In this document: positions 1-64,000 of the stretch, one piece after another
How positions within the stretch are numbered: position 1 is the first letter of the stretch
Layout of the letters: each line of letters begins with the position of its first letter
Source: Aquificaceae bacterium
GTDB lineage: Bacteria > Aquificota > Aquificia > Aquificales > Aquificaceae
Assembly: GCA_037925075.1 (NCBI GenBank)
Contig: JAXSNR010000002.1
Span: 288,001-352,000, forward strand
Reading direction: 5' to 3'
Length of the DNA stretch: 64,000 nt
Program-made: the position numbers and the translations under genes
Notes under the pieces: model-generated
The model's input: the letters and a program-made list of their open reading frames with translations, nothing else
Databases searched by the model: none
Told to the model about the DNA's origin: nothing

Positions 1-110
1 AAAGGAACTGCGGAGCAAAAGCTTCCTTCGGAAAAGAGCAAGGACCCCTTACTTACCTTCTGCGGGCTTAACCTTCCTTCCAGAAAATTTTTTACCTCTT
101 CCACTTGCAT
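1..110 (-). CDS. Probable Crp/Fnr-family (cNMP-binding) protein, N-terminus only; runs off the window edge
   Basis: Manual translation from ATG at 110: MQVEEVKNFLEGRLSPQKVSKGSLLFSEGSFCSAVP; KG-x-LFxEG resembles the start of a cNMP-binding domain. Not in the ORF track. Confidence 0.5.
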   Translation of the reverse strand, partial: MQVEEVKNFLEGRLSPQKVSKGSLLFSEGSFCSAVP

Positions 111-127
111 GTCTTAAAATATAAAAC

Positions 128-523
128 ATGATACCCCTTTTTACCGAAAAGGCTCCAAAGCCCGTTGGTCCCTATTCTCAAGCCCTTGTGGCAGGTGGTT
201 TTTTGTTTTTGTCTGGTCAAATAGGCATTGACCCAAAGACGGGAAAGCTCAGAGAAGAGTTTGTGGAGCAGGTAAAACAGGTCTTTGAAAACATAGATGC
301 CATTTTGCAGTCCGCCGGCATAGGTAGGGACAGAATTGTAAGAGTGGTGGTCTATCTCAAGGATATAAGCCTTTTTAGGGAGTTTAACAGCCTTTACGAG
401 GATTTTTTCAAGGATGTGCCTGTCAAGCCTGTGAGGACGACGGTTGAGGTAAGTGCCTTACCTCTTGGTGCCCTTGTGGAGCTTGAGATTACAGCTCTTA
501 TGAAAGAAGAGACAAAAATATGA
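128..523 (+). CDS. ridA: RidA/YjgF/UK114 reactive imine deaminase
   Basis: APKPVGPYSQA, LSGQIG, PVRTTVEVSALP and VELE motifs. Confidence 0.92.
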   Translation: MIPLFTEKAPKPVGPYSQALVAGGFLFLSGQIGIDPKTGKLREEFVEQVKQVFENIDAILQSAGIGRDRIVRVVVYLKDISLFREFNSLYEDFFKDVPVKPVRTTVEVSALPLGALVELEITALMKEETKI

Positions 524-1917
524 TACCCTCTGACCTTGAACCACCTCATGACGAGCTTGCGGAAAGGGCGGTTTTGGGTGCCATAATTGCAGACCCCGAA
601 AGCATGCCAACGGTGCTCGAACACCTTAGGGAGGAGGATTTTTACTTTGAAAATCACAGATTGCTTTTTTCTCTCCTTTACAAGGTTTGGGAGGATAAGG
701 GAAAGGACTGGGATGACATAGTCCTCAAGGAGTACATAGAAAAAAGAGGTCTAAAGGAAAAGCTGAATATGGCCTTTATTTACTCCCTTGTGGAAGAGGC
801 GGCCACGGGAAGCCTCCTCGAAGAAGCCATAAGAAATGTAAAAGAAAAATCCGGTCTTAGACAGCTTATGGATCTCTCTTTGAATGTGCTTAAGGGTATA
901 AGGCAGGAGCCAGACCTTGAGAACCTTCTTGAGATCCTAAACTTAAAGCTCATAGAAATATCAGAAAAGCAGATAGTGAGCCATTACTGGCATATAAGGG
1001 ATGTGGCAAGGGATGTTATAGAAATCATAGAACAACACCGAAAGCAGGAGAAACTTATAACGGGTAAGGCGACAGGTTTTCTTGACCTTGACCTTTTAAG
1101 CACAGGTTTTCATCCCTCTGACCTCATAATAGTTGCCGCCAGACCGGGCATGGGTAAAAGTAGCTTTATGCTCTCCATGGCAATAAACATGGCAACGCAA
1201 GAGAAGGCTCCAGTGGTAATATACTCCCTTGAAATGAGCAAGGAACAGCTTGTGATGAGGGCGCTGTCTATTCTCTCAGGTGTCCCCCTTCAAAACATAA
1301 GAAGAGGTTTTATAAACGAAGAGGATAGAAACAAGCTCATATCCGCAGCCCTTGACCTTTCAAGATGTGAAATATACATAGATGACACTCCAAGCCTCTC
1401 CACCACCGACCTGAGGATAAAGACCAGAAAGCTCAAAAAGGAAAGAGGGATAGAAGTCGCCTTCGTTGATTACCTTCAGCTCCTTAGACCTCCTACAAGA
1501 AGGTCCTCAAGACAGGAAGAGGTGGCTGAGATCTCAAGAAACCTAAAAGCCCTCGCCAAGGAGCTTGCCATACCAGTGGTAGCCCTTGCCCAGCTATCCC
1601 GTCAGGTGGAGCACAGGTCAGACAAAAGACCACAGCTTGCGGACCTCAGAGAGTCCGGGCAGATAGAGCAAGACGCAGACCTCATAATCTTTATCCATAG
1701 ACCAGAATACTACAAAAGAAACCCCTCACCAGAGGAGCAAGGAGTGGCGGAAATCATAGTGGCAAAACAAAGGCAGGGACCCACGGGAATTGTAAAGGTT
1801 GCCTTTCTAAAGGATACAGCAAGCTTTAAGCCCATTGCGGCAGGAACTACCACTACAGAAAGCTACGAGCCAGAGCTTGAGGACTTTTCAGAGGATGAGC
1901 TTGACCTGGACTTTTAG
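520..1917 (+). CDS. dnaB: Replicative DNA helicase
   Basis: PPH..AE.AVLG N-terminus, AARPGMGKS Walker A, VDYLQL, LSRQVEHR, DLRESGQIEQDAD, KQRQGP. Confidence 0.98.
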   Translation: MIPSDLEPPHDELAERAVLGAIIADPESMPTVLEHLREEDFYFENHRLLFSLLYKVWEDKGKDWDDIVLKEYIEKRGLKEKLNMAFIYSLVEEAATGSLLEEAIRNVKEKSGLRQLMDLSLNVLKGIRQEPDLENLLEILNLKLIEISEKQIVSHYWHIRDVARDVIEIIEQHRKQEKLITGKATGFLDLDLLSTGFHPSDLIIVAARPGMGKSSFMLSMAINMATQEKAPVVIYSLEMSKEQLVMRALSILSGVPLQNIRRGFINEEDRNKLISAALDLSRCEIYIDDTPSLSTTDLRIKTRKLKKERGIEVAFVDYLQLLRPPTRRSSRQEEVAEISRNLKALAKELAIPVVALAQLSRQVEHRSDKRPQLADLRESGQIEQDADLIIFIHRPEYYKRNPSPEEQGVAEIIVAKQRQGPTGIVKVAFLKDTASFKPIAAGTTTTESYEPELEDFSEDELDLDF

Positions 1918-1929
1918 CTTATAATCTTC

Positions 1930-2781
1930 TTGATGCTAAGTATGACGGGCTACGGGTCAGGGACCTTTGAAAACGATAACTGGGCTGTTAGCGTGTTTGC
2001 CAAGAGTCTTAACGGTAAGACCCTCGAGATCTTCATAAAGTCCAACTACAATCTCATGTCCCTTGAATTTTCCGTGAGAAAGTTAGTAAGGGAGTTCATC
2101 AGAAGAGGGACGGTCAACCTCCACATTGAGATAAAGAGGAAAGGGATAATAGAACCCGTGAGCTTAGAGACCCTGTTTACAAACATAAACTTTTTTAGGA
2201 TAATGAGGGAAAAGCTTGAACTGAACGTGAGCGACGACACCATCTTACATCTTGCTGCGAGGTTCTCCGAGTCTCCAAAGGAAGAGATAGACCCTTCCCT
2301 TGAAGAAGCCCTTTCCTGTGCTTTGACGGATGCCCTCAAAGAGCTTCTCAACAGGAGAGCAGAAGAGGGAGAACAGATAAGGAAAGACATGGAGGAAAGG
2401 CTTACAAGGATTGAAAAGGTGCTTGAAAATATAGTGGAAAGTAGGCAAGAGGTTTACGAGAAGGTGAAAAGAAGGGTCATAGAAAAGGCAAAGGAGCTTG
2501 AACTTTCTGAAAACAGTGCTTTGGTGTTTAATGAGATTGCTCTGATCCTTTCCAAAATGGACGTGGAAGAAGAAATAACCCGATTGAAAGCCCATCTTGA
2601 CAAAAGCAGGGAGCTTTTTAGGTCTCAGGAGGATGTGGGAAGGAAGCTTGAATTTCTCTTTCAGGAGATGCACAGGGAGATAACCACTCTATCCAACAAA
2701 CTACCAGAGCTTTCGCCCCTTGCGGTGGAGATAAAGACGGAGATTGACCGTCTAAAACAACAGGTGGCAAATATAGAGTAG
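1930..2781 (+). CDS. yicC: YicC/YloC family endoribonuclease
   Basis: SMTGYG N-terminus, EEITRLKAH, GRKLEFLFQEMHRE, QVANIE C-terminus. Confidence 0.93.
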   Translation: MMLSMTGYGSGTFENDNWAVSVFAKSLNGKTLEIFIKSNYNLMSLEFSVRKLVREFIRRGTVNLHIEIKRKGIIEPVSLETLFTNINFFRIMREKLELNVSDDTILHLAARFSESPKEEIDPSLEEALSCALTDALKELLNRRAEEGEQIRKDMEERLTRIEKVLENIVESRQEVYEKVKRRVIEKAKELELSENSALVFNEIALILSKMDVEEEITRLKAHLDKSRELFRSQEDVGRKLEFLFQEMHREITTLSNKLPELSPLAVEIKTEIDRLKQQVANIE

Positions 2782-2790
2782 TGGTATAAT
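2782..2790 (+). promoter_or_regulatory. Extended -10 promoter (TGnTATAAT) for tRNA-Gly/tRNA-Cys/rpsT
   Basis: TGGTATAAT lies 14 nt upstream of the tRNA-Gly 5' end. Confidence 0.55.
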
Positions 2791-2804
2791 ATATATATAT
2801 CTTA

Positions 2805-2876
2805 GCGGGCGTAGCTCAGTGGTGGAGCGGCTGCTTGCCATGCAGCAGGTCGCGGGTTCGAGTCCCGTCGCCCGCT
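2805..2876 (+). tRNA. tRNA-Gly (GCC)
   Basis: Acceptor GCGGGCG/CGCCCGC; anticodon arm GCTGC-TTGCCAT-GCAGC; T-loop TTCGAGT; no encoded CCA. Confidence 0.97.
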
Positions 2877-2885
2877 TTTTATTTA

Positions 2886-2957
2886 GGCAACGTGGCCGAG
2901 CGGCTAGGCGAGGGACTGCAAATCCCTTTTACGGCGGTTCGAATCCGCCCGTTGCCT
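2886..2957 (+). tRNA. tRNA-Cys (GCA)
   Basis: Acceptor GGCAACG/CGTTGCC with U73; anticodon arm AGGGA-CTGCAAA-TCCCT; T-loop TTCGAAT. Confidence 0.97.
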
Positions 2958-2981
2958 TAGAAAATCCATAGGAGGTTTTTT

Positions 2982-3260
2982 ATGCCAAACACAAAACAGG
3001 CTGAAAAACGTATGAGAAGAGACGCAAAGAGAAGGCTTAGAAACAGGTATCATCTTTCAAGGATGAGGACCTATATAAAAAAATTCAGAAAGATGGTAGT
3101 AGCTGGTCAGTTGGAACAAGCCAGAGAGTTCTTGCCTGAGGTTATAAGCATCATATACCACACCGCATCCAAGGGTGTTATTCACAAAAATGAGGCGGCA
3201 AGAAGGGCTTCAAGGGTTTCCACGCTTCTTAACAAAGCCCTTCAGAAGGCTGAGGGGTAG
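2982..3260 (+). CDS. rpsT: 30S ribosomal protein S20
   Basis: MPNTKQAEKR..RRLRNR, KGVIHKNEAARR; SD AGGAGG. Confidence 0.97.
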   Translation: MPNTKQAEKRMRRDAKRRLRNRYHLSRMRTYIKKFRKMVVAGQLEQAREFLPEVISIIYHTASKGVIHKNEAARRASRVSTLLNKALQKAEG

Positions 3261-4700
3261 GTAAGCCAAGGGTTCTTTGAGTAGCAGAAGGCATAGCCAG
3301 TACACTAAAACAGCAAGAGGTATCACATAAAGCACTTGGTAAGAGGAGGGGCTTGCAAAAAGCACAAAAAGGCACATAAATGCGGTTGCAAGCATAGACC
3401 TTATGGTGGCAGTGTAATAGCTTTTTATATCTAAATTCCTTTCCTTCCACAGGTATAGCAAAAAGCCAAAACCGGCTACAGAAGAGGTGGCAGTACCGAG
3501 GGCAAGGCCTACAACTCCAAGCTTAAGACCAAAGGCAAAGAGGAAAGCCAACAAGCCTTCCGAAAGCACCGCAAACAAGGAAGCCATCACGGGAGTTTTT
3601 GTATCTCCCCGTGCAAAAAAGACGCTTGCCAACACCTTCTGAAGAGAAAAGAACAAAAGTCCCAACGAATAGACCGCAAGCACCTTACCTGCCATAGCTA
3701 TGTCTTCCTCTGAAAACCTTCCCCTTCCGTATAGCAGGGCAACTATCTGGTGCGAGAGCACCAACAGACCCCCAGTGGCAGGAAGGGCAAGGAGGGTAAT
3801 GAAGTTAAAGGCGAGGGTGATGTTCTTCTTTGGGTCTTGCCCCCTTGCCAAAACAGAAAGAAGGGAATTTGCCATACCCACAGAAAGGGCACCCAAAGGA
3901 AGCTGGAATATTCTGTTGGCATAGTAAAGGTACGATATGGAACCCAAGGCCAAAAAGGAGGCAAGGAAGGTATCTATAAAAAAGGAAAGTTGAGCAACAC
4001 CAAAGCCCATAAGGGCAGGCAAAAGCCTTTTCAGAAGCAAAAGTAGGTCCTTGTCTCTTTCAAAGCTCACGCGTGGCAAAAGCCCTTTGGAAATCAAAAC
4101 AGGTAGGTGAAAGATAAGCTGGGCAAAGCCTCCGAAAACCACACCAAGGACAAGTGCCATATAACCCAAGCTATGAGCTGTTAAAGCTATGCAAAGGGAC
4201 ATTACCACATTAAAGACCGCCTGAGCAAAAGCGGGAACAAAGAAAACACCCCTTGTGTTTAGCACACCCATAAAAAAGGCACTAAGCCCCACAAAGAAAA
4301 GGTAGCTAAAGAGGAACCTCGCCATAAAAACCGCAAGCTCAAAATAACTCTTCTGTGCAATGCCCGGAGCTATGAGCCTTATTATCCATTCCGCAAACAC
4401 TATGCCTATGAGGGTTACCGTAAGGTTAAAGAGGGTGTAGTAGGTAAAGGTGGAATTTAAAAAGGCTTTTTCTGTTCCCTCCTTTAACCTTTGGGCAAAG
4501 ATGGGGACAAAGGCGGCGTTAAAGCCACCCTCTCCAAAGAGCCTTCTGAATGTGTTGGGAAGCCTAAAGGCTACAAAAAAGGCGTCGGTAATCTGGGAAA
4601 CACCAAAGTAGTAAGCTATGAGGGCATCTCGCAAGTAGCCAAGAATCCTGCTTAGAAGGGTGGCTACAGAAAAGGAAAGGGAATGCTTAAGTAGTCCCAT
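3210..4700 (-). CDS. murJ: Lipid II flippase MurJ (MviN)
   Basis: SRILGYLRD, DAFFVAFRLPNTFRRLFGEG, YYANRIFQLP; many TM segments. Confidence 0.96.
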   Translation of the reverse strand: MGLLKHSLSFSVATLLSRILGYLRDALIAYYFGVSQITDAFFVAFRLPNTFRRLFGEGGFNAAFVPIFAQRLKEGTEKAFLNSTFTYYTLFNLTVTLIGIVFAEWIIRLIAPGIAQKSYFELAVFMARFLFSYLFFVGLSAFFMGVLNTRGVFFVPAFAQAVFNVVMSLCIALTAHSLGYMALVLGVVFGGFAQLIFHLPVLISKGLLPRVSFERDKDLLLLLKRLLPALMGFGVAQLSFFIDTFLASFLALGSISYLYYANRIFQLPLGALSVGMANSLLSVLARGQDPKKNITLAFNFITLLALPATGGLLVLSHQIVALLYGRGRFSEEDIAMAGKVLAVYSLGLLFFSLQKVLASVFFARGDTKTPVMASLFAVLSEGLLAFLFAFGLKLGVVGLALGTATSSVAGFGFLLYLWKERNLDIKSYYTATIRSMLATAFMCLFVLFASPSSYQVLYVIPLAVLVYWLCLLLLKEPLAYLPLSLLKGFVKKRGNP

Positions 4701-4708
4701 TTTCTTAA

Positions 4709-4792
4709 TGCCGGAGGCGGGAGTCGAACCCGCACGCCCTCACGGGCACTGCCCCCTCAAGACAGCGCGTCTGCCAGTTCCGCCACTCCGGC
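4709..4792 (-). tRNA. tRNA-Leu (GAG)
   Basis: Reverse complement GCCGGAG...CTGTC-TTGAGGG-GGCAG, long variable arm, TTCGACT, CTCCGGCA. Confidence 0.96.
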
Positions 4793-4813
4793 TTAGGCTT
4801 TATATTATACACC

Positions 4814-5407
4814 ATGGCTTTAAATTTGCCAAGACTGTACGCCATAACCCACAGCAAGAGATACCAAGATATGATGCAAAGGCTAGAAAAAGCCCTGAGA
4901 AAGGGTATAAGGATGGTCCAGCTAAGAGAAAAGGAGCTTTCTGGTCTTGAGTATTACAAGAGAGCTCTTGAGGTAAGAAAGTTAACAAAGGAATACGGAG
5001 CCTTGCTTTTTGTAAACGACAGGGTAGATATAGCCCTTGCGGTGGATGCGGACGGCGTGCATCTTCCAGAAAAGGGCTTGCCTCCAAGGGTGGTGAAAAG
5101 GATGGCACCTAAACTACTGGTAGGTTATTCCGCTCACAGCCTTGAGCAGGCTCTCTGGGCTCAGGAGGAGGGTGCGGATTTTATCACCCTAAGCCCCATC
5201 TTCAAAACCCAGTCCCATCCAGAGGTAGAACCTATAGGGTTATCCACATTAAAAGAGGTGTCGCAGGATTTAAAAATACCCGTCTATGCCCTTGGAGGCA
5301 TAACATGGGAAAAGATAAAACTGTGCTACAAAAACGGAGCTTACGGCATTGCGGGTATAGGGCTTTTCTTTGACCATGTTGATAGTGATTGGGGGACCAA
5401 CGGGTAG
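4814..5407 (+). CDS. thiE: Thiamine phosphate synthase family (ThiE/TenI)
   Basis: VQLREK, VNDRVDIA, DGVHL, SAHS, YALGGI; a TenI-like paralog cannot be excluded. Confidence 0.8.
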   Translation: MALNLPRLYAITHSKRYQDMMQRLEKALRKGIRMVQLREKELSGLEYYKRALEVRKLTKEYGALLFVNDRVDIALAVDADGVHLPEKGLPPRVVKRMAPKLLVGYSAHSLEQALWAQEEGADFITLSPIFKTQSHPEVEPIGLSTLKEVSQDLKIPVYALGGITWEKIKLCYKNGAYGIAGIGLFFDHVDSDWGTNG

Positions 5408-6287
5408 CGGAAAATCAAAGGTATGCTGTCTTCTGGCAAAGAGGATAGAAGGTGAGATAATCAGTGCGGACTCCATGTGTGTTTATAAGTTTATGGATGT
5501 GGGTACAGCCAAACCCTTGGAATGCATGAGGGAGATAAAACATCACTTGATTGATATGGTGGAGCCCGGTGGTCTTTTTGACGCCAAACTCTTTGAGGAA
5601 TATGCCCTAAAAGCCATAGAGGAAATAAAAAGCAAGGGGAAAATCCCCATTGTATGCGGAGGTACATACCTTTACCTTCAGGCATTGCTTTTTGGTATAG
5701 AAGAAACACCACCACCAGACTGGACCCTTAGAAAAAGGCTATATGCGGTTGCGGAAAGGAAGGGTAGCCAATACCTCTACCAAAAGCTTAAGGCTGTGGA
5801 CCCAGTATATGCCCAGAAGATATCCTCCAAAGATACGAGAAGAATAGTCAGAGCCCTTGAGGTTTTCATAAACTCTGGCAAGCCCTTTTCTTCCTTTCAC
5901 CACTGGGAAAAGCCAAGGCTTGATTTTGTGGGTTTTTATCTTAGCTGGAGCTGGGAAGAGCTTTCTAAAAGGATAGAGGAGAGGGCAAAAAGAATGCTAA
6001 AGGATGGGCTTCTTCAAGAGTTGGAAAGGCTTATGGGGATGGGTTTTGAAAACTTCCTTACCTCCTCTCAGGCTATAGGCTACAAGGAGTTTGTTCCTTG
6101 CGTGAAAGGGCAAAAGCCTTTGGAGGAGTGCCTTTCTGAAATGATAAGAAACACTAAGGAGTACGCAAAAAGGCAGGTAAGATGGTTTAGAAAACAGGGA
6201 TGGCACAGGTTGGATATGGAAAGGCTTGGTTTAGAGGGTGCGGTGGAGGAGATACTAAGCTATCTCAGTCCCTCCAAGCACCATTGA
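5376..6287 (+). CDS. miaA: tRNA dimethylallyltransferase
   Basis: GPTGSGKS, SADSM, GTAKP, GGTYLY, QAIGYKE, YAKRQ. Confidence 0.96.
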   Translation: MLIVIGGPTGSGKSKVCCLLAKRIEGEIISADSMCVYKFMDVGTAKPLECMREIKHHLIDMVEPGGLFDAKLFEEYALKAIEEIKSKGKIPIVCGGTYLYLQALLFGIEETPPPDWTLRKRLYAVAERKGSQYLYQKLKAVDPVYAQKISSKDTRRIVRALEVFINSGKPFSSFHHWEKPRLDFVGFYLSWSWEELSKRIEERAKRMLKDGLLQELERLMGMGFENFLTSSQAIGYKEFVPCVKGQKPLEECLSEMIRNTKEYAKRQVRWFRKQGWHRLDMERLGLEGAVEEILSYLSPSKHH

Positions 6288-7640
6288 CCTTATTCTAAGC
6301 GTAGGCTGAGCGTCGGTGACAGGCACGCCTTGCCCATCCTTTCCACAGGTCCCAATACTCCATCCCAAGTCTGAGCCCACCGCATCCACATCCATAAGAG
6401 CCTTAGGACCATTCCCTATAAGGGTTGTGGACCTTATGGGGTACGTTATCTTGCCCTTTTCTATCATGTAGCCTTCCATCACCTCAAAAACAAAGTCTCC
6501 GGTGACCGTATTCACCTCTCCTCCACCCATCTTTACCACAAGAACACCCCTTTTTGTGTCCGCTATTATGTCCTCAGGGTTATCCTTGCCCGGTGCTATG
6601 TAGGTGTTGGTCATCCTTGGCATGGGTATGTGGGCATAACTTTGTCTCCTGCCGTTGCCAGTAGACTGCTTGCCCTCCTTCATGGCGGTTAGCCTGTCGT
6701 ACATGTATCCCACAAGGTAGCCATCCTGAATAAGGACCGTCCTCTGAGCTGGCACACCCTCATCATCCACCACAAAAGAGCCGTTATGACCCTCAAGGGT
6801 AGCATCGTCTATCACAGTTATAAGCTCACTTGCTACCTTTTGCCCTATTTTCCCCCTGTAGACGGAAAGGCCCTTTTGAACCAGATCCGCCTCAAAGCCA
6901 TGCCCTACCGCCTCATGTATCATGGTTCCACCCGCCTGACCTGAAAGCACCACCGTAAAGGGACCTGCGGGTGCAGGCTTTGCCTTCAGCATAAGAAGAG
7001 CCCTTTCTGTAGCCTTTCTGGCTATCTCCTCCGGTGGTGTTTTCTCAAAAAGCTCAAAGCCTCCCCTTATGCCGGCGGACTCATAACCCCTTTGCATAAG
7101 CCCGTTTTCTTGGGCGACCACATCCACGAAGAAAACCACCCTTTTCTGTAGGTCTTCTGCGATCTCCCCAAGACTGTTTATGACCATCACTTCCCTTGAT
7201 CGGTCCATAAGGACCACTGTAACCTGCTTTACCTTATGGCCGTAGCTTCTTGCCTTTTCGTTTGCCCTGTAGAGAAACTGTACCCTGTAGCCTAAGTCTG
7301 CTTGGTCAGGGTCTATGCGGAGGTCTGTCCAGCCCCTTATGTGCCTTTGCCCCACCTTTACAGGACCGTGTCCCAATCCCCTTGCGAGGGTTTTTACGAT
7401 TTCCATAAGGTTTTCAAAGGTGGGCTCTGTGGTGTATCCGTAGTAGGTCTGCCCCTTCTTTATAAGCCTTATGCCAACGCCCTCATCCACACCCCATTGG
7501 ACCTTGTCTATCTTATTGTCCTCAAGGTGAATCCTACATGTACGCACCCTTTCATAAAAAATCTCACCGTATTCACCACCCTGAGAAAGAAGGTTAGAAA
7601 GGAGATAGCCAGATTTTTCTTTGAGCATCTCTTTGACCAT
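6255..7640 (-). CDS. tldD: TldD metalloprotease
   Basis: HEAVGHGFEAD, DDEG, PRMTNT, CGKDGQGVPV. Confidence 0.95.
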   Translation of the reverse strand: MVKEMLKEKSGYLLSNLLSQGGEYGEIFYERVRTCRIHLEDNKIDKVQWGVDEGVGIRLIKKGQTYYGYTTEPTFENLMEIVKTLARGLGHGPVKVGQRHIRGWTDLRIDPDQADLGYRVQFLYRANEKARSYGHKVKQVTVVLMDRSREVMVINSLGEIAEDLQKRVVFFVDVVAQENGLMQRGYESAGIRGGFELFEKTPPEEIARKATERALLMLKAKPAPAGPFTVVLSGQAGGTMIHEAVGHGFEADLVQKGLSVYRGKIGQKVASELITVIDDATLEGHNGSFVVDDEGVPAQRTVLIQDGYLVGYMYDRLTAMKEGKQSTGNGRRQSYAHIPMPRMTNTYIAPGKDNPEDIIADTKRGVLVVKMGGGEVNTVTGDFVFEVMEGYMIEKGKITYPIRSTTLIGNGPKALMDVDAVGSDLGWSIGTCGKDGQGVPVTDAQPTLRIRSMVLGGTEIA

Positions 7641-7685
7641 CTTGAACCTCCAGAAGTTTAAAAATATATGCTAAAATCATATAGC

Positions 7686-8261
7686 ATGGGAGTGAAGATT
7701 GATATAAACAGCGTGCAAAGGGATATGTTTATTGAGCACAACGGCATGCCCCACAGAGTACTGGACTACGAGCATGTAAAACCTGGCAAAGGTCAGGCTT
7801 TTGTGAGGATAAAGGCAAAAAACATGCAAACAGGGAACGTAATTGAGATCACCTACAAGTCCTCCGATTCCATTGAGCTTGCGGACTTTGAGCAGGTCTT
7901 TGCGGAGTATTCTTATTCCGACGGAGACTACTACTACTTTGTAAGCCAAACCACCTACGAGATGGTGCCAGTGTCTGCGGAAAACATAAAGGAGGAAACC
8001 AAGTTTCTCAAAGAAGGCATGACTGTGGTGGTCTTCTTCTACAAGGGACAGCCCATAGGTATTGAGCTTCCAAAACAGGTGGAGCTTGCGGTAGTGGAAA
8101 CAGAACCAGCCTTTAAGGGAGATACCGCTGCTGGCGGTACAAAGCCCGCTAAGCTTGAAACGGGTGCGGTGGTGCAAGTGCCCTTCTTTGTAAAAGAGGG
8201 GGACATAGTAAAGGTGGATACACGCACCGGAGCCTACATAGAAGTGGTAAAGAGGGCTTGA
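7686..8261 (+). CDS. efp: Elongation factor P
   Basis: HVKPGKGQAFVR, KPAKLETG, VDTRTG; start placed at the internal MGVK. Confidence 0.97.
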   Translation: MGVKIDINSVQRDMFIEHNGMPHRVLDYEHVKPGKGQAFVRIKAKNMQTGNVIEITYKSSDSIELADFEQVFAEYSYSDGDYYYFVSQTTYEMVPVSAENIKEETKFLKEGMTVVVFFYKGQPIGIELPKQVELAVVETEPAFKGDTAAGGTKPAKLETGAVVQVPFFVKEGDIVKVDTRTGAYIEVVKRA

Positions 8262-8701
8262 TGGACAGGGATTTCATAAGGGAAATAATAAACCTTGTTA
8301 AGGGAAGCGATATAAAACAGCTAAGCATAGAAGCGGAAGGCTTTAAGCTTTTTATAGAAACCCATCAGAAGGAGCTTTTGCAAAAGGTGGAGGTGCCCTA
8401 CAGGGAGGTACGACATCAAGAGGTCTTACCCCCTGCGGAAGAGGTGCCTGAGGAAAACCTACATGTGATAAAAAGCCCCTTGGTAGGAACCTTTTACAGG
8501 TCTCCATCTCCCGGTGCCCCTCCCTTTGTGGAGGTGGGTGATATAGTGTCTCCGGGTCAGGTGCTTTGCATAATAGAAGCCCTCAAGGTGATGAACGAGA
8601 TAGAGAGCGACGTTAGAGGTAAGGTAATCAAGATTCTGGTGGAAAACGGAGAAACGGTAGAGTACGGACAGCCCCTTTTTATAATAGACACGAACGTGTA
8701 A
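8261..8701 (+). CDS. accB: Biotin carboxyl carrier protein
   Basis: SPLVGTFYRSPSP; EALKVMNEI biotinyl-Lys motif. Confidence 0.95.
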   Translation: MDRDFIREIINLVKGSDIKQLSIEAEGFKLFIETHQKELLQKVEVPYREVRHQEVLPPAEEVPEENLHVIKSPLVGTFYRSPSPGAPPFVEVGDIVSPGQVLCIIEALKVMNEIESDVRGKVIKILVENGETVEYGQPLFIIDTNV

Positions 8702-8702
8702 G

Positions 8703-9107
8703 ATGGAAGAGAAAAGGGTTAGCCTTAGACTTTCTGAGCTTGAGCATACATACATGGCAAAAACCTCCACCGGCGAGCTTTTAGTGGGAGAGCATGGCCA
8801 CAAGCCTATGGAGCTTTTGCTTCTGGCCCTTGCAGGCTGTAGCGGTGTGGATGTGTCTCACATACTCAAAAAGAAAAGGCAGGAGGTCAGAGATGTACAG
8901 GTGGAGGTGGTAGGTGTCAGAAGGGATGAACACCCAAGGGTTTACGAAAAGATAAGCATGAATTACAAGGTCTATGGGAAAGGTATAAAAGAAAAGGCCG
9001 TGGAGGAAGCCCTTAGGCTTTCTGTGGAAAAGTACTGTAGCGTCTATGCCATGCTCAAAGAATCCACCACCATAGAGGTCTCCTTTGAGGTATTCAATGA
9101 GGCTTAA
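8703..9107 (+). CDS. OsmC-like (YhfA type) protein
   Basis: PMELLLLALAGCSG and EKYCSV two-Cys pattern. Confidence 0.9.
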   Translation: MEEKRVSLRLSELEHTYMAKTSTGELLVGEHGHKPMELLLLALAGCSGVDVSHILKKKRQEVRDVQVEVVGVRRDEHPRVYEKISMNYKVYGKGIKEKAVEEALRLSVEKYCSVYAMLKESTTIEVSFEVFNEA

Positions 9108-9879
9108 AAACTTCTGGAAAGAGGGTAAAAAAGCCCTTGTCTCTTACATGATGGTGGGCTATCCTGACTATCATACATCCCTTGAAGCCTTTAGGGTTCT
9201 TCTCAAGGAAGGAACAGATATACTGGAGATAGGCTTTCCCTTCTCCGACCCTGTGGCGGATGGACCAACCATACAAGCCGCCCACGAGATAGCTCTAAAA
9301 AACGGTATAAAGTCAAAGCATGTTTTTGAACTCTCTGCCACCCTTAGAGGGGAGTTTCCAGAAAAGCCCCTTCTTCTTATGACCTACTACAACCCAATGT
9401 TTCGTATGGGATTGGAAAACTTCTGCAAAAGGGCAAAGGATAGCGGAATAGATGGCTTTATAGTGCCCGACCTTCCACCGGAAGAAGGCAAAGAATTAAA
9501 AAAGGTTTGCGAAGCACTGGAGCTTTCCGTGGTGTTCCTTGCCTCACCCACCAGCACAGAGAAAAGGCTAAAACTCATATGTGAAAACTCAGACCATATG
9601 GTTTATTTTGTATCCCTGACGGGAACAACGGGAGCAAGGGAAGAGCTTCCCATGCGTAGGCTAAAGGAAAGGCTTGAGCTTTACAGGTCTGTGTGCAAAA
9701 AGCCCGTGGTGGTAGGCTTTGGAATTTCAAAGCCCGAGCAGGCAAGGGAGGTGGCAGGTCTTTCAGAGGGTGTTGTGGTAGGTAGCCATTTTGTCAGGCT
9801 CGCAGGAAGCAAAGACCTTGAAGAGCTTTCAAAAAGCGTAAGAAGTATAAAGGAGGCCATAGAAGGTGTAAAATATTAA
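9097..9879 (+). CDS. trpA: Tryptophan synthase alpha chain
   Basis: EIGFPFSDPVADGPTIQ, MTYYNP, PDLP, GTTG, VGFGIS. Confidence 0.97.
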   Translation: MRLKNFWKEGKKALVSYMMVGYPDYHTSLEAFRVLLKEGTDILEIGFPFSDPVADGPTIQAAHEIALKNGIKSKHVFELSATLRGEFPEKPLLLMTYYNPMFRMGLENFCKRAKDSGIDGFIVPDLPPEEGKELKKVCEALELSVVFLASPTSTEKRLKLICENSDHMVYFVSLTGTTGAREELPMRRLKERLELYRSVCKKPVVVGFGISKPEQAREVAGLSEGVVVGSHFVRLAGSKDLEELSKSVRSIKEAIEGVKY

Positions 9880-9883
9880 ATCT

Positions 9884-11257
9884 ATGCTCTTCTGGAAGAA
9901 GTCCGAGGAAGAAAAGCTTGCGGAAAAAGGGGACAAAAACGCCATACTGGCTCTTGTAGAAAAGGGTAAAAAGGAAAAGGCTATTGAGATATTAGAGAGG
10001 TTCAAAGAAAACCCAGAATTAAGAGGGCTTCTCTTTAGGCTATACATGGAGGAGGGCAAATACTACTACGCTTACCAACTTATAGAGCATTATGACCCTG
10101 AGCTCGCCACAGCCAAGGAGAAGGCCCTTATATACGAAAAGGTGGGTGAGTTAGAAAAGTCCGCAGAAGAATACTCAAAACTGGGTGATTGGGAAAGCCT
10201 CAAAAAGGCAGGTATTTTGCTATATATGGCAAAAAAGCCAGAAAAAGCCCTTGAACTTTTGAACCGAGCCTTAAAACTTGCACCAGCCCTAAAAAGGCAA
10301 GAGGTAGAAGAAACCATAAGGCAAGTGCAGGATGAGCTTGGCCTTGTGCAAAGGGAAAGCATACTTGAAAAGCTCAAAAAGGGTCTTAAAAAGACAAAGG
10401 AGGCTGTAGAGTTTGGCGTACTTTTTGCAGGTAGAAAGATAGATGAGGAGCTTTTTGAGGAGCTTGAGGAAAAGCTCATCAAGGCGGATGTGGGGGCAAA
10501 AACCTCCCTTCAAATAGTGGATGAACTGAAAAAGGAAGCCATAAGGAGAAACCTAAAAACCTCAGACCAACTATCTGGACTTTTGAAACAAGCCCTCCTT
10601 TACCAAATAGCCAAGTGCCAAGCTTTTCTTAGAGAGCCTCATGAAGGTGTAAGTCTGTACCTTTTCCTTGGGGTAAACGGTTCTGGGAAAACAACCACAA
10701 TAGGGAAGTTAGCCTACAGGTTTGTAAAGGAAGGTAAAAGGGTTTTGCTTGTTGCGGGAGATACTTTTAGGTCTGCAGCCATTGAACAGCTTGAGGTATG
10801 GGCACAAAGAAGCGGGGCGGACATATTCAAAAAGCACGAAGGTGCAGACCCAGCCTCTGTGGTCTATGAAGCCTTGCAGAAGGCTACTTCAGAAGGTTAT
10901 GGGGTGGTGCTTGTGGACACCGCGGGCAGGCTTCACACAAAGGAACCGCTAATAAGGGAGCTAAGAAAGCTCAGGGATGTGATAAAGAGGTTTTTACCTC
11001 AAGAGCCCACGGAAACCCTTTTGGTTTTGGATGCCACCATAGGCCAAAACTCCATCCAGCAGGCAAAGGTCTTCAAGGAAGCCCTTGAGGTCACCGGGCT
11101 TGTGCTTACCAAACTTGATGGCTCCGCCAAGGGTGGTGCTGTAGTGCCCATATGTAAAGAGCTTGGCATTCCTGTAAAGCTCATAGGAGTAGGTGAAGGG
11201 ATGGAAGACCTTCAGCCCTTTATGGCGGACGCTTTTATAGAGGAGTTAATCTCTTAG
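9884..11257 (+). CDS. ftsY: SRP receptor FtsY with N-terminal TPR-like helical extension
   Basis: GVNGSGKTTT, DTFRSAA, DTAGR, TKLDGSAKGG, GVGE. Confidence 0.96.
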   Translation: MLFWKKSEEEKLAEKGDKNAILALVEKGKKEKAIEILERFKENPELRGLLFRLYMEEGKYYYAYQLIEHYDPELATAKEKALIYEKVGELEKSAEEYSKLGDWESLKKAGILLYMAKKPEKALELLNRALKLAPALKRQEVEETIRQVQDELGLVQRESILEKLKKGLKKTKEAVEFGVLFAGRKIDEELFEELEEKLIKADVGAKTSLQIVDELKKEAIRRNLKTSDQLSGLLKQALLYQIAKCQAFLREPHEGVSLYLFLGVNGSGKTTTIGKLAYRFVKEGKRVLLVAGDTFRSAAIEQLEVWAQRSGADIFKKHEGADPASVVYEALQKATSEGYGVVLVDTAGRLHTKEPLIRELRKLRDVIKRFLPQEPTETLLVLDATIGQNSIQQAKVFKEALEVTGLVLTKLDGSAKGGAVVPICKELGIPVKLIGVGEGMEDLQPFMADAFIEELIS

Positions 11258-11266
11258 GAGGTTGGC

Positions 11267-13633
11267 ATGTTTCCAGAAGAACTTATAAAGGTTCCTGAGG
11301 TGCCTTCGGAAAACTTTGAAATTCCCGTAATGCCCTTGAGGGACCTTGTGGTCTTTCCCACCATGGTAATACCTCTCTTTGTGGGCAGGGGCTTTTCCAT
11401 AAGGGCTGTTGAGGAAGCCCTGAAAAAGGATAGGCTTATCTTTCTTGTTTTGCAAAAGGATAAGGCTATAGAAACTCCCAGTATGGAGGACCTTTACACC
11501 ATTGGCACCATAGCTCATGTGGTAAGGTCTGCACCCATAGAGGAAAATAGGCTAAAGATACTGGTGCAAGGCATAAAGAGGGCAAGACTTTTGGAATACA
11601 AACAGAAGGAAGATTATTACATTGCAAAGGTTCAGCCTTTAGAAGAGGTGGAGCTAGAAGCTGAAAACCTATCCAGTGAAGTAAAGGCATACATAAGGTC
11701 TATAAAGGAACAGCTTGATGTGGCTGTTTCCCTTGGCAAGCAAGTACTGCCGGACCTACTTATGCTCATAAAGGAGATGGAAGAGCCCGGAAGGCTTACG
11801 GACCTGACCGCATCCATACTGGACATAAAGGCTGTGGAAGCCCAAAAGGTCCTTGAGACCCTTGACCCAGTGGAAAGGCTTAAGCTGGTATATCAGTATC
11901 TTCAGAGTGAAGTGGGGCTTTTGGAAGTTCAAAGTAAGATAAGGGGAGTTGCCAGGGAGAGGATAGAAAAGGAACAAAGGGAATACTTTTTAAGGCAACA
12001 GCTAAAGGCAATTTTGGAAGAGCTTGGAGAAGGAGACGAAAGAAGGGCGGAGATAGAAGAGTACAGGAAAAAGCTTGGTAAGCTCAAGCTACCAAAGGAA
12101 TCAAGAGAGGAGATAGAAAAGCAAATAAAGAGGCTTGAAAAGCTACATCCAGAGTCTGCGGAGGCTGGAGTTCTTAGGACTTGGCTTGAGTGGGTCCTTG
12201 ACCTACCTTGGGACAAAGGCACAAAGGATCGGTACGACCTTGATAAGGCAAGAGAAATACTAGACCGAGACCATTACAACCTTGAGAAGGTGAAGGACCG
12301 AATAATTGAGTACCTTGCGGTTAAAAAGCTCACAAAAGGCAAAAGCCATGCGGTGCAGATACTATGCTTTGTGGGACCACCCGGTGTGGGAAAGACCTCC
12401 CTAGGTAGGTCCATAGCGGAATCTCTTGGTAGAAGGTTTGTCCGGATATCTCTAGGAGGTATGAGGGACGAAGCGGAGATAAGGGGGCACAGAAGAACCT
12501 ACGTGGGTGCCATGCCAGGCAGGATAATACAGGCCATAAAGCAGGGTGGAACAAAAAACCCTCTTATAGTTCTCGATGAGATAGATAAGCTTTCTCTTTC
12601 TTTTCAAGGCGACCCTGCAGCCGCCCTTCTTGAGGTGCTTGATCCAGAGCAAAACAAGAACTTTATGGACCTTTACATAGGCTTGCCCTTTGACCTATCG
12701 GAGGTCTTTTTCATATGTACTGCAAACCGCGTAGATACCATTCCAAGACCGCTTCTTGATAGGATGGAGGTGATAAATCTTTCGGGATACTCGGAGGAAG
12801 AAAAGGTCTTTATTGCCAAAAACCACCTTTTACCAAAGCTTCTGCCAGAGCATGGCTTTAAGAGATCGGAGGTGCAGTTCAGTGATGAAGCCCTGCTGGA
12901 GGTTATAAGAGGCTACACAAGGGAGTCTGGCGTTAGAAACCTTCAAAGACAGCTGAGTTCCATACTTAGAAAGTTAGCCCTTAGAAGACTCAGAGGTGAG
13001 CAGTTGCCCTTTGAGGTAAGAGCTCAGGATATAAAGGGATTTTTGGGTGTTTCAAAGAGGTATGCCATATCCGAAGAGAAGCCTATGGTGGGCATAGCTG
13101 TTGGTCTTGCGTGGACGGAGGTGGGCGGTGAAATAATGATAATAGAAGCCACCAAGTTCAAAGGCAAGGGAAACCTCATACTTACAGGTTCTCTAGGGGA
13201 CATTATGAAGGAATCCGCTCAGGCTGCACTATCTTACATAAAGTCAAAGGCTGAGGATTATCACATAGACCCAGAGGTTTTCTCAAGCCACGATATTCAT
13301 GTGCATGTGCCAGAAGGTGCTGTGCCAAAGGATGGTCCCTCCGCAGGTATAACCCTTGCGGTAGCGCTACTTTCCCTCTTTACAGGCAAGGAGGTAAGGA
13401 CGGATGTGGCGATGACGGGGGAGGTTACCCTAAGGGGAAGGGTTCTACCTGTAGGAGGACTCAAGGAGAAGATACTTGCAGCAAAGAGGGCAGGTATATA
13501 TGAGGTCATACTTCCTTCAAAGAACAAGGAAGAGGTGATGGAAGACTTGCCTGAGTACGTGAGAGACAAGATGACTTTACACTTTGTGGACAGCCTCGAT
13601 GAGGTTTTTGGTATAATATTTGGTAGAACTTAA
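11267..13633 (+). CDS. lon: ATP-dependent protease La
   Basis: PLRD N-domain, [35 protein letters not shown]. Confidence 0.98.
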
Positions 13634-13647
13634 GGAGGTGAAAAGGC

Positions 13648-13848
13648 TTGGCAATAGTTCAGGTTATGGAGAATGAATCCTTTGAGAAGGCTTTCAAAAG
13701 GTTCAAAAGGATAGTAGAAAAAGAAGGCATACTCACAGAGGTAAAGAGAAGGCAGTTTTACGAAAAGCCCAGCGAGAAGAAGAAAAGGAAAGAAAGGCAA
13801 GCAAGGAAGAGGATAATCAAGGCTCTCAAGAAGAAGAGCCTTCTTTAG
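13648..13848 (+). CDS. rpsU: 30S ribosomal protein S21
   Basis: [29 protein letters not shown] with TTG start. Confidence 0.97.
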
Positions 13849-14899
13849 GTTCGCCCATTTTGTAAGCTCTCAGTAGCTCCCTCTGCTCTTCTATTATGAA
13901 CTTCCTTATATAGTCTTCATTCGCCTTGCCGAGGTTTTCAAACCTTATGCCGAGGCAGGTTTTGTTTATACTGCTCCTTATGTTCTTTACAGTTCCGAAA
14001 ACCCTTACAGGGTAAGACTTAAGCTCAAAGTATACATAAACCCTTTCTCCAACCCTTACCTCTATAAAGCTTGAGAGACATAACCTTATACCCTGAGGGC
14101 TTATGTCTTCTACAGTACCTTCCATAAGGTCTTCTGGTTCTTCAAGTGAAAATATACCAGCGTTCCTGTATATGTGTATCTTGGCAGGTATCCTCACCCT
14201 CCAGCGAAGGCTTTCTCTTAGCTGAATTTTTGATAGTTGTTCTGTGTGGGGCAGGACTACAACCAGCTTTGTCCCATCTCTGTAAGTTCTTATTACATTG
14301 CTCTGAAAATAGTATCTACCGTCTTCCTCTCTTAGGAAGGAAAACTTTACCCTTTCACCAGTCTGTATAGCTTTTAATGGACTATCAAGTAAAGCTATGT
14401 GAAGTTCAAGCTCGTTCTTTTCCCATACTGCGGAACTGTAGGCGTTGTTTTCATAAGTTATAAAACCTGTTTGATAAAGGTCTATGTCCTTTGTACTACT
14501 AAGGGGTAAAAACCAAGGAAGGCTATCAAACTTGAGCTTTTTCCTTATATGGGTTACCATTTCTATCTTTGATGCATCCTCTTTTACAAGTCTTGATATA
14601 CATCTCTCAAAAACTTTTTTTGCCTGCATTATTTTGGTAGGTTCCTTTGTAGTACTTGCACACTTCCACAGAAGGTTGATTTCTTCTGTCTCAAGCCCTA
14701 GGGACCTTCCTGTATTAAAGAAATCCTTCCTGAGGCTCAGCTTAGCCTTGTACCTCGACCAGAGATGTGGAAGAATTATAAGAAAACCTACTGCAAGAGA
14801 GAAAAGCAAAAGCACAAAAAGCACATCAGAAAGACTTGGGGATCTAAACATGTATCTAGTTGCTTCCCTGAAAGTTTCAAACCCTCCCTGATATTCCAT
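13826..14899 (-). CDS. Membrane-anchored YcgR/PilZ c-di-GMP effector (flagellar-brake-like)
   Basis: N-terminal hydrophobic helix; QLRESLR (RxxxR) and DISPQG (DxSxxG) PilZ motifs. Confidence 0.8.
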
Positions 14900-14909
14900 A
14901 CCAGCACCT

Positions 14910-15854
14910 TTAAAATTTATCCTCTATATATCTTTCTGCCTCTATAGCTGCTATGCAACCCTCTCCAACCGCAACAGCCACTTGTCCAGTTGCCCCGCTC
15001 CTGCAATCACCGGCTGCAAAAACCCCTTCAATAGAGGTCCTCATCCTCTCATCGGTTATTACATATCCCTTATCGTCGAGTTCAAGGGATCCTTTAAGAA
15101 AGCCCGTGTTGGGCTCAAGCCCTATGAAAATAAACACGCCCTCCACAGGCAGCTCAGAAAGGCTGTTATCCCTTGTGTCTCTAAGGATAAGCTTTTCCAC
15201 AAAATCGCCACCTTTTATCTCTTCCACCACCTTGTTGGGCACAAAGGTTATTTTTGGATTGGAAAAGACCTTTTCTTGCAGGTGCTTTTGTGCTCGTAGT
15301 TGGTCTCTTCTATGTACAAGGTAAACTCTGCTGGCAAATCTTGTTAAAAAAAGACTCTCCTGGGTTGCGGAATCTCCTCCCCCCACAACCGCTATGGGCA
15401 CGCCTTCAAAAAGTGCACCGTCGCATGTGGCACAGTAAGATACGCCCCTGTTTAAGAACTCCTCTTCACCAGGTACTCCCAGCCTCCTTGGGTTTGACCC
15501 CACCGCAAGGATTACCGTCTTACTTCTTACAAGCTCACCCGTCCTGAGGTGAAGGAATATCTCCCTTCCAACCCTTTCTATCTTTGAGACTTCTTTTCTG
15601 AGTATATGAAGACCAAACCGCTCCGCCTGCTCTTTAAACCTCTTTGTGAGCTCCTTACCGCTTATGCCTTCTGGAAAGCCCGGGTAGTTCTCCACCAAGT
15701 CTGTTATGGCTATCTGCCCCCCCAAAGTTCCCCTTTCAAAGAGAAGAGTGTTCATTTTTGCCCTTGCACAGTATAATCCAGCGGTCAAGCCTGCAGGACC
15801 GCCACCAATTATTATGCAGTCGTAGAGTGTCTCTTCAGATAGTTCCACCATCAC
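14910..15854 (-). CDS. trxB: Thioredoxin reductase
   Basis: [27 protein letters not shown]. Confidence 0.97.
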
Positions 15855-16171
15855 AGATGGCTGCTAATCATCTGCCTGAGGGCTTCTTTTGGTTGTACTC
15901 CTATACGAGTATCTACCACCTCACCGTTTTTAAAAAGCATTATGGTAGGTATAGCCCTTATGCCATACCTCATAGCTATGTTTGGGTTCTCGTCGGTGTT
16001 AAGTTTTCCAAATTTAACCTTCTCTCCTATTTCCATCGCCAACTCTTCGACTATGGGTGCTATTATCCTGCATGGTCCACACCACGGTGCCCAGAAATCT
16101 ACCACCACAGGCTTATCGGAGTTTATTACCTCCGCCTGCCAGTTGCTTTCGGTGAGGACTATTACCGCCAT
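15851..16171 (-). CDS. trxA: Thioredoxin
   Basis: WAPWCGPC active site. Confidence 0.98.
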
Positions 16172-16172
16172 A

Positions 16173-16472
16173 TTACACCTCCTTGCTAAGTATTTCGTAG
16201 ATCTTTACCACCCTTTCGTCTTTGATGTAATAGCACACTATAGACCCATCCCTCTTACATCCCACTATACCCTTGTTCCTGAGTATACCAAGATGTTGGG
16301 AAACGTTTGGTTGTGAGGTATGCAAAAGGTCGCTTAGGTTTTTAACACACTGCCTACCTTCAATAAGCACCGCCACTATCCTGAGCCTGATAGGATGAGC
16401 TAAAGCCTTCAAAAACTCTGCCCACTCTTCTAACCTTTCTTCATTCACAACCTCAGCTTGCATTTTTTTCAC
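16173..16472 (-). CDS. ArsR/SmtB family transcriptional regulator
   Basis: [24 protein letters not shown]. Confidence 0.93.
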
Positions 16473-16501
16473 CTCATATGCTTATATTCTATCATAGGAA
16501 T

Positions 16502-16918
16502 ATGGAAAAAGTGTACATTTACAGAAAAAGGTCAAGGCACCTTCACTACGCTTTTGTGGTCTCTTTGGTGGTTCTGTATATTGCTTGCCTTCCTCTGTAT
16601 GAGTACTTTAAGGTTCCCTTGCATGAAAACCTGGTCAATTTCCTTACCTTTTTTGTGCTTGCTACTGGGCTGTTTTCCATTCTACCTGCTTTATTTCTTA
16701 GAAAGAGGGTCTTTCCTGTAAGCCCTCATAAGGATCCATACTGGAGCTACACTGCCACAAGAAGATATTTTTGGTTATACGTGTTATGTCTTGTTCCTTT
16801 TGCCTTTGCCTTTCTGGCTTTTGTTGCCTTTGCTTCTATTCAGGTGCTATCCGCTGGCTTTCTCCTTAGCCTCTGTGGTTTAATATTAGTAAGACCAAAA
16901 GAGGAGGACGTAAGATGA
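16502..16918 (+). CDS. Hypothetical membrane protein (about 4 TM)
   Basis: Hydrophobic ORF; stop overlaps the next start (ATGA); start codon uncertain. Confidence 0.7.
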   Translation: MEKVYIYRKRSRHLHYAFVVSLVVLYIACLPLYEYFKVPLHENLVNFLTFFVLATGLFSILPALFLRKRVFPVSPHKDPYWSYTATRRYFWLYVLCLVPFAFAFLAFVAFASIQVLSAGFLLSLCGLILVRPKEEDVR

Positions 16919-17139
16919 GTAGAGAAGAAGCCCTTCAAAAACTTCTCCAAGAAAACAAGGAATTCAGATATCACTACGAAAGACACCATGAACTTGATGC
17001 ACAAGTGGACAAACTTGAAAAGCATCATCCCATGACCCATGAACTGGAAATGGAAATAGAGAGGCTAAAGAGGGAAAGGCTTTATCACAGGGATATGATG
17101 GAAAAGATCTTAAGCGATTTTCTCAAGAGCCACGTATGA
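16915..17139 (+). CDS. DUF465/YdcH family small coiled-coil protein
   Basis: [13 protein letters not shown]...[11 protein letters not shown] pattern; SD GAGGAGG. Confidence 0.8.
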
Positions 17140-17549
17140 AAAGTCATACCGCATACCTTACCTTTAACACAAAAAACAGAAGAGAACTTGTAAGGATAAC
17201 GGATCAGGTAAAAAAGATAGTGGAGAAATCTGGCATTAAGGAGGGCTTATGTTTGGTCTCTTCCATGCATCTTACCGCATCGGTGATAGTCCAAGATGAC
17301 GAAGAAGGGCTTCATCAAGACATATGGGAGTGGCTGGAGAGATTGGCGCCTTACAGAAAAGACTACAAGCATCACAAGACGGGAGAGGACAACGCAGATG
17401 CCCACCTGAGAAACCTTCTAACCCACCTTCAGGTGGTTTTACCCATCACCAACGGCAAGCTTGACCTTGGACCTTGGCAGGAGATCTTCTACGCGGAGTT
17501 TGATGGCCAAAGGAAAAAGAGGGTTATAGTTAAGGTGATAGGTATCTGA
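17136..17549 (+). CDS. yjbQ: YjbQ/UPF0047 family protein
   Basis: [26 protein letters not shown]. Confidence 0.93.
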
Positions 17550-18147
17550 TAGCTTCCCGTTTTTCTTTGCACTTTTCACACCTTCCGCAAGGGACTATTT
17601 TACCCATAAGCTTTTTTGGTCTTATACAGGAGAGGGTCCTTTCAAGAGGGACTTCCTCTGAAAACCTTTTCAGCACCTCATACTTTTCCATTCCCATAAA
17701 GGGTGTCAAAAGCTGTAAGCCCATAAGGGATTGAAGACGGTTCATATATTCTGCATTGTTGTCTGGGAAAGGGTATATGCCCAGACTACCTATGGCTACA
17801 TGTTTTATACCTTTTAGCATCGCATAGCTTCCTGCAAGGGACAAAAGGCTCAGGTTTCTAAGGGGTATAAAAAGATCTCTTTCGTGGCTTCTTTTGCTTA
17901 ACTTTTCTGGATTTATAGTATGCAAGACTCTGATGGGCATGAGGTTTCTGTATCTTTTCTTGGTGTAGAGCCACAGACCTTTTGCATTCTCAAGCTCAAG
18001 GTCTTCCCATGGATACCCAGCCTTTATGTATATGGGATAAACAAGCAAGCCCTTTTTGAGGTACATGTAAAGCAAGCATGTGCTTTCAACTCCACCGCTG
18101 AAGAGAACAACTATTTTATGAACATTCACCCGAGACATGTCTTCCAC
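17530..18147 (-). CDS. QueC-like PP-loop ATPase (divergent)
   Basis: [23 protein letters not shown]...CGRCEKC Zn motif. Confidence 0.8.
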
Positions 18148-18847
18148 TGTCCAGCATTATAATTTCTCCCGTCATACTTTCCACTTCAAGGAGGTACTTG
18201 GTAAGCTTAACCACATCTTTTATGGATACAGTTCTTTTAAGTGGCGTTTTTTTTACATACTCTTGCCACTTTTCTTCGGAAAGGTCTGGTGGTTTTAGGG
18301 TAGGACCGAGGGCTATGGCATTTACAAGCACATATGGGGCAAACTCCTTGGCGAGCACCTTTACTGCGGTGTGCAAGGCACCCTTTGCCAAAAAGTAAGC
18401 GGAATAGTTTTTGTAGGGCGTGGTATTGGTAGCCCAATCTCCAAAGGCAACTATCCTTCCTTTTACATCTCCAGAGTTTTCCATCATCAGAGAATAAACC
18501 TCCCTGCTCATCACCACAAAAGCCTGAGCTATAGGCTTGAAGTGATAATCTATATGCTCCTCTTTAAGCTCAAAAAGAGGGGTAGGCTCATAGGGGCTTG
18601 AAAGATGTAAAAGGGCATCAATTCCGCCTAGCATGTGCGTAAGGTCCTTTACAGCCCTTTCCGCCTCATGCCATAGGCTCAAGTCCACCCTAACACCACA
18701 AACCCTATCACCGAAATCGTTTTTTAACTCTCTATAAACATGCTCTGAGCTTTTATATACAAGGCCCACACTCCAGCCCTTTTCTAGGAGGCTTCTAGCT
18801 ATCTCATGCCCTATTCTTCTTATGCCGGTTATTATGGCTTTTTTCAT
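18116..18847 (-). CDS. SDR, pteridine reductase (PTR1/FolM)-like
   Basis: TGIRRIG (PTR-type Arg), YFLAK (YxxxK), VNAIALG, TGEII; start placed at MKKAIITG. Confidence 0.85.
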   Translation of the reverse strand: MKKAIITGIRRIGHEIARSLLEKGWSVGLVYKSSEHVYRELKNDFGDRVCGVRVDLSLWHEAERAVKDLTHMLGGIDALLHLSSPYEPTPLFELKEEHIDYHFKPIAQAFVVMSREVYSLMMENSGDVKGRIVAFGDWATNTTPYKNYSAYFLAKGALHTAVKVLAKEFAPYVLVNAIALGPTLKPPDLSEEKWQEYVKKTPLKRTVSIKDVVKLTKYLLEVESMTGEIIMLDSGRHVSGECS

Positions 18848-18863
18848 GGCTATAATTATATGC

Positions 18864-19517
18864 GTGAAGGCTGTCCTTATAACCGCCACAGATACGGGGG
18901 TAGGAAAGACCTTTATAAGCTATAACCTTGTATATGCTTTAAAGGAAAGGGGTATGAGGGTTGGCTATCTAAAACCTATAGAGACAGGTGTCAAGGATTT
19001 GCCTGCGGATGGCAAGCTTGTTGCCTCCCTTACAGGACAGCCGATTGAAGAGGCTGTGCCCGTCAGGTACAAACTGCCCCTTTCTCCCTATGCGGGTATA
19101 TTGGAGGAAGGTAAGGACTTTTCCCTTGAGACCTTAAGAGAAAACTTTGAAGGGCTTTTAAAGAAGTATGAGTTTCTTGTGGTAGAAGGGGCAGGTGGTG
19201 TGGCGGTGCCTATAAAAAAGGGATATGACTATGCAAAGCTTGCTTATGAGTGGGGCTTGAACACTATACTGGTAGCAAGGGCACATCTCGGTACCATAAA
19301 CCACAGCTTCCTAAGTTGGTACTACATGAAGTCCATGGGCGTAGAGCCTTTGGCCATAGTTATGAACGGTTTTGAGGGTAAGGATGTTTCCGAAAAGACA
19401 AACCCCGCCATAGTGGAGGAACTAACTGGTCTAAGAGTTATAAGGATTCCAAAGATTGAGGGACTTTTACTTCCGTCGGAGTTTAGAAAACTACTTGCTG
19501 AGCTTGTCGGGTTCTAA
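18864..19517 (+). CDS. bioD: Dethiobiotin synthase
   Basis: TDTGVGKT, KPIETG, VEGAGG, LGTINH; GTG start. Confidence 0.96.
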   Translation: MKAVLITATDTGVGKTFISYNLVYALKERGMRVGYLKPIETGVKDLPADGKLVASLTGQPIEEAVPVRYKLPLSPYAGILEEGKDFSLETLRENFEGLLKKYEFLVVEGAGGVAVPIKKGYDYAKLAYEWGLNTILVARAHLGTINHSFLSWYYMKSMGVEPLAIVMNGFEGKDVSEKTNPAIVEELTGLRVIRIPKIEGLLLPSEFRKLLAELVGF

Positions 19518-21152
19518 ACGATAATAGAAGGCTACCCTTTCCACAAGTTCCTTAAAGTAGGGTGCGGCTACGGTGCCTCCGTAAGGGTTTGAACCCTTTG
19601 GCCTATCTACCATGATACCCGCTATGAACCTTGGGTCTTTGGCCGGAAAGTATCCTACAAAATAGGTTACTAGGTCTTCCCTTGAGTATCTTCCTGTCTT
19701 GAAATCAAACTTTTGAGATGTCCCAGTTTTGCCTGCTATAGTGAAGTAGTCGGATTTTGCCCTTGTTGCGGTTCCTTCTTCAACCACCCTTGTTAGGTTT
19801 GTCTGTAGCCAATTGAGAACATGGGGTGCGTATATGTTTTCTCTCAAAACTTGGATTGGCTCATTCAATAGTATTTTTGGCTTTACTATACGGTTGGTTG
19901 CCAATGCGTTAAAGCTAACGCATAGATTTAAAAGGTTAGAAGATAAGCCTTGTCCTATGCTTGCGTACAGGATGTTGGCAGGATAGTTAAAGTTGGGAAG
20001 TTTGGGTTTTACCTCTCCCGGAAGTATATGGAACCTATCTGTCATATGTATATTTTCCATAAGTTCCTCAACTTCCCTTTTTGAGAGGAAGCGGGCAACC
20101 TTTATGGTACCTACATTAGAAGACTTTATGAGTACCTGCTCGAGGGTAAGCGTTCCCAAGGGTTTTACATCTTTTACGTGCCTGCCAAAGACCTCAATCC
20201 TTCCGCCTTCTGTATCTATCCACATACCGGGTTTTACGTATCTCTTTTGCAAAGCCTGTCCTATAAAGAAGGGTTTCATCACAGAGCCGGGTTCAAAAAG
20301 GTCTGTGATCACAAAGTTTCTTCTGTAAGAAGCTGGAAATTTTTGGTAGTGGTTTGGGTCAAAAGTGGGATAGTTCGCCATACCCAGGATATCACCCGTT
20401 TTTGCATCCATAAGTAGTATGCCCACTCTGTCTGGGTTCCACTGCTTTACTATCTTGTCCCTTATATCCTCTAATATGGTTTGCACTCCAAGGTCTATGG
20501 TGAGCTGAATATCCTTAGAAGTCATATCTTCAGACAGAGGGCTAACCGCCAACCTTCCCAAGTAAAAGACTCCCTTTATCTCCTTACCTCTTAAATCCTT
20601 GTTGAAAAGATATTCAATCCCCTCTAATCCTTCTCCATCTTTCCCCACAAAACCTATAAGATTACTTGCAAGGCTACCATGAGGGTAGAGTCTTTTATAC
20701 TCTTCTTGTATTCCCACAGCCTTGTCATTGCCCGTGTCCCTTATAACTGCCTTTAGGTAGGGCATGTAAACCTTGTCCATATGCCTTATAAGCCATGCAA
20801 ACTTTTTGTTTGAGTTTAGTTGGTCCATCAGGTCCCTTTCTCTGAGGTCTGGCAATGCGGAAAGCCTCCGAACCAGTTCCTCTTTGTTTTGCACATGATG
20901 AGGAAAGGCATAAAGGGAAACGGTAGGTACGCTTATGGCAAGGTCATTTCCCCTTCTGTCCCTTATAAAGCCCCTTGGAGTGGAAAGTTTAACCACCGAC
21001 GCTTTTGGAAACTTTTCCACCACCTTGTCCACATAGCCCTCTTTTCCTATGAGCTGTATGTAGGCAAACCTTGCGGTTATTATGAAAAACCCTAAAAATG
21101 TGAGGAAGGAGAGAAAAAGTATTTTTGCGTTGCTACTTTTGAGATCCTGCAT
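19491..21152 (-). CDS. ftsI: Class B penicillin-binding protein (FtsI/PBP3-like)
   Basis: N-terminal TM, RG.I.DR, EPGSVMK (SxxK), SSN, KTGT. Confidence 0.85.
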   Translation of the reverse strand: MQDLKSSNAKILFLSFLTFLGFFIITARFAYIQLIGKEGYVDKVVEKFPKASVVKLSTPRGFIRDRRGNDLAISVPTVSLYAFPHHVQNKEELVRRLSALPDLRERDLMDQLNSNKKFAWLIRHMDKVYMPYLKAVIRDTGNDKAVGIQEEYKRLYPHGSLASNLIGFVGKDGEGLEGIEYLFNKDLRGKEIKGVFYLGRLAVSPLSEDMTSKDIQLTIDLGVQTILEDIRDKIVKQWNPDRVGILLMDAKTGDILGMANYPTFDPNHYQKFPASYRRNFVITDLFEPGSVMKPFFIGQALQKRYVKPGMWIDTEGGRIEVFGRHVKDVKPLGTLTLEQVLIKSSNVGTIKVARFLSKREVEELMENIHMTDRFHILPGEVKPKLPNFNYPANILYASIGQGLSSNLLNLCVSFNALATNRIVKPKILLNEPIQVLRENIYAPHVLNWLQTNLTRVVEEGTATRAKSDYFTIAGKTGTSQKFDFKTGRYSREDLVTYFVGYFPAKDPRFIAGIMVDRPKGSNPYGGTVAAPYFKELVERVAFYYRLEPDKLSK

Positions 21153-22260
21153 AGTTCATGGCAAGCTCTACAAACTCTTTAAATATGCCTTTAGAATCGT
21201 GAGGTCCAGGTGATGCTTCCGGATGATACTGAACGCAAAAAATGGGAAGGTGTTTGTGTCTAAAGCCTTCAAGAGTCTCGTCAAGAAGGTTTATATGGGT
21301 TATATCCACATCCTTTAGAGTGTCTGGGTCTACCGCAAAGTTGTGGTTCTGTGCGGTTATCTCTATATGCCCATCTCTTAGGTCCTTTACTGGGTGGTTT
21401 CCACCATGATGTCCAAACTTGAGCTTATAAGTCCTTCCACCCAAAGCCAAGCCTATTATCTGATGTCCAAGACAGATACCCATTATTGGAAGCCTTTCCA
21501 TGTATCTTCTCACAATTCTTATACCTTCTACCACCCTTTGTGGGTCCCCTGGACCGTTGGAAAGAAAAAGAGCATCTGGCTTTATTTCTTCAATCCTTCT
21601 TTCCACCTCGTAGGGTGGAACCACCACAACCTTTGACCCCTCTTGGGTAAGCCTTCTAAGTATGTTCCTTTTTACTCCGTAGTCTATAACCATTATGATG
21701 GGCTTTTGGTTTTCGCTGTATATGTAGCCCCTCTTGAGATCCCAATCTCCCTCTTTCCAGTAATAAACTTCCTTGGTTGCCACCTCCTCCACCAAGTTTA
21801 GCTCCGATATGTCGGGAAGGCTTATTGCCTTTTCCACAAGTTTTTTTGGGTCTTGTTCTATGGTGGATATAACACCCCTGAGAGCACCTTTTTCCCTTAT
21901 CCTTTTAACCAAAGCTCTTGTATCTATGCCCCATATACCCACCACACTGTTCTCCGCGAGGTATTCATGCAAGCTTCTTTTTGCCCTCCAATTGCTGTAG
22001 ATAGGTGATAGGCCCTTTATAACAAGCCCGTTCACCTGAACTTTGGAGGACTCCACATCTTCGTGGTTTATACCGTAGTTTCCCATCTGGGTGTAGGTCA
22101 TGACCACTATTTGACCTCTGTAGGAAGGGTCTGTGACAATCTCCTGATAGCCGGTCATGGAAGTGTTAAAGACCACCTCTCCAGAAGTTTCCCCCTCCGC
22201 ACCAAAGGAATAGCCCACAAAATAGCTTCCATCTTCTAAGGCAAGGATAGCCCTTTTCAT
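21133..22260 (-). CDS. carA: Carbamoyl-phosphate synthase small subunit
   Basis: GEVVFNTSMTGYQE, SNGPGDP, GICLGHQ, QYHPE. Confidence 0.98.
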   Translation of the reverse strand: MKRAILALEDGSYFVGYSFGAEGETSGEVVFNTSMTGYQEIVTDPSYRGQIVVMTYTQMGNYGINHEDVESSKVQVNGLVIKGLSPIYSNWRAKRSLHEYLAENSVVGIWGIDTRALVKRIREKGALRGVISTIEQDPKKLVEKAISLPDISELNLVEEVATKEVYYWKEGDWDLKRGYIYSENQKPIIMVIDYGVKRNILRRLTQEGSKVVVVPPYEVERRIEEIKPDALFLSNGPGDPQRVVEGIRIVRRYMERLPIMGICLGHQIIGLALGGRTYKLKFGHHGGNHPVKDLRDGHIEITAQNHNFAVDPDTLKDVDITHINLLDETLEGFRHKHLPIFCVQYHPEASPGPHDSKGIFKEFVELAMNYAGSQK

Positions 22261-22276
22261 GTTTTTTATCTTAACA

Positions 22277-22366
22277 CGGAGAGGGCGGGATTCGAACCCG
22301 CGGTAGGGCTGTTAACCCTACAACTCCTTAGCAGGGAGCCGCCTTCGGCCTCTCGGCCACCTCTCC
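22277..22366 (-). tRNA. tRNA-Ser (GCT)
   Basis: Reverse complement GGAGAGG...CTGCTAA anticodon loop, long variable arm GTAGGG-TTAACAG-CCCTAC, TTCGAAT, CCTCTCCG. Confidence 0.96.
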
Positions 22367-22533
22367 TGCCTATGAATAGTATAACATAGTATTAACTTAA
22401 ACCCCCATGACCATTTTCTGCGTCAAATTTTTAAAGGTTGGTTTCCACCCCAAGATTAACCCAGCCCCACCAGACCAAACAGCCCCTAACCAGTTTTGCA
22501 ACAAAAACGCATTAACTACCCTTTCCCGCCATC

Positions 22534-24543
22534 CTATTGCTTTCTGATAACTATCAGAATACGATATAGGGCTATGGCAATAACGCAAAGCACAAGAGAG
22601 ACATAAAGGGTTCCCATAAAGGCATTTACATAATTGTTGAAGATTACTCTCTGAGCTATTTCCACACTTGGTATGGTCGCTGGTAGCTTGCCAAGTTCTA
22701 ATGCCTTCTTTAAAAACTCCGCTTGAGCCAAAAAGCCTATAACCTTATCGGGATGAAAGACCCTCATAAGCCCTGCGGTTATGGTGTTTATGCTAAGAAA
22801 CAGGGCTGGAAGACCGGTAATCCATGCGTACTTGAGCTTTCCGTTGTTTACCATATACACGGTTGCCACCACAAGAGCTGTGGTCGCCAAAAGCTGGTTG
22901 GATATACCAAAGAGTGGCCACAGAGTCTTTACGCCACCGTATGGGTCAATTACACCCACATACAAGAAGTATCCCCATCCTGCCACCGTTATACCGCTGG
23001 TGAGTACATTAATCCATAGGTTTTTGTAATCTTTGAAGGCAGGAGATATGCCAGAAAGAAGGTCCTGAAGTATGTACCTTCCTACCCTTGTTCCCGTGTC
23101 TATGGTGGTAAGGATAAACACCGCCTCAAAGAGTATGGCAAAATGATACCAGAAGGCAAGAAGGGCTTCGCCGGTAATCTTTGAAAAGATAAGAGCCATA
23201 CCTATGGCAAGGGCTGGAGCTCCCCCCGTTCTTGAAAGTATGGTGGGTTCTTCTATCTTTCTGGCTACCTCTTCCAAATATTCAGGTGTTATGTAAAAGC
23301 CCCAGCTGGAAATCTTTTGTGCCGCTTCTTGAATCGTTTTCCCTATCTCGGAAGCTGGGCTGTTTATGGCAAAGTAAAGACCGGGCTCCATGGAAACCGC
23401 CGCTATTAGTGCCATCACCGCCACAAAGGACTCTCCCAGCATACCACCATAGCCCACCAGTCTCACATGGCTTTCTTTATCAAGAAGCTTGGGAGATGTG
23501 CCTGAGGATATAAGGGAGTGAAAGCCAGAGACCGCACCGCAGGCTATGGTAATAAAAAGAAAGGGAAACAGGTCACCCTTCCAAACGGGACCGTAGCCTG
23601 TAAAGGCATACTGGGTAAAAGCTGGCATCTTTATTTCTGGATTTACCACCGCAACCGCAACAGCTATAAGGATTATGGTGCCCAATTTGAGAAAAGTGCT
23701 AAGATAGTCCCTCGGTGCCAGCAGAAGCCAGACGGGTAGCACGGAAGCGAAAAAGCCATAGACCATAAGAGCCACAGCAAGCTGAGCCTCAGAAAGGGTA
23801 AAGAACTTTCCAAGGACCTCATGCTGTGCCACGAGCCTACCTATGTAGAGGCTCAGTAGCAAGGCAATCACGCCAAAAACAAAGGAGTGAAGCACAGCAC
23901 CCGGTCTTATGTGCCACATGTACACGCCCATGAGCATGGCTATGGGTATGCTCATAAAGACGGAAAAGGTTGCCCATGGGCTTTCCGCCAGAGCCTTTAT
24001 CACCACAAGACCGAGCACCGCAAGAAGGATTATGAGAATGCTGTATATGACCAAAAGGGTTATAAGACCCCCTACCTTTCCAAGCTCCTCCCTCGCTATC
24101 TGACCCAAACTCTTCCCACCCTTACGCATGGATATGGTAAGCACCACCATATCTTGAACGGTGCCCGCCAAGACAGCCCCAAGCAGGATCCATAAGGTGC
24201 CAGGAAGATATCCCATCTGTGCCGCAAGCACTGGGCCCACAAGGGGACCAGCGCCGGATATGGAAGCAAAGTGATGACCAAAGAGTACCCACTTGTTGGT
24301 GGGCACATAATCAAGCCCGTTGTAAAACTTGTGAGCTGGTGTAGGGTTGTTGTCATCCACCTGAAAGGCTCTGTGGGCTATAAAGTAGGAGTAGTACCTA
24401 TAGCCTATGATGTAAGTACATAAAGTGGCTATCAGAAGCCAAATAGTACCTACAGGCTCACCCCTTGATAGGGCAAGCACTGCAAAAGCAAAAGCACCAA
24501 GAACCGATACCGCAAGAAGTATTAACCTATCCTTCCACGTCAT
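22534..24543 (-). CDS. cstA: Carbon starvation protein A (CstA/BtsT-type pyruvate/peptide transporter)
   Basis: GHHFASISGAGPLVGP, LLAPRDYLS, ACGAVSGFHSL, WPLFGISNQLLA. Confidence 0.95.
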   Translation of the reverse strand: MTWKDRLILLAVSVLGAFAFAVLALSRGEPVGTIWLLIATLCTYIIGYRYYSYFIAHRAFQVDDNNPTPAHKFYNGLDYVPTNKWVLFGHHFASISGAGPLVGPVLAAQMGYLPGTLWILLGAVLAGTVQDMVVLTISMRKGGKSLGQIAREELGKVGGLITLLVIYSILIILLAVLGLVVIKALAESPWATFSVFMSIPIAMLMGVYMWHIRPGAVLHSFVFGVIALLLSLYIGRLVAQHEVLGKFFTLSEAQLAVALMVYGFFASVLPVWLLLAPRDYLSTFLKLGTIILIAVAVAVVNPEIKMPAFTQYAFTGYGPVWKGDLFPFLFITIACGAVSGFHSLISSGTSPKLLDKESHVRLVGYGGMLGESFVAVMALIAAVSMEPGLYFAINSPASEIGKTIQEAAQKISSWGFYITPEYLEEVARKIEEPTILSRTGGAPALAIGMALIFSKITGEALLAFWYHFAILFEAVFILTTIDTGTRVGRYILQDLLSGISPAFKDYKNLWINVLTSGITVAGWGYFLYVGVIDPYGGVKTLWPLFGISNQLLATTALVVATVYMVNNGKLKYAWITGLPALFLSINTITAGLMRVFHPDKVIGFLAQAEFLKKALELGKLPATIPSVEIAQRVIFNNYVNAFMGTLYVSLVLCVIAIALYRILIVIRKQ

Positions 24544-25244
24544 TTAAGGTGCTTGTTAAAGAAGGCAATAGTCTTTTCCCATACATCGTTGGCGTACTCT
24601 TCGTGGTAAACCTCAGGCCTTGTGTCGTTAAAGAAGGCATGGTCTACACCAGAATATATTAAAAACTGTGCATCTACTCCATGCTTGTTGCACTCCTCAA
24701 TAGCCTTTACTACTTCAGAAAGAGGTATAAAGGCATCCTTCCCCGCATGGATGGCAAGCACTGGAGCCTTTATCTTGGAAAAGTCTATGGGAACTATGGA
24801 GTATAGACCGTAGTAGGGAACCAAAGCCCTAAAATCCTGTGAAAACTCCGCTCCAAAGTACCAAGTGCATGTCCCACCACAACAAAAGCCCGTAGCTCCA
24901 AGCATAAACTCACCAACTCTTGCCACATAGCCCATATCCTGTTCCTTGAAGTATTCAATGGATGCCTTTACCATCTCCTTGGCTTCTGAAAACCTGTTTT
25001 GAAAAAGGTCTTGCATGAGCTTTCCTGCGTTTTCTGGGTCGCTGGCTGTTTTGCCCCTGTATAGGTCTATTCCAAAAGCATAAAAGCCCTCCTTTGCGTA
25101 CCTGTCGCATACATCCTTTATGTGATCCACAAGCCCCCACCACTCATGAAAAACAAAGACCATAGGGCCCTTCCCAAACTCGGGCTCAGATAGATAACCT
25201 GAAACCTCCACCCCATCCTTTTTAAAGGATACCATCCTTCCCAT
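24540..25244 (-). CDS. Dienelactone hydrolase family protein
   Basis: HEWWGL, GFCCGG nucleophile elbow, HAFFND. Confidence 0.92.
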   Translation of the reverse strand: MGRMVSFKKDGVEVSGYLSEPEFGKGPMVFVFHEWWGLVDHIKDVCDRYAKEGFYAFGIDLYRGKTASDPENAGKLMQDLFQNRFSEAKEMVKASIEYFKEQDMGYVARVGEFMLGATGFCCGGTCTWYFGAEFSQDFRALVPYYGLYSIVPIDFSKIKAPVLAIHAGKDAFIPLSEVVKAIEECNKHGVDAQFLIYSGVDHAFFNDTRPEVYHEEYANDVWEKTIAFFNKHLK

Positions 25245-25391
25245 TTTATGACCTCCTCAGGCTTTTTTGAAATTTTATAACACATCCTCTCTTGTTGCAA
25301 GCGAAGATAATCACATATATATGATTTAAAAATCTTAAACTCTTTCAATCTTAAAATGTTATTAATTGATAACCCTTGACAAATGGGGAAA

Positions 25392-25407
25392 AATGATTTA
25401 TATCATT
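25392..25407. promoter_or_regulatory. FNR/DNR-like palindrome upstream of the cox operon
   Basis: AATGAT-TTAT-ATCATT versus consensus TTGAT-N4-ATCAA, just downstream of TTGACA at 25376. Confidence 0.4.
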
Positions 25408-25433
25408 ATTAAAAATCACCAAGGAGGTGAAAA

Positions 25434-26210
25434 ATGGCGCACGAGGGAACCCATGCGGTGCATCATGAGACCAGCGTTTGGGCATTGCCTGTGGGCATGT
25501 CCACCTTCTTTTTATCTCTTGCCGCCATAGCCTACTTCACATGGAAGCTTGCCCTTCTGGCGGTTCTGTCGGGTGGTGTGGGCTTGGCTCTGTTGGCAAT
25601 TGGGCTTGCGGGCTGGGCAAACGAGTACTTCTCAAAGGGTCATGACGAAGGGCTTGGCTTCCAGGGCATAGTGTGGTTTGTCTTTGCGGAAGTGGTCATC
25701 TTTGGAACCATCTTTGCGGGCTTTTGGATGGCAAGAGCAACGCATGCGGATGTTTGGGTAAAGGAATGGATTCCAGAGGGTGGAATGAACCTTGCACTTG
25801 TGGCACTTCTTACCCTTATCCTATGGACTTCAAGCTTCACCATATGGAAAGCGGAACATAGCATTGAGCACGGAGACATTGGCGGTTATAGAATGTGGCT
25901 TCTTGCGACTATGGTCTTGGGTGCCGTGTTCCTTGTGCTTCATGCTTGGGAATGGCTTCATCTGTGGCACAAGGGCTTTACCATAAGCTCGAATATGTAT
26001 GGAACAGGCTTTTACATGCTTACGGGTGTCCACGCCTCTCACGTGCTTGTGGGTCTTGGTATGCAGCTTATACTTCTCATAAACAGTGGCAAGGCTCTTG
26101 GTAAGAAAACACCAGCAAGAGCGGCAAGCTACTACTGGCACTTTGTAGACCTTGCATGGCTTTTGGTGGCTGGAACAGCCTACATTGTGGGTTCCTTTGG
26201 CAAGTTCTAA
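25434..26210 (+). CDS. coxC: Cytochrome c oxidase subunit III
   Basis: FVFAEVVIF, FYMLTGVHASHV, YWHFVD; SD AAGGAGGTG. Confidence 0.95.
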   Translation: MAHEGTHAVHHETSVWALPVGMSTFFLSLAAIAYFTWKLALLAVLSGGVGLALLAIGLAGWANEYFSKGHDEGLGFQGIVWFVFAEVVIFGTIFAGFWMARATHADVWVKEWIPEGGMNLALVALLTLILWTSSFTIWKAEHSIEHGDIGGYRMWLLATMVLGAVFLVLHAWEWLHLWHKGFTISSNMYGTGFYMLTGVHASHVLVGLGMQLILLINSGKALGKKTPARAASYYWHFVDLAWLLVAGTAYIVGSFGKF

Positions 26211-26213
26211 GCC

Positions 26214-26984
26214 ATGAGGGGTATAGTCCTTCTTTTCCTGTTTTGGGTCTTTGCCTTTGGCACACCGCAACCTAAAAACACTCCCAGCATGTTTGACGCA
26301 AGCATAATGAGGATAGAGGAGGAAAAATACCTCGGAAACAAGGTCGCAGACGTAGAGTTCCTCAGGGAAGACGGCAAAAGACAGAGGCTCTACGAACTCA
26401 TAAAGGGCAAGCCTACCGCCCTTATACTTGCATACTTCACCTGCGATTCCGCCTGCCCTCTTATCGTTAAATCCGCCCTCGAAGCCACCAAAAACCTCGG
26501 AAAAGATGCCAATCTTTTGGTGCTTTCCTTTGATAAAGAGGACACCCTTGAAGACATAAAGAAGTTCAAGGTTCAGCTTGGTGTAGAGAATCCAAAGTGG
26601 ACTTTTGGCATAATGAAAGAAGACCAGATTCAAAAGCTTACACAATCTCTGGGCTACAGGTTCTTCTATTCCCGTCAAGACAGGGTTTTTGTCCATCCCA
26701 ATGTGGTGATGTTCATAGCTCCAGATGGAAAGATAGTAAGGTACCTCTATGGCATATCTCCAAAGGAAAGGGACTTTAGAATAGCCCTTGCGGAAGCGGA
26801 GACTTTTAGGATAACAAGGAACACCATAGTGGATGTGGCTTACATGGTGTGCTACAGGTACGACCCCAACACGGGAAAGTATGGGCTAAACCCAACGGTG
26901 ATCTTTGCCTTTGGTGGGGCAATGCTTGCAAGCCTCACCTTGCTTCACGCCATAGTAAAAAAGAAAAAGGAGGTTAGAACATGA
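26214..26984 (+). CDS. SCO1/SenC copper chaperone
   Basis: CDSAC (CxxxC), FVHP His, YLYG, C-terminal CYRYDP plus TM. Confidence 0.92.
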   Translation: MRGIVLLFLFWVFAFGTPQPKNTPSMFDASIMRIEEEKYLGNKVADVEFLREDGKRQRLYELIKGKPTALILAYFTCDSACPLIVKSALEATKNLGKDANLLVLSFDKEDTLEDIKKFKVQLGVENPKWTFGIMKEDQIQKLTQSLGYRFFYSRQDRVFVHPNVVMFIAPDGKIVRYLYGISPKERDFRIALAEAETFRITRNTIVDVAYMVCYRYDPNTGKYGLNPTVIFAFGGAMLASLTLLHAIVKKKKEVRT

Positions 26985-27766
26985 GAAAGCTTCCGTTCCT
27001 GCTTTTGCTGGCAGGGATAGCCATGGCAAAAGAGGACGTACTTGCCTACCCAAGAGCTTTTTGGGAAAACTCCGTAACCGTATGGTTCTGGGTGGCAGTA
27101 GCCATATACATTATAGTTGCGGTGCCCTCCATTTACTTCATGATCAAATACCGCTACAGACCAAAGGAAAACGAAGAAGGTGCTCACATTGAAGGAAACA
27201 CCGCCATAGAAATAGTCTGGACAGTCATACCCACAATAATAGTCCTTTTCCTTGGTACTTACTCTTTTGCCAATTTTGTAAAGCAGAGAAATGCACCAGA
27301 GGGGGCTTTGGAGATCAAGGTTACAGCCTTTATGTGGGGCTGGGAATTTGAGTATCCTAACGGCAAAAAGGTTTACACCTTCTTCAACCAGGTTTCCGAC
27401 CCAGAAAAGAACATGTACCTTATGCCCGAAAAAATAGATGATTCCGCAAAGGCTTATGTGCCGGCGGGCAAGCCCGTTAAAGTCTATTGCACCTCAAGGG
27501 ATGTGATACATTCCTTTTTCGTACACGAAGCGAGGGTAACGGAGGACTGCGTTCCGGGAAGGATTACCAAGATGTGGTTCCAATTCAACAAGCCCGGTGA
27601 ATACTGGGTCTTTTGCAGGGAGTACTGTGGCACATGGCATTCAAGGATGGCAAGCGTCCTAAAGGTGGTTCCTCAGGAAGAGTTTGATAAGTGGTTGGGT
27701 GGACAAGCAGGGCAACAAGCCCAGCCTGAACAGGTTCAACAACCGGCTCAGCCGGTTCAACAATAA
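26981..27766 (+). CDS. coxB: Cytochrome c oxidase subunit II
   Basis: EIVWTVIP, DVIHSF, CREYCGTWHSRM CuA motif; no heme-c domain; Gln/Pro-rich tail. Confidence 0.96.
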   Translation: MRKLPFLLLLAGIAMAKEDVLAYPRAFWENSVTVWFWVAVAIYIIVAVPSIYFMIKYRYRPKENEEGAHIEGNTAIEIVWTVIPTIIVLFLGTYSFANFVKQRNAPEGALEIKVTAFMWGWEFEYPNGKKVYTFFNQVSDPEKNMYLMPEKIDDSAKAYVPAGKPVKVYCTSRDVIHSFFVHEARVTEDCVPGRITKMWFQFNKPGEYWVFCREYCGTWHSRMASVLKVVPQEEFDKWLGGQAGQQAQPEQVQQPAQPVQQ

Positions 27767-27784
27767 AAAGAAAGGAGGTATGCT

Positions 27785-29434
27785 ATGGCAGTAGCACATG
27801 TACCACCAGCAGGAACGTGGTACGGTGCCACTCTAAAGGAGTGGGTCTTTACCACCGACCACAAAAAAATAGGTATGCTCTATTTTATCACCTCCCTTGT
27901 CTTCTTTATAGTGGCAGGCCTCTTCGGCCTCATTATCAGGTTTGAGCAGACAGCCCCTGGTATCCAGCTACCGGGTATGTTTGGTCAGGAAGGCACAGAC
28001 CTTTATAACTACATCCTTACTGGTCATGGCGCGGTAATGCTTCTTTGGTGGGCTGTCAACGTCTGGATGGGTGGATTTGCCAACTTCTTGGTTCCACTTA
28101 TGATAGGTGCAAGGGATGTGGCTTTTCCAAGGTTAAACGCCTTTAGTTATTGGTCCTTCTTTGGTGCAAGCCTTTTGGTTCTACTCACTCTAATACCGGG
28201 CAACTGGATAAAGATGCTTTGGACAGGTTATGCACCGTATTCCATGAACGACAACGCAGGACCTACATCCCTTTATGTGCTTATAGTTCTTCTTTACAGC
28301 ATATCTTCCACTGGTGGTTCCGTCAACATGATAACCACCATAGTTAGCATGAGGGCAAAGGGTATTGGATGGACAAAGCTCAACCTCTTTGTTCACGCCA
28401 TAATGGCTGCGAGCCTTATACAGCTCTTTGGTGTTCCCTCTCTTATGGGTAGTGTTATACTTCTTTTCACAGACAAGTACCTTGGTACAAACTTCTACAA
28501 TCCACTTCTTGGTGGAGACCCACTGCTCTATCAACACCTCCTTTGGTTCTACTCTCACCCCGTTGTTTATGTGATGATACTTCCCGCCTTTGGAGTGTTT
28601 TCTGAAGTGATATCCACCATGTCCAGAAAGCCCATCTTTGGTTATATATCTATGGCTTTAGCCATATACGCCATAGCCTTTGTAGGCTTTGAAACATGGG
28701 TTCACCATATGTTTGTTTCTGGTGTGCCAGACTGGTTGAGGGTTCTTTTCTCCTACACCACGCTATTTGTGGGTGTACCAACAGGTATAAAGATATTCAA
28801 CTGGGTTGCCACGCTTCATAGGGCTGCAATCAGATACAATACTCCAATGCTCTATACCTTTGGTGGCATCCTTATGTTCCTAATAGGTGGTCTTACGGGT
28901 ATTCCCAACGCCATGGTTTCTATAGACCTTGGCATATCCGATTCCCTCTTTATAGTTGGGCACTTCCACTATGTGCTTGGTATGGCTCTTACCTTTGGAG
29001 CCTTTAGTGGTATCTACTATTGGTTCCCCAAAGTTACAGGAAGGATGTATTCAGAGGGACTTGGAAAGCTCAGCTTTTGGCTTATGCTCATAGGTGCAAA
29101 CATCATGTTCTTCTTCCAGATGTACATAGGAATGGCTAATGGTATGCCCAGAAGATACCCTGATTATCCACCTATACCAGAATGGGTGCAGCTTATGCAA
29201 ATCCAAACCGTTGGTGCTCTCATAATGACAGTTGCAATACTCCTATCCCTTATAAACTGGATAAAGAGCCTGAAGGGTCCAAAGGCAGAGGACAATCCTT
29301 GGGGTTCTCCTTCTCTTGAGTGGAGCATGACAACCACGCCAGTAGGACCCAACAACTTTAAGAGATACCCCGTAGAAGTTCCAGAAGACTGGCATCCCTA
29401 TGCCTACTTTAAGGGATACCACGCACACGTTTAA
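27785..29434 (+). CDS. coxA: Cytochrome c oxidase subunit I, A2-type
   Basis: TDHKKIG, DVAFPRLN, WFYSHPVVY (YS motif marks A2), WVHH, PTGIK, HFH, MPRRY. Confidence 0.97.
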   Translation: MAVAHVPPAGTWYGATLKEWVFTTDHKKIGMLYFITSLVFFIVAGLFGLIIRFEQTAPGIQLPGMFGQEGTDLYNYILTGHGAVMLLWWAVNVWMGGFANFLVPLMIGARDVAFPRLNAFSYWSFFGASLLVLLTLIPGNWIKMLWTGYAPYSMNDNAGPTSLYVLIVLLYSISSTGGSVNMITTIVSMRAKGIGWTKLNLFVHAIMAASLIQLFGVPSLMGSVILLFTDKYLGTNFYNPLLGGDPLLYQHLLWFYSHPVVYVMILPAFGVFSEVISTMSRKPIFGYISMALAIYAIAFVGFETWVHHMFVSGVPDWLRVLFSYTTLFVGVPTGIKIFNWVATLHRAAIRYNTPMLYTFGGILMFLIGGLTGIPNAMVSIDLGISDSLFIVGHFHYVLGMALTFGAFSGIYYWFPKVTGRMYSEGLGKLSFWLMLIGANIMFFFQMYIGMANGMPRRYPDYPPIPEWVQLMQIQTVGALIMTVAILLSLINWIKSLKGPKAEDNPWGSPSLEWSMTTTPVGPNNFKRYPVEVPEDWHPYAYFKGYHAHV

Positions 29435-29458
29435 TGTTGGTGGTGCACCTCTTATCTT

Positions 29459-29482
29459 GTCCCCCTCTTGGGGGGCTTTTTT
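29459..29482 (+). terminator. Rho-independent terminator after coxA
   Basis: GTCCCCC-TCTT-GGGGGGC followed by T6. Confidence 0.75.
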
Positions 29483-29503
29483 ATTTATTTGGAGGTATAT
29501 TAT

Positions 29504-29686
29504 ATGACCCAGGAGCAGAAAAAGAAGCTGACTGGTATCATAGTTGGCCTTGTAGTCCTTGGGGGCTTCCTCACAGGACTTTTGGGCATGATCTTTTCTG
29601 AGAAGAACAGGGAGTATTTTATAAATAGGCTGAAGAACATAAAGAATGTGCCCTACATAAGGCAAGATAAGGACCCAACAAAATGA
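29504..29686 (+). CDS. Small single-TM protein downstream of coxA
   Basis: SD GGAGGT, MTQEQKKK followed by a hydrophobic helix; stop overlaps the next ATG. Confidence 0.75.
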   Translation: MTQEQKKKLTGIIVGLVVLGGFLTGLLGMIFSEKNREYFINRLKNIKNVPYIRQDKDPTK

Positions 29687-30252
29687 GCTTTGATGCGGTC
29701 ACACTTGGCCACATCCTTATAGTGGTTGCGAGGCTTTTGGAGATGTTCAGTTTTGGTATGGTTTTGCTTTTTGTATTTAAAGGCGTTGCTCTCAAACATA
29801 TATTCCTTACCGCAGGGATAACGGTAGGTGGCATACTTGTTTCCATATTCGGCTATTTGGGAAATTTACTTTCTCCTGCTACCTCCTTTGCGGTGGATGC
29901 CTTTGTTTTTTCTGTGGTTATTGCCATAGCCTTCTACGCCTTTATGGAAAAGAGAGAACTTAGAATAAAACCTCCACCTATACCTCCAAAGGGAACAAGA
30001 TGTCCAGTATGTGGTGGTTTTGTAAAGGTTGAGGATGATTATGCGGTAGTAAGGGAAGGCAAAGACCTACTTTATTTTGACTCCTTGGACCACCTCAAAA
30101 GCTTCCTTGAGAACTTCCAAGAGTACAAGAAACTCAGAAGGCTTAACTTCAGAAGGGTGGAGGACATTTACATAAAGGGCGATGCGGGTTGGAAAAGGGT
30201 TGGTGAGTTAGAAGATAAAAAATTAGGGCGATTCCTCAAAACATTCCAATAA
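29683..30252 (+). CDS. Membrane protein with C-terminal YHS/TRASH-like domain
   Basis: About 3 TM helices, Pro linker, CPVCG...LYFDSLDHLKSF. Confidence 0.7.
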   Translation: MSFDAVTLGHILIVVARLLEMFSFGMVLLFVFKGVALKHIFLTAGITVGGILVSIFGYLGNLLSPATSFAVDAFVFSVVIAIAFYAFMEKRELRIKPPPIPPKGTRCPVCGGFVKVEDDYAVVREGKDLLYFDSLDHLKSFLENFQEYKKLRRLNFRRVEDIYIKGDAGWKRVGELEDKKLGRFLKTFQ

Positions 30253-30259
30253 TACTCTT

Positions 30260-30997
30260 TTGATGTTGATATTATCTAATGCCTTCGCTGATGTTTTTAT
30301 GGAACAGAGGATTTTTTATCGCGAATTTCCCGAGGTCTTCATTACCTCATCAAATGGGAGGGAATACAACCTGAAGGAGCTTTCCTATCAGAAACCTTTA
30401 ATTCTCACAATCATTTTTACAAGATGTGGTAGTATTTGCCCTGCTTTAATTTTATCACTTAAAAATGCTCTGGAAAATTCCAAGGAGAAAGGGAAATATA
30501 TTACTTTTATTTTGAGTTTTGCTCCAGATGATAAGCTGGAGGATATAAAAGATTACAAAAATTCTCTTGGATTTTCGGATAAGGAAGATATTATTTTTGG
30601 AATTATTAATTCATCCGGTAAAGATTTTTTTCTCAAAACCATTGGGTTCGATTACAAAAAAATCGAAGGTACAACTCAATATGATCATCCTGCGATTATT
30701 TACGCACTTTATAAGGGAAGGATTATGAGGATTCTTTATGGTTCAAATTTTGGAAGCAAGGAATTAGATATGATGGTAAGAAATGCGCTTGGTGAATGGG
30801 AAATATCTTACACTTTGCCTGATCCTAAAATTCCATATAGATGTTATGGTTATAACTTTTCTACTGGTAATTTTGAAATTGATATTGGATTTTGGCTGAT
30901 GTATCTTCCGTGGTTTTTTGGTTTTTTTCTTACATTAGTGTTTACAATTCACAGATCACTAATAAAAAGGAGAACAAGGTATGTATGTGGCTCCTGA
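30260..30997 (+). CDS. Second SCO1/SenC protein (AT-rich; 5' end possibly damaged)
   Basis: CGSIC, YDHPA, C-terminal CYGYNF plus TM; no clear SD or start. Confidence 0.8.
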   Translation: MMLILSNAFADVFMEQRIFYREFPEVFITSSNGREYNLKELSYQKPLILTIIFTRCGSICPALILSLKNALENSKEKGKYITFILSFAPDDKLEDIKDYKNSLGFSDKEDIIFGIINSSGKDFFLKTIGFDYKKIEGTTQYDHPAIIYALYKGRIMRILYGSNFGSKELDMMVRNALGEWEISYTLPDPKIPYRCYGYNFSTGNFEIDIGFWLMYLPWFFGFFLTLVFTIHRSLIKRRTRYVCGS

Positions 30998-31751
30998 AGA
31001 AGCTGTAAAATCAATGTTATCAGCGGTGGAAAAGAAAGCATCTTTATCTGTTGGAAAAATGCTTATAAGAGGTTTTCTTTCAGGAGCAATTCTTGGGTAT
31101 GCAACTTCTTTGTCTTTTGTCCCTCAATCTCAGGGATTACCACCATTTATAGGTGCTGTTATATTCCCAGTTGGGTTTGTTATCCTTGTTCTTATGGGAC
31201 TTGAGCTTGTAACAGGTAATTTTGCTTTATTTCCAATGGGGTTGATGGCGGGGAATGTCAGCTGGTCAAAAACTCTTCGCAATTGGTTTTGGGTTTATAT
31301 TGGAAACTTACTTGGTGGTGTGGCATATGCTTTCCTCTATACCATTTCTGTTGCTAATTATGATCCTAAGATAATTGAAATACTAAATTCCATAGCATTT
31401 TCCAAAATTGCTTCCTATCAGCAAGCTGGTGGGTTTGGCATCATACTTGCAATGTTAAAGGGTATTTTGTGCAACTGGATGGTTACAGCTGCAACTGCAA
31501 TGGCTTTCTTTTCAACAACCACCATTGGGAAGGCATTTACAATGTGGTTTCCGATAATGGCATTCTTTGCTTTGAAGTATGAACATAGTGTCGTTAATAT
31601 GTTTGTTCTTCCTGCTGCTATAATGGTAGGGTCTCCTAATGCAACTGTGGAAAGCTGGTGGATATGGAATCAAATACCTGTAACAATAGGAAACATCCTG
31701 GGCGCGGTTATGTTTACATCTTTACCGCTTATGACTCATTATAAAAAGTAG
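30981..31751 (+). CDS. Formate/nitrite transporter (FNT) family channel
   Basis: FPVG, ELVTGN, GILCNWMV, YEHSVVNMF, GNILG; SD AAGGAG. Confidence 0.93.
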   Translation: MYVAPEEAVKSMLSAVEKKASLSVGKMLIRGFLSGAILGYATSLSFVPQSQGLPPFIGAVIFPVGFVILVLMGLELVTGNFALFPMGLMAGNVSWSKTLRNWFWVYIGNLLGGVAYAFLYTISVANYDPKIIEILNSIAFSKIASYQQAGGFGIILAMLKGILCNWMVTAATAMAFFSTTTIGKAFTMWFPIMAFFALKYEHSVVNMFVLPAAIMVGSPNATVESWWIWNQIPVTIGNILGAVMFTSLPLMTHYKK

Positions 31752-32031
31752 AAAAAATCTAAATGACAGGAAAAGTAAGAACAATTGCTCTGTCGCAAAC
31801 ATCATAAATTTTAAGGATAAAAGATGAAAATTCTAAAAACAATAAAAAATTCTCCTCCTTTTCCTTCTCTTACTAAAATGTGTAAGTTATATACAACTAC
31901 TAATAACAAAGCTATCTTATCTTTTGTTTCATCTCTCCTCTCTCAAACTATCTGTAAATGGTGATTCCTCAAAATATCCCACTAATTTTAAATTTATTAT
32001 TATAATTAAAATAATTAGGAGGCGGGCTTTT

Positions 32032-32722
32032 ATGAACTTGGTAAAAATATTTGAAGTAGTAAAAGATGAGAAGGGAGCTGAAGAGTTTTTAAGACAAAAG
32101 GGAATTCTTTTGACCTTTGACAGATGTCCATATTGTGGACACCATAAATTTGTAGAGTGAGAAGGAATTTTTTAAAATGTCAAAAGTGCTCAAGAGAATG
32201 GAGCATAAGAAAGGGCTCCGTTCTTGAAAAAATGAAAATATCTTTTTCAAAGTTTATCTTAGCCTTGAAACTTTTTGAGCTTAAGGTTCCTGCATTGAGG
32301 GCTTGCAAAGAACTGGGTGTTGCTTACAATACCATACACAACATCTTTATGCTCATAAGGGAAAGGATATACAAAGAGACTTCGGGGGATGATATTCTTC
32401 AGGGGGAGGTAGAAGCGGATGAGAGCTACTTTGGAGGAAGAAGGAAAGGGAAGAGAGGGAGAGGGTCAAGAGGGAAGATACCTGTTTTTGGTATATTGGA
32501 GAGAAAGGGGAAGGTGAAACTTCAGATAGTGAAAGATGTGACTGGAGAGACTATACTAAGGGAGGTAATAAAGAAGGTGAAGAGGGGGAGTTTGATTTAC
32601 ACGGATAAGTTTAGGAGCTGCGATGGATTGGTGATTTATGGATTTAAGCATGAGCGTATAGATCACGGAAAGAGGTTTGCAAATGGGAGGGCATATATAA
32701 ATGGTATAGAGGGATTTTGGGG
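32032..32722 (+). mobile_element. IS1595 (ISXO2-like) transposase remnant, frameshifted and truncated
   Basis: CPYC..CQKC Zn ribbon split by a frameshift near 32157; VEADESYFGG, RGRG, IYTD, NGIEGFW, after which similarity stops. Confidence 0.88.
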
Positions 32723-32742
32723 CTATAATTATAATCGTATTT

Positions 32743-33300
32743 ATGAATTATGGAATACTAATTGTTTTGTCCCTATACCTCCTTGCCTGTGCGGAAAAAA
32801 CTACGGTTGTAGTGGAAGATACACCACCTCCCGCAAGGCCACCTGGTCTTGTTGTTGCTTCAGAAAAGGCTTTAGAAAACGGGAAAAAACACCTAAGAAG
32901 GGGCAACTGTGGGAAGGCTATACACGAGTTTGAGAAGGCTCTTACTAAAAATCCTAACAACTTTGAAGCTCTGTACTGGCTTGGAGTTGCAGAGGGTATG
33001 TGCGGATATTACCACAGGGCATACGACAGATTTGTCCTTGCTCTAAAGTATTCACCGGATAAGGGCTGGCAGGCAAGGGTTTATGCAACCATAGGTTTAA
33101 CCCTTTTGTACATGGGTAGGGATGATGATGCGGTGGTTTACTTTGAAAGGGCAAGGGCTATTGACCCAAGGAACGACATAGTTATCGCTTACTACGACTG
33201 GGAAGAGCATGAAAGGGGCAAAGGTCCCAAAAAGCACAAGATAAAGAAAAAGCCAAGGGATAAGGAAGGCTTTGAGCTTACATTAAGATGGCTTGATTAA
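32743..33300 (+). CDS. TPR-repeat lipoprotein
   Basis: LLAC lipobox; repeats such as AIHEFEKAL..NPNNFEALYWLG and AVVYFERA..IDP. Confidence 0.85.
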   Translation: MNYGILIVLSLYLLACAEKTTVVVEDTPPPARPPGLVVASEKALENGKKHLRRGNCGKAIHEFEKALTKNPNNFEALYWLGVAEGMCGYYHRAYDRFVLALKYSPDKGWQARVYATIGLTLLYMGRDDDAVVYFERARAIDPRNDIVIAYYDWEEHERGKGPKKHKIKKKPRDKEGFELTLRWLD

Positions 33301-34253
33301 GGTATGCTTTCCGCATATGTTTTGCTTAGCTTGAAAAGCCTTTTTGCCAAAGTCTTGGCTTCTTCTTTTTTCTCATAGTGGGGGTCGTCCAACAAAAAGC
33401 TGTTTACCTTCCCTCTCACGTAAGCCCTGTAGCACTTGAAAAAGGGCAAAAACAGGTCAAACTCCTCATCCTGAGTTATTCTTCTGTACTCATCTTCGTA
33501 GGCCTTTGAAAGGTCTTTTCTTCCAACAAGGTCAAGCTCCATTGAAAGAAAGCACATGTCGTTTAGCATATCTCCACATCTGAACCTGTCGTTAAACTCA
33601 ATGCAGTCAAAAACGCATATACCCTCTTCAAGAAAGGCCACATGCTCAAGCCTTATGTCTCCATGCCCATCTACGATACGCCCATCCCTTATGCGTTTTT
33701 CAAATAGGTCTGCATGCTCCTTGTAAAAGTGCTCTGTTTTTTCCCTTATAAACTCGTAGTCCTCTTTGTCTATGGTTATGCCTACGTACTTTTCCGTTTG
33801 CATGAAGTTTTCATCTGTGTTGAACTTCGTAACCTCTAACCTTCCGAACTCCCCTCTCCTTTCAGCCCTCTTGTGAAACTCCGCTATGTGTCTTGCAAGC
33901 CTTCTTATGTCCTCATCTGAAATCTCTGAAAGCATGTTTTTTAAAAGTCTCTCCTCCGGTATTCTTCTCATCTTTACCGCATACTCCACTGGGTTGGACT
34001 CCTCTTCAATTAAATACTTTCCGTCCGCCTCGCTTATGGGCACCACATCTAAATAAACCCACTTGCAAAGCCTCCTGTTTAATTCAATCTCTTTTTTGCA
34101 GTTTTCAAGCCTTTTTTCCAATGTGGAGTAATCCAAAAAGCCAAAGTTCACGGGCTTTTTTATCTTATAGACCACCTCCTCCAAAAGCAATACCCAGCTT
34201 GTGTGAGTTTGGACAACCTGAGCTTTTAGACTTTTAGCCAACTCCTCAATCAT
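33297..34253 (-). CDS. Aminoglycoside-phosphotransferase-like kinase (COG2187 type), no C-terminal P-loop domain
   Basis: QTHTSWV, YKIKKPVNFGFLDYS, HGDIRLEH, FDCIEFN, YRAYVRGKV. Confidence 0.85.
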   Translation of the reverse strand: MIEELAKSLKAQVVQTHTSWVLLLEEVVYKIKKPVNFGFLDYSTLEKRLENCKKEIELNRRLCKWVYLDVVPISEADGKYLIEEESNPVEYAVKMRRIPEERLLKNMLSEISDEDIRRLARHIAEFHKRAERRGEFGRLEVTKFNTDENFMQTEKYVGITIDKEDYEFIREKTEHFYKEHADLFEKRIRDGRIVDGHGDIRLEHVAFLEEGICVFDCIEFNDRFRCGDMLNDMCFLSMELDLVGRKDLSKAYEDEYRRITQDEEFDLFLPFFKCYRAYVRGKVNSFLLDDPHYEKKEEAKTLAKRLFKLSKTYAESIP

Positions 34254-34617
34254 GTATCAGCTCGCAAAGTCTTTTAAAGTATTCTAACACTTTCGGTAGC
34301 TCCTCGTATATTCTATTGGCAAGTTCTTCTTCGTAGGTGTGGGATGTGAGGTTTCTGTAGTCGCATATCTGAAGCCAGTAGGGGTCATGGTCTATAAGGC
34401 TAAGGGAAAAGGCAAGTCTAAAACAACCTTTTGGAGAGTGGCACTCAAGCCCGTGCACCTTCAGTAAGTAGTCCTTTAGGGACTTCCAAGCAAGGTCAAA
34501 GGCAAACTCAAACCTCTGTATTGCGGAATCCCTTATTATTTCGTTCTTTTCTGGCAAGCTCAAAACCTCTTCAAGCCTTTGCAAAGCCCTTTTAAAATGC
34601 TCAAGCCTTGCACTCAT
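34246..34617 (-). CDS. HEPN domain protein (HI0074 family)
   Basis: DSAIQRFE, SPK, RNLTSHTY (Rx4HxY). Confidence 0.92.
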   Translation of the reverse strand: MSARLEHFKRALQRLEEVLSLPEKNEIIRDSAIQRFEFAFDLAWKSLKDYLLKVHGLECHSPKGCFRLAFSLSLIDHDPYWLQICDYRNLTSHTYEEELANRIYEELPKVLEYFKRLCELIHD

Positions 34618-34918
34618 GAATAACCTCTATCTGTCTTAAGGCATTCCTTTTGAATTCCTCCGATACCCTGTTAAAATCCACAAGGTCCACCTTGTAAAGG
34701 GTTGGTAAGTTCTCTATATCCTCCTCTATCTGTGCCCATTTGAAGGGGTCAATGGGCGGACCCTCTATACCCACATCCACATCAGAACCTTTTCCGCTCA
34801 TGCCTTGTACCCTTGAGCCAAAGAAAAATACCCTATACTTTGAAAGGTCAAGGTGTTTTGAAAGGATCCTAAGAAGCTCCTCTTTTAGCTTTTCTACTGG
34901 ATACCCCTCTAACTCCAT
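34601..34918 (-). CDS. Minimal nucleotidyltransferase (MNT, HI0073-like)
   Basis: FGSRVQGMSGKGSDVD (GSx10DxD), KVDLVD. Confidence 0.92.
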   Translation of the reverse strand: MELEGYPVEKLKEELLRILSKHLDLSKYRVFFFGSRVQGMSGKGSDVDVGIEGPPIDPFKWAQIEEDIENLPTLYKVDLVDFNRVSEEFKRNALRQIEVIHECKA

Positions 34919-34935
34919 CTCTTATAATTTTAGCC

Positions 34936-35907
34936 ATGAGCCAGACGCTGGCTGAAAAGTTTTATTACCTTATGAAGTTGGGAAGGGAGTTTGAGATAAG
35001 GTGCAAAGAAGAGTATCTCAAGGGCAACATTTCGGGCTTTTTGCATCTTGCCATAGGTGAGGAGGCGGTGCATGTGGGGGCGGTGGTGGGCTTTGGGAAG
35101 GGTGACCTCTTTTGTCCCTACCGTGAGCATGTACTGGCACTGGCAAGAGGTATTGACCCCAAGCTTATTATGGCGGAGCTTTTTGGAAAGGCTACAGGAG
35201 TATCCAAGGGTAAGGGTGGATCCATGCACCTGTATGAGCCAAAGATGGATTTTTACGGAGGCAATGCCATAGTGGCAGCACATCTTCCCCATGCGGTGGG
35301 TGCGGCGTACGCAAGGAAGTTGATGGGAGAAAAGGCTGGAGTTTTGTGTATTTTCGGAGACGGTGCCACCAACAACGGTACCTTTTTTGAAGCCATAAAC
35401 ATGGCAAGCCTTTGGGAGGTGCCAGTCCTTTTCCTCTGTGAGAACAACTACTACGCCATAGGGACGCATATAAGCAGGTCTTCTGCCCTCAAGGAACTTT
35501 ATCTTAAGGCAAGGGACTATATGCCCGCGGAGGTGGTGGATGGTATGGATGTGTTTGCGGTCTATGAGGCGGTGGTCAGAGCAAAGCAATACATAGAGGA
35601 GTACGGCAAGCCCTACTTTATTGAGGCATACACCTACCGCTTTGAGGGGCACTCTATGGCGGATAAAGGAGACTACAGGTCTCCAAGGGAGATAGAAATG
35701 TTTCGCAAGAGGGACCCAATAAACCTGCTTGTGGAAAGGTCTCTTAGGGAAGGCTGGCTTACAGAAGAACAGATAAGGCTTATAGACCAAAAGGTGGAGG
35801 CTGTGGTGGAGGAGGCGGTGGAGTTTGCCTTGAGCTCTCCAGAGCCTTCTGAAGAGGAGCTATACACAGACCTTTACTGTGGGGTATGCTCTGATGTTAT
35901 ACCGTGA
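34936..35907 (+). CDS. pdhA: Pyruvate dehydrogenase E1 alpha
   Basis: GFLHL, YREH, GKGGSMH, GDGA..N TPP motif, RFEGHSMAD. Confidence 0.9.
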   Translation: MSQTLAEKFYYLMKLGREFEIRCKEEYLKGNISGFLHLAIGEEAVHVGAVVGFGKGDLFCPYREHVLALARGIDPKLIMAELFGKATGVSKGKGGSMHLYEPKMDFYGGNAIVAAHLPHAVGAAYARKLMGEKAGVLCIFGDGATNNGTFFEAINMASLWEVPVLFLCENNYYAIGTHISRSSALKELYLKARDYMPAEVVDGMDVFAVYEAVVRAKQYIEEYGKPYFIEAYTYRFEGHSMADKGDYRSPREIEMFRKRDPINLLVERSLREGWLTEEQIRLIDQKVEAVVEEAVEFALSSPEPSEEELYTDLYCGVCSDVIP

Positions 35908-36871
35908 TGCCCTAAACTTAGCCCTTGACCATGCCATGGAACATGACAGTAGGGTGGTGGTCCTTGGGGAGGATGTGGGCTTTTACGGAGGAAACTACAA
36001 GGTAACAGATGGGCTTTATGTAAAGTACGGACCAAAAAGGGTTATAGACACACCCATAGCGGAAAACTCCATAGTGGGTACAGCCATAGGAATGGCTCTT
36101 ATGGGGCTTCGCCCTGTGGCGGAGATAATGACAGTGAACTTTGCCATGTTGGTAATGGACCAGTTTGTAAATCAGATGGCAAAGCTAAGGTATATGAGCG
36201 GTGGAAAGCTCATGCTTCCTTTGGTGGTTCGTATGCCTCAGGGTGTGGCAAAACAGTTGGCGTCGCAACACTCCCAAAGCCTTGAACATTTCTTCGCAAG
36301 CGTGCCCGGTCTTTACGTTTTTTCCGCCTCCGACTCCATAAGTGCCTATCATGGGCTTTTGCATGCCATAAGGATGGATGACCCGGTTGTATTCCTTGAA
36401 CATACCCTTTTGTACAGTATGGACTTTCCCTTTGAGTATGTGCGAGATTTTGACCCCTTTAGGGCAAGGCTCTTGAGAGAAGGACAGCATATAACGGTGG
36501 TCTCTTATCTTAAGATGGTTCATGACGTTTTAAAAGCCTGTGAGTGGCTTGAAGAAAGGGATGGCATATCCTGTGAGGTGATAGACCTTGTTTCCTTAAG
36601 ACCTATAGACTTTGAAACCATATACCAGTCTGTGAAAAAGACGCACAGGCTTGTAGTGGTTTATGAAGCTCCAAAAACTCTTGGGCTTGGTGCGGAGGTC
36701 TCCGCAAGGGTTTGTGAAGAGCTTTTCTACTTTTTGGATGCACCGCCCCTTAGGATTGCAGGAGAGGAAGTTCCCATACCCTACAACAGAAAGTTGGAGC
36801 TTATGGCAATACCCACTCCAGAAAAGATATACTCACAGATACTTAGCTGGAGTAAAAGCCATGGACTATGA
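35894..36871 (+). CDS. pdhB: Pyruvate dehydrogenase E1 beta
   Basis: GEDVG, DTPIAE, RPVAEIMT, QHSQ, DDPVVFLEH. Confidence 0.9.
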   Translation: MLYRDALNLALDHAMEHDSRVVVLGEDVGFYGGNYKVTDGLYVKYGPKRVIDTPIAENSIVGTAIGMALMGLRPVAEIMTVNFAMLVMDQFVNQMAKLRYMSGGKLMLPLVVRMPQGVAKQLASQHSQSLEHFFASVPGLYVFSASDSISAYHGLLHAIRMDDPVVFLEHTLLYSMDFPFEYVRDFDPFRARLLREGQHITVVSYLKMVHDVLKACEWLEERDGISCEVIDLVSLRPIDFETIYQSVKKTHRLVVVYEAPKTLGLGAEVSARVCEELFYFLDAPPLRIAGEEVPIPYNRKLELMAIPTPEKIYSQILSWSKSHGL

Positions 36872-38090
36872 GATTCTCATGCCCCAGTTTTCGGATACTA
36901 TGGAAAGGGGGAAGATAGCCCGGTGGCTCAAAAAGGAAGGGGACTATGTGGAAAAGGGCGAAGTCATAGCGGAGATAGAGGCGGAAAAGGCGGTTATGGA
37001 GCTTCAAAGTTTCAAAAGGGGGACTTTGAAAAAAATACTGGCTTTTGAAGGGCAAGAAGTGGAGGTGGGAAAGCCCATAGCCATAATAGAACTGGGCGAA
37101 AAAGTAGAGAAAACAGAAGAGCCAAAGAAAGAAGAAAAGCCAAAGGTTGAAGAGATAAAGCCACCACCTTTAAAAGAAACCAAGCAGAAGATTGAACTCC
37201 CTCCCGGCTTTGCTTCACCTTATGCAAGGCTTTTGGCAAGCGAAAAGGGTATAGATCTGGAGGAGCTTCAAAAAGAAGGCAGATTGCCCTCACCAACCCA
37301 TGCAAGGGACATAGAGGAGTTTGAAAAGGAAAGATACTTTACTCCAAAGGCTTGGGAGCTTCTCAAGGAGTATGACGTGAGCCTACAGGAGCTTCTTAGA
37401 GAGTACCCACAAAAGAAGATAGATGAGGACCTACTTCTTGCCTACGTGGAAAAAAGGGGCATTCCCAAAAGGGTACCCATATCTTCCGTGCAAAAGAGCC
37501 TGATATCAAACCTTTCAAAAAGCTTTCTTGTACCTCACTACCACATATACGAGGTTTTTGACCTTTCCCTAATACCTTGGGACAGGGAGATAACATTAAC
37601 CCACTGGCTTATAAAGGTGGTGGGCGATGCCATGCACTTCTTTGAAAGGCTTAGGGCGGTCTACAAAGAAGACCACTACCTTGTGTACCCCGACTCCAAT
37701 GTGGGTGTTGCCATAGCGGTGGGTGATGAGCTTTACAATCCTGTGGTAAAGGCGGTAAACAAAAAGAGCCTGAAGGAGATAGCCCAAGAGGTCAGAAGCC
37801 TTAGAAAAAAGGCTGAGGAGGGAAGGCTTGAGCTTGAAGATATGAAGGGTGCAACCCTTACCATATCAAACCTTGGCATGTTTGGAATAAGAGCCTTTGA
37901 TGCGGTAATACCTTACGGGCAGGTTTGCATAATGGCGGTGGGTATGCAAGAAAACGACGGGAAGGCACATGTGAGTTTTACCTTTGACCACAGAGTTGTA
38001 AACGGCTTTCATTCAGCCTTGTTTGTAAAGCATCTGAAGGAAAAACTCCTTGACAGGAACTACATAAAGATGCTAAAAAAGGGAGCATGA
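36861..38090 (+). CDS. pdhC: Dihydrolipoamide acyltransferase E2
   Basis: Lipoyl domain MPQFSDTM..EAEKAVME, PSBD-like ASPYARLLA, TISNLG, FDHRVVNG; start placed at MDYEIL. Confidence 0.9.
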   Translation: MDYEILMPQFSDTMERGKIARWLKKEGDYVEKGEVIAEIEAEKAVMELQSFKRGTLKKILAFEGQEVEVGKPIAIIELGEKVEKTEEPKKEEKPKVEEIKPPPLKETKQKIELPPGFASPYARLLASEKGIDLEELQKEGRLPSPTHARDIEEFEKERYFTPKAWELLKEYDVSLQELLREYPQKKIDEDLLLAYVEKRGIPKRVPISSVQKSLISNLSKSFLVPHYHIYEVFDLSLIPWDREITLTHWLIKVVGDAMHFFERLRAVYKEDHYLVYPDSNVGVAIAVGDELYNPVVKAVNKKSLKEIAQEVRSLRKKAEEGRLELEDMKGATLTISNLGMFGIRAFDAVIPYGQVCIMAVGMQENDGKAHVSFTFDHRVVNGFHSALFVKHLKEKLLDRNYIKMLKKGA

Positions 38091-38091
38091 T

Positions 38092-39324
38092 ATGTTTGAC
38101 TACGACGTTATAGTGCTTGGTGGAGGGCTTGCCTATGTGGGTGTGGAGGTCCTAAGAAATGCGGGTTTAAAGGTGGCGGTGGTGGAAAAAGACCCAAACC
38201 ATCTCGGAGGTGTATGTCTTCACGAAGGATGCGTGCCCACAAAGCTTTACCTTTTTGAGGCAAGAAAGGCCTTTGACCTAAAAAGCTCAGCCCTTATCTC
38301 TACAAGGGACTTGAGCCTAAACTTAAAAACCCTTAAAGAGAAAAAGCAAAGGCTTACAAAAGCCCTCAGAGACCAGATAGAAAAGCTTCTAAAAGGTGTG
38401 GACCTCATATACGGAAAGGGAGAGCTTGTAGAGCCCCATGTGGTGGAAGTGGAAGGCAGAAGGATAAGCGGAAGGTTTATCATCATAAACACCGGCAAGT
38501 CCTATCCCCAGAAGCCAAACGGTGATGACCTTTTGGAGATTGAAGAGCTTCCCCAGAGCATTAAACTTGCTGGAGATGACCCAATACTCCTTGAATTTGC
38601 CTGTATGTATGCCCTCATGGGTGTGTCCGTTGAAGCATACTTTGAGGACAAAAGCCTTGATTTTATGCATCCTTCTTTAAAGGGAAGGCTTTTAAAGGTT
38701 TTAAAGGAGCTTAACATACTCTTTAAGCCCCTTTCCGAAGTTCCCACCGATGGGGTGTATTGGCTAAAAAAAAGGGTTCCCAACTCAGAGTGTATAAAGG
38801 TTGGCCTTGCAAGGGATGAATTGGGTCATATATTGGTAGATAAAAGCTACGAGACTTCCTTAAAGGACCACTACGCGGTAGGAGACATAAACGGTATTGT
38901 GGAGCTTGCACATGCTAGCAGGCTTCAGTCTCTTTCTGTGGCACTCAGGCTTACAAAAGGTCAAGGCTTTTTTACACCCAAGTACAAGATTCCCTACGTG
39001 CTTTACACACAACCCCTTTCCTATGCAAAGGTGGGCTTTACAAAGAGGGAGCTTGAGGAGAAAAGAGTGGAGCATGTGGAAAAAAGCGTAAGCCTCAGAG
39101 CCTTTGCGGTAGGAAGCATAAACCACACGGAAGAGGGTATGGCTTTTCTTTACTTTGACAAGAAGGGCTTTTTGCTTGGTGGCGAGATCCTTTCAAGGGA
39201 TGCGGGCGAACTTATATCTGTTCTTACGGTAAGCCTCTTTTCGGAGCTTAACCTTGATATGCTTTCAAGACTTTGCCTACCACATCCCACACTGGGAGAA
39301 ACACTATTTTTGAGACTTTTATGA
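38092..39324 (+). CDS. Dihydrolipoamide dehydrogenase-like E3 with degenerate NAD-binding domain
   Basis: GGVCLHEGCVPTK, AVGD, LAHAS and HPTLGE present; second Rossmann GxGxxG reads AGDDPIL; 410 aa. Confidence 0.85.
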   Translation: MFDYDVIVLGGGLAYVGVEVLRNAGLKVAVVEKDPNHLGGVCLHEGCVPTKLYLFEARKAFDLKSSALISTRDLSLNLKTLKEKKQRLTKALRDQIEKLLKGVDLIYGKGELVEPHVVEVEGRRISGRFIIINTGKSYPQKPNGDDLLEIEELPQSIKLAGDDPILLEFACMYALMGVSVEAYFEDKSLDFMHPSLKGRLLKVLKELNILFKPLSEVPTDGVYWLKKRVPNSECIKVGLARDELGHILVDKSYETSLKDHYAVGDINGIVELAHASRLQSLSVALRLTKGQGFFTPKYKIPYVLYTQPLSYAKVGFTKRELEEKRVEHVEKSVSLRAFAVGSINHTEEGMAFLYFDKKGFLLGGEILSRDAGELISVLTVSLFSELNLDMLSRLCLPHPTLGETLFLRLL

Positions 39325-39390
39325 TTCAAAACATAACCTTTTCAGCACAGATGCACAGAATAAGAGCATCAAGCGTAAGGAGGTGTTATC

Positions 39391-39534
39391 ATGTGTTGTT
39401 TTAGCAAAGAAGAGCTTGAAAAGATAAAAGCCACTGCACAGGAAAAGAAAAAGCTAAAGGAGGCTCTAAAGGACATAAAGCCTTCTGACTTTGAGAAAAA
39501 GGAGGAGAAAGCGAAGATGCTGGCAAGCAAGTAA
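39391..39534 (+). CDS. Small 47-aa protein starting MCC (not in ORF track)
   Basis: Strong SD TAAGGAGGTG just upstream of ATG; MCCFSKEELEKIKATAQEKKKLKEALKDIKPSDFEKKEEKAKMLASK; fills an intergenic gap. Confidence 0.7.
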   Translation: MCCFSKEELEKIKATAQEKKKLKEALKDIKPSDFEKKEEKAKMLASK

Positions 39535-39576
39535 GGGATAACTGTGGCTAACCCTTTTGGTTTATAATAGTGCTTT

Positions 39577-40179
39577 ATGAAGTACGATGTGGTTATTGTT
39601 GGTGGGGGAGCGAGCGGTCTCTCTTGTGCTCTTACCTTGGCATCCGCAAGGGGAAGGGGTTGGCAGTGGGCGGAAGGAAGAAAATATCTTATCTTTGATA
39701 CGGATAATTCAGACCTAAAAAAGGCTTTTCTTAAGAACGTGCCAGGCTTATACCCTGTTAATGGTACAGAGCTTTTAAAAAAGATAAGAAAACAGATAGA
39801 AGAATGGGGAGGTGTGGATTTTCTTCAGGAGGAGGTGGTCAGGATAGAAAAAAAGGAGGGGTTTTTTGAGGTGGAAGGCTCAAGCGGTAGAGTTTTCTAT
39901 GCGGACTATGTGGTGCTTGCAGGGGGATTTCACTCCTTTAACATAAAGGGTCTTCAGGTGGAGCTTGTGGAAAACCCAAGGTCTCCAAAACCGGGTAGGG
40001 TTATGATATGGCATAAGGACTATGAGGTGGATAAAAACCTCTTTGTGGCGGGAACTCTTGCGGGTCTCTCTTCACACTTTACCTCTTGTGCTGGCTCTGG
40101 CGTTGAGGTTGCCATTGAAATACTCTCAAGGTTTGCAGGCAAGAGGATAGTCATACACGACGTGCCAGAAGAAGCTTGA
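39577..40179 (+). CDS. Short TrxB-like flavoprotein, FAD domain only
   Basis: DVVIVGGGASG, VVLAGG, FVAGT, C-terminal HD; no CxxC or NADPH domain; 200 aa. Confidence 0.8.
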   Translation: MKYDVVIVGGGASGLSCALTLASARGRGWQWAEGRKYLIFDTDNSDLKKAFLKNVPGLYPVNGTELLKKIRKQIEEWGGVDFLQEEVVRIEKKEGFFEVEGSSGRVFYADYVVLAGGFHSFNIKGLQVELVENPRSPKPGRVMIWHKDYEVDKNLFVAGTLAGLSSHFTSCAGSGVEVAIEILSRFAGKRIVIHDVPEEA

Positions 40180-41039
40180 GAAACCTCCTACCCTTTACCC
40201 TTACCCTTCTTTTCCTTGCCCTTCTTTTTTATTTTGTTCCCTTCGGTGAAATCCTTTTAAGCCTTAAAAGCGTCAAGCCCAAAGACTTTTTAATTGCTTT
40301 TATTCTTTATAGCCTTAGCCAGCTGATAAGGTCCATAAGGTGGAAGCCGCTTTTGAAAAACCTAAGCCTTTATCAGGTCTTTCTCATAAACTCCGCCAAC
40401 ATACTCCTTAACAACCTTTTGCCCGCAAGGACTGGTGAGCTTAGCTGGTTTTATTATGCAAAAAGGCTCGGAGTTAATCTAAGTGCCTCCCTTTGGTCCT
40501 TCCTTCTGGGAAGGCTCTATGACCTTCTTAGCCTTTTCTTTCTTCTTTTCTTGAGCCTTTCCACCCTTAGCTTATACGCTCTTTTGGCTTGTATTTTTTT
40601 GCTTTTCTTTTCCTTATACCTTAGGCTGGTGTATTTTCTTCTTCCTTCTGGGGGAAAGTTGGGAGAGCTTAGGGCTTTTATAAAGAGGGAATTAAGCTTT
40701 CCAATGTCCTTGTTTCTTTTCCTTCTTTCCTCCTTTTCTCATGGTCTTAAATTTATTGGGCTTCTTACTCTTTTGCCTTTTGACAGTATGGATATATACA
40801 AAAGCTTCCTTGCCTTTCTTGGGGGGGAGCTAAGCTCTGTGCTTCCAGTTCATAGTCTTATGGGCTTTGGCACCTACGAGCTTGCCTTTGGACTTCCTCT
40901 TAAACTCTTGGGTGAAAGCCTAAGGGAATGGGTGAAGCTGGGCTTTTTATTCCACAGTTTTCTTCTTTTCTCCTCTTTCCTGTGGGGTGTTCCCTCCCTT
41001 TTAATTCTTAGCAGGCAAAGGGCTAAAAAGCTGTTATAA
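40176..41039 (+). CDS. UPF0104 / lysylphosphatidylglycerol synthase TM-domain flippase-like protein
   Basis: RSIRW, NNLLPARTGE, RLYD, GFGTYE. Confidence 0.85.
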   Translation: MRNLLPFTLTLLFLALLFYFVPFGEILLSLKSVKPKDFLIAFILYSLSQLIRSIRWKPLLKNLSLYQVFLINSANILLNNLLPARTGELSWFYYAKRLGVNLSASLWSFLLGRLYDLLSLFFLLFLSLSTLSLYALLACIFLLFFSLYLRLVYFLLPSGGKLGELRAFIKRELSFPMSLFLFLLSSFSHGLKFIGLLTLLPFDSMDIYKSFLAFLGGELSSVLPVHSLMGFGTYELAFGLPLKLLGESLREWVKLGFLFHSFLLFSSFLWGVPSLLILSRQRAKKLL

Positions 41040-41047
41040 TGTTGAAC

Positions 41048-41605
41048 ATGGAAAAGAAAATCACCACACCTCTGACCGATGAGGTCCTTGAAAACCTCAG
41101 AGCTGGGGACAAGGTGCTCATCACAGGCTACATATACACCGCAAGAGATGCGGCACACAAGAGGATGGTAGAAGCCTTACACAGAGGTGAGCCTTTACCC
41201 ATTGATGTTAAGGGTCAGATAATCTACTATGTGGGACCCACACCTCCCAAACCCGGGCAGGTAATAGGTTCTGCGGGTCCTACCACCTCCATAAGGATGG
41301 ACAAGTATGTGGAATACCTCTTAAAGCTTGGCCTTAAGGGTATGATAGGAAAGGGCTACAGGTCTCCACAGGTGAGAGAGCTTCTTAAAAAATACAAGGC
41401 GGTTTATTTTGCGGCGGTGGGTGGAGTGGCGGTTTTACTTTCAAAATGTATAAAGTCTTCGGAGGTGGTTGCCTACGAAGACCTTGGCACAGAAGCCATA
41501 AGAAGGCTTTATGTGGAAGACTTTCCTGTTATAGTCGCCAACGACATATACGGTGGGGATGTGTTTGAAGAGGGGAGAAGGAAGTTTGCAAGGATAGACC
41601 TCTAA
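41048..41605 (+). CDS. Class I Fe-S fumarate hydratase beta subunit
   Basis: TARDAAHKR, GPTTSIRMD, MIGKG, DLGTEA. Confidence 0.92.
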   Translation: MEKKITTPLTDEVLENLRAGDKVLITGYIYTARDAAHKRMVEALHRGEPLPIDVKGQIIYYVGPTPPKPGQVIGSAGPTTSIRMDKYVEYLLKLGLKGMIGKGYRSPQVRELLKKYKAVYFAAVGGVAVLLSKCIKSSEVVAYEDLGTEAIRRLYVEDFPVIVANDIYGGDVFEEGRRKFARIDL

Positions 41606-42036
41606 TGTGGCAAGAGCTTATAGCCACAGGCTTTTATTTAGGAAGGTTCAAGTACGCACCCGGCACTGTGGGAACACTACTTGGTATTCCTTTGGCGTAC
41701 TTACTTGCTTACAAATGGTGGCTTACGCTTTTCTTGGGGCTTTTGCTTTACATAATTGCGGTTTGGTCTGCCGGCTATATGGTGGAGCTCACAAGGGAAA
41801 AGGACCCAGAAGAGGTGGTGATTGACGAAGTGGTAGGATATTTCCTTTCCTTTCTACTTGTAGAGCCAACTTTGAAAACCTTGGTGGTTGCCTTTATAAT
41901 CTTTAGGATATTGGACATAGTAAAGCCTTATCCCATAAAGCTTTTTGAAAGACTGCCAAAGGGTCATGGTGTGGTGGCGGACGATGCGGTCGCAGGTCTT
42001 ATGAATGCGGTCATATTGTATTTTCTCTTTAGCTAA
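41605..42036 (+). CDS. pgpA: Phosphatidylglycerophosphatase A
   Basis: APGTVGT, DPEEVVIDEVVG, FRILDIVKP, GVVADDAVAG. Confidence 0.95.
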   Translation: MWQELIATGFYLGRFKYAPGTVGTLLGIPLAYLLAYKWWLTLFLGLLLYIIAVWSAGYMVELTREKDPEEVVIDEVVGYFLSFLLVEPTLKTLVVAFIIFRILDIVKPYPIKLFERLPKGHGVVADDAVAGLMNAVILYFLFS

Positions 42037-42050
42037 AGATATTTTTCATT

Positions 42051-42923
42051 ATGGACCTATTTGAAAAATTCTTCTCTTCACTGCGTGATTACACGCTGGA
42101 TATCCTTCCCTATTTTATTGTTGCTGTTCTTATAACCTCCTTGCTTCAAGGTTTTACAAGCCTAAGCTGGCTAAGGGCTTTTCTTAAAAAGGGAAAGACC
42201 GCACCCGTATATACGGGCATTCTTGGTGGGCTTTTGCCCCTATGCTCCTGTTCCATGCTTCCTGTCGCAAACCTCATAAACAGTATGTCAAAAAGCTACG
42301 CACCGGTTCTTTCCTTTCTTATTGTGGCTCCTGTAGTATCTCCAATAACGCTTACACTTACCTATGGATATTTTGGAGCTTCCATGACCACCTTTAGACT
42401 TTTTGGTACCCTTTTCTTTGCCATAGCCTTTGCCTATTTGATGGACCTTTTTTTCAAAAAGCCGGGTAGCCTACCCCTTTCTCTGGGTGGTGCAAGCAAA
42501 AATGGGTGGAAGTCCTTTAGCATTTATCTCAAGGATAACCTTTTTGGAATAGGTAAATATCTTTTGCTGGGTATAGTGATCGCCTCTTTGATAAAAACCC
42601 TAATTCCTAAAGATCTTATAAAACCGATAGCTGGTAGTTTCCTTTCATATCCTTTGCTTTCCTTCATATCCGTTCCCATATATGTGTGTTCTGGTGAAGA
42701 GGTTCCTATAGCGAGAGCCATAAGAGATATAGGCTTTAGCTCGGGTGCTTCCCTTACCTTTATGCTTGGTGGCACAGGTATATGCCTGCCCACCATACTT
42801 GCATCTTTTAAGTTTTTACCCAAGGGCTTGGTTGTTGCCTATGCGGTTTTCTGGTTATTCTTTTCTACGATTATGGGTGTTGTTTATGATACACTCCTAT
42901 GGAAAATTTGGTATAATCCTTAA
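42051..42923 (+). CDS. DUF318/ArsP-family permease
   Basis: PLCSCSMLP, PIYVCSGEEVP; duplicated TM halves. Confidence 0.85.
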   Translation: MDLFEKFFSSLRDYTLDILPYFIVAVLITSLLQGFTSLSWLRAFLKKGKTAPVYTGILGGLLPLCSCSMLPVANLINSMSKSYAPVLSFLIVAPVVSPITLTLTYGYFGASMTTFRLFGTLFFAIAFAYLMDLFFKKPGSLPLSLGGASKNGWKSFSIYLKDNLFGIGKYLLLGIVIASLIKTLIPKDLIKPIAGSFLSYPLLSFISVPIYVCSGEEVPIARAIRDIGFSSGASLTFMLGGTGICLPTILASFKFLPKGLVVAYAVFWLFFSTIMGVVYDTLLWKIWYNP

Positions 42924-42936
42924 AAAGGAGGGAAAA

Positions 42937-43290
42937 ATGGATAGGTATACCCAAGTTTTACAAGAACTAATAAGAAACACAGGCCTTGAGGGGGCTTCCC
43001 TCGTGTCTGCGGATGGATTGCCCATAGCGTCTGTTCTCAAGCCTGGTATGGAAGAGGACCGGATAGCAGCCATGAGTGCTGCCATACTATCTTTGGGTGA
43101 GCGGGTTTCTGAAGAGCTTGCAAAGGGTCATCTGGAACAGATAACCATTAAAGGGCATGATGGTTATGTCATTCTTACTGGGGTGGGAAGGGATGCAGTT
43201 ATGGTGGTGCTTGCGGATAACAATGCCAAGCTTGGGCTACTTCTTATGGAAATAAAGAAGGCACAGGATAAACTGAAAGGAATGATATAA
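42937..43290 (+). CDS. Roadblock/LC7 (MglB-like) protein
   Basis: LVSADGLPIAS, RIAAMSAAILSLG, LGLL; SD AAGGAGG. Confidence 0.92.
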   Translation: MDRYTQVLQELIRNTGLEGASLVSADGLPIASVLKPGMEEDRIAAMSAAILSLGERVSEELAKGHLEQITIKGHDGYVILTGVGRDAVMVVLADNNAKLGLLLMEIKKAQDKLKGMI

Positions 43291-43296
43291 AAGGTT

Positions 43297-43989
43297 ATGG
43301 CTTTAACTGGGGACCTAAAGACCTTTAACTTTGTGGATATACTCCAGATAATAGCCAAGGACAGGAAGAGTGGAATACTCTTGGTAGAGTGGGAAGATAT
43401 AACAGTAGCTTATTATGTGAAGGATGGGGAGATAATATTCGCCCGCCCTGTGGATAGGGTTTTTAGGGTATATGCGGAAAGGGACTTTGACCTTCTTTTA
43501 GAAAAGCTTCGCATATCAAAGGAAAACCTTTCCAAGACTGTTCAAAGGTTTCTTCTTGAAAGGCTCAACATAAAGGAGGGGGTGTTTTCCTTCACACCGG
43601 GATTTGTTAGATATAATTCCACCTATTCGGTGGTTTATCCAGTTGAAGACATAATCATGATAGCATCTCGCAATCTTACTCCAGAAGAAGTGGAAAGAAA
43701 GATATCTGATGAGATGATGCTTTTTGAGCCTGCGGATGGTTCTGAAGAAAAGCTGAAAAGGGCAAACTTGACTCCAGAAGAACAAAAGGTGCTTTCTCTC
43801 GTGGACGGTGAGAGGACATTATACGATATAAGAAAAGATTCTGGGCTTGAAAGCCTCATAGTAGACAGAGCTCTGTATGGCTTTCTTGCCCTTGGGGTTA
43901 TAAAGAGGAAAAAGAGAGAAAAGAAACAAAAGCCATCTATAGCCATAGACCTCCTCATGAAGATAATAGAAAGGATAAGGGAGTTGTGA
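43297..43989 (+). CDS. DUF4388 (PATAN-like) domain protein
   Basis: MALTGDL..F.FVDILQ..KSG.L, GVFSF, VLSLVDGERT winged-helix-like C-terminus. Confidence 0.85.
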   Translation: MALTGDLKTFNFVDILQIIAKDRKSGILLVEWEDITVAYYVKDGEIIFARPVDRVFRVYAERDFDLLLEKLRISKENLSKTVQRFLLERLNIKEGVFSFTPGFVRYNSTYSVVYPVEDIIMIASRNLTPEEVERKISDEMMLFEPADGSEEKLKRANLTPEEQKVLSLVDGERTLYDIRKDSGLESLIVDRALYGFLALGVIKRKKREKKQKPSIAIDLLMKIIERIREL

Positions 43990-44537
43990 TGAAGGCTATA
44001 AAGAAGATTAAAATAGTAATCGCTGGACCATTTGCAGCTGGGAAGACACAGTTTATAAACACAGTTAGCGATATTAAAACGGTCAGAACAGAAAGAAGAA
44101 CTCAAGCTTTAGGAGAGAAAAGTGTAAAGGATTACACCACCGTCGCTATGGATTTTGGTAAGATTCGTATAGATGACGAGCACGAACTGTACCTTTTTGG
44201 TACACCCGGTCAATCAAGGTTTGACTTTATGTGGGAGATCTTGGGAGAAGGTGCTCTTGGAATAATAATACTGGTGGACACCACAGACCCTTCCACCTTT
44301 CATGAGGCAAGAAGGATAATAAACTTCTTCCAGTCTCGTTTCCCAGTTCCCATGGTGGTGGGTGCCAACAAGCAGGACCTACCAAACGCATGGCCTCCGG
44401 AAGATGTGGCTTCTGCCCTTGATATAAGTGAAGATGAGGGCATACCCGTACTTCCTCTTTCTGCACTTGACAAGGAGAGCGTCAAGACGGTACTACTTGC
44501 ACTGCTTGAAATAATAAAGCAAGAGCTATCCACTTAA
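43989..44537 (+). CDS. MglA-like small Ras-family GTPase
   Basis: GPFAAGKT, TTVAMDFG, GTPGQSRF, ANKQD, SAL. Confidence 0.92.
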   Translation: MKAIKKIKIVIAGPFAAGKTQFINTVSDIKTVRTERRTQALGEKSVKDYTTVAMDFGKIRIDDEHELYLFGTPGQSRFDFMWEILGEGALGIIILVDTTDPSTFHEARRIINFFQSRFPVPMVVGANKQDLPNAWPPEDVASALDISEDEGIPVLPLSALDKESVKTVLLALLEIIKQELST

Positions 44538-45556
44538 GGAAACACGGTAAGCTCCTTTAGCGTTAAAGCCTCTTCAAAGCCCATCATAAGGTTGAAGTTC
44601 TGCACCGCCTGCGAAGAGGCACCTTTACCTAAGTTGTCTATAACGCTTATAATCTCAAGGATGGAGGTATCTTTTTGATAGTTTAGGTACAACAGGCAAA
44701 GGTTTGTTCCAATCACATGCTTGATATGTGGGGGTTCCTCACAAAGGAGTACAAAGGGCTCTTCCCTGTAAGTTTCTCTGTACAGACTTACAAAGTCTAA
44801 CTCTTTGCACCTTGTGTAAACCTTTACCATCATTCCTCGCGCTATGGGGATCACCTGTGGTGTAAACCTTATCTTAAGACTACTTCCATAAACCTTTTGA
44901 AGTATGTATTCCATCTCTGGTGTATGTCTGTGCTTGTCTACGGAGTATGCAAAGGCATCTCCTTCCATCTCTGGGTAATGAAACTTCTGGCTTGTTTTCC
45001 TGCCCGCACCGGAGACTCCAGAAAGGGCATCAACTATGATAAAGTCCATTTGAACACCTTCTTTGAGAAGAGGATACAAAGCCAAAAGGGTCGCTGTAGG
45101 ATAGCATCCCGGGTTTGCTACAAGATGGGCATTTTTTATATCACTTCTAAATATCTCCGGTAGTCCATAAACCGCTTTTTCTAATAGTTCTGGATGCGTG
45201 TGTTCAAAACCGTAATAGTTTGGATATGCTGACGCATCATCTATTCTGTAAGCACCAGAAAGGTCTATAACCTTCTTGCCCTTTTTTAAAAGCTCTGGCA
45301 CAAGCTCTAAAGATGTCTCGTGGGGAAGGCAAAGAAAAGCAACATCAAAGTCCTCTTCTGGTTCAGTAGTAAGAATTAAAGAACCCAAAGGTGTTGACAA
45401 GAAAAAGGGAAAAACCTCAGAGAGCCTTTTACCTGCGTAAGATTGGGATGTTAAGGAAACTACCCTAACATGGTTATGTCTGTGAAGTATTCTTAGGAGT
45501 TCAACTCCCGTGTATCCTGTAGCACCAAATACGCATACCCTTATCTCTTGCTCCAT
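44534..45556 (-). CDS. argC: N-acetyl-gamma-glutamyl-phosphate reductase
   Basis: GATGYTG, ANPGCYPT, SGVSGAGR, DNLGKGA. Confidence 0.97.
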   Translation of the reverse strand: MEQEIRVCVFGATGYTGVELLRILHRHNHVRVVSLTSQSYAGKRLSEVFPFFLSTPLGSLILTTEPEEDFDVAFLCLPHETSLELVPELLKKGKKVIDLSGAYRIDDASAYPNYYGFEHTHPELLEKAVYGLPEIFRSDIKNAHLVANPGCYPTATLLALYPLLKEGVQMDFIIVDALSGVSGAGRKTSQKFHYPEMEGDAFAYSVDKHRHTPEMEYILQKVYGSSLKIRFTPQVIPIARGMMVKVYTRCKELDFVSLYRETYREEPFVLLCEEPPHIKHVIGTNLCLLYLNYQKDTSILEIISVIDNLGKGASSQAVQNFNLMMGFEEALTLKELTVFP

Positions 45557-45981
45557 CTGTACGCTTTTCTTGCCTTCATGAGACCGTATTTCTTCCTTTC
45601 CTTTTCCCTTGCGTCTCTCTTGAGAAGGCCCGCCTTCTTGAGGTTTGTTCTCAGGTCAGGGTTGTACTTTAAAAGAGCCTTTGCAATCCCGTACATTATA
45701 GCCTCAGCCTGACCACCAATACCTCCACCGTTTACTGTGGCATATATGCCAAACCTTCCATCAAGACCTACAAGTTTGAGAGGGTGCAAAACTTTGTGAT
45801 AAAGGGTTTCCCTTTGTAGGTAGTCCTTTAATGGGTATTCCTTTCCGCTTTCTTTGACTTTTACAATTTGTTTGTCCGTCCCTTTTACAAGCCACACCCT
45901 TGCCACGCTTTCCTTTCTTCTACCTGTGCCGTAAAAGGAGTTGTCAAAGCCTATTTTGAAATCCTTTAGCTTTAGACTCAT
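45541..45981 (-). CDS. rpsI: 30S ribosomal protein S9
   Basis: [28 protein letters not shown]. Confidence 0.98.
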
Positions 45982-46412
45982 GCTTCAACCTCCAGCACTT
46001 TATGTTGTTGAGCTGTATGGGGATGACTAGAGCTTGTGTAGACCTTTAGCCTCTTTAACATTCTATGTCCCAGCCTGTTCTTTGGAAGCATCCTTTTGAC
46101 CGCAAGTCTTATAACTTCTTCGGGTTTGTTTTCAAGCATCCATGCAAGGCTTCTCTCCTTAAGACCGCCGGGATAGTTGCTATGGAAGTAGTATTTTTTC
46201 TGCTCACTTTTTTTACCAGTGGCCAATACCTTGTCTGCGTTCAGAACTATCACAAAGTCCCCACAATCTACATCTGGTTGGTAGTAAGGCTTGTGCTTCC
46301 CCATCAAAATCCTTGCTATCTGAGAAGCAAGCCTGCCCAAGACCTTCCCTTGAGCGTCCACAACCCACCAGCTTCTTATCACATCCTCTTTCCTAACATG
46401 GTAGGTCTTCAT
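45978..46412 (-). CDS. rplM: 50S ribosomal protein L13
   Basis: [28 protein letters not shown]. Confidence 0.98.
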
Positions 46413-46460
46413 CCTTCTTCTCCTTTAAGGGCTTTTAAGAGTTATAAATTATAACACAAA

Positions 46461-46883
46461 TCACCTCTCCGCTTGCAACTTGTACCCACCTTCCATCCAA
46501 CCCTCCGGGTAATACCAATCCCTAAAAAACCTGTAGCCGAGGGCTTTTAGCTTTGAGCCAAGTCTTGTATTCTGTGGTTCTCTCCCTTCCTTTAACTCTC
46601 TCAGGGTATGAGCGTCCTCGTAGTATTCCACAAAAATCCTTCTAAAGTGTTTTGCAAGTATACCATAGAGATCATCCTCAAAAGGTGAGCCAAAAAACTC
46701 TGGGCTTATGTGGAAAAGCTCCACCCATTCTTTCCAGTAGGGTTTCCTGCCGTAGAAGGCTTTTATAAAAAGTAGCCTTTTTCCATATTTTCCTATGGTT
46801 ATGTTTTCCTCCTCTACGAACCTTCCCTCTTCAACCTTTAGAATTTCGAAGTGTCTGCGGAGTTCTTCCTTAAAAGCGACCAT
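46461..46883 (-). CDS. DUF1122 family protein
   Basis: FYGRKPYWKEWVE, FVEY, RDWYYPEGWMEGGYKLQA. Confidence 0.8.
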   Translation of the reverse strand: MVAFKEELRRHFEILKVEEGRFVEEENITIGKYGKRLLFIKAFYGRKPYWKEWVELFHISPEFFGSPFEDDLYGILAKHFRRIFVEYYEDAHTLRELKEGREPQNTRLGSKLKALGYRFFRDWYYPEGWMEGGYKLQAER

Positions 46884-46902
46884 GAATTATAATTATAGGA
46901 TT

Positions 46903-47268
46903 ATGCACCATCTAACTCCAAAGCAGATTGCGGAGCTAAGGGACGACCTTCTTAGGATGAGGGAGAGGATAATAAAGTATGCGGAAGAACAGATAAAGGA
47001 CCCATCAAACGTTTCCTTCGAAGGTGGTGATGAGATAGATAGGGCAAACATAGAAACAGGAAGGTACATTAACTTACAAAGAGTTAAGACAAGAGAACTG
47101 AAGCTACTGCGTAAAATAGATTATGCACTTATGAAGCTGGAACAAGGCACTTATGGCATATGTGAGAGCTGTGGAGCACCTATACCCTTTGAAAGACTTA
47201 AGGCGAGGCCGGTAACCACCATGTGTATAAACTGCAAAGAGCTTGAAGAGGAAAGGGAACATGAGTGA
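46903..47268 (+). CDS. dksA: RNA polymerase-binding protein DksA
   Basis: DEIDRA (DxxDxA), [21 protein letters not shown]. Confidence 0.92.
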
Positions 47269-48472
47269 AAGCTGGATGTTTCCAAGAGTGAGCAAGCTTC
47301 CCAAGTACGTTTTTGCTATGGTGAACGAGCTAAAGTACAAGCTAAGGCGAGAGGGAGAGGATATTGTGGACCTTGGTATGGGAAATCCAGACCTTCCTCC
47401 TGCGGATCATATAATGGAAAAGCTCTGCGAGGTAGCAAGAAGGGACAACGTGCATGGCTATTCTGCCTCAAAGGGTATTCCAAGGCTTAGAAAAGCCATA
47501 TGCGACTTTTATAGAAGAAGGTACGGAGTAGAGCTTGATCCAGAAAGAGAAGCCCTACTTACCATAGGGGCAAAGGAAGGCTACTCTCACCTTATGCTTG
47601 CCATGCTTGAGCCGGGCGATACAGTCCTCGTTTCCAACCCCACCTATCCCATACACTACTATGCCCCCATAATAGCCGGAGGTGATGCCATATCCGTTCC
47701 CATAATCCCCGACGAGGGAGAAGACTTTGAAGAAAGCTTTCTTAAAAAGGTTCATGATACGCTTAGAGCTTCCTTTAGAAAGCCAAAAGCCATAGTTCTT
47801 AGTTTTCCCCACAATCCTACCACTTTTTGTGTGAGCCTTGAATTTTTCAGAGAAATGGTAAAGTTGGCAAGAAGAGAAGAGGTGTGGATAGTTCATGACT
47901 TTGCCTATGCGGACCTTGGCTTTGATGGATATGAGCCTCCCAGCATATTGCAGGTAGAAGGTGCAAAGGGGGTGGCTGTGGAGCTATACTCCATGTCAAA
48001 GGGCTTTTCTATGGCAGGTTGGCGAGTAGCCTTTATGGTGGGCAACGAAGTGCTAATCAGAAACCTTGCACACCTTAAAAGCTACCTTGATTATGGAGTT
48101 TTCACTCCCATTCAGGTTGCCTCCATAATAGCCCTTGAAAGTCCCTATGAGATAGTGGAGAAAAACAGAGAAATATACAGAAAAAGAAGGGATGTGTTGG
48201 TGGAAGGGCTAAACCGTGTGGGATGGCATGTGGAAAAGCCTAAGGGAAGCATGTTTGTATGGGCAAAAATTCCTTCTTGGGTAGGTATGAACTCCTTGGA
48301 CTTTTCTCTCTTTCTTCTGAGAGAGGCAAAAGTGGCAGTTTCTCCGGGCATAGGCTTTGGTGAGTACGGAGAAGGTTATGTAAGGTTTGCCCTTGTGGAG
48401 AACGAACATAGAATAAGACAGGCGATAAGAGGTATAAAGAAGGCTTTTGAAAAGTTAGCACAAAGGGTATGA
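47261..48472 (+). CDS. Class I/II PLP aminotransferase (AlaC-like)
   Basis: [34 protein letters not shown]. Confidence 0.9.
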
Positions 48473-48780
48473 AAGCTAAAGCGGAGGATATAACACAAAA
48501 GGTTGTTGACCTTTTAAAACAGGATCTAAACCCTCAAAGGATAATTCTCTTTGGTTCAAGAGCAAAAGGCACAGCAAAGCCCTACTCAGACATTGACATA
48601 GCCATAGAGGGTGGAAAAGCCCTTGACCACAGAGAGAGGAGAAAGTTAAAGGAAAAGATTGAAGAAATCAGTGGTATATACACGGTGGATTTGATTTTTC
48701 TTGACCTTGTGGAAAAGGACTTTGCGGAGCTTGTTAAAAAAACGGGTAAGGTTCTGTATGAAAAGGGAAGAAGTTCTTAG
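48469..48780 (+). CDS. Minimal nucleotidyltransferase (MNT)
   Basis: [16 protein letters not shown] (GSx10DxD), VDL. Confidence 0.92.
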
Positions 48781-49147
48781 GTCTTATGAAAAGCTGAGTA
48801 AAGCCTTTGAAACTTTAAGGGAAGCTACAGAAAAGGCAAAAACTTCCCTTGAAATAGACGGTGCATTGCAAAGGTTTGAATACACCTTTGAAGTTTTTTG
48901 GAAATTTTTAAAAATTCTTTTGGAATATCATGGCTTTGAGTGTAAAAGCCCAAGAAGTTGTATAAAAATTGCCTTTAAAATAGGTTTCCTTGGAGATGAG
49001 GAGCAGTTTTTAGATATGCTTGAAGACAGAAATCTTACCTCTCACATATACGGCGAAGAAGAGAGTAGAAAAGTTTTTGAAAGGATAAAGAAGGTGTATG
49101 TTAAGGTTCTTGAAGAGTTTATAAGAAAAATAGAAAATTCCCTTTAA
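48758..49147 (+). CDS. HEPN domain protein (HI0074 family)
   Basis: DGALQRFE, SPR, RNLTSHIY (Rx4HxY). Confidence 0.92.
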   Translation: MKREEVLRSYEKLSKAFETLREATEKAKTSLEIDGALQRFEYTFEVFWKFLKILLEYHGFECKSPRSCIKIAFKIGFLGDEEQFLDMLEDRNLTSHIYGEEESRKVFERIKKVYVKVLEEFIRKIENSL

Positions 49148-49785
49148 GCCTTTGCCACAAAATAGGCATGTACCTCTTCCGTCCCCACGGACATAAGAAG
49201 GTAGGCAAGCCTTCCTATGGTTGAGCCTGTGGTAAGAAGGTCATCCACCACAAGCACCCTTTTGCCTTCAAGAAAATCCACAAGGTCTTCCTTTAACCTG
49301 TACCCCGAGATGGCCTTTTGCCTTTTTTCCGCCTTCAACATGGCAAGGGGTGGGCTAAGGTCTCTTCTCTGGAAAACCTGCATATAGGACACATCGGCAC
49401 CTTTTAGTATGTACTCCACATGATTAAAGCCCCTGTTCCACAACCTTCTTAGGTTCAAAGGAGGAAAGGTTATAAGGTCTGGCTTAAGCTCTTTTATGTA
49501 TTCCCATAGGTGTTCTTTGATAGTCATGCCAAGGTACAAAGCAAGGTTTTTGGAGTTTTTGAATTTTATGCTATGAATTACTTCCTTGAGAGCCCCTTCG
49601 TAGGTACCAAAAGCCCTGTAAGAAGCCACATACTCCAACCTTTTTGAGTAGTCCATGGGATGGTAGGGTTTTATGGATTCAAGGCACTTATTACACAAAA
49701 AGCCCTGAGAAGAACCCGTAAAGGCTTTTCCACAAGAGAGGCATTCTTCAGAGGATAAACCAAACCTCTGCAATAACCCTATCAC
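49144..49785 (-). CDS. comF: ComF family phosphoribosyltransferase-domain protein
   Basis: CLSC..CNKC Zn finger, RGFNH, VVDDLLTTGST. Confidence 0.92.
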   Translation of the reverse strand: MIGLLQRFGLSSEECLSCGKAFTGSSQGFLCNKCLESIKPYHPMDYSKRLEYVASYRAFGTYEGALKEVIHSIKFKNSKNLALYLGMTIKEHLWEYIKELKPDLITFPPLNLRRLWNRGFNHVEYILKGADVSYMQVFQRRDLSPPLAMLKAEKRQKAISGYRLKEDLVDFLEGKRVLVVDDLLTTGSTIGRLAYLLMSVGTEEVHAYFVAKA

Positions 49786-50459
49786 ATATAGCCCTCCCTT
49801 CTGAGGGATACATACCCTTTTTTGCTTACTATAAGATGGTCAAGAAGTTCAAAGCCCATAAGCTGGCAAGCCTCTTTGAACCTTTTTGTAAAGTCTATGT
49901 CTTCTTTTGAAGGCTTTGGCTCACCTTGTGGATGGTTGTGGGCTATAAGGATAGAGTGGGATGCGGTGTTTATGGCATGGTAGAGAATCTCCTTTGGCTC
50001 CGCATGTAGGGCGTTCATCCTGCCTATGGCTATGACCTCATGGGTTATTAGCTTGTTGGTGGGTGAAAGGTAAAGGGCTATAAGGTGTTCCCGCCTTTCA
50101 TCCACCATGTTCTTTAAGAACCTGTATGCATCCTCTGGGTTGTTTATAAAAATACCTTCATAAGGGTCGCTTATCCTCTTTGCAAGCTCTATTATTGCCT
50201 TTATCTGACATGCCTTCGCCTCCCCTATACCCTTAAAGCTTTTAATCACATCTTCTGCGGTCATTTTGCTGAGCCTCTCCCACCCCATTTTTATTATTTC
50301 ACTGGAAAGATTAAGCACATCCATATCCCTTGTGCCAGACCCAAGTATAAGGGCTAAGAGCTCCTCCTCTGTTAAGCTCTCAGCCCCCATCTTGAGCATC
50401 TTTTCTCTCGGCTTTAGGTCTTCTGGTAGTTCCCTTAGACTCCTAACCTTCTTATACAT
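49782..50459 (-). CDS. radC: RadC/JAB domain protein
   Basis: PREK, ELLALILGSG, GIGEAKA, HNHP.G..PS.ED, LDH. Confidence 0.94.
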   Translation of the reverse strand: MYKKVRSLRELPEDLKPREKMLKMGAESLTEEELLALILGSGTRDMDVLNLSSEIIKMGWERLSKMTAEDVIKSFKGIGEAKACQIKAIIELAKRISDPYEGIFINNPEDAYRFLKNMVDERREHLIALYLSPTNKLITHEVIAIGRMNALHAEPKEILYHAINTASHSILIAHNHPQGEPKPSKEDIDFTKRFKEACQLMGFELLDHLIVSKKGYVSLRREGYM

Positions 50460-51675
50460 GCCTTTCTATCCTTACTTTTGTAATTCTTCTCTCATCCTTT
50501 TGAAGCACCTTAAACCTGTAGCCCTCATGTTCTACCACCTGCCCCTTTTCAGGAAGACCTTTTAGCATAAAGGAAAGAAAGCCACTCAAGGTGGTATAAG
50601 GTCCCTCTGGGAGTTTGATGCTTAGTAGCCTTTCCACCTTTTCCTTTTCAATACCACCCTCCGCTATCCATATGTCCCTTTCTATCTCCACCATGTCCTC
50701 ATATTCTTCTGTGTTTTCCTCAGATAGACCGCCTATTAGAAAGCTTTGTATGTCATCCCACGTGATTATACCCAAGAGGTTTCCCCTCTCATCCACCACA
50801 ACACCCATGTGTTCCTTGCTTGTTTTGAAAAATTCAAAGACCTTATCGAGGGTCGTGAATTCTGAAAAGTAATGAACGGGTCTTATGAGCTCTCTTATAA
50901 ACCTTGCGTGTCTGTTTTGCACCAAGTCAAACAGGTCCACGTATCCCACTATCTGGTCAACTCTTCTCCTGTATACGGGAAGCCTCCTATACTGGCTTTC
51001 TTTTACGAGCTCCATAACCTGTTCAAGGCTGGCGTTTTCCTCCACCATGACCACCTCTTTGATGGGCTTTATCTCCTCTGTCACAAACAGGTCTTTGATG
51101 GTTATAATCTGGAGGGCTATACGTATGCTTTCTTCTCTGAGTGCGGTTTCTTCCATAAGCTTTATAAGGTCTTCTTTTTGTAGTCTCTCCTGGTATTTTT
51201 CCTTAAGGGTGTTGGTGATAAACCTACTTACTCCTCTTGCAAGGATGAGAACTGGTTGTGTAAAGGTTTTTAGCTTACTAAGAACCCAAAGGGATGGGAA
51301 AATTACCCTCTCCGCATGCTTCTGAAATAGACTTTTTGGCAAAAGTTCCCCAAAGATTAGAGTAAAAGCTACAAGACTTGCAGAAAATAGCACCTCAAAG
51401 CCCTTTATAAAAGGTATGTAGTCGGCAAGTTCTATAACCGCCAATGTATAAAAAGTGGAAGCAAAGACTATACTGACCGTATAACCGAGCATAGTAAGAG
51501 TTATGTAATCTTCTGGGTTTTGGTAAAAGTCTCTTAAAAACTCTTGCTTTGTCCTTCTGTATAGATTCATAATCCTCCCCTTGTCCACGCTAACAAGTGC
51601 TAGTTCAGAACCAGCAAAAAACGCCTCGAGCAAGACAAAGAAAAATACTCCAAGAAGAAAGCCTAATATCTCCAT
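50452..51675 (-). CDS. CNNM/CBS/CorC (HlyC-like) transporter
   Basis: AFFAGSELAL, FGELLPK, CBS pair, VVDERG, YTTLSG. Confidence 0.92.
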   Translation of the reverse strand: MEILGFLLGVFFFVLLEAFFAGSELALVSVDKGRIMNLYRRTKQEFLRDFYQNPEDYITLTMLGYTVSIVFASTFYTLAVIELADYIPFIKGFEVLFSASLVAFTLIFGELLPKSLFQKHAERVIFPSLWVLSKLKTFTQPVLILARGVSRFITNTLKEKYQERLQKEDLIKLMEETALREESIRIALQIITIKDLFVTEEIKPIKEVVMVEENASLEQVMELVKESQYRRLPVYRRRVDQIVGYVDLFDLVQNRHARFIRELIRPVHYFSEFTTLDKVFEFFKTSKEHMGVVVDERGNLLGIITWDDIQSFLIGGLSEENTEEYEDMVEIERDIWIAEGGIEKEKVERLLSIKLPEGPYTTLSGFLSFMLKGLPEKGQVVEHEGYRFKVLQKDERRITKVRIERHV

Positions 51676-52478
51676 GCAAGCACCACCCTGTCCTGTCCTG
51701 AATAATCCTTTAAGATATCCACGCTAAACCCTCTTTTTTCAAAAATTCTTTTTACAACCTCTCCTTGGTCATGTCCTATCTCAAGGGCTAAAAGCCCCTC
51801 AGGCTTGAGGTAGTCCCCAACAGCGTCAGATATTCTCTCATAAAACTCCCAACCCTTTTCTCCACCTATTAGAGATGTATAGCCTTCAAGTTTTACACCT
51901 TTTGGAAGCCTTTCCCAGTGGCCTTGTGGAATGTAGGGTGGGTTTGAAACAATAAGGTCAAAGGGATAGGGCTTTAAAGCTTTAAAGAGGTCTCCTGCAA
52001 ATAGGAATAGCCTGTCCGAAACTCCGTGCCTTATGGCGTTTTTCCTTGAAAGCTTTAATGCCTTAATGTTTATATCGTTTCCCACCATACGAAGGTTTGG
52101 CTTGTGATAAAGCAAGCTTACACTTATACATCCCGTACCTACACCCAGCTCAAGACCAAACAATGGCTTACTTTCTGACAGTCTTTTTAAAACCTCTTCT
52201 ACGAGCACCTCCGTTTCCGGTCTTGGTATAAGGACTCCCTCCTCTAGAAAAAAGCTAAGACCAAAAAACTCCCATTCTCCCAGTATGTACTGAAGGGGAT
52301 ATCCCTCTTCAAGTAGTTTAAGCTCTTTGAAAAGTCTCTCTTCCACCTCAGCGGGGACCTCAAGGTCCTCCATGAGATATAGCTCCTTATGGCTTTTTTT
52401 CAGAAGGTGTGCCAGGAGGAGGGTTTTGTCCCTGAGGGATGCTTTGCTGGGTTTGAGAAGGAGGTCTCGTAGCTTCAT
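51663..52478 (-). CDS. prmC: Release factor glutamine methyltransferase
   Basis: PLQYILG, VLIPRPETE, LGVGTG, SNPPY. Confidence 0.96.
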   Translation of the reverse strand: MKLRDLLLKPSKASLRDKTLLLAHLLKKSHKELYLMEDLEVPAEVEERLFKELKLLEEGYPLQYILGEWEFFGLSFFLEEGVLIPRPETEVLVEEVLKRLSESKPLFGLELGVGTGCISVSLLYHKPNLRMVGNDINIKALKLSRKNAIRHGVSDRLFLFAGDLFKALKPYPFDLIVSNPPYIPQGHWERLPKGVKLEGYTSLIGGEKGWEFYERISDAVGDYLKPEGLLALEIGHDQGEVVKRIFEKRGFSVDILKDYSGQDRVVLAWRY

Positions 52479-52722
52479 CCTTTATAAGTGAGCCTTTTTT
52501 TGAAGGGTGTGTAAGGGCAAGAAGGATGGCTATTGCCATCAGGGAAAATCCAAGCCAGTAGGTGATTTTTGTGAGGATGGTATCTACTCCACCCGGTCCA
52601 AACACGCCCTGTCCCATCCCACCGAAGGCACTTCCCACATCCCCCCTGCTCCTTTGCATAAGAACAACCGCAATGAGCAAGAGGGCAACGATAACAAAAA
52701 GCGTAAGTAAAAGGTAATACAT
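52387..52722 (-). CDS. secG: Preprotein translocase subunit SecG
   Basis: VLMQ..GDVGSAFGG..FG...LTKIT; two TM helices. Confidence 0.92.
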   Translation of the reverse strand: MYYLLLTLFVIVALLLIAVVLMQRSRGDVGSAFGGMGQGVFGPGGVDTILTKITYWLGFSLMAIAILLALTHPSKKGSLIKDEATRPPSQTQQSIPQGQNPPPGTPSEKKP

Positions 52723-52730
52723 AACTACTA

Positions 52731-53390
52731 TTATACAACCAGCGTACCGGCCTTTAATCGGTATATTCTGTCAAAGTAGGGCTTTAGCTCCTCGTTATGG
52801 GTTGCTACAATAAGGGTAAGTCCTTTCTCTTCCCTTAGCTTTAGGAAAAGGTCAAAGATCCTTTTACCCTCCGCAAGGTCAAGGTTGCCCGTGGGCTCAT
52901 CCGCAAGCAAGATCTTTGGCTCAAGCATTAAAGCTCTTCCTATGGCTACTCTCTGTTGTTCTCCTCCTGAAAGCTGGCCTGGCCTGTGCCTTAGCCTGTG
53001 TTCAAGCCTTAGGTATTCAAGTATCTGCAAAGCCTTTTCTTCTGGTTTTTTTAAGCCTGCTAACTGTCCCACAAGAGTTAGGTTTTCTAAAACATCAAAG
53101 TCCTCAAGTAGATGGTAAAACTGAAAGACAAAGCCCATGTATTTTTGCCTAAAGGATGCAAGCTGATCTTCTTCCATTTGTTCTATGTTGTGTCCCATAA
53201 CGAAAACCTGTCCTTTCGTCGGCTTTTCCAGTCCTGCGGTTATGTGAAGCAAGGTGCTTTTGCCAGAGCCAGAGGGTCCCATAAGACCCACCACCTCACC
53301 CTCAAAGACTTCCAAACTCACACCTTTTAAAGCCTCTGTTCCGTTTTGATAGACTTTCCAGAGGTCTGTTATCTGTATCGTTCTATTCAT
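52731..53390 (-). CDS. lolD: LolD-like ABC ATPase
   Basis: GPSGSGKST, GFVFQ, LSGGEQQR, ADEPTGNLD. Confidence 0.85.
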   Translation of the reverse strand: MNRTIQITDLWKVYQNGTEALKGVSLEVFEGEVVGLMGPSGSGKSTLLHITAGLEKPTKGQVFVMGHNIEQMEEDQLASFRQKYMGFVFQFYHLLEDFDVLENLTLVGQLAGLKKPEEKALQILEYLRLEHRLRHRPGQLSGGEQQRVAIGRALMLEPKILLADEPTGNLDLAEGKRIFDLFLKLREEKGLTLIVATHNEELKPYFDRIYRLKAGTLVV

Positions 53391-54543
53391 TCCTTAAAAC
53401 CTTAACTATGCTCTCCCTTCCCGCTTTGTAGGCGGGCAGAAGGCTTGCAAAAAGAGAAAGCACAACCGCACCGATCAAAGTGGAGATAACATCCATAATC
53501 TCAAAATAGACTGGCACGTGGTCCATAAGGTACACATCCGCCGGTACCCGGATTAGCCTGTATTCGTTTATAAGATAGCCTCCTACCAAGGAAAGTAAAA
53601 AACCTAAAAAAGCCCCGGAAATACCAAGCATAAAACCCTGAAGAAGAAAGATAAAAGCTACCTGCCTTCTTTTCAGACCAAAGGTCCTCAGAACCGCTAT
53701 ATCCTTTACCTTCTCCCTTACCTTCATAAAAAGAAGGCTCGTTATGTTAAAGGACGCTATCACTATCATAAGCATAAGCACAAAAAATATTCCCACCTTC
53801 TCAAGCTGTAGGGCGTTAAAAAGGGGCTTGTTTAGGTCTATCCACGAACGTACTATTGCCTCTTGCCCAAGCTTCTTTTCTATTTGCTCCTTTACCTGCT
53901 GAGCTTTGTAAGGGTCTTTTAGGTATATTTCATATCCAAAAAGCTGGTAGCTTTCACCAAAAAAATCTACGGCGGTTTCCTTTTCCATAACCACAGTGGC
54001 GTAATCTTGGTCAAAGACTCCCTTTTGGAATATACCTTCCACCTTAAAGGCCCTTGCCCTTGGAAGCATACCAAAAGGAGTGCGTATTCCCATAGGTGAT
54101 AATACCATCACCTCCTCTCCCACTCCTCTCCCAATTATGTCCGCAAGCCCTCTGCCTATAAGTATACCGTCCTTTAAGTTTAGCCCGTACATCTGATAAG
54201 CTTCCTTTGGATCAAGAGCCTTTACGCTTACGCTGGTTAGTTTACTTCCTTCTGATATTAGCCCGTTGTAAAGTACAAGAGTGTATACCCTTTCCACTCC
54301 ATTTATCTTATTCAAGCTAACACGGTAATCTTTATCCTTGTTTAAAAGGCTAACTATTATATGTGGCGATGCGGAGAGTATTTTTTCTCTCAAAGCCTTC
54401 TGAAAGCCCGCAAAAACACCCATGGTAAGCAAGAGAGCACTAACGCTTAGAACAACCCCTAAAAAGGCTATTAGAGAAACAAGAAGAGTAGACCCTTTGC
54501 TGGATAGGAGATATCTTATGGATAGCTTGAAGATAGGTCTCAT
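53383..54543 (-). CDS. LolC/E-like ABC permease
   Basis: GVVLSV, FNI..L.M.V.EK..DIAVLRT.G, VY.M..VP, PA.KA. Confidence 0.88.
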   Translation of the reverse strand: MRPIFKLSIRYLLSSKGSTLLVSLIAFLGVVLSVSALLLTMGVFAGFQKALREKILSASPHIIVSLLNKDKDYRVSLNKINGVERVYTLVLYNGLISEGSKLTSVSVKALDPKEAYQMYGLNLKDGILIGRGLADIIGRGVGEEVMVLSPMGIRTPFGMLPRARAFKVEGIFQKGVFDQDYATVVMEKETAVDFFGESYQLFGYEIYLKDPYKAQQVKEQIEKKLGQEAIVRSWIDLNKPLFNALQLEKVGIFFVLMLMIVIASFNITSLLFMKVREKVKDIAVLRTFGLKRRQVAFIFLLQGFMLGISGAFLGFLLSLVGGYLINEYRLIRVPADVYLMDHVPVYFEIMDVISTLIGAVVLSLFASLLPAYKAGRESIVKVLRNE

Positions 54544-55232
54544 ATTAACCTAAGCTGTTCCAGTATTTCCCTTTGCCTTCGCATTACATATTTTCTTATC
54601 TTCCTAGTTTCTTCCTCCTTAGGGTTTATCTTAAAACCAAGCCTCACATATAGGTCTTCCTTCTTGCTTATTATGTTTTTTAACTCTCCTTGTGCCCTTA
54701 CAACTCCTTCTCTGGGAAGCTCTATTTCAATTTCAAAAGGGGTATGTATTTTGGACGCATCCGTGGCTATCTGTGATAGAATATCCATGAGTTTTGTTGT
54801 ATCCTCTTTGCGAAGTAAAATGCCAACTCCAGATTCGCTTACGTCTGCAGCTTTTGCTCTTACTATGCAGTTATCTTCCACGCAAAAAGAGACATAAACA
54901 GGCTCCTTTTCTGTGGGTTCAACTCTTATGAACTCCCTCAGCACTACGGGCGGAGCTGGTACTGGCTGATCAACTTCAAGAACCAGCTCATCTCTTACAC
55001 TGCTAAAAACTTTGCACATAAGGAACAACTCTTTTACCTTTATGTAAACAGGAACCGTGTCTGAAAAGACCCGCCTAAATTTACAGTCTCTGGAATCAAA
55101 GCTTACAAACCTTTCCTGAGGTGAGACCCATCTTACCGAAAGTTTTACCCTTATGGGTATTTGCCTCCACGATGTAATCACTTCACAAGACCTTTCCTTA
55201 TCCAGCTCTTTAAGTATGTCCGTTAATGTCAC
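54540..55232 (-). CDS. PilZ domain protein
   Basis: REFIR (RxxxR), DVSESG (DxSxxG), YVMRRQRE C-terminus. Confidence 0.8.
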   Translation of the reverse strand: MTLTDILKELDKERSCEVITSWRQIPIRVKLSVRWVSPQERFVSFDSRDCKFRRVFSDTVPVYIKVKELFLMCKVFSSVRDELVLEVDQPVPAPPVVLREFIRVEPTEKEPVYVSFCVEDNCIVRAKAADVSESGVGILLRKEDTTKLMDILSQIATDASKIHTPFEIEIELPREGVVRAQGELKNIISKKEDLYVRLGFKINPKEEETRKIRKYVMRRQREILEQLRLI

Positions 55233-56179
55233 AGTTTTATTATACCTTCCTCGGTTATTATTGCGGTTATGTTCTCTGGTGGAGTTATGTCAAAGGCTAG
55301 GTGAAGGGCGGGAGAGCCTTCGGGAGCGATAGGAATACCTTTTATAAACTTTACTTCCCTTTCGTCCCTTTCTTCTATAACTATACTTTCTACTGTGGTA
55401 TAACCCTGGTCAAAGGTGGATTTGGGTGCCACCACATAAAAGGGTATTCCGTGAGCCTTTGCAAGCACCGAGAGGGTGTATGTTCCTATTTTGTTTGCCA
55501 CATGGTAATCCCTTGTTATCCTGTCTGCACCCACTAGGACGCAGTCCACCAAGCCCCTTTTCATAAGGAAGCCGGCGGTGGAGTCGGTGATTATCTCGTG
55601 GGGGATGTTTTCCTTTAAAAGCTCCCAGGCGGTAAGCCTTGAGCCCTGAAGGTAAGGCCTTGTTTCATCAACCCATACGAATATGTTTTTACCCGCGTAG
55701 TGGGATGATCTGATAACTCCAAGGGCTGTACCCCAGCCAGCGGTTGCCAAAGCTCCAGTGTTGCAATGGGTCAGTATCCTTGCTCCCTTAGGAATCAGTT
55801 CCTGCCCTATGTCTCCCATTCTTCTGTTTGCCCTGTAGTCTTCCTCTTCTATAGCCCTTGCCTCCGCTTCTATGTCTTTGCCCTCTTCAAGTGCTTTTTT
55901 CATCCTGTCAAGAGCCCAGAAAAGATTGTATGCGGTGGGTCTTGTGTTTTTAAGAGTTTCATAGACCTTTGTGGGGTCTTCTCCAGATTTTACCCCAAGC
56001 ACAAAACCATAGGCAGCAACACATCCGATTGCAGGTGCTCCCCTTACAGCCATGTCCTTTATGGCTTGAGCGACTTCTCTGTAGCCTTTGAGGTTCAGCC
56101 ATACTTCCCTGTCGGGAAGCTCTCTCTGGTCCAGCAGTTCTAGAACATCACCCTTCCAGTAAAAGGCTTTAATTTCCAT
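55229..56179 (-). CDS. mtnA: Methylthioribose-1-phosphate isomerase
   Basis: LDQR.LP, VRGAPAIG, THCNTGALAT, ETRP, GADRI, NKIGT; start placed at MEIKAF. Confidence 0.96.
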   Translation of the reverse strand: MEIKAFYWKGDVLELLDQRELPDREVWLNLKGYREVAQAIKDMAVRGAPAIGCVAAYGFVLGVKSGEDPTKVYETLKNTRPTAYNLFWALDRMKKALEEGKDIEAEARAIEEEDYRANRRMGDIGQELIPKGARILTHCNTGALATAGWGTALGVIRSSHYAGKNIFVWVDETRPYLQGSRLTAWELLKENIPHEIITDSTAGFLMKRGLVDCVLVGADRITRDYHVANKIGTYTLSVLAKAHGIPFYVVAPKSTFDQGYTTVESIVIEERDEREVKFIKGIPIAPEGSPALHLAFDITPPENITAIITEEGIIKL

Positions 56180-56234
56180 ATTAAACTTGAAAAATCCAAT
56201 ATAGGGGTTATAATTATACCACGAGGGGAGGAAA

Positions 56235-57587
56235 ATGGAAGCTAATACCATAAAGAGCTTAGTTCAGGAAGTTGGGATCAATCAAGGTTTCAATTCCAAA
56301 TATACGAACATATCCTTTGAAGAGGTCCTTCTTCAGGCTTTTGAAGAAATGGGTTCAAAGGAACAAGCACCTTCAGGGGAATTGAACAAGAATGAGCCAC
56401 TGGAAGGTCAATACATTTATACATTTCCATTGGTTGCTACGCCAATTTATCAGGCGGGTGTTAAGGGAAGTCAGATAATTTCAGAGGCTGACCTACTAAC
56501 AGGGGATATTCCCAATTCAAAGGCTTTTGAGGAAACTTTTCAAGACATCAAAAATGGTCCCTCTTTAATAATACCCTTAGAGAGTTTAGAAAGGACAAAC
56601 ATACAAATTTATGGTTTTTATCATTATGAGAAACCTATTGTTGAATACGAAAAACCTGTAAGTGAAACGTCAGTAAAACTTCAGGAGGGCACCACGAAGG
56701 CATATTAAAAGGGTACACGTCAAGAGTTATATAGCTATAATAAGGCGTTGGACGATAAAGAAGGTGTGGAGCATAACATTAATGCTATTTCAAAATCCCA
56801 TGAGCAGATTGTAAAAGTGTCTTATGAAAGGCCCGTTTCGGAAAAAGAACCGTTTTCCCCTGTAGCTACACGGTCCGAAGAAATGGCATATAGAAGTTTT
56901 TATCCAAGAACTTTCGACGTACCCAAGATGTTTAATGGAGAGATAAAGCAAAGCGAAAATGCAAGGCCTGAGCATGATAAGTTTATAGGTAGTAAATCCC
57001 TAAGTTTTATGAACATTGAAGAATTTAAAGTAAGCCCAGATTGTCTAGATGTGGAAGAGCCTTTTAAAACCTCTGAGGATGGTCCTTTTTCTCAGGTTTA
57101 TAAGTCAGTTAATCGTGATATAAAAGATTGGGGAGGCCTCCCTTGGAAAGGGTACGATGAAGAAGAAAAAGAGGTAAAATTGCTGGTGGAGGAACCTATA
57201 AACACCATGAGATTTAAGGAGGATGGTCCCCAGAAGGTGGAAAAGGTTGAAAAGCCTCAAACCCAGCCTCTTTATGAAATCAAGCGCATAAACATGTTTC
57301 TCGAAGAGGGTAGTGTAAGGTTGATGCTTTCTGGCGACAGGCTTAGGCTCTCTATAAATCTGAAAGAAGACTTATATATGCAACCAACTGCTTTTGAAAT
57401 TCAGAAGCTTGTTCAGTCTCTTCATAACCTTGGGCTAAACCTTGAGGTGCTAAAACTTAACGGAAGCAGTCTTTACAGCTCAGACCAAAGGCATGGACAA
57501 AAGAAGGAAGACAGAGAAAGAGCTCACCAGCTTTCTCTACCTGAATTTAAGGAAGAAAATCCAAAGAGCTTTAGTCTTTACCTTTGA
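56235..57587 (+). pseudogene. FliK-like (flagellar hook-length control) gene interrupted by one in-frame TAA at 56706-56708
   Basis: ORFs 56235-56708 and 56748-57587 share a frame and the gap is otherwise open; low-complexity body; C-terminus resembles FliK-C (family call tentative). Confidence 0.6.
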
Positions 57588-57664
57588 ACCTTAAAGAGTT
57601 TAGGTTTGAAAAATTACGAAAACTCCTATATTATACCTATAAAAAACAATAGGGGAGGTAAAGT

Positions 57665-58263
57665 ATGAAAAACTTAGGTCTTGCTTTGTTGTCCATAGCT
57701 TTTGTAGGCGTTTTGTCCTGCGGCGGGGGTGGTGGTTCTGGCAGTTCTCAACCTTCAGCAGGTGATGGTTCTGGTGGCTCTCAGCAAGCCCCTTTTACTC
57801 TATCTAGCAGTGCCTTTTCAGACGGTGGGAGGATTCCACAAAAGCATACATGCGATGGTGAAGATGTAAACCCACCCCTTACGTGGAGCAACCCACCGCA
57901 AGGAACCAAATCCTTTGTGATAGTTGTGGATGACCCAGACGCACAGCAAGTAGCAGGAATAGTATGGACCCACTGGGTCATATACGACATACCCGCAACA
58001 AGGACATCAATTGAAGAAGCTTTTCCAAAGCAGGCAGATGTTAATGGTATAAAGAGGGTCCTACGGACTTTGGTTCTGATAAGATAGGCTATTATGGACC
58101 ATGCCCGCCTCCGGGTAGGACACACACCTACAGGTTCACTATCTATGCGGTAAACAAGGACACCCTTGGTTTACCTCCTGGTGCTAATCTTATTCAGGTG
58201 AGGAATGCAATGCAGGGTAGTGTGCTCGGTGAGGTTACCATAAGGGGCACATACGGGCGTTAA
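57665..58263 (+). pseudogene. YbhB/YbcL (PEBP) family lipoprotein with a 1-nt frameshift near 58052
   Basis: Lipobox VLSC, DDPDA, WTHW in the first frame; GYYGPCPPPGRTHTYRFTIYA...GTYGR* continues in the -1 frame. Confidence 0.88.
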
Positions 58264-58323
58264 AAAGCTTCATTTAATTTGCAAAGCATCCTCTTGCGGG
58301 GGCTTTTGTGTTTTAAGTGGTTT

Positions 58324-59817
58324 TCATACTTTAAATATCCTTAACTTGCTTAGTATTTCAAGAAGCACCTTGGCAAAGTACACATTGGAGATAAAAGAAG
58401 CTATGGTGCCTATGGTGAGGGTGGTGGCAAAACCCTTCACCGGTCCACTTCCGAACTGGAAAAGTATGAGAGCGGCCACAAGGAGGGTTATATGAGTGTC
58501 CCACACGGCACTGAGGGTTCTCCTGTATCCCAATTCAATGGCTTTTCTCACACTGTTTCCAAGCCTTAGCTCTTCCTTTACCCTCTCAAAGATTAGCACG
58601 TTTGAGTCCACCGCTATGCCCATGTTTAGTATTATGCCAGCAATACCTGGGAGTGTAAGGGTTCCGCCGAGAAGCACAAGGCCTGCCCATAGCATGAGGG
58701 CATTCAAAATTATGGAAAAGGTGGCGGTGATGCCCGCGGTTTTGTATCTGGCTATGAGAACCACCACAAGAAGCAAAAAGCCCGCTATACCCGCTTTTAT
58801 TCCTTGCTCTATGGCATCCCTTCCCAAAGATGGACCCACTACGCTTTCCTGTAGGAACTGAACCTTCGTGGGAAGGGCACCAGCCCTCAGTACTATTGAG
58901 AGCTCCTTTACCTCTTCAGAGGTAAAGTTTCCACTTATCTGTCCTCTGTCGCTTATCCTACTTCTTATAACAGGTGCGGAGATTACCCTTTTGTCAAGTA
59001 CTATGGCAAGCCTTCTGCCTATGTTCTGCTCTGTGGCCTTTGCAAAAACCTCCGCACCCTTTGTGGTAAGTTCAAAGCCCACCGCCGGCATACCAAACTC
59101 ATCGGTGGTAGTGTAGGCGGTCTTAAGGTCCGCTCCAGTCACCACAGGAAGCTTTTCCACAAGAAACCACTCATTACCCATCTGGTCTGGTAGAAGCTCG
59201 TAGTCCCTTGTAAGCTTTTCCGAAAGGGCGTCCCTTTGTCCAGCATCCACAACCAACTTTAGCTCCAAGAGTGCGGTCTTCCCCACTATGGACTTTGCTC
59301 TTTGAATGTCCAAAACGCCAGGAAGCTCCACCAGTATCCTATCTGTGCCTATGCGTGTTATAACAGGTTGGACTACTCCAAGCTCGTCAATCCTTTTGCG
59401 AAGCACCTCTATGGTCTGTGTGAGCACACCACTTTTGAGACCCTCTAACTCTGTATCTTTAAACCTTATCAGTACTTCGCCCTTCTGCCTTCCTGCGACC
59501 GCAAACCTTGGAAACTCCTTTTCAAGTAGAGAAAGAAGCCTCGTATACTGTCCTTCCTCAACAAGCTCAACTTTTATACCCTCTTTACCTGCGACCACAT
59601 CAAGAACCTTTATTCCCTCTTCCCTGAGCTTTTTTTCTATATCCCTTGAGAGCCTTTCGTACTCCTGCTCAAGGCTGTAATCCATATCGGGCTGTATAAC
59701 CATGGATATACCGCCTCTTAGGTCAAGGCCAAGGTTTATTGGCTTTAGGACCACCACAGCCACAGAAAGAGACAGGACAAGTAACAGGAGCAAGAGGTTA
59801 ACTTTCAGGTCTTTCAT
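58324..59817 (-). CDS. secD: Protein translocase subunit SecD
   Basis: LGLDLRGG, RIDELGV, LRAGALP, VGPSLG, AVDSNVLIFER, GPVKGFA. Confidence 0.97.
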   Translation of the reverse strand: MKDLKVNLLLLLLVLSLSVAVVVLKPINLGLDLRGGISMVIQPDMDYSLEQEYERLSRDIEKKLREEGIKVLDVVAGKEGIKVELVEEGQYTRLLSLLEKEFPRFAVAGRQKGEVLIRFKDTELEGLKSGVLTQTIEVLRKRIDELGVVQPVITRIGTDRILVELPGVLDIQRAKSIVGKTALLELKLVVDAGQRDALSEKLTRDYELLPDQMGNEWFLVEKLPVVTGADLKTAYTTTDEFGMPAVGFELTTKGAEVFAKATEQNIGRRLAIVLDKRVISAPVIRSRISDRGQISGNFTSEEVKELSIVLRAGALPTKVQFLQESVVGPSLGRDAIEQGIKAGIAGFLLLVVVLIARYKTAGITATFSIILNALMLWAGLVLLGGTLTLPGIAGIILNMGIAVDSNVLIFERVKEELRLGNSVRKAIELGYRRTLSAVWDTHITLLVAALILFQFGSGPVKGFATTLTIGTIASFISNVYFAKVLLEILSKLRIFKV

Positions 59818-59833
59818 GTCTGATAAGAATATT

Positions 59834-60880
59834 TTACAGTACTTTTTCTAAAAAAGCCTTCAGATGAGAGAGATAGCATTCAAGGACCTTCTCACCGTAC
59901 GCCTTTAGCTCCCCTTCCCCCCCGCTTTTTTCTTTGTTTAAAAGGTCAAGTGCCTTCTCATAAAGCTCCTCTTCTTCTCTTACGCAAAAGCCAAGCCCTA
60001 TACCTTCTAAAAAATCTCTCAACTCACTCACCTTATGGGTGTATGGTCCGTAAAGGACTGGCTTTCCAAAGTAGGCAGGCTCAAGTAGATTATGTCCGCC
60101 CACAGGAATGAGTGTCCCGCCCACAAAGGCAAGGCTTGCGTATTTGTACATGGAAAAAAGCTCCCCAAGGGTGTCGAGCACCAGCACATCCCAATTCTCC
60201 TCTTCTTTACTCCTTAGACTTACCTTAAAGCCTTCAAAGAGGCCAACCACTTCCTTAGACCTACTTACATGTCTTGGTGCTATCAACAGCCTTAGGTCTG
60301 AAAAATCCTTCCGAAGTCTTTCATAGACTTTTTTTATGATAATCTCCTCTCCCGGATGGGTGCTACCTGCAACAAAAAGCTTTTGGCTTTTTAGTTTTAG
60401 CTCCGCGGGCGGTGGCTCCTCAAGGACAAACTTAAGATTGCCACAGGCAAACACCTTAGAGAGTCCATAGGACCTAAACCTGTCCGCGTCCTTTTCATCC
60501 CTTGCGATGATGAGGGAAAAACTTTTAGAAAAAAGCCTTTCAAACATGCCTCCCTTTGCGTAGGCGTTGAGCCAAACTTTTGGAGCTTTGGTTGAAAGCA
60601 AAAGAAAGGGCCACAGCTCCCTTTCCATTATTAGAATTGCATCAGGCTGGACCTTCTTCTCAAACCTTCTTACAAAAAGTGGCAGGTCTGGGGGTAGCCT
60701 GTGTAGGTCATAAAAGTATCCCTTGTCTCTTTGAGCTTCAAGGTACCTCTTTGCCCTGAAGGAGAAGTAGGTAAGGGTTATATGGTAGTTCCTATAAAGC
60801 CTCTTAAGAAGAGGTTTTGCGGTGTTGAACTCTCCTACGCTTGCAGTATGAAACCATAACCTACCTTTCCCTTTCTCCAC
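59834..60880 (-). CDS. waaA: Kdo transferase
   Basis: [36 protein letters not shown]. Confidence 0.96.
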
Positions 60881-61961
60881 GAATGAACTCTTCCACCATC
60901 CTTCTTGCCTGCCAATCGGGATACTGCACCGGTGGGTGCTTCATGGTGTAGGCACTTATGGAGTAAAGCGGTCCGCCTATGCCCCTGTCTCTGGCAAGCT
61001 TACAGCACCTTATGGCGTCAATCATAGAGCCCGCACTGTTGGGAGAGTCCTCCACATCCAGCTTTAGCTCCACATACATGGGTACATCACCAAAAAGCCT
61101 TCCCTCAATGCGTATGTATGCTATCTTTCTATCCTTTAGCCACGGCACCCAGTCGGAGGGTCCTATGTGGATACTGTAAGGGTCCATCTCGTAAGGTATC
61201 AAAGAAGAGACCGCGTAGGTCTTTGAAACCTTTTTTGTCTTTAGCCTGTCTCTTTCAAGCATGTTGAGAAAGTCCGTGTTTCCACCGAAGTTTAGCTGGT
61301 AGGTCCTGTCTATCTTTACGCCCCTGTCAAGGAAAAGCTGGGCTAAAGTTCTGTGTACTATGGTGGCACCCACCTGAGACTTTATATCATCTCCCACAAT
61401 TGGAATACCCTCCTTTTCAAACCTCTCCGCCCACTCTGGGTCAGAAACTATGAAGGTGGGCATACCGTTTATAAAGGACACCCCCGCCCTCAAGCAAGCT
61501 TCAGCGTAAAACCTTGCCGCCTGTTCAGAACCAACAGGCACGTAGTTAATCAGCACATCCGCACCGCTCTCTTTGAGAACACTCACCACATCCTCAAGCT
61601 CATCTTCCTTTTCCTCCGAAAGCACAAAGCTCCTTTCGGGTGGATAGTTTGCCATATGGCTTGCGTATCCATCCAACACCTTACCCTTTCTGACCACCAC
61701 GCCCATCCTTGGTACATTCGGCTCAAAAACCGCGGTACAGTTTGGTGGTGAGAATATGGCTTCGGACACGTCCTTTCCCACCTTTCTGGCATCAATGTCC
61801 CATGCGGCGACCACCTCAATATCCCATGGCTTGTAGCCGCCGATATCTTCAAACATAAGCCCGCTTACATCTTCCCTGTGTTTTGCGTAGTAGTGGATGC
61901 CTTGAATAAGGCTACTGGCACAGTTTCCCACGCCTGCTATTGCGACTCTTATTTTTGACAT
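60861..61961 (-). CDS. ino1: myo-Inositol-1-phosphate synthase
   Basis: [38 protein letters not shown]. Confidence 0.96.
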
Positions 61962-61998
61962 TTTAACCTCCGCAAAGGCTTATAATATTATAACCAAG

Positions 61999-62481
61999 AT
62001 GAAAGTTCTTATGGTTTTTTACTCAAAACTGCTTGAAGAGAGCGACCTTTTACAAAGGGTTGCGGAAAAGGTTAGCACCCTCAAAAGGCTTATAGGACCA
62101 GACAGCCTCTATGCAGTGATAACCACGGAGATGAAGGACTTTATAGACAGGTTCCCAGACCTTGTTTTTATAAGAAACGACAGGGGCACTTTTCTTTATG
62201 GGCTGTACAAGGGACTAAGGAAGCTAAGGGGCAACGATGTTCTCATCCTTGACCCATCTCAGGTTATAGGCATTGATAAACTAAGGGAATTTATTAGCAA
62301 AAGGAGGAAAAATGCCCTGTATTCGGAAAGCGGCAAATGGAAAGGGCTTGCACTTATCAGACTCATAGACCTTGATTACCTTATAAGGACGGTGGAAGGT
62401 CTTTTGGGGGAAGAGAAAGACCTTGCCCTCTTGATGGAAAATATCAGACAAGAATATGGTATAGAGTATGAAACGGTTTAA
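61999..62481 (+). CDS. Hypothetical protein, weakly MobA/NTP-transferase-like
   Basis: Fills the gap upstream of gcvH; GTFLYGLYKGL..DVLILDP segment. Confidence 0.65.
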   Translation: MKVLMVFYSKLLEESDLLQRVAEKVSTLKRLIGPDSLYAVITTEMKDFIDRFPDLVFIRNDRGTFLYGLYKGLRKLRGNDVLILDPSQVIGIDKLREFISKRRKNALYSESGKWKGLALIRLIDLDYLIRTVEGLLGEEKDLALLMENIRQEYGIEYETV

Positions 62482-62492
62482 GGAGGAAAGCG

Positions 62493-63017
62493 ATGGATGA
62501 GATCCTTGTTGGTAAGTATGTGGTAAGAACAGACAGGTATTACACAAAGGACCACGAATGGGCACTGGTGAAGGGAAACAAGGCATGGATAGGTATAACA
62601 GACTACGCCCAAAAGGAGCTTGGGGACGTGGTCTATGTAGACTTACCGCAGGTGGGAGAGACCTACGAAAGCGGTGATACCATTGCCAACGTGGAGTCTG
62701 TAAAGAGTGTATCACCCATATACTCACCCCTTTCTGGGACAGTGGTGGAAGTGAACGAAACCTTAAGCGATGAACCTCACCTTATAAACGAATCCCCTTA
62801 CGATGATGGATGGCTTGCGGTTATGGAGCTCTCTGACCCTATGGAGGTGGAAGACCTTATGCCTGCGGAAGACTACGCACAGCTCTTGGTGGAGATAGTA
62901 AAGGAAGAGAAGGGAGAGACCATAAAGCTCGGGCTAACTGAGGAAGAGGAAAGGCTTGAAGAATCCCTTGAAGCTTTGCCAGAGGAAGAGCTGGGCTACG
63001 AAGAAAAGGAAAGGTAA
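62493..63017 (+). CDS. gcvH: Glycine cleavage H protein with acidic C-terminal extension
   Basis: YTKDHEW, GITDYAQ.ELGD, VESVK lipoyl Lys, INESPY.DGW. Confidence 0.95.
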   Translation: MDEILVGKYVVRTDRYYTKDHEWALVKGNKAWIGITDYAQKELGDVVYVDLPQVGETYESGDTIANVESVKSVSPIYSPLSGTVVEVNETLSDEPHLINESPYDDGWLAVMELSDPMEVEDLMPAEDYAQLLVEIVKEEKGETIKLGLTEEEERLEESLEALPEEELGYEEKER

Positions 63018-64000
63018 ATGTACATTCCCCACTCGGAAGAAGAGACCGGGAGAATACTCAAAGAGCTTGGGCTTGGAAGGCTTGAAGACCTCTTTTCACA
63101 CATAGACTCCTCTCTCCTTTCAAAGCCAGAGCTTCCAAAGCCTAAGAGTGAAGAGGAGCTAAGGAGGTATTTTAAGGACCTAAGCGGGAAAAACTTCCCC
63201 CTTGTATCCTTTGCGGGGTTTGGAGCCTACGACAGGATAATCCCCTCTCCCATATGGCAGTTGCTAAGCAGGGGTGAATTTCTCACCGCCTACACACCTT
63301 ACCAGCCAGAGGTTTCTCAGGGAACACTTCAAGCCCTTTTTGAATATCAGACCCTTATATGCGAGCTTACGGGCATGGATGTTGCCAACGCAAGCATGTA
63401 CGACGGAGCTTCCGCCCTTGCGGAGGCTATCCTTATGGCAAGGGCGATAAAGGGTAAAGGTAAAAGGGTGGTGCTTTCGGAGGGTATAAACCCCCTTTAT
63501 AGGGAGGTGGTGAAAACTTACCTTAAAGGTTATCAGGATGAGCTGGTGGTGTGCGGGTTTTCGGAGGAGGGTTATACGGACCTTGAGAGGCTTGAGGCCT
63601 TTCTCAAGGATGGACAGGCTCATGCCTTGGCGGTGCATTATCCCAACTTTTTAGGCTTTGTGGAGCCTCTTGAGGAAATATCTAAACTGGCGAAAGGCTA
63701 TGAGGTACCCTTTGTGGTAGTCGCAGACCCTATAGCCTTGGCGGTTCTAAAGCCACCCGGTATGTTTGGTGTGGACGTAGTAGTGGGAGAGGGTCAGCAG
63801 ATGGGCGTTCTGCTTAACTTTGGGGGACCTTATGCGGGCTTTTTTGCGACAAGGATGGAGCATGTGAGAAGGATGCCGGGAAGGCTTGTGGGCATGGCGG
63901 AGGACTTGGAGGGCAAAAGAGCCTTTATCCTTGTGCTTCAGACAAGGGAACAGCATATAAGAAGGGAAAGGGCAACCTCAAACATATGCACCAATCAAAA
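63018..64000 (+). CDS. gcvPA: Glycine dehydrogenase subunit 1 (partial; runs off the window)
   Basis: Manual translation: MYIPHSEEE, EFLTAYTPYQPEVSQGTLQALFEYQ, NASMYDGASA, LQTREQHIRRERATSNICTNQ. Confidence 0.96.
   Translation, partial: MYIPHSEEETGRILKELGLGRLEDLFSHIDSSLLSKPELPKPKSEEELRRYFKDLSGKNFPLVSFAGFGAYDRIIPSPIWQLLSRGEFLTAYTPYQPEVSQGTLQALFEYQTLICELTGMDVANASMYDGASALAEAILMARAIKGKGKRVVLSEGINPLYREVVKTYLKGYQDELVVCGFSEEGYTDLERLEAFLKDGQAHALAVHYPNFLGFVEPLEEISKLAKGYEVPFVVVADPIALAVLKPPGMFGVDVVVGEGQQMGVLLNFGGPYAGFFATRMEHVRRMPGRLVGMAEDLEGKRAFILVLQTREQHIRRERATSNICTNQ

Follow-up and report, generated by a model that had tools for sequence, protein, structure and literature searches.

Dihydrolipoyl dehydrogenase (E3, LpdA; TIGR01350; EC 1.8.1.4; PDB 2eq7, 1ebd) is the NAD-linked exit of the 2-oxoacid dehydrogenases. 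Among enzymes of the thioredoxin-reductase type, there are documented cases in which the NAD(P)H site was lost and the redox partner exchanged: FFTR and DDOR keep FAD and a Cys pair and do without the NAD(P)H motif (PMC9025218). The pyrophosphate is held by the GxGxxA/G motif, the 2′-phosphate of NADPH by an Arg that follows strand beta-B (PMC10910545). Of the glycines, the second comes nearest to the pyrophosphate, and exchanging it is disabling in most cases; in engineered NMN-specific enzymes, its substitution is combined with an aromatic residue in place of the ribose-binding Glu and with another Glu close by (PMC12822633). Within the pyruvate dehydrogenases (PDHs), the enzyme of vent Campylobacterota has been linked to that of Sulfurihydrogenibium, by E1 phylogeny only (PMC3958643), while PMC3917532 concerns lipoate synthesis. 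In the full-text literature that we searched, mostly free of subscription papers and supplements, we found no description of an E3 devoid of the NAD(P) site or of the clade reported here.

A candidate for such an enzyme, an E3-like flavoprotein that we call E3′, is encoded in the window, a stretch of 64,000 nucleotides from an Aquificaceae genome. A preliminary description of this DNA had proposed that the protein lost its NAD site, kept its lipoamide side and rendered PDH independent of NAD. We compared E3′ with its relatives in sequence, predicted structure, gene context and selection.

A PDH operon with an E3-like flavoprotein in last place

Four tightly packed genes on the plus strand encode E1 alpha, E1 beta, E2 and E3′:

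34936..35907, plus strand: PDH E1 alpha, 323 aa (PF00676, E 1.8e-80)
35894..36871, plus strand: PDH E1 beta (PF02779 and PF02780; NF006667 336.7 bits, above cut-off)
36861..38090, plus strand: E2 acetyltransferase, 409 aa (PF00364, PF02817, PF00198)
38092..39324, plus strand: E3′, 410 aa, an open frame that begins 1 base past the E2 stop

The E1 alpha subunit scored 381 bits on TIGR03182, slightly below the cut-off of 393.85, and carries the ThDP-binding GDG...NN motif. E2 consists of a lipoyl domain (EAEKA, with the lipoyl Lys), a subunit-binding domain and a catalytic domain (DHRVVNG, with the catalytic His). Its lipoyl motif (window 36861-37100) reads E-A-E-K-A in 15/15 Aquificaceae E2s and E-[TS]-D-K-A in 12 of 13 others; this change may have accompanied E3′ and, being seen in one clade, counts as one event.

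The region upstream of the operon (27785-31751) encodes cytochrome oxidase subunit I, an uncharacterised membrane protein of 189 aa, an SCO-like protein and a formate/nitrite transporter, and parts of this block recur near the operon in other loci of the same genus. A transposase-like frame at 31980-32933, which we take from its motifs to be IS1595-like, is seemingly broken by frameshifts and runs into the next TPR gene. Directly before pdhA lie two small minus-strand genes (34246-34918), presumably resembling a nucleotidyltransferase and HEPN-type pair. At 39577-40179, a 200-aa thioredoxin-reductase-like protein comprises the FAD-binding part only. It was considered as a partner of E3′ and rejected, as it adjoins E3′ in only some same-genus loci and is absent from others that were read.

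Retained and replaced motifs of E3′

The predicted model of E3′ (pLDDT 90.4) shows the E3 fold, including a Rossmann remnant that folds confidently. It matches solved E3s with a Foldseek TMq of 0.90 and superimposes on E3 with Z 41 and an rmsd of 2.1 Å over 405 residues; the three domains of the E3/glutathione-reductase fold, among them the PF02852 dimerisation domain, are all present. The alignment with LpdA and the structure model, both suggested at the outset, thus revealed a retained fold with replaced dinucleotide motifs. The relevant features are listed below, with counts over the 27 full-length members of the clade (the partial proteins P0028 and P0029 excluded):

38119..38136, plus strand: glycine-rich FAD loop GGGLAY, residues 10-15; the canonical loop has one residue more
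38206..38244, plus strand: redox disulfide motif GGVCLHEGCVPTK; Cys42, Cys47 and Lys51 invariant in 27/27
38572..38595, plus strand: remodelled dinucleotide loop GDDPILLE (161-168); Asp163 and Glu168 each in 27/27
38641..38646, plus strand: end of strand beta-B, Phe184-Glu185; Asp or Glu at 185 in 26/27
38764..38775, plus strand: LKKR (225-228) in place of A-T/V-G-R; Gly replaced by Lys or Arg in 27/27
38902..38904, plus strand: Glu271 (26/27), aligned with human E3 Met326
39283..39300, plus strand: His398-Pro-Thr-Leu-Gly-Glu403 dyad, invariant in 27/27; the chain stops 7 residues later

E3′ shares with LpdA the fold, the redox CxxxxC, the Lys-Glu pair, the His-Glu dyad, the FAD GD motif and the position after E2. 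GGVCLHEGC (residues 39-47) and the HPTLGE dyad had been described as intact, and both proved invariant in 27/27, as did the FAD residues Glu32, Gly135, Gly264 and Asp265. Invariant positions number only 67 out of 410, and none of the three remaining Cys positions is among them. The FAD motif, by contrast, had wrongly been called intact: its loop, GGGL-AY, lacks the third Gly and is shorter by one residue, a form that is also found in the sister clade.

What sets E3′ apart from LpdA is the absence of the NAD GxGxxG, of the ribose-binding Glu and of the Gly before Arg228, together with a shorter NAD domain, a short C-terminus and a score on TIGR01350 of 188.5 bits, under the cut-off of 408.8. 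The readings LAGDDPILLE (159-168) for the NAD motif and LKKR for AVGR, both given in the preliminary description, were confirmed. None of the 27 members has GxGxx[GA]xE, which occurs in 21/21 canonical LpdA, in 142/145 other representatives and in 120/121 of the sister matches listed. The third Gly of the loop is lost in 24/27 (Ala, Leu or Ile), and Pro164, equally in 24/27, takes away a loop backbone NH. Met326 of human E3, the counterpart of Glu271, contacts both FAD and NAD (PMC10341545). Glu168, Arg228 and Tyr305 are kept in 27/27, Pro230 in 25/27 and Asn231 in 26/27.

The NAD domain falls short of that of LpdA by ~33 residues overall, so that the earlier estimate of 30-40 was about right. 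By medians, the span from Gly135 to Gly161 measures 27 residues in E3′ and 37 in canonical LpdA, and that from Glu168 to Arg228 measures 61 (range 59-63) compared to 84 in canonical LpdA and 77-83 in the sister; directly before LKKR, ~20 residues of beta-meander are absent. Spans of ≤70 occur in 30/325 other E3-like proteins, most of which, among those inspected, keep the dinucleotide motif. The deletion is therefore not diagnostic of lost binding, and it is the substitutions rather than the shortened length that carry the argument for a putative loss of NAD(P) binding. A PDB sequence search with the 80-residue E3′ stretch gave one chance match (E 1.8), while the sister's 98-residue NAD(P) domain, serving as control, retrieved 95 sequences at E ≤ 0.01. 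PF00070 still scored at E ≤ 0.01 in 19/26 E3′ members. The median net charge of the remodelled domain is –2, compared to +2 in the sister.

The lipoamide side has changed as well. A median of 6 residues follows the dyad Glu in E3′, compared to 10 in the sister and 20 in canonical LpdA, and two charged residues, Glu19 (26/27) and Arg336 (27/27), have become newly fixed; their stretches presumably line the disulfide-substrate cleft. Complex prediction for the E3′ dimer with FAD and E2 residues 110-160 returned a score of 0.00, which speaks neither for nor against binding; a single-sequence fold of the sister E3 (pLDDT 35) was too low for use. In the ESM Atlas, E3′ matched only generic clusters of pyridine nucleotide-disulfide oxidoreductases. 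By motif and score, E3′ falls outside the LpdA family on the NAD side, and its conserved residues make it likely that it is E3-like on the lipoamide side.

Distribution and purifying selection

A protein search with E3′ returned 29 clusters at 50-100% identity, with the next matches at ~30%. The profile built from 26 clusters detected E3′ in 21/178 genomes of the phylum, all of them in four genera of the Aquificaceae, a family of hot-spring bacteria, and an exhaustive search of 1.84 billion representatives yielded two clusters of the E3′ family and nothing else above 290 bits. E2 lies immediately upstream of E3′ in 18/21 loci and is present in 20/21 E3′ genomes, one genome having E3′ without E2. 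Conversely, two genomes carry E2 without E3′; one of them is 54% complete, and E2 is located at a contig end in both. In three genomes an intact E3′ is found away from E2 (L019/L041 of G083, L012 of G064, L015 of G053); in G064 it comes after genes for a [2Fe-2S] ferredoxin and a flavin-reductase-like protein. A partner gene travelling with the operon was not found in the loci read.

No internal stops were found in the 21 genomic matches. Over the 9 of 210 genome pairs with pS < 0.6, which are not independent of each other, the dN/dS of E3′ was 0.109 (range 0.09-0.13, Nei-Gojobori) and that of the NAD-domain remnant 0.15. The same pairs gave 0.064 for LpdA and 0.076 for E2 (8 pairs). With a ratio ~1.4-1.7 times that of E2 and LpdA, the constraint on E3′ is strong, yet somewhat weaker than on these two proteins. 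Throughout the clade, the dinucleotide motifs are lost and purifying selection acts on the gene, which is what the preliminary description had suggested testing for homologs in the PDH operons of Aquificota.

Relationship to the E3 of vent Campylobacterota

To place E3′, we assembled 121 E3s (the best 120 of 445 matches plus the Nitratiruptor query, L075) from the type-II PDH of vent Campylobacterota, including Nitratiruptor, Nautilia, Hydrogenimonas and Sulfurimonas. E3′ is sister to these proteins (support 100/100, starred), with a stem of 1.03 compared to 0.29 for the sister; a quick tree of 95 rows gave the same placement. The two clades are ~34% identical and share the GGGL-xY loop and a YTxPxSY insertion. 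The PDH operon of Nitratiruptor ends in an E3 with the same short FAD loop, and Leu13 and Tyr15 of this loop occur in 99% of the 121 matches listed. Since the shape is common to the sister, the short loop of E3′ is inherited and not damage. Judged by E1 alpha, the closest PDH operons are those of Hydrogenothermaceae (64-71%) and vent Campylobacterota (61-64%), and the E1 tree reads (Campylobacterota, (Hydrogenothermaceae, Aquificaceae)) with all three groups starred.

The same test had been suggested for Campylobacterota; their E3 retains GxGxx[GA]xE, A-T-G-R and an Arg-His after beta-B that is of the NADP type by alignment. Comparison with the sister matches listed brought out the changes specific to E3′. 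The second Gly (121/121) became Asp163 in 27/27, the third Gly at 166 is present in 119/121, Arg185 (118/121) gave way to Asp or Glu, and Gly227 (121/121) to Lys or Arg; Gln or Met at position 271 was replaced by Glu, and Lys or Arg at position 302 by Tyr in 27/27. The ribose strand is indeed altered, as the preliminary description had it, in that the Glu is absent. This loss, however, predates the clade: the sister already has Phe or Tyr there in 100/121 matches listed, Phe184 is inherited, and the derived change is that of the next residue from Arg to Asp/Glu.

In the sister (L075:8540-9844, P0243-P0362), Arg-His replaces the NAD-binding Glu, and the pair aligns with mercuric reductase. As its Arg matches that of mercuric reductase, the ancestor was probably of the NADP type, and NADP appears more likely than NAD as the ancestral cofactor of E3′. 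By the same alignment, an NADP-linked PDH is predicted in vent Campylobacterota. In Nitratiruptor and Nautiliales, the PDH operon is headed by a 110-aa gene of the CMD/AhpD family with a CxxC (PF02627), at the following positions:

L075:5047-5385: CMD/AhpD gene
L077:5676-6005: CMD/AhpD gene
L080:1850-2179: CMD/AhpD gene
L097:5676-6005: CMD/AhpD gene

This gene suggests a lipoamide-linked peroxidase route; with the Campylobacterota gene as query, no such AhpD/CMD partner was found in the source genome. We infer that the PDH operon arrived with an NADP-type E3 in cells already holding LpdA, and that this E3 would then have been lost in Hydrogenothermaceae and remodelled in Aquificaceae along the long stem, to be held afterwards.

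A canonical LpdA beside E3′

The source genome encodes a second, canonical LpdA (C2:586086-587477) with GGGAVGVE, the Glu and GVGR, which passes TIGR01350 with 416.1 bits. A stand-alone LpdA with intact motifs was present in 21/21 E3′ genomes. The idea of an NAD-independent PDH is thus not supported as stated. Five GcvH-family proteins and a glycine cleavage P protein are also encoded in the source genome, and the resident LpdA presumably serves these; a shared E3 has been proposed for such systems (PMC6067878).

The same E2 was found in 27/50 Hydrogenothermaceae genomes. Their PDH operons (L062-L070, L073) comprise E1 alpha, E1 beta and E2 only, and no E3 was seen in the flanks of the 10 loci read beyond the end of E2. 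Neither E3′ nor a sister-type E3 was found in the 50 genomes, with a positive control that covers 9 of the 27 E2-bearing ones, while a stand-alone LpdA is present in 47/50. In those 9 genomes, a joint profile retrieved an LpdA with canonical motifs in 9/9, an E3 of the clade in 0/9 and otherwise only other full-length relatives. The same E2 without a clade E3 suggests that stand-alone LpdA can serve PDH. The resident LpdA is probably the E3 with which this PDH works, so that the source organism, too, likely has a route that forms NADH. Given a canonical LpdA in every E3′ genome and Hydrogenothermaceae without E3′, catalysis by E3′ is not required by gene content.

Possible roles of E3′

Because the disulfide and flavin residues are invariant and the groove is filled by fixed acidic and basic residues, a lipoamide-to-FAD enzyme is the simplest reading of E3′. 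E3′ would still bind FAD and oxidise E2-bound dihydrolipoamide through the Cys pair and the His-Glu dyad. Asp163 and Lys/Arg227 are predicted to form a pair that spans the pyrophosphate groove and shuts it. Electrons would leave the flavin for a non-dinucleotide acceptor, most likely O2 or quinone. Beside E3′, the intact stand-alone LpdA would supply the NADH-forming route, and PDH would have an outlet that is independent of the NAD(P)H pool. We give about even chances to this reading, an active FAD/disulfide E3 without the ability to bind NAD(P), whose electrons would be vented to an acceptor other than a dinucleotide, probably O2 or quinone. When no NAD+ is present, the flavin of canonical E3 itself passes electrons to O2 in the forward direction (PMC6776566). 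With this precedent, with both acceptors downhill and with no linked partner gene, O2 and quinone are favoured over the others on the originally proposed list of ferredoxin, quinone, O2 or a partner flavoprotein; ferredoxin is the least attractive of these. It counts against this reading that E3′ as an oxidase would generate reactive oxygen within a microaerophile and, together with the two copies of 2-oxoacid:ferredoxin oxidoreductases of the source genome, could run a futile cycle.

The changes on the lipoamide side weigh against catalysis, as the shorter tail and the new Glu19 and Arg336 may alter the lipoamide channel, and they keep a regulatory or scaffold role alive. E3′ might then be a non-turnover subunit, bound to E2 or paired with LpdA as scaffold, redox buffer or brake of PDH, with LpdA doing all the reoxidation. 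Such a role would fit the intact LpdA in every E3′ genome, the searched Hydrogenothermaceae that combine E2 and LpdA without a clade E3, the short tail with its new charges, and the want of a linked acceptor gene. A scaffold, however, would need neither the Cys pair nor Lys51-Glu168 nor His-Glu, yet all of these are invariant while other Cys and His residues drift; an E3′-LpdA heterodimer would need only the His-Glu, judging from the two-subunit active site of E3 (PMC10341545). We consider a non-turnover role unlikely, though a serious contender.

Alternatively, the loss could be confined to the adenylate half of the site, with E3′ using a truncated nicotinamide cofactor such as NMN+. The kept residues Glu168, Arg228, Tyr305, Pro230 and Asn231 and the confidently folding Rossmann remnant are compatible with this, and Asp163, Phe184 and Asp/Glu185 resemble the engineered NMN-specific combination, in which the second Gly is substituted and beta-B ends in an aromatic and an acidic residue. 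Phe184 was, however, inherited from the sister form. To our knowledge, there is no natural NMN-dependent enzyme of central metabolism, and free NMN is scarce in cells. The engineered enzymes, laboratory variants of phosphite dehydrogenase and GapA, moreover carry Gln or Arg and not Asp at the second Gly, and most second-Gly changes lower the NMN activity as well (PMC12822633). This makes NMN use quite improbable.

That E3′ continues to employ NAD+ or NADP+, either weakly or with the cofactor in a displaced position, appears more doubtful still. A second-Gly change alone left NAD(P)+ use unblocked in one enzyme (PMC12822633), short beta-meanders coexist with intact motifs, and PF00070 is still detected in most members. 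In E3′, however, the residues at four to five contact positions were jointly exchanged for acidic or bulky ones, which are fixed; Pro164 removes the loop NH, and no PDB relative recognises the domain.

Exchange of electrons with ferredoxin, possibly in the lipoamide-reducing direction, would bring E3′ close to FFTR and DDOR. At the sequence level, the likeness lies in the missing NAD(P)H motif and the kept FAD residues and Cys pair. These enzymes, however, have the low-Mr thioredoxin reductase fold with CxxC, lack the dimerisation domain and His-Glu, and receive electrons from ferredoxin or glutathione, whereas E3′ belongs to the glutathione-reductase/E3 class, with CxxxxC and PF02852, and is tied to PDH; the precedent thus comes from another class of disulfide reductases (PMC9025218). 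The source genome has small ferredoxins, and one displaced E3′ comes after a [2Fe-2S] ferredoxin gene. This ferredoxin is present in 80/90 genomes of the family but adjacent to E3′ in only 1/21 loci, and the gene-context test gave no signal for it as a co-inherited partner. The remodelled domain is not basic, and 2-oxoacid oxidoreductases linked to ferredoxin are already present. Ferredoxin potentials are lower than that of lipoamide. With lipoamide at –0.29 V (PMC6067878), a forward step to ferredoxin would be uphill, and we regard a ferredoxin-linked E3′ as very improbable. Decay into a copy made redundant by LpdA is largely refuted and has next to no probability left: the redundancy is real and the stem is long, but the 410-aa frame is open throughout, as originally noted, the 21 matches are free of stops, dN/dS is low in 9/9 pairs, E3′ persists at 50-100% identity over four genera, including the three genomes in which it is not beside E2, and no close homolog with an intact GxGxxG exists among the 27 full-length members.

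Returning to the active E3 that vents electrons, we hold the broader proposal, at a little under even chances, that E3′ is a natural NAD(P)-free E3, which would give PDH two selectable outlets, one to NADH via LpdA and one of its own via E3′ that bypasses dinucleotides (to O2, quinone, a carrier protein or a mononucleotide such as NMN+), and that a second LpdA-like family shrank independently. If E3′ turns over, it would make for a PDH that is insensitive to NADH and, judging from the source, likely thermostable. It would then also offer a natural example of how a Rossmann site can be closed, an aim of orthogonal-cofactor engineering. It also bears on why autotrophs with the reductive TCA cycle retain PDH beside pyruvate:ferredoxin oxidoreductase. 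As a regulatory subunit only, E3′ would be of moderate importance.

A second family of short LpdA-like proteins

Aquificaceae contain a second family of short LpdA-like proteins, comprising 31 clusters of 391-419 aa (P0122-P0152). Its loci include the following, as well as L033, L035-L038 and L050:

L034:6131-7324: short LpdA-like gene, V4R-linked family
L039:5933-7123: short LpdA-like gene, V4R-linked family
L040:4374-5576: short LpdA-like gene, V4R-linked family

The gene usually adjoins a V4R gene and often sat, cysG, sulfite reductase or APS reductase; the family was not found in the source genome. It lacks the same beta-meander as E3′ and groups in the tree with long E3-like proteins, the resident LpdA among them, and a single origin of the shrinkage of the NAD domain in both families was rejected (AU p 4.6e-8). 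The Cys pair and His-Glu are kept, while the NAD motif is drifting (GSGASACE, GEGPSACE, GNDPSAYE). Most members keep both glycines; Asp replaces the second Gly in 4/31, and these same four, and no others, are without the Gly before the Arg. This joint loss, possibly one event, supports a structural coupling of the two positions. The V4R-linked family is a candidate disulfide reductase for sulfate assimilation.
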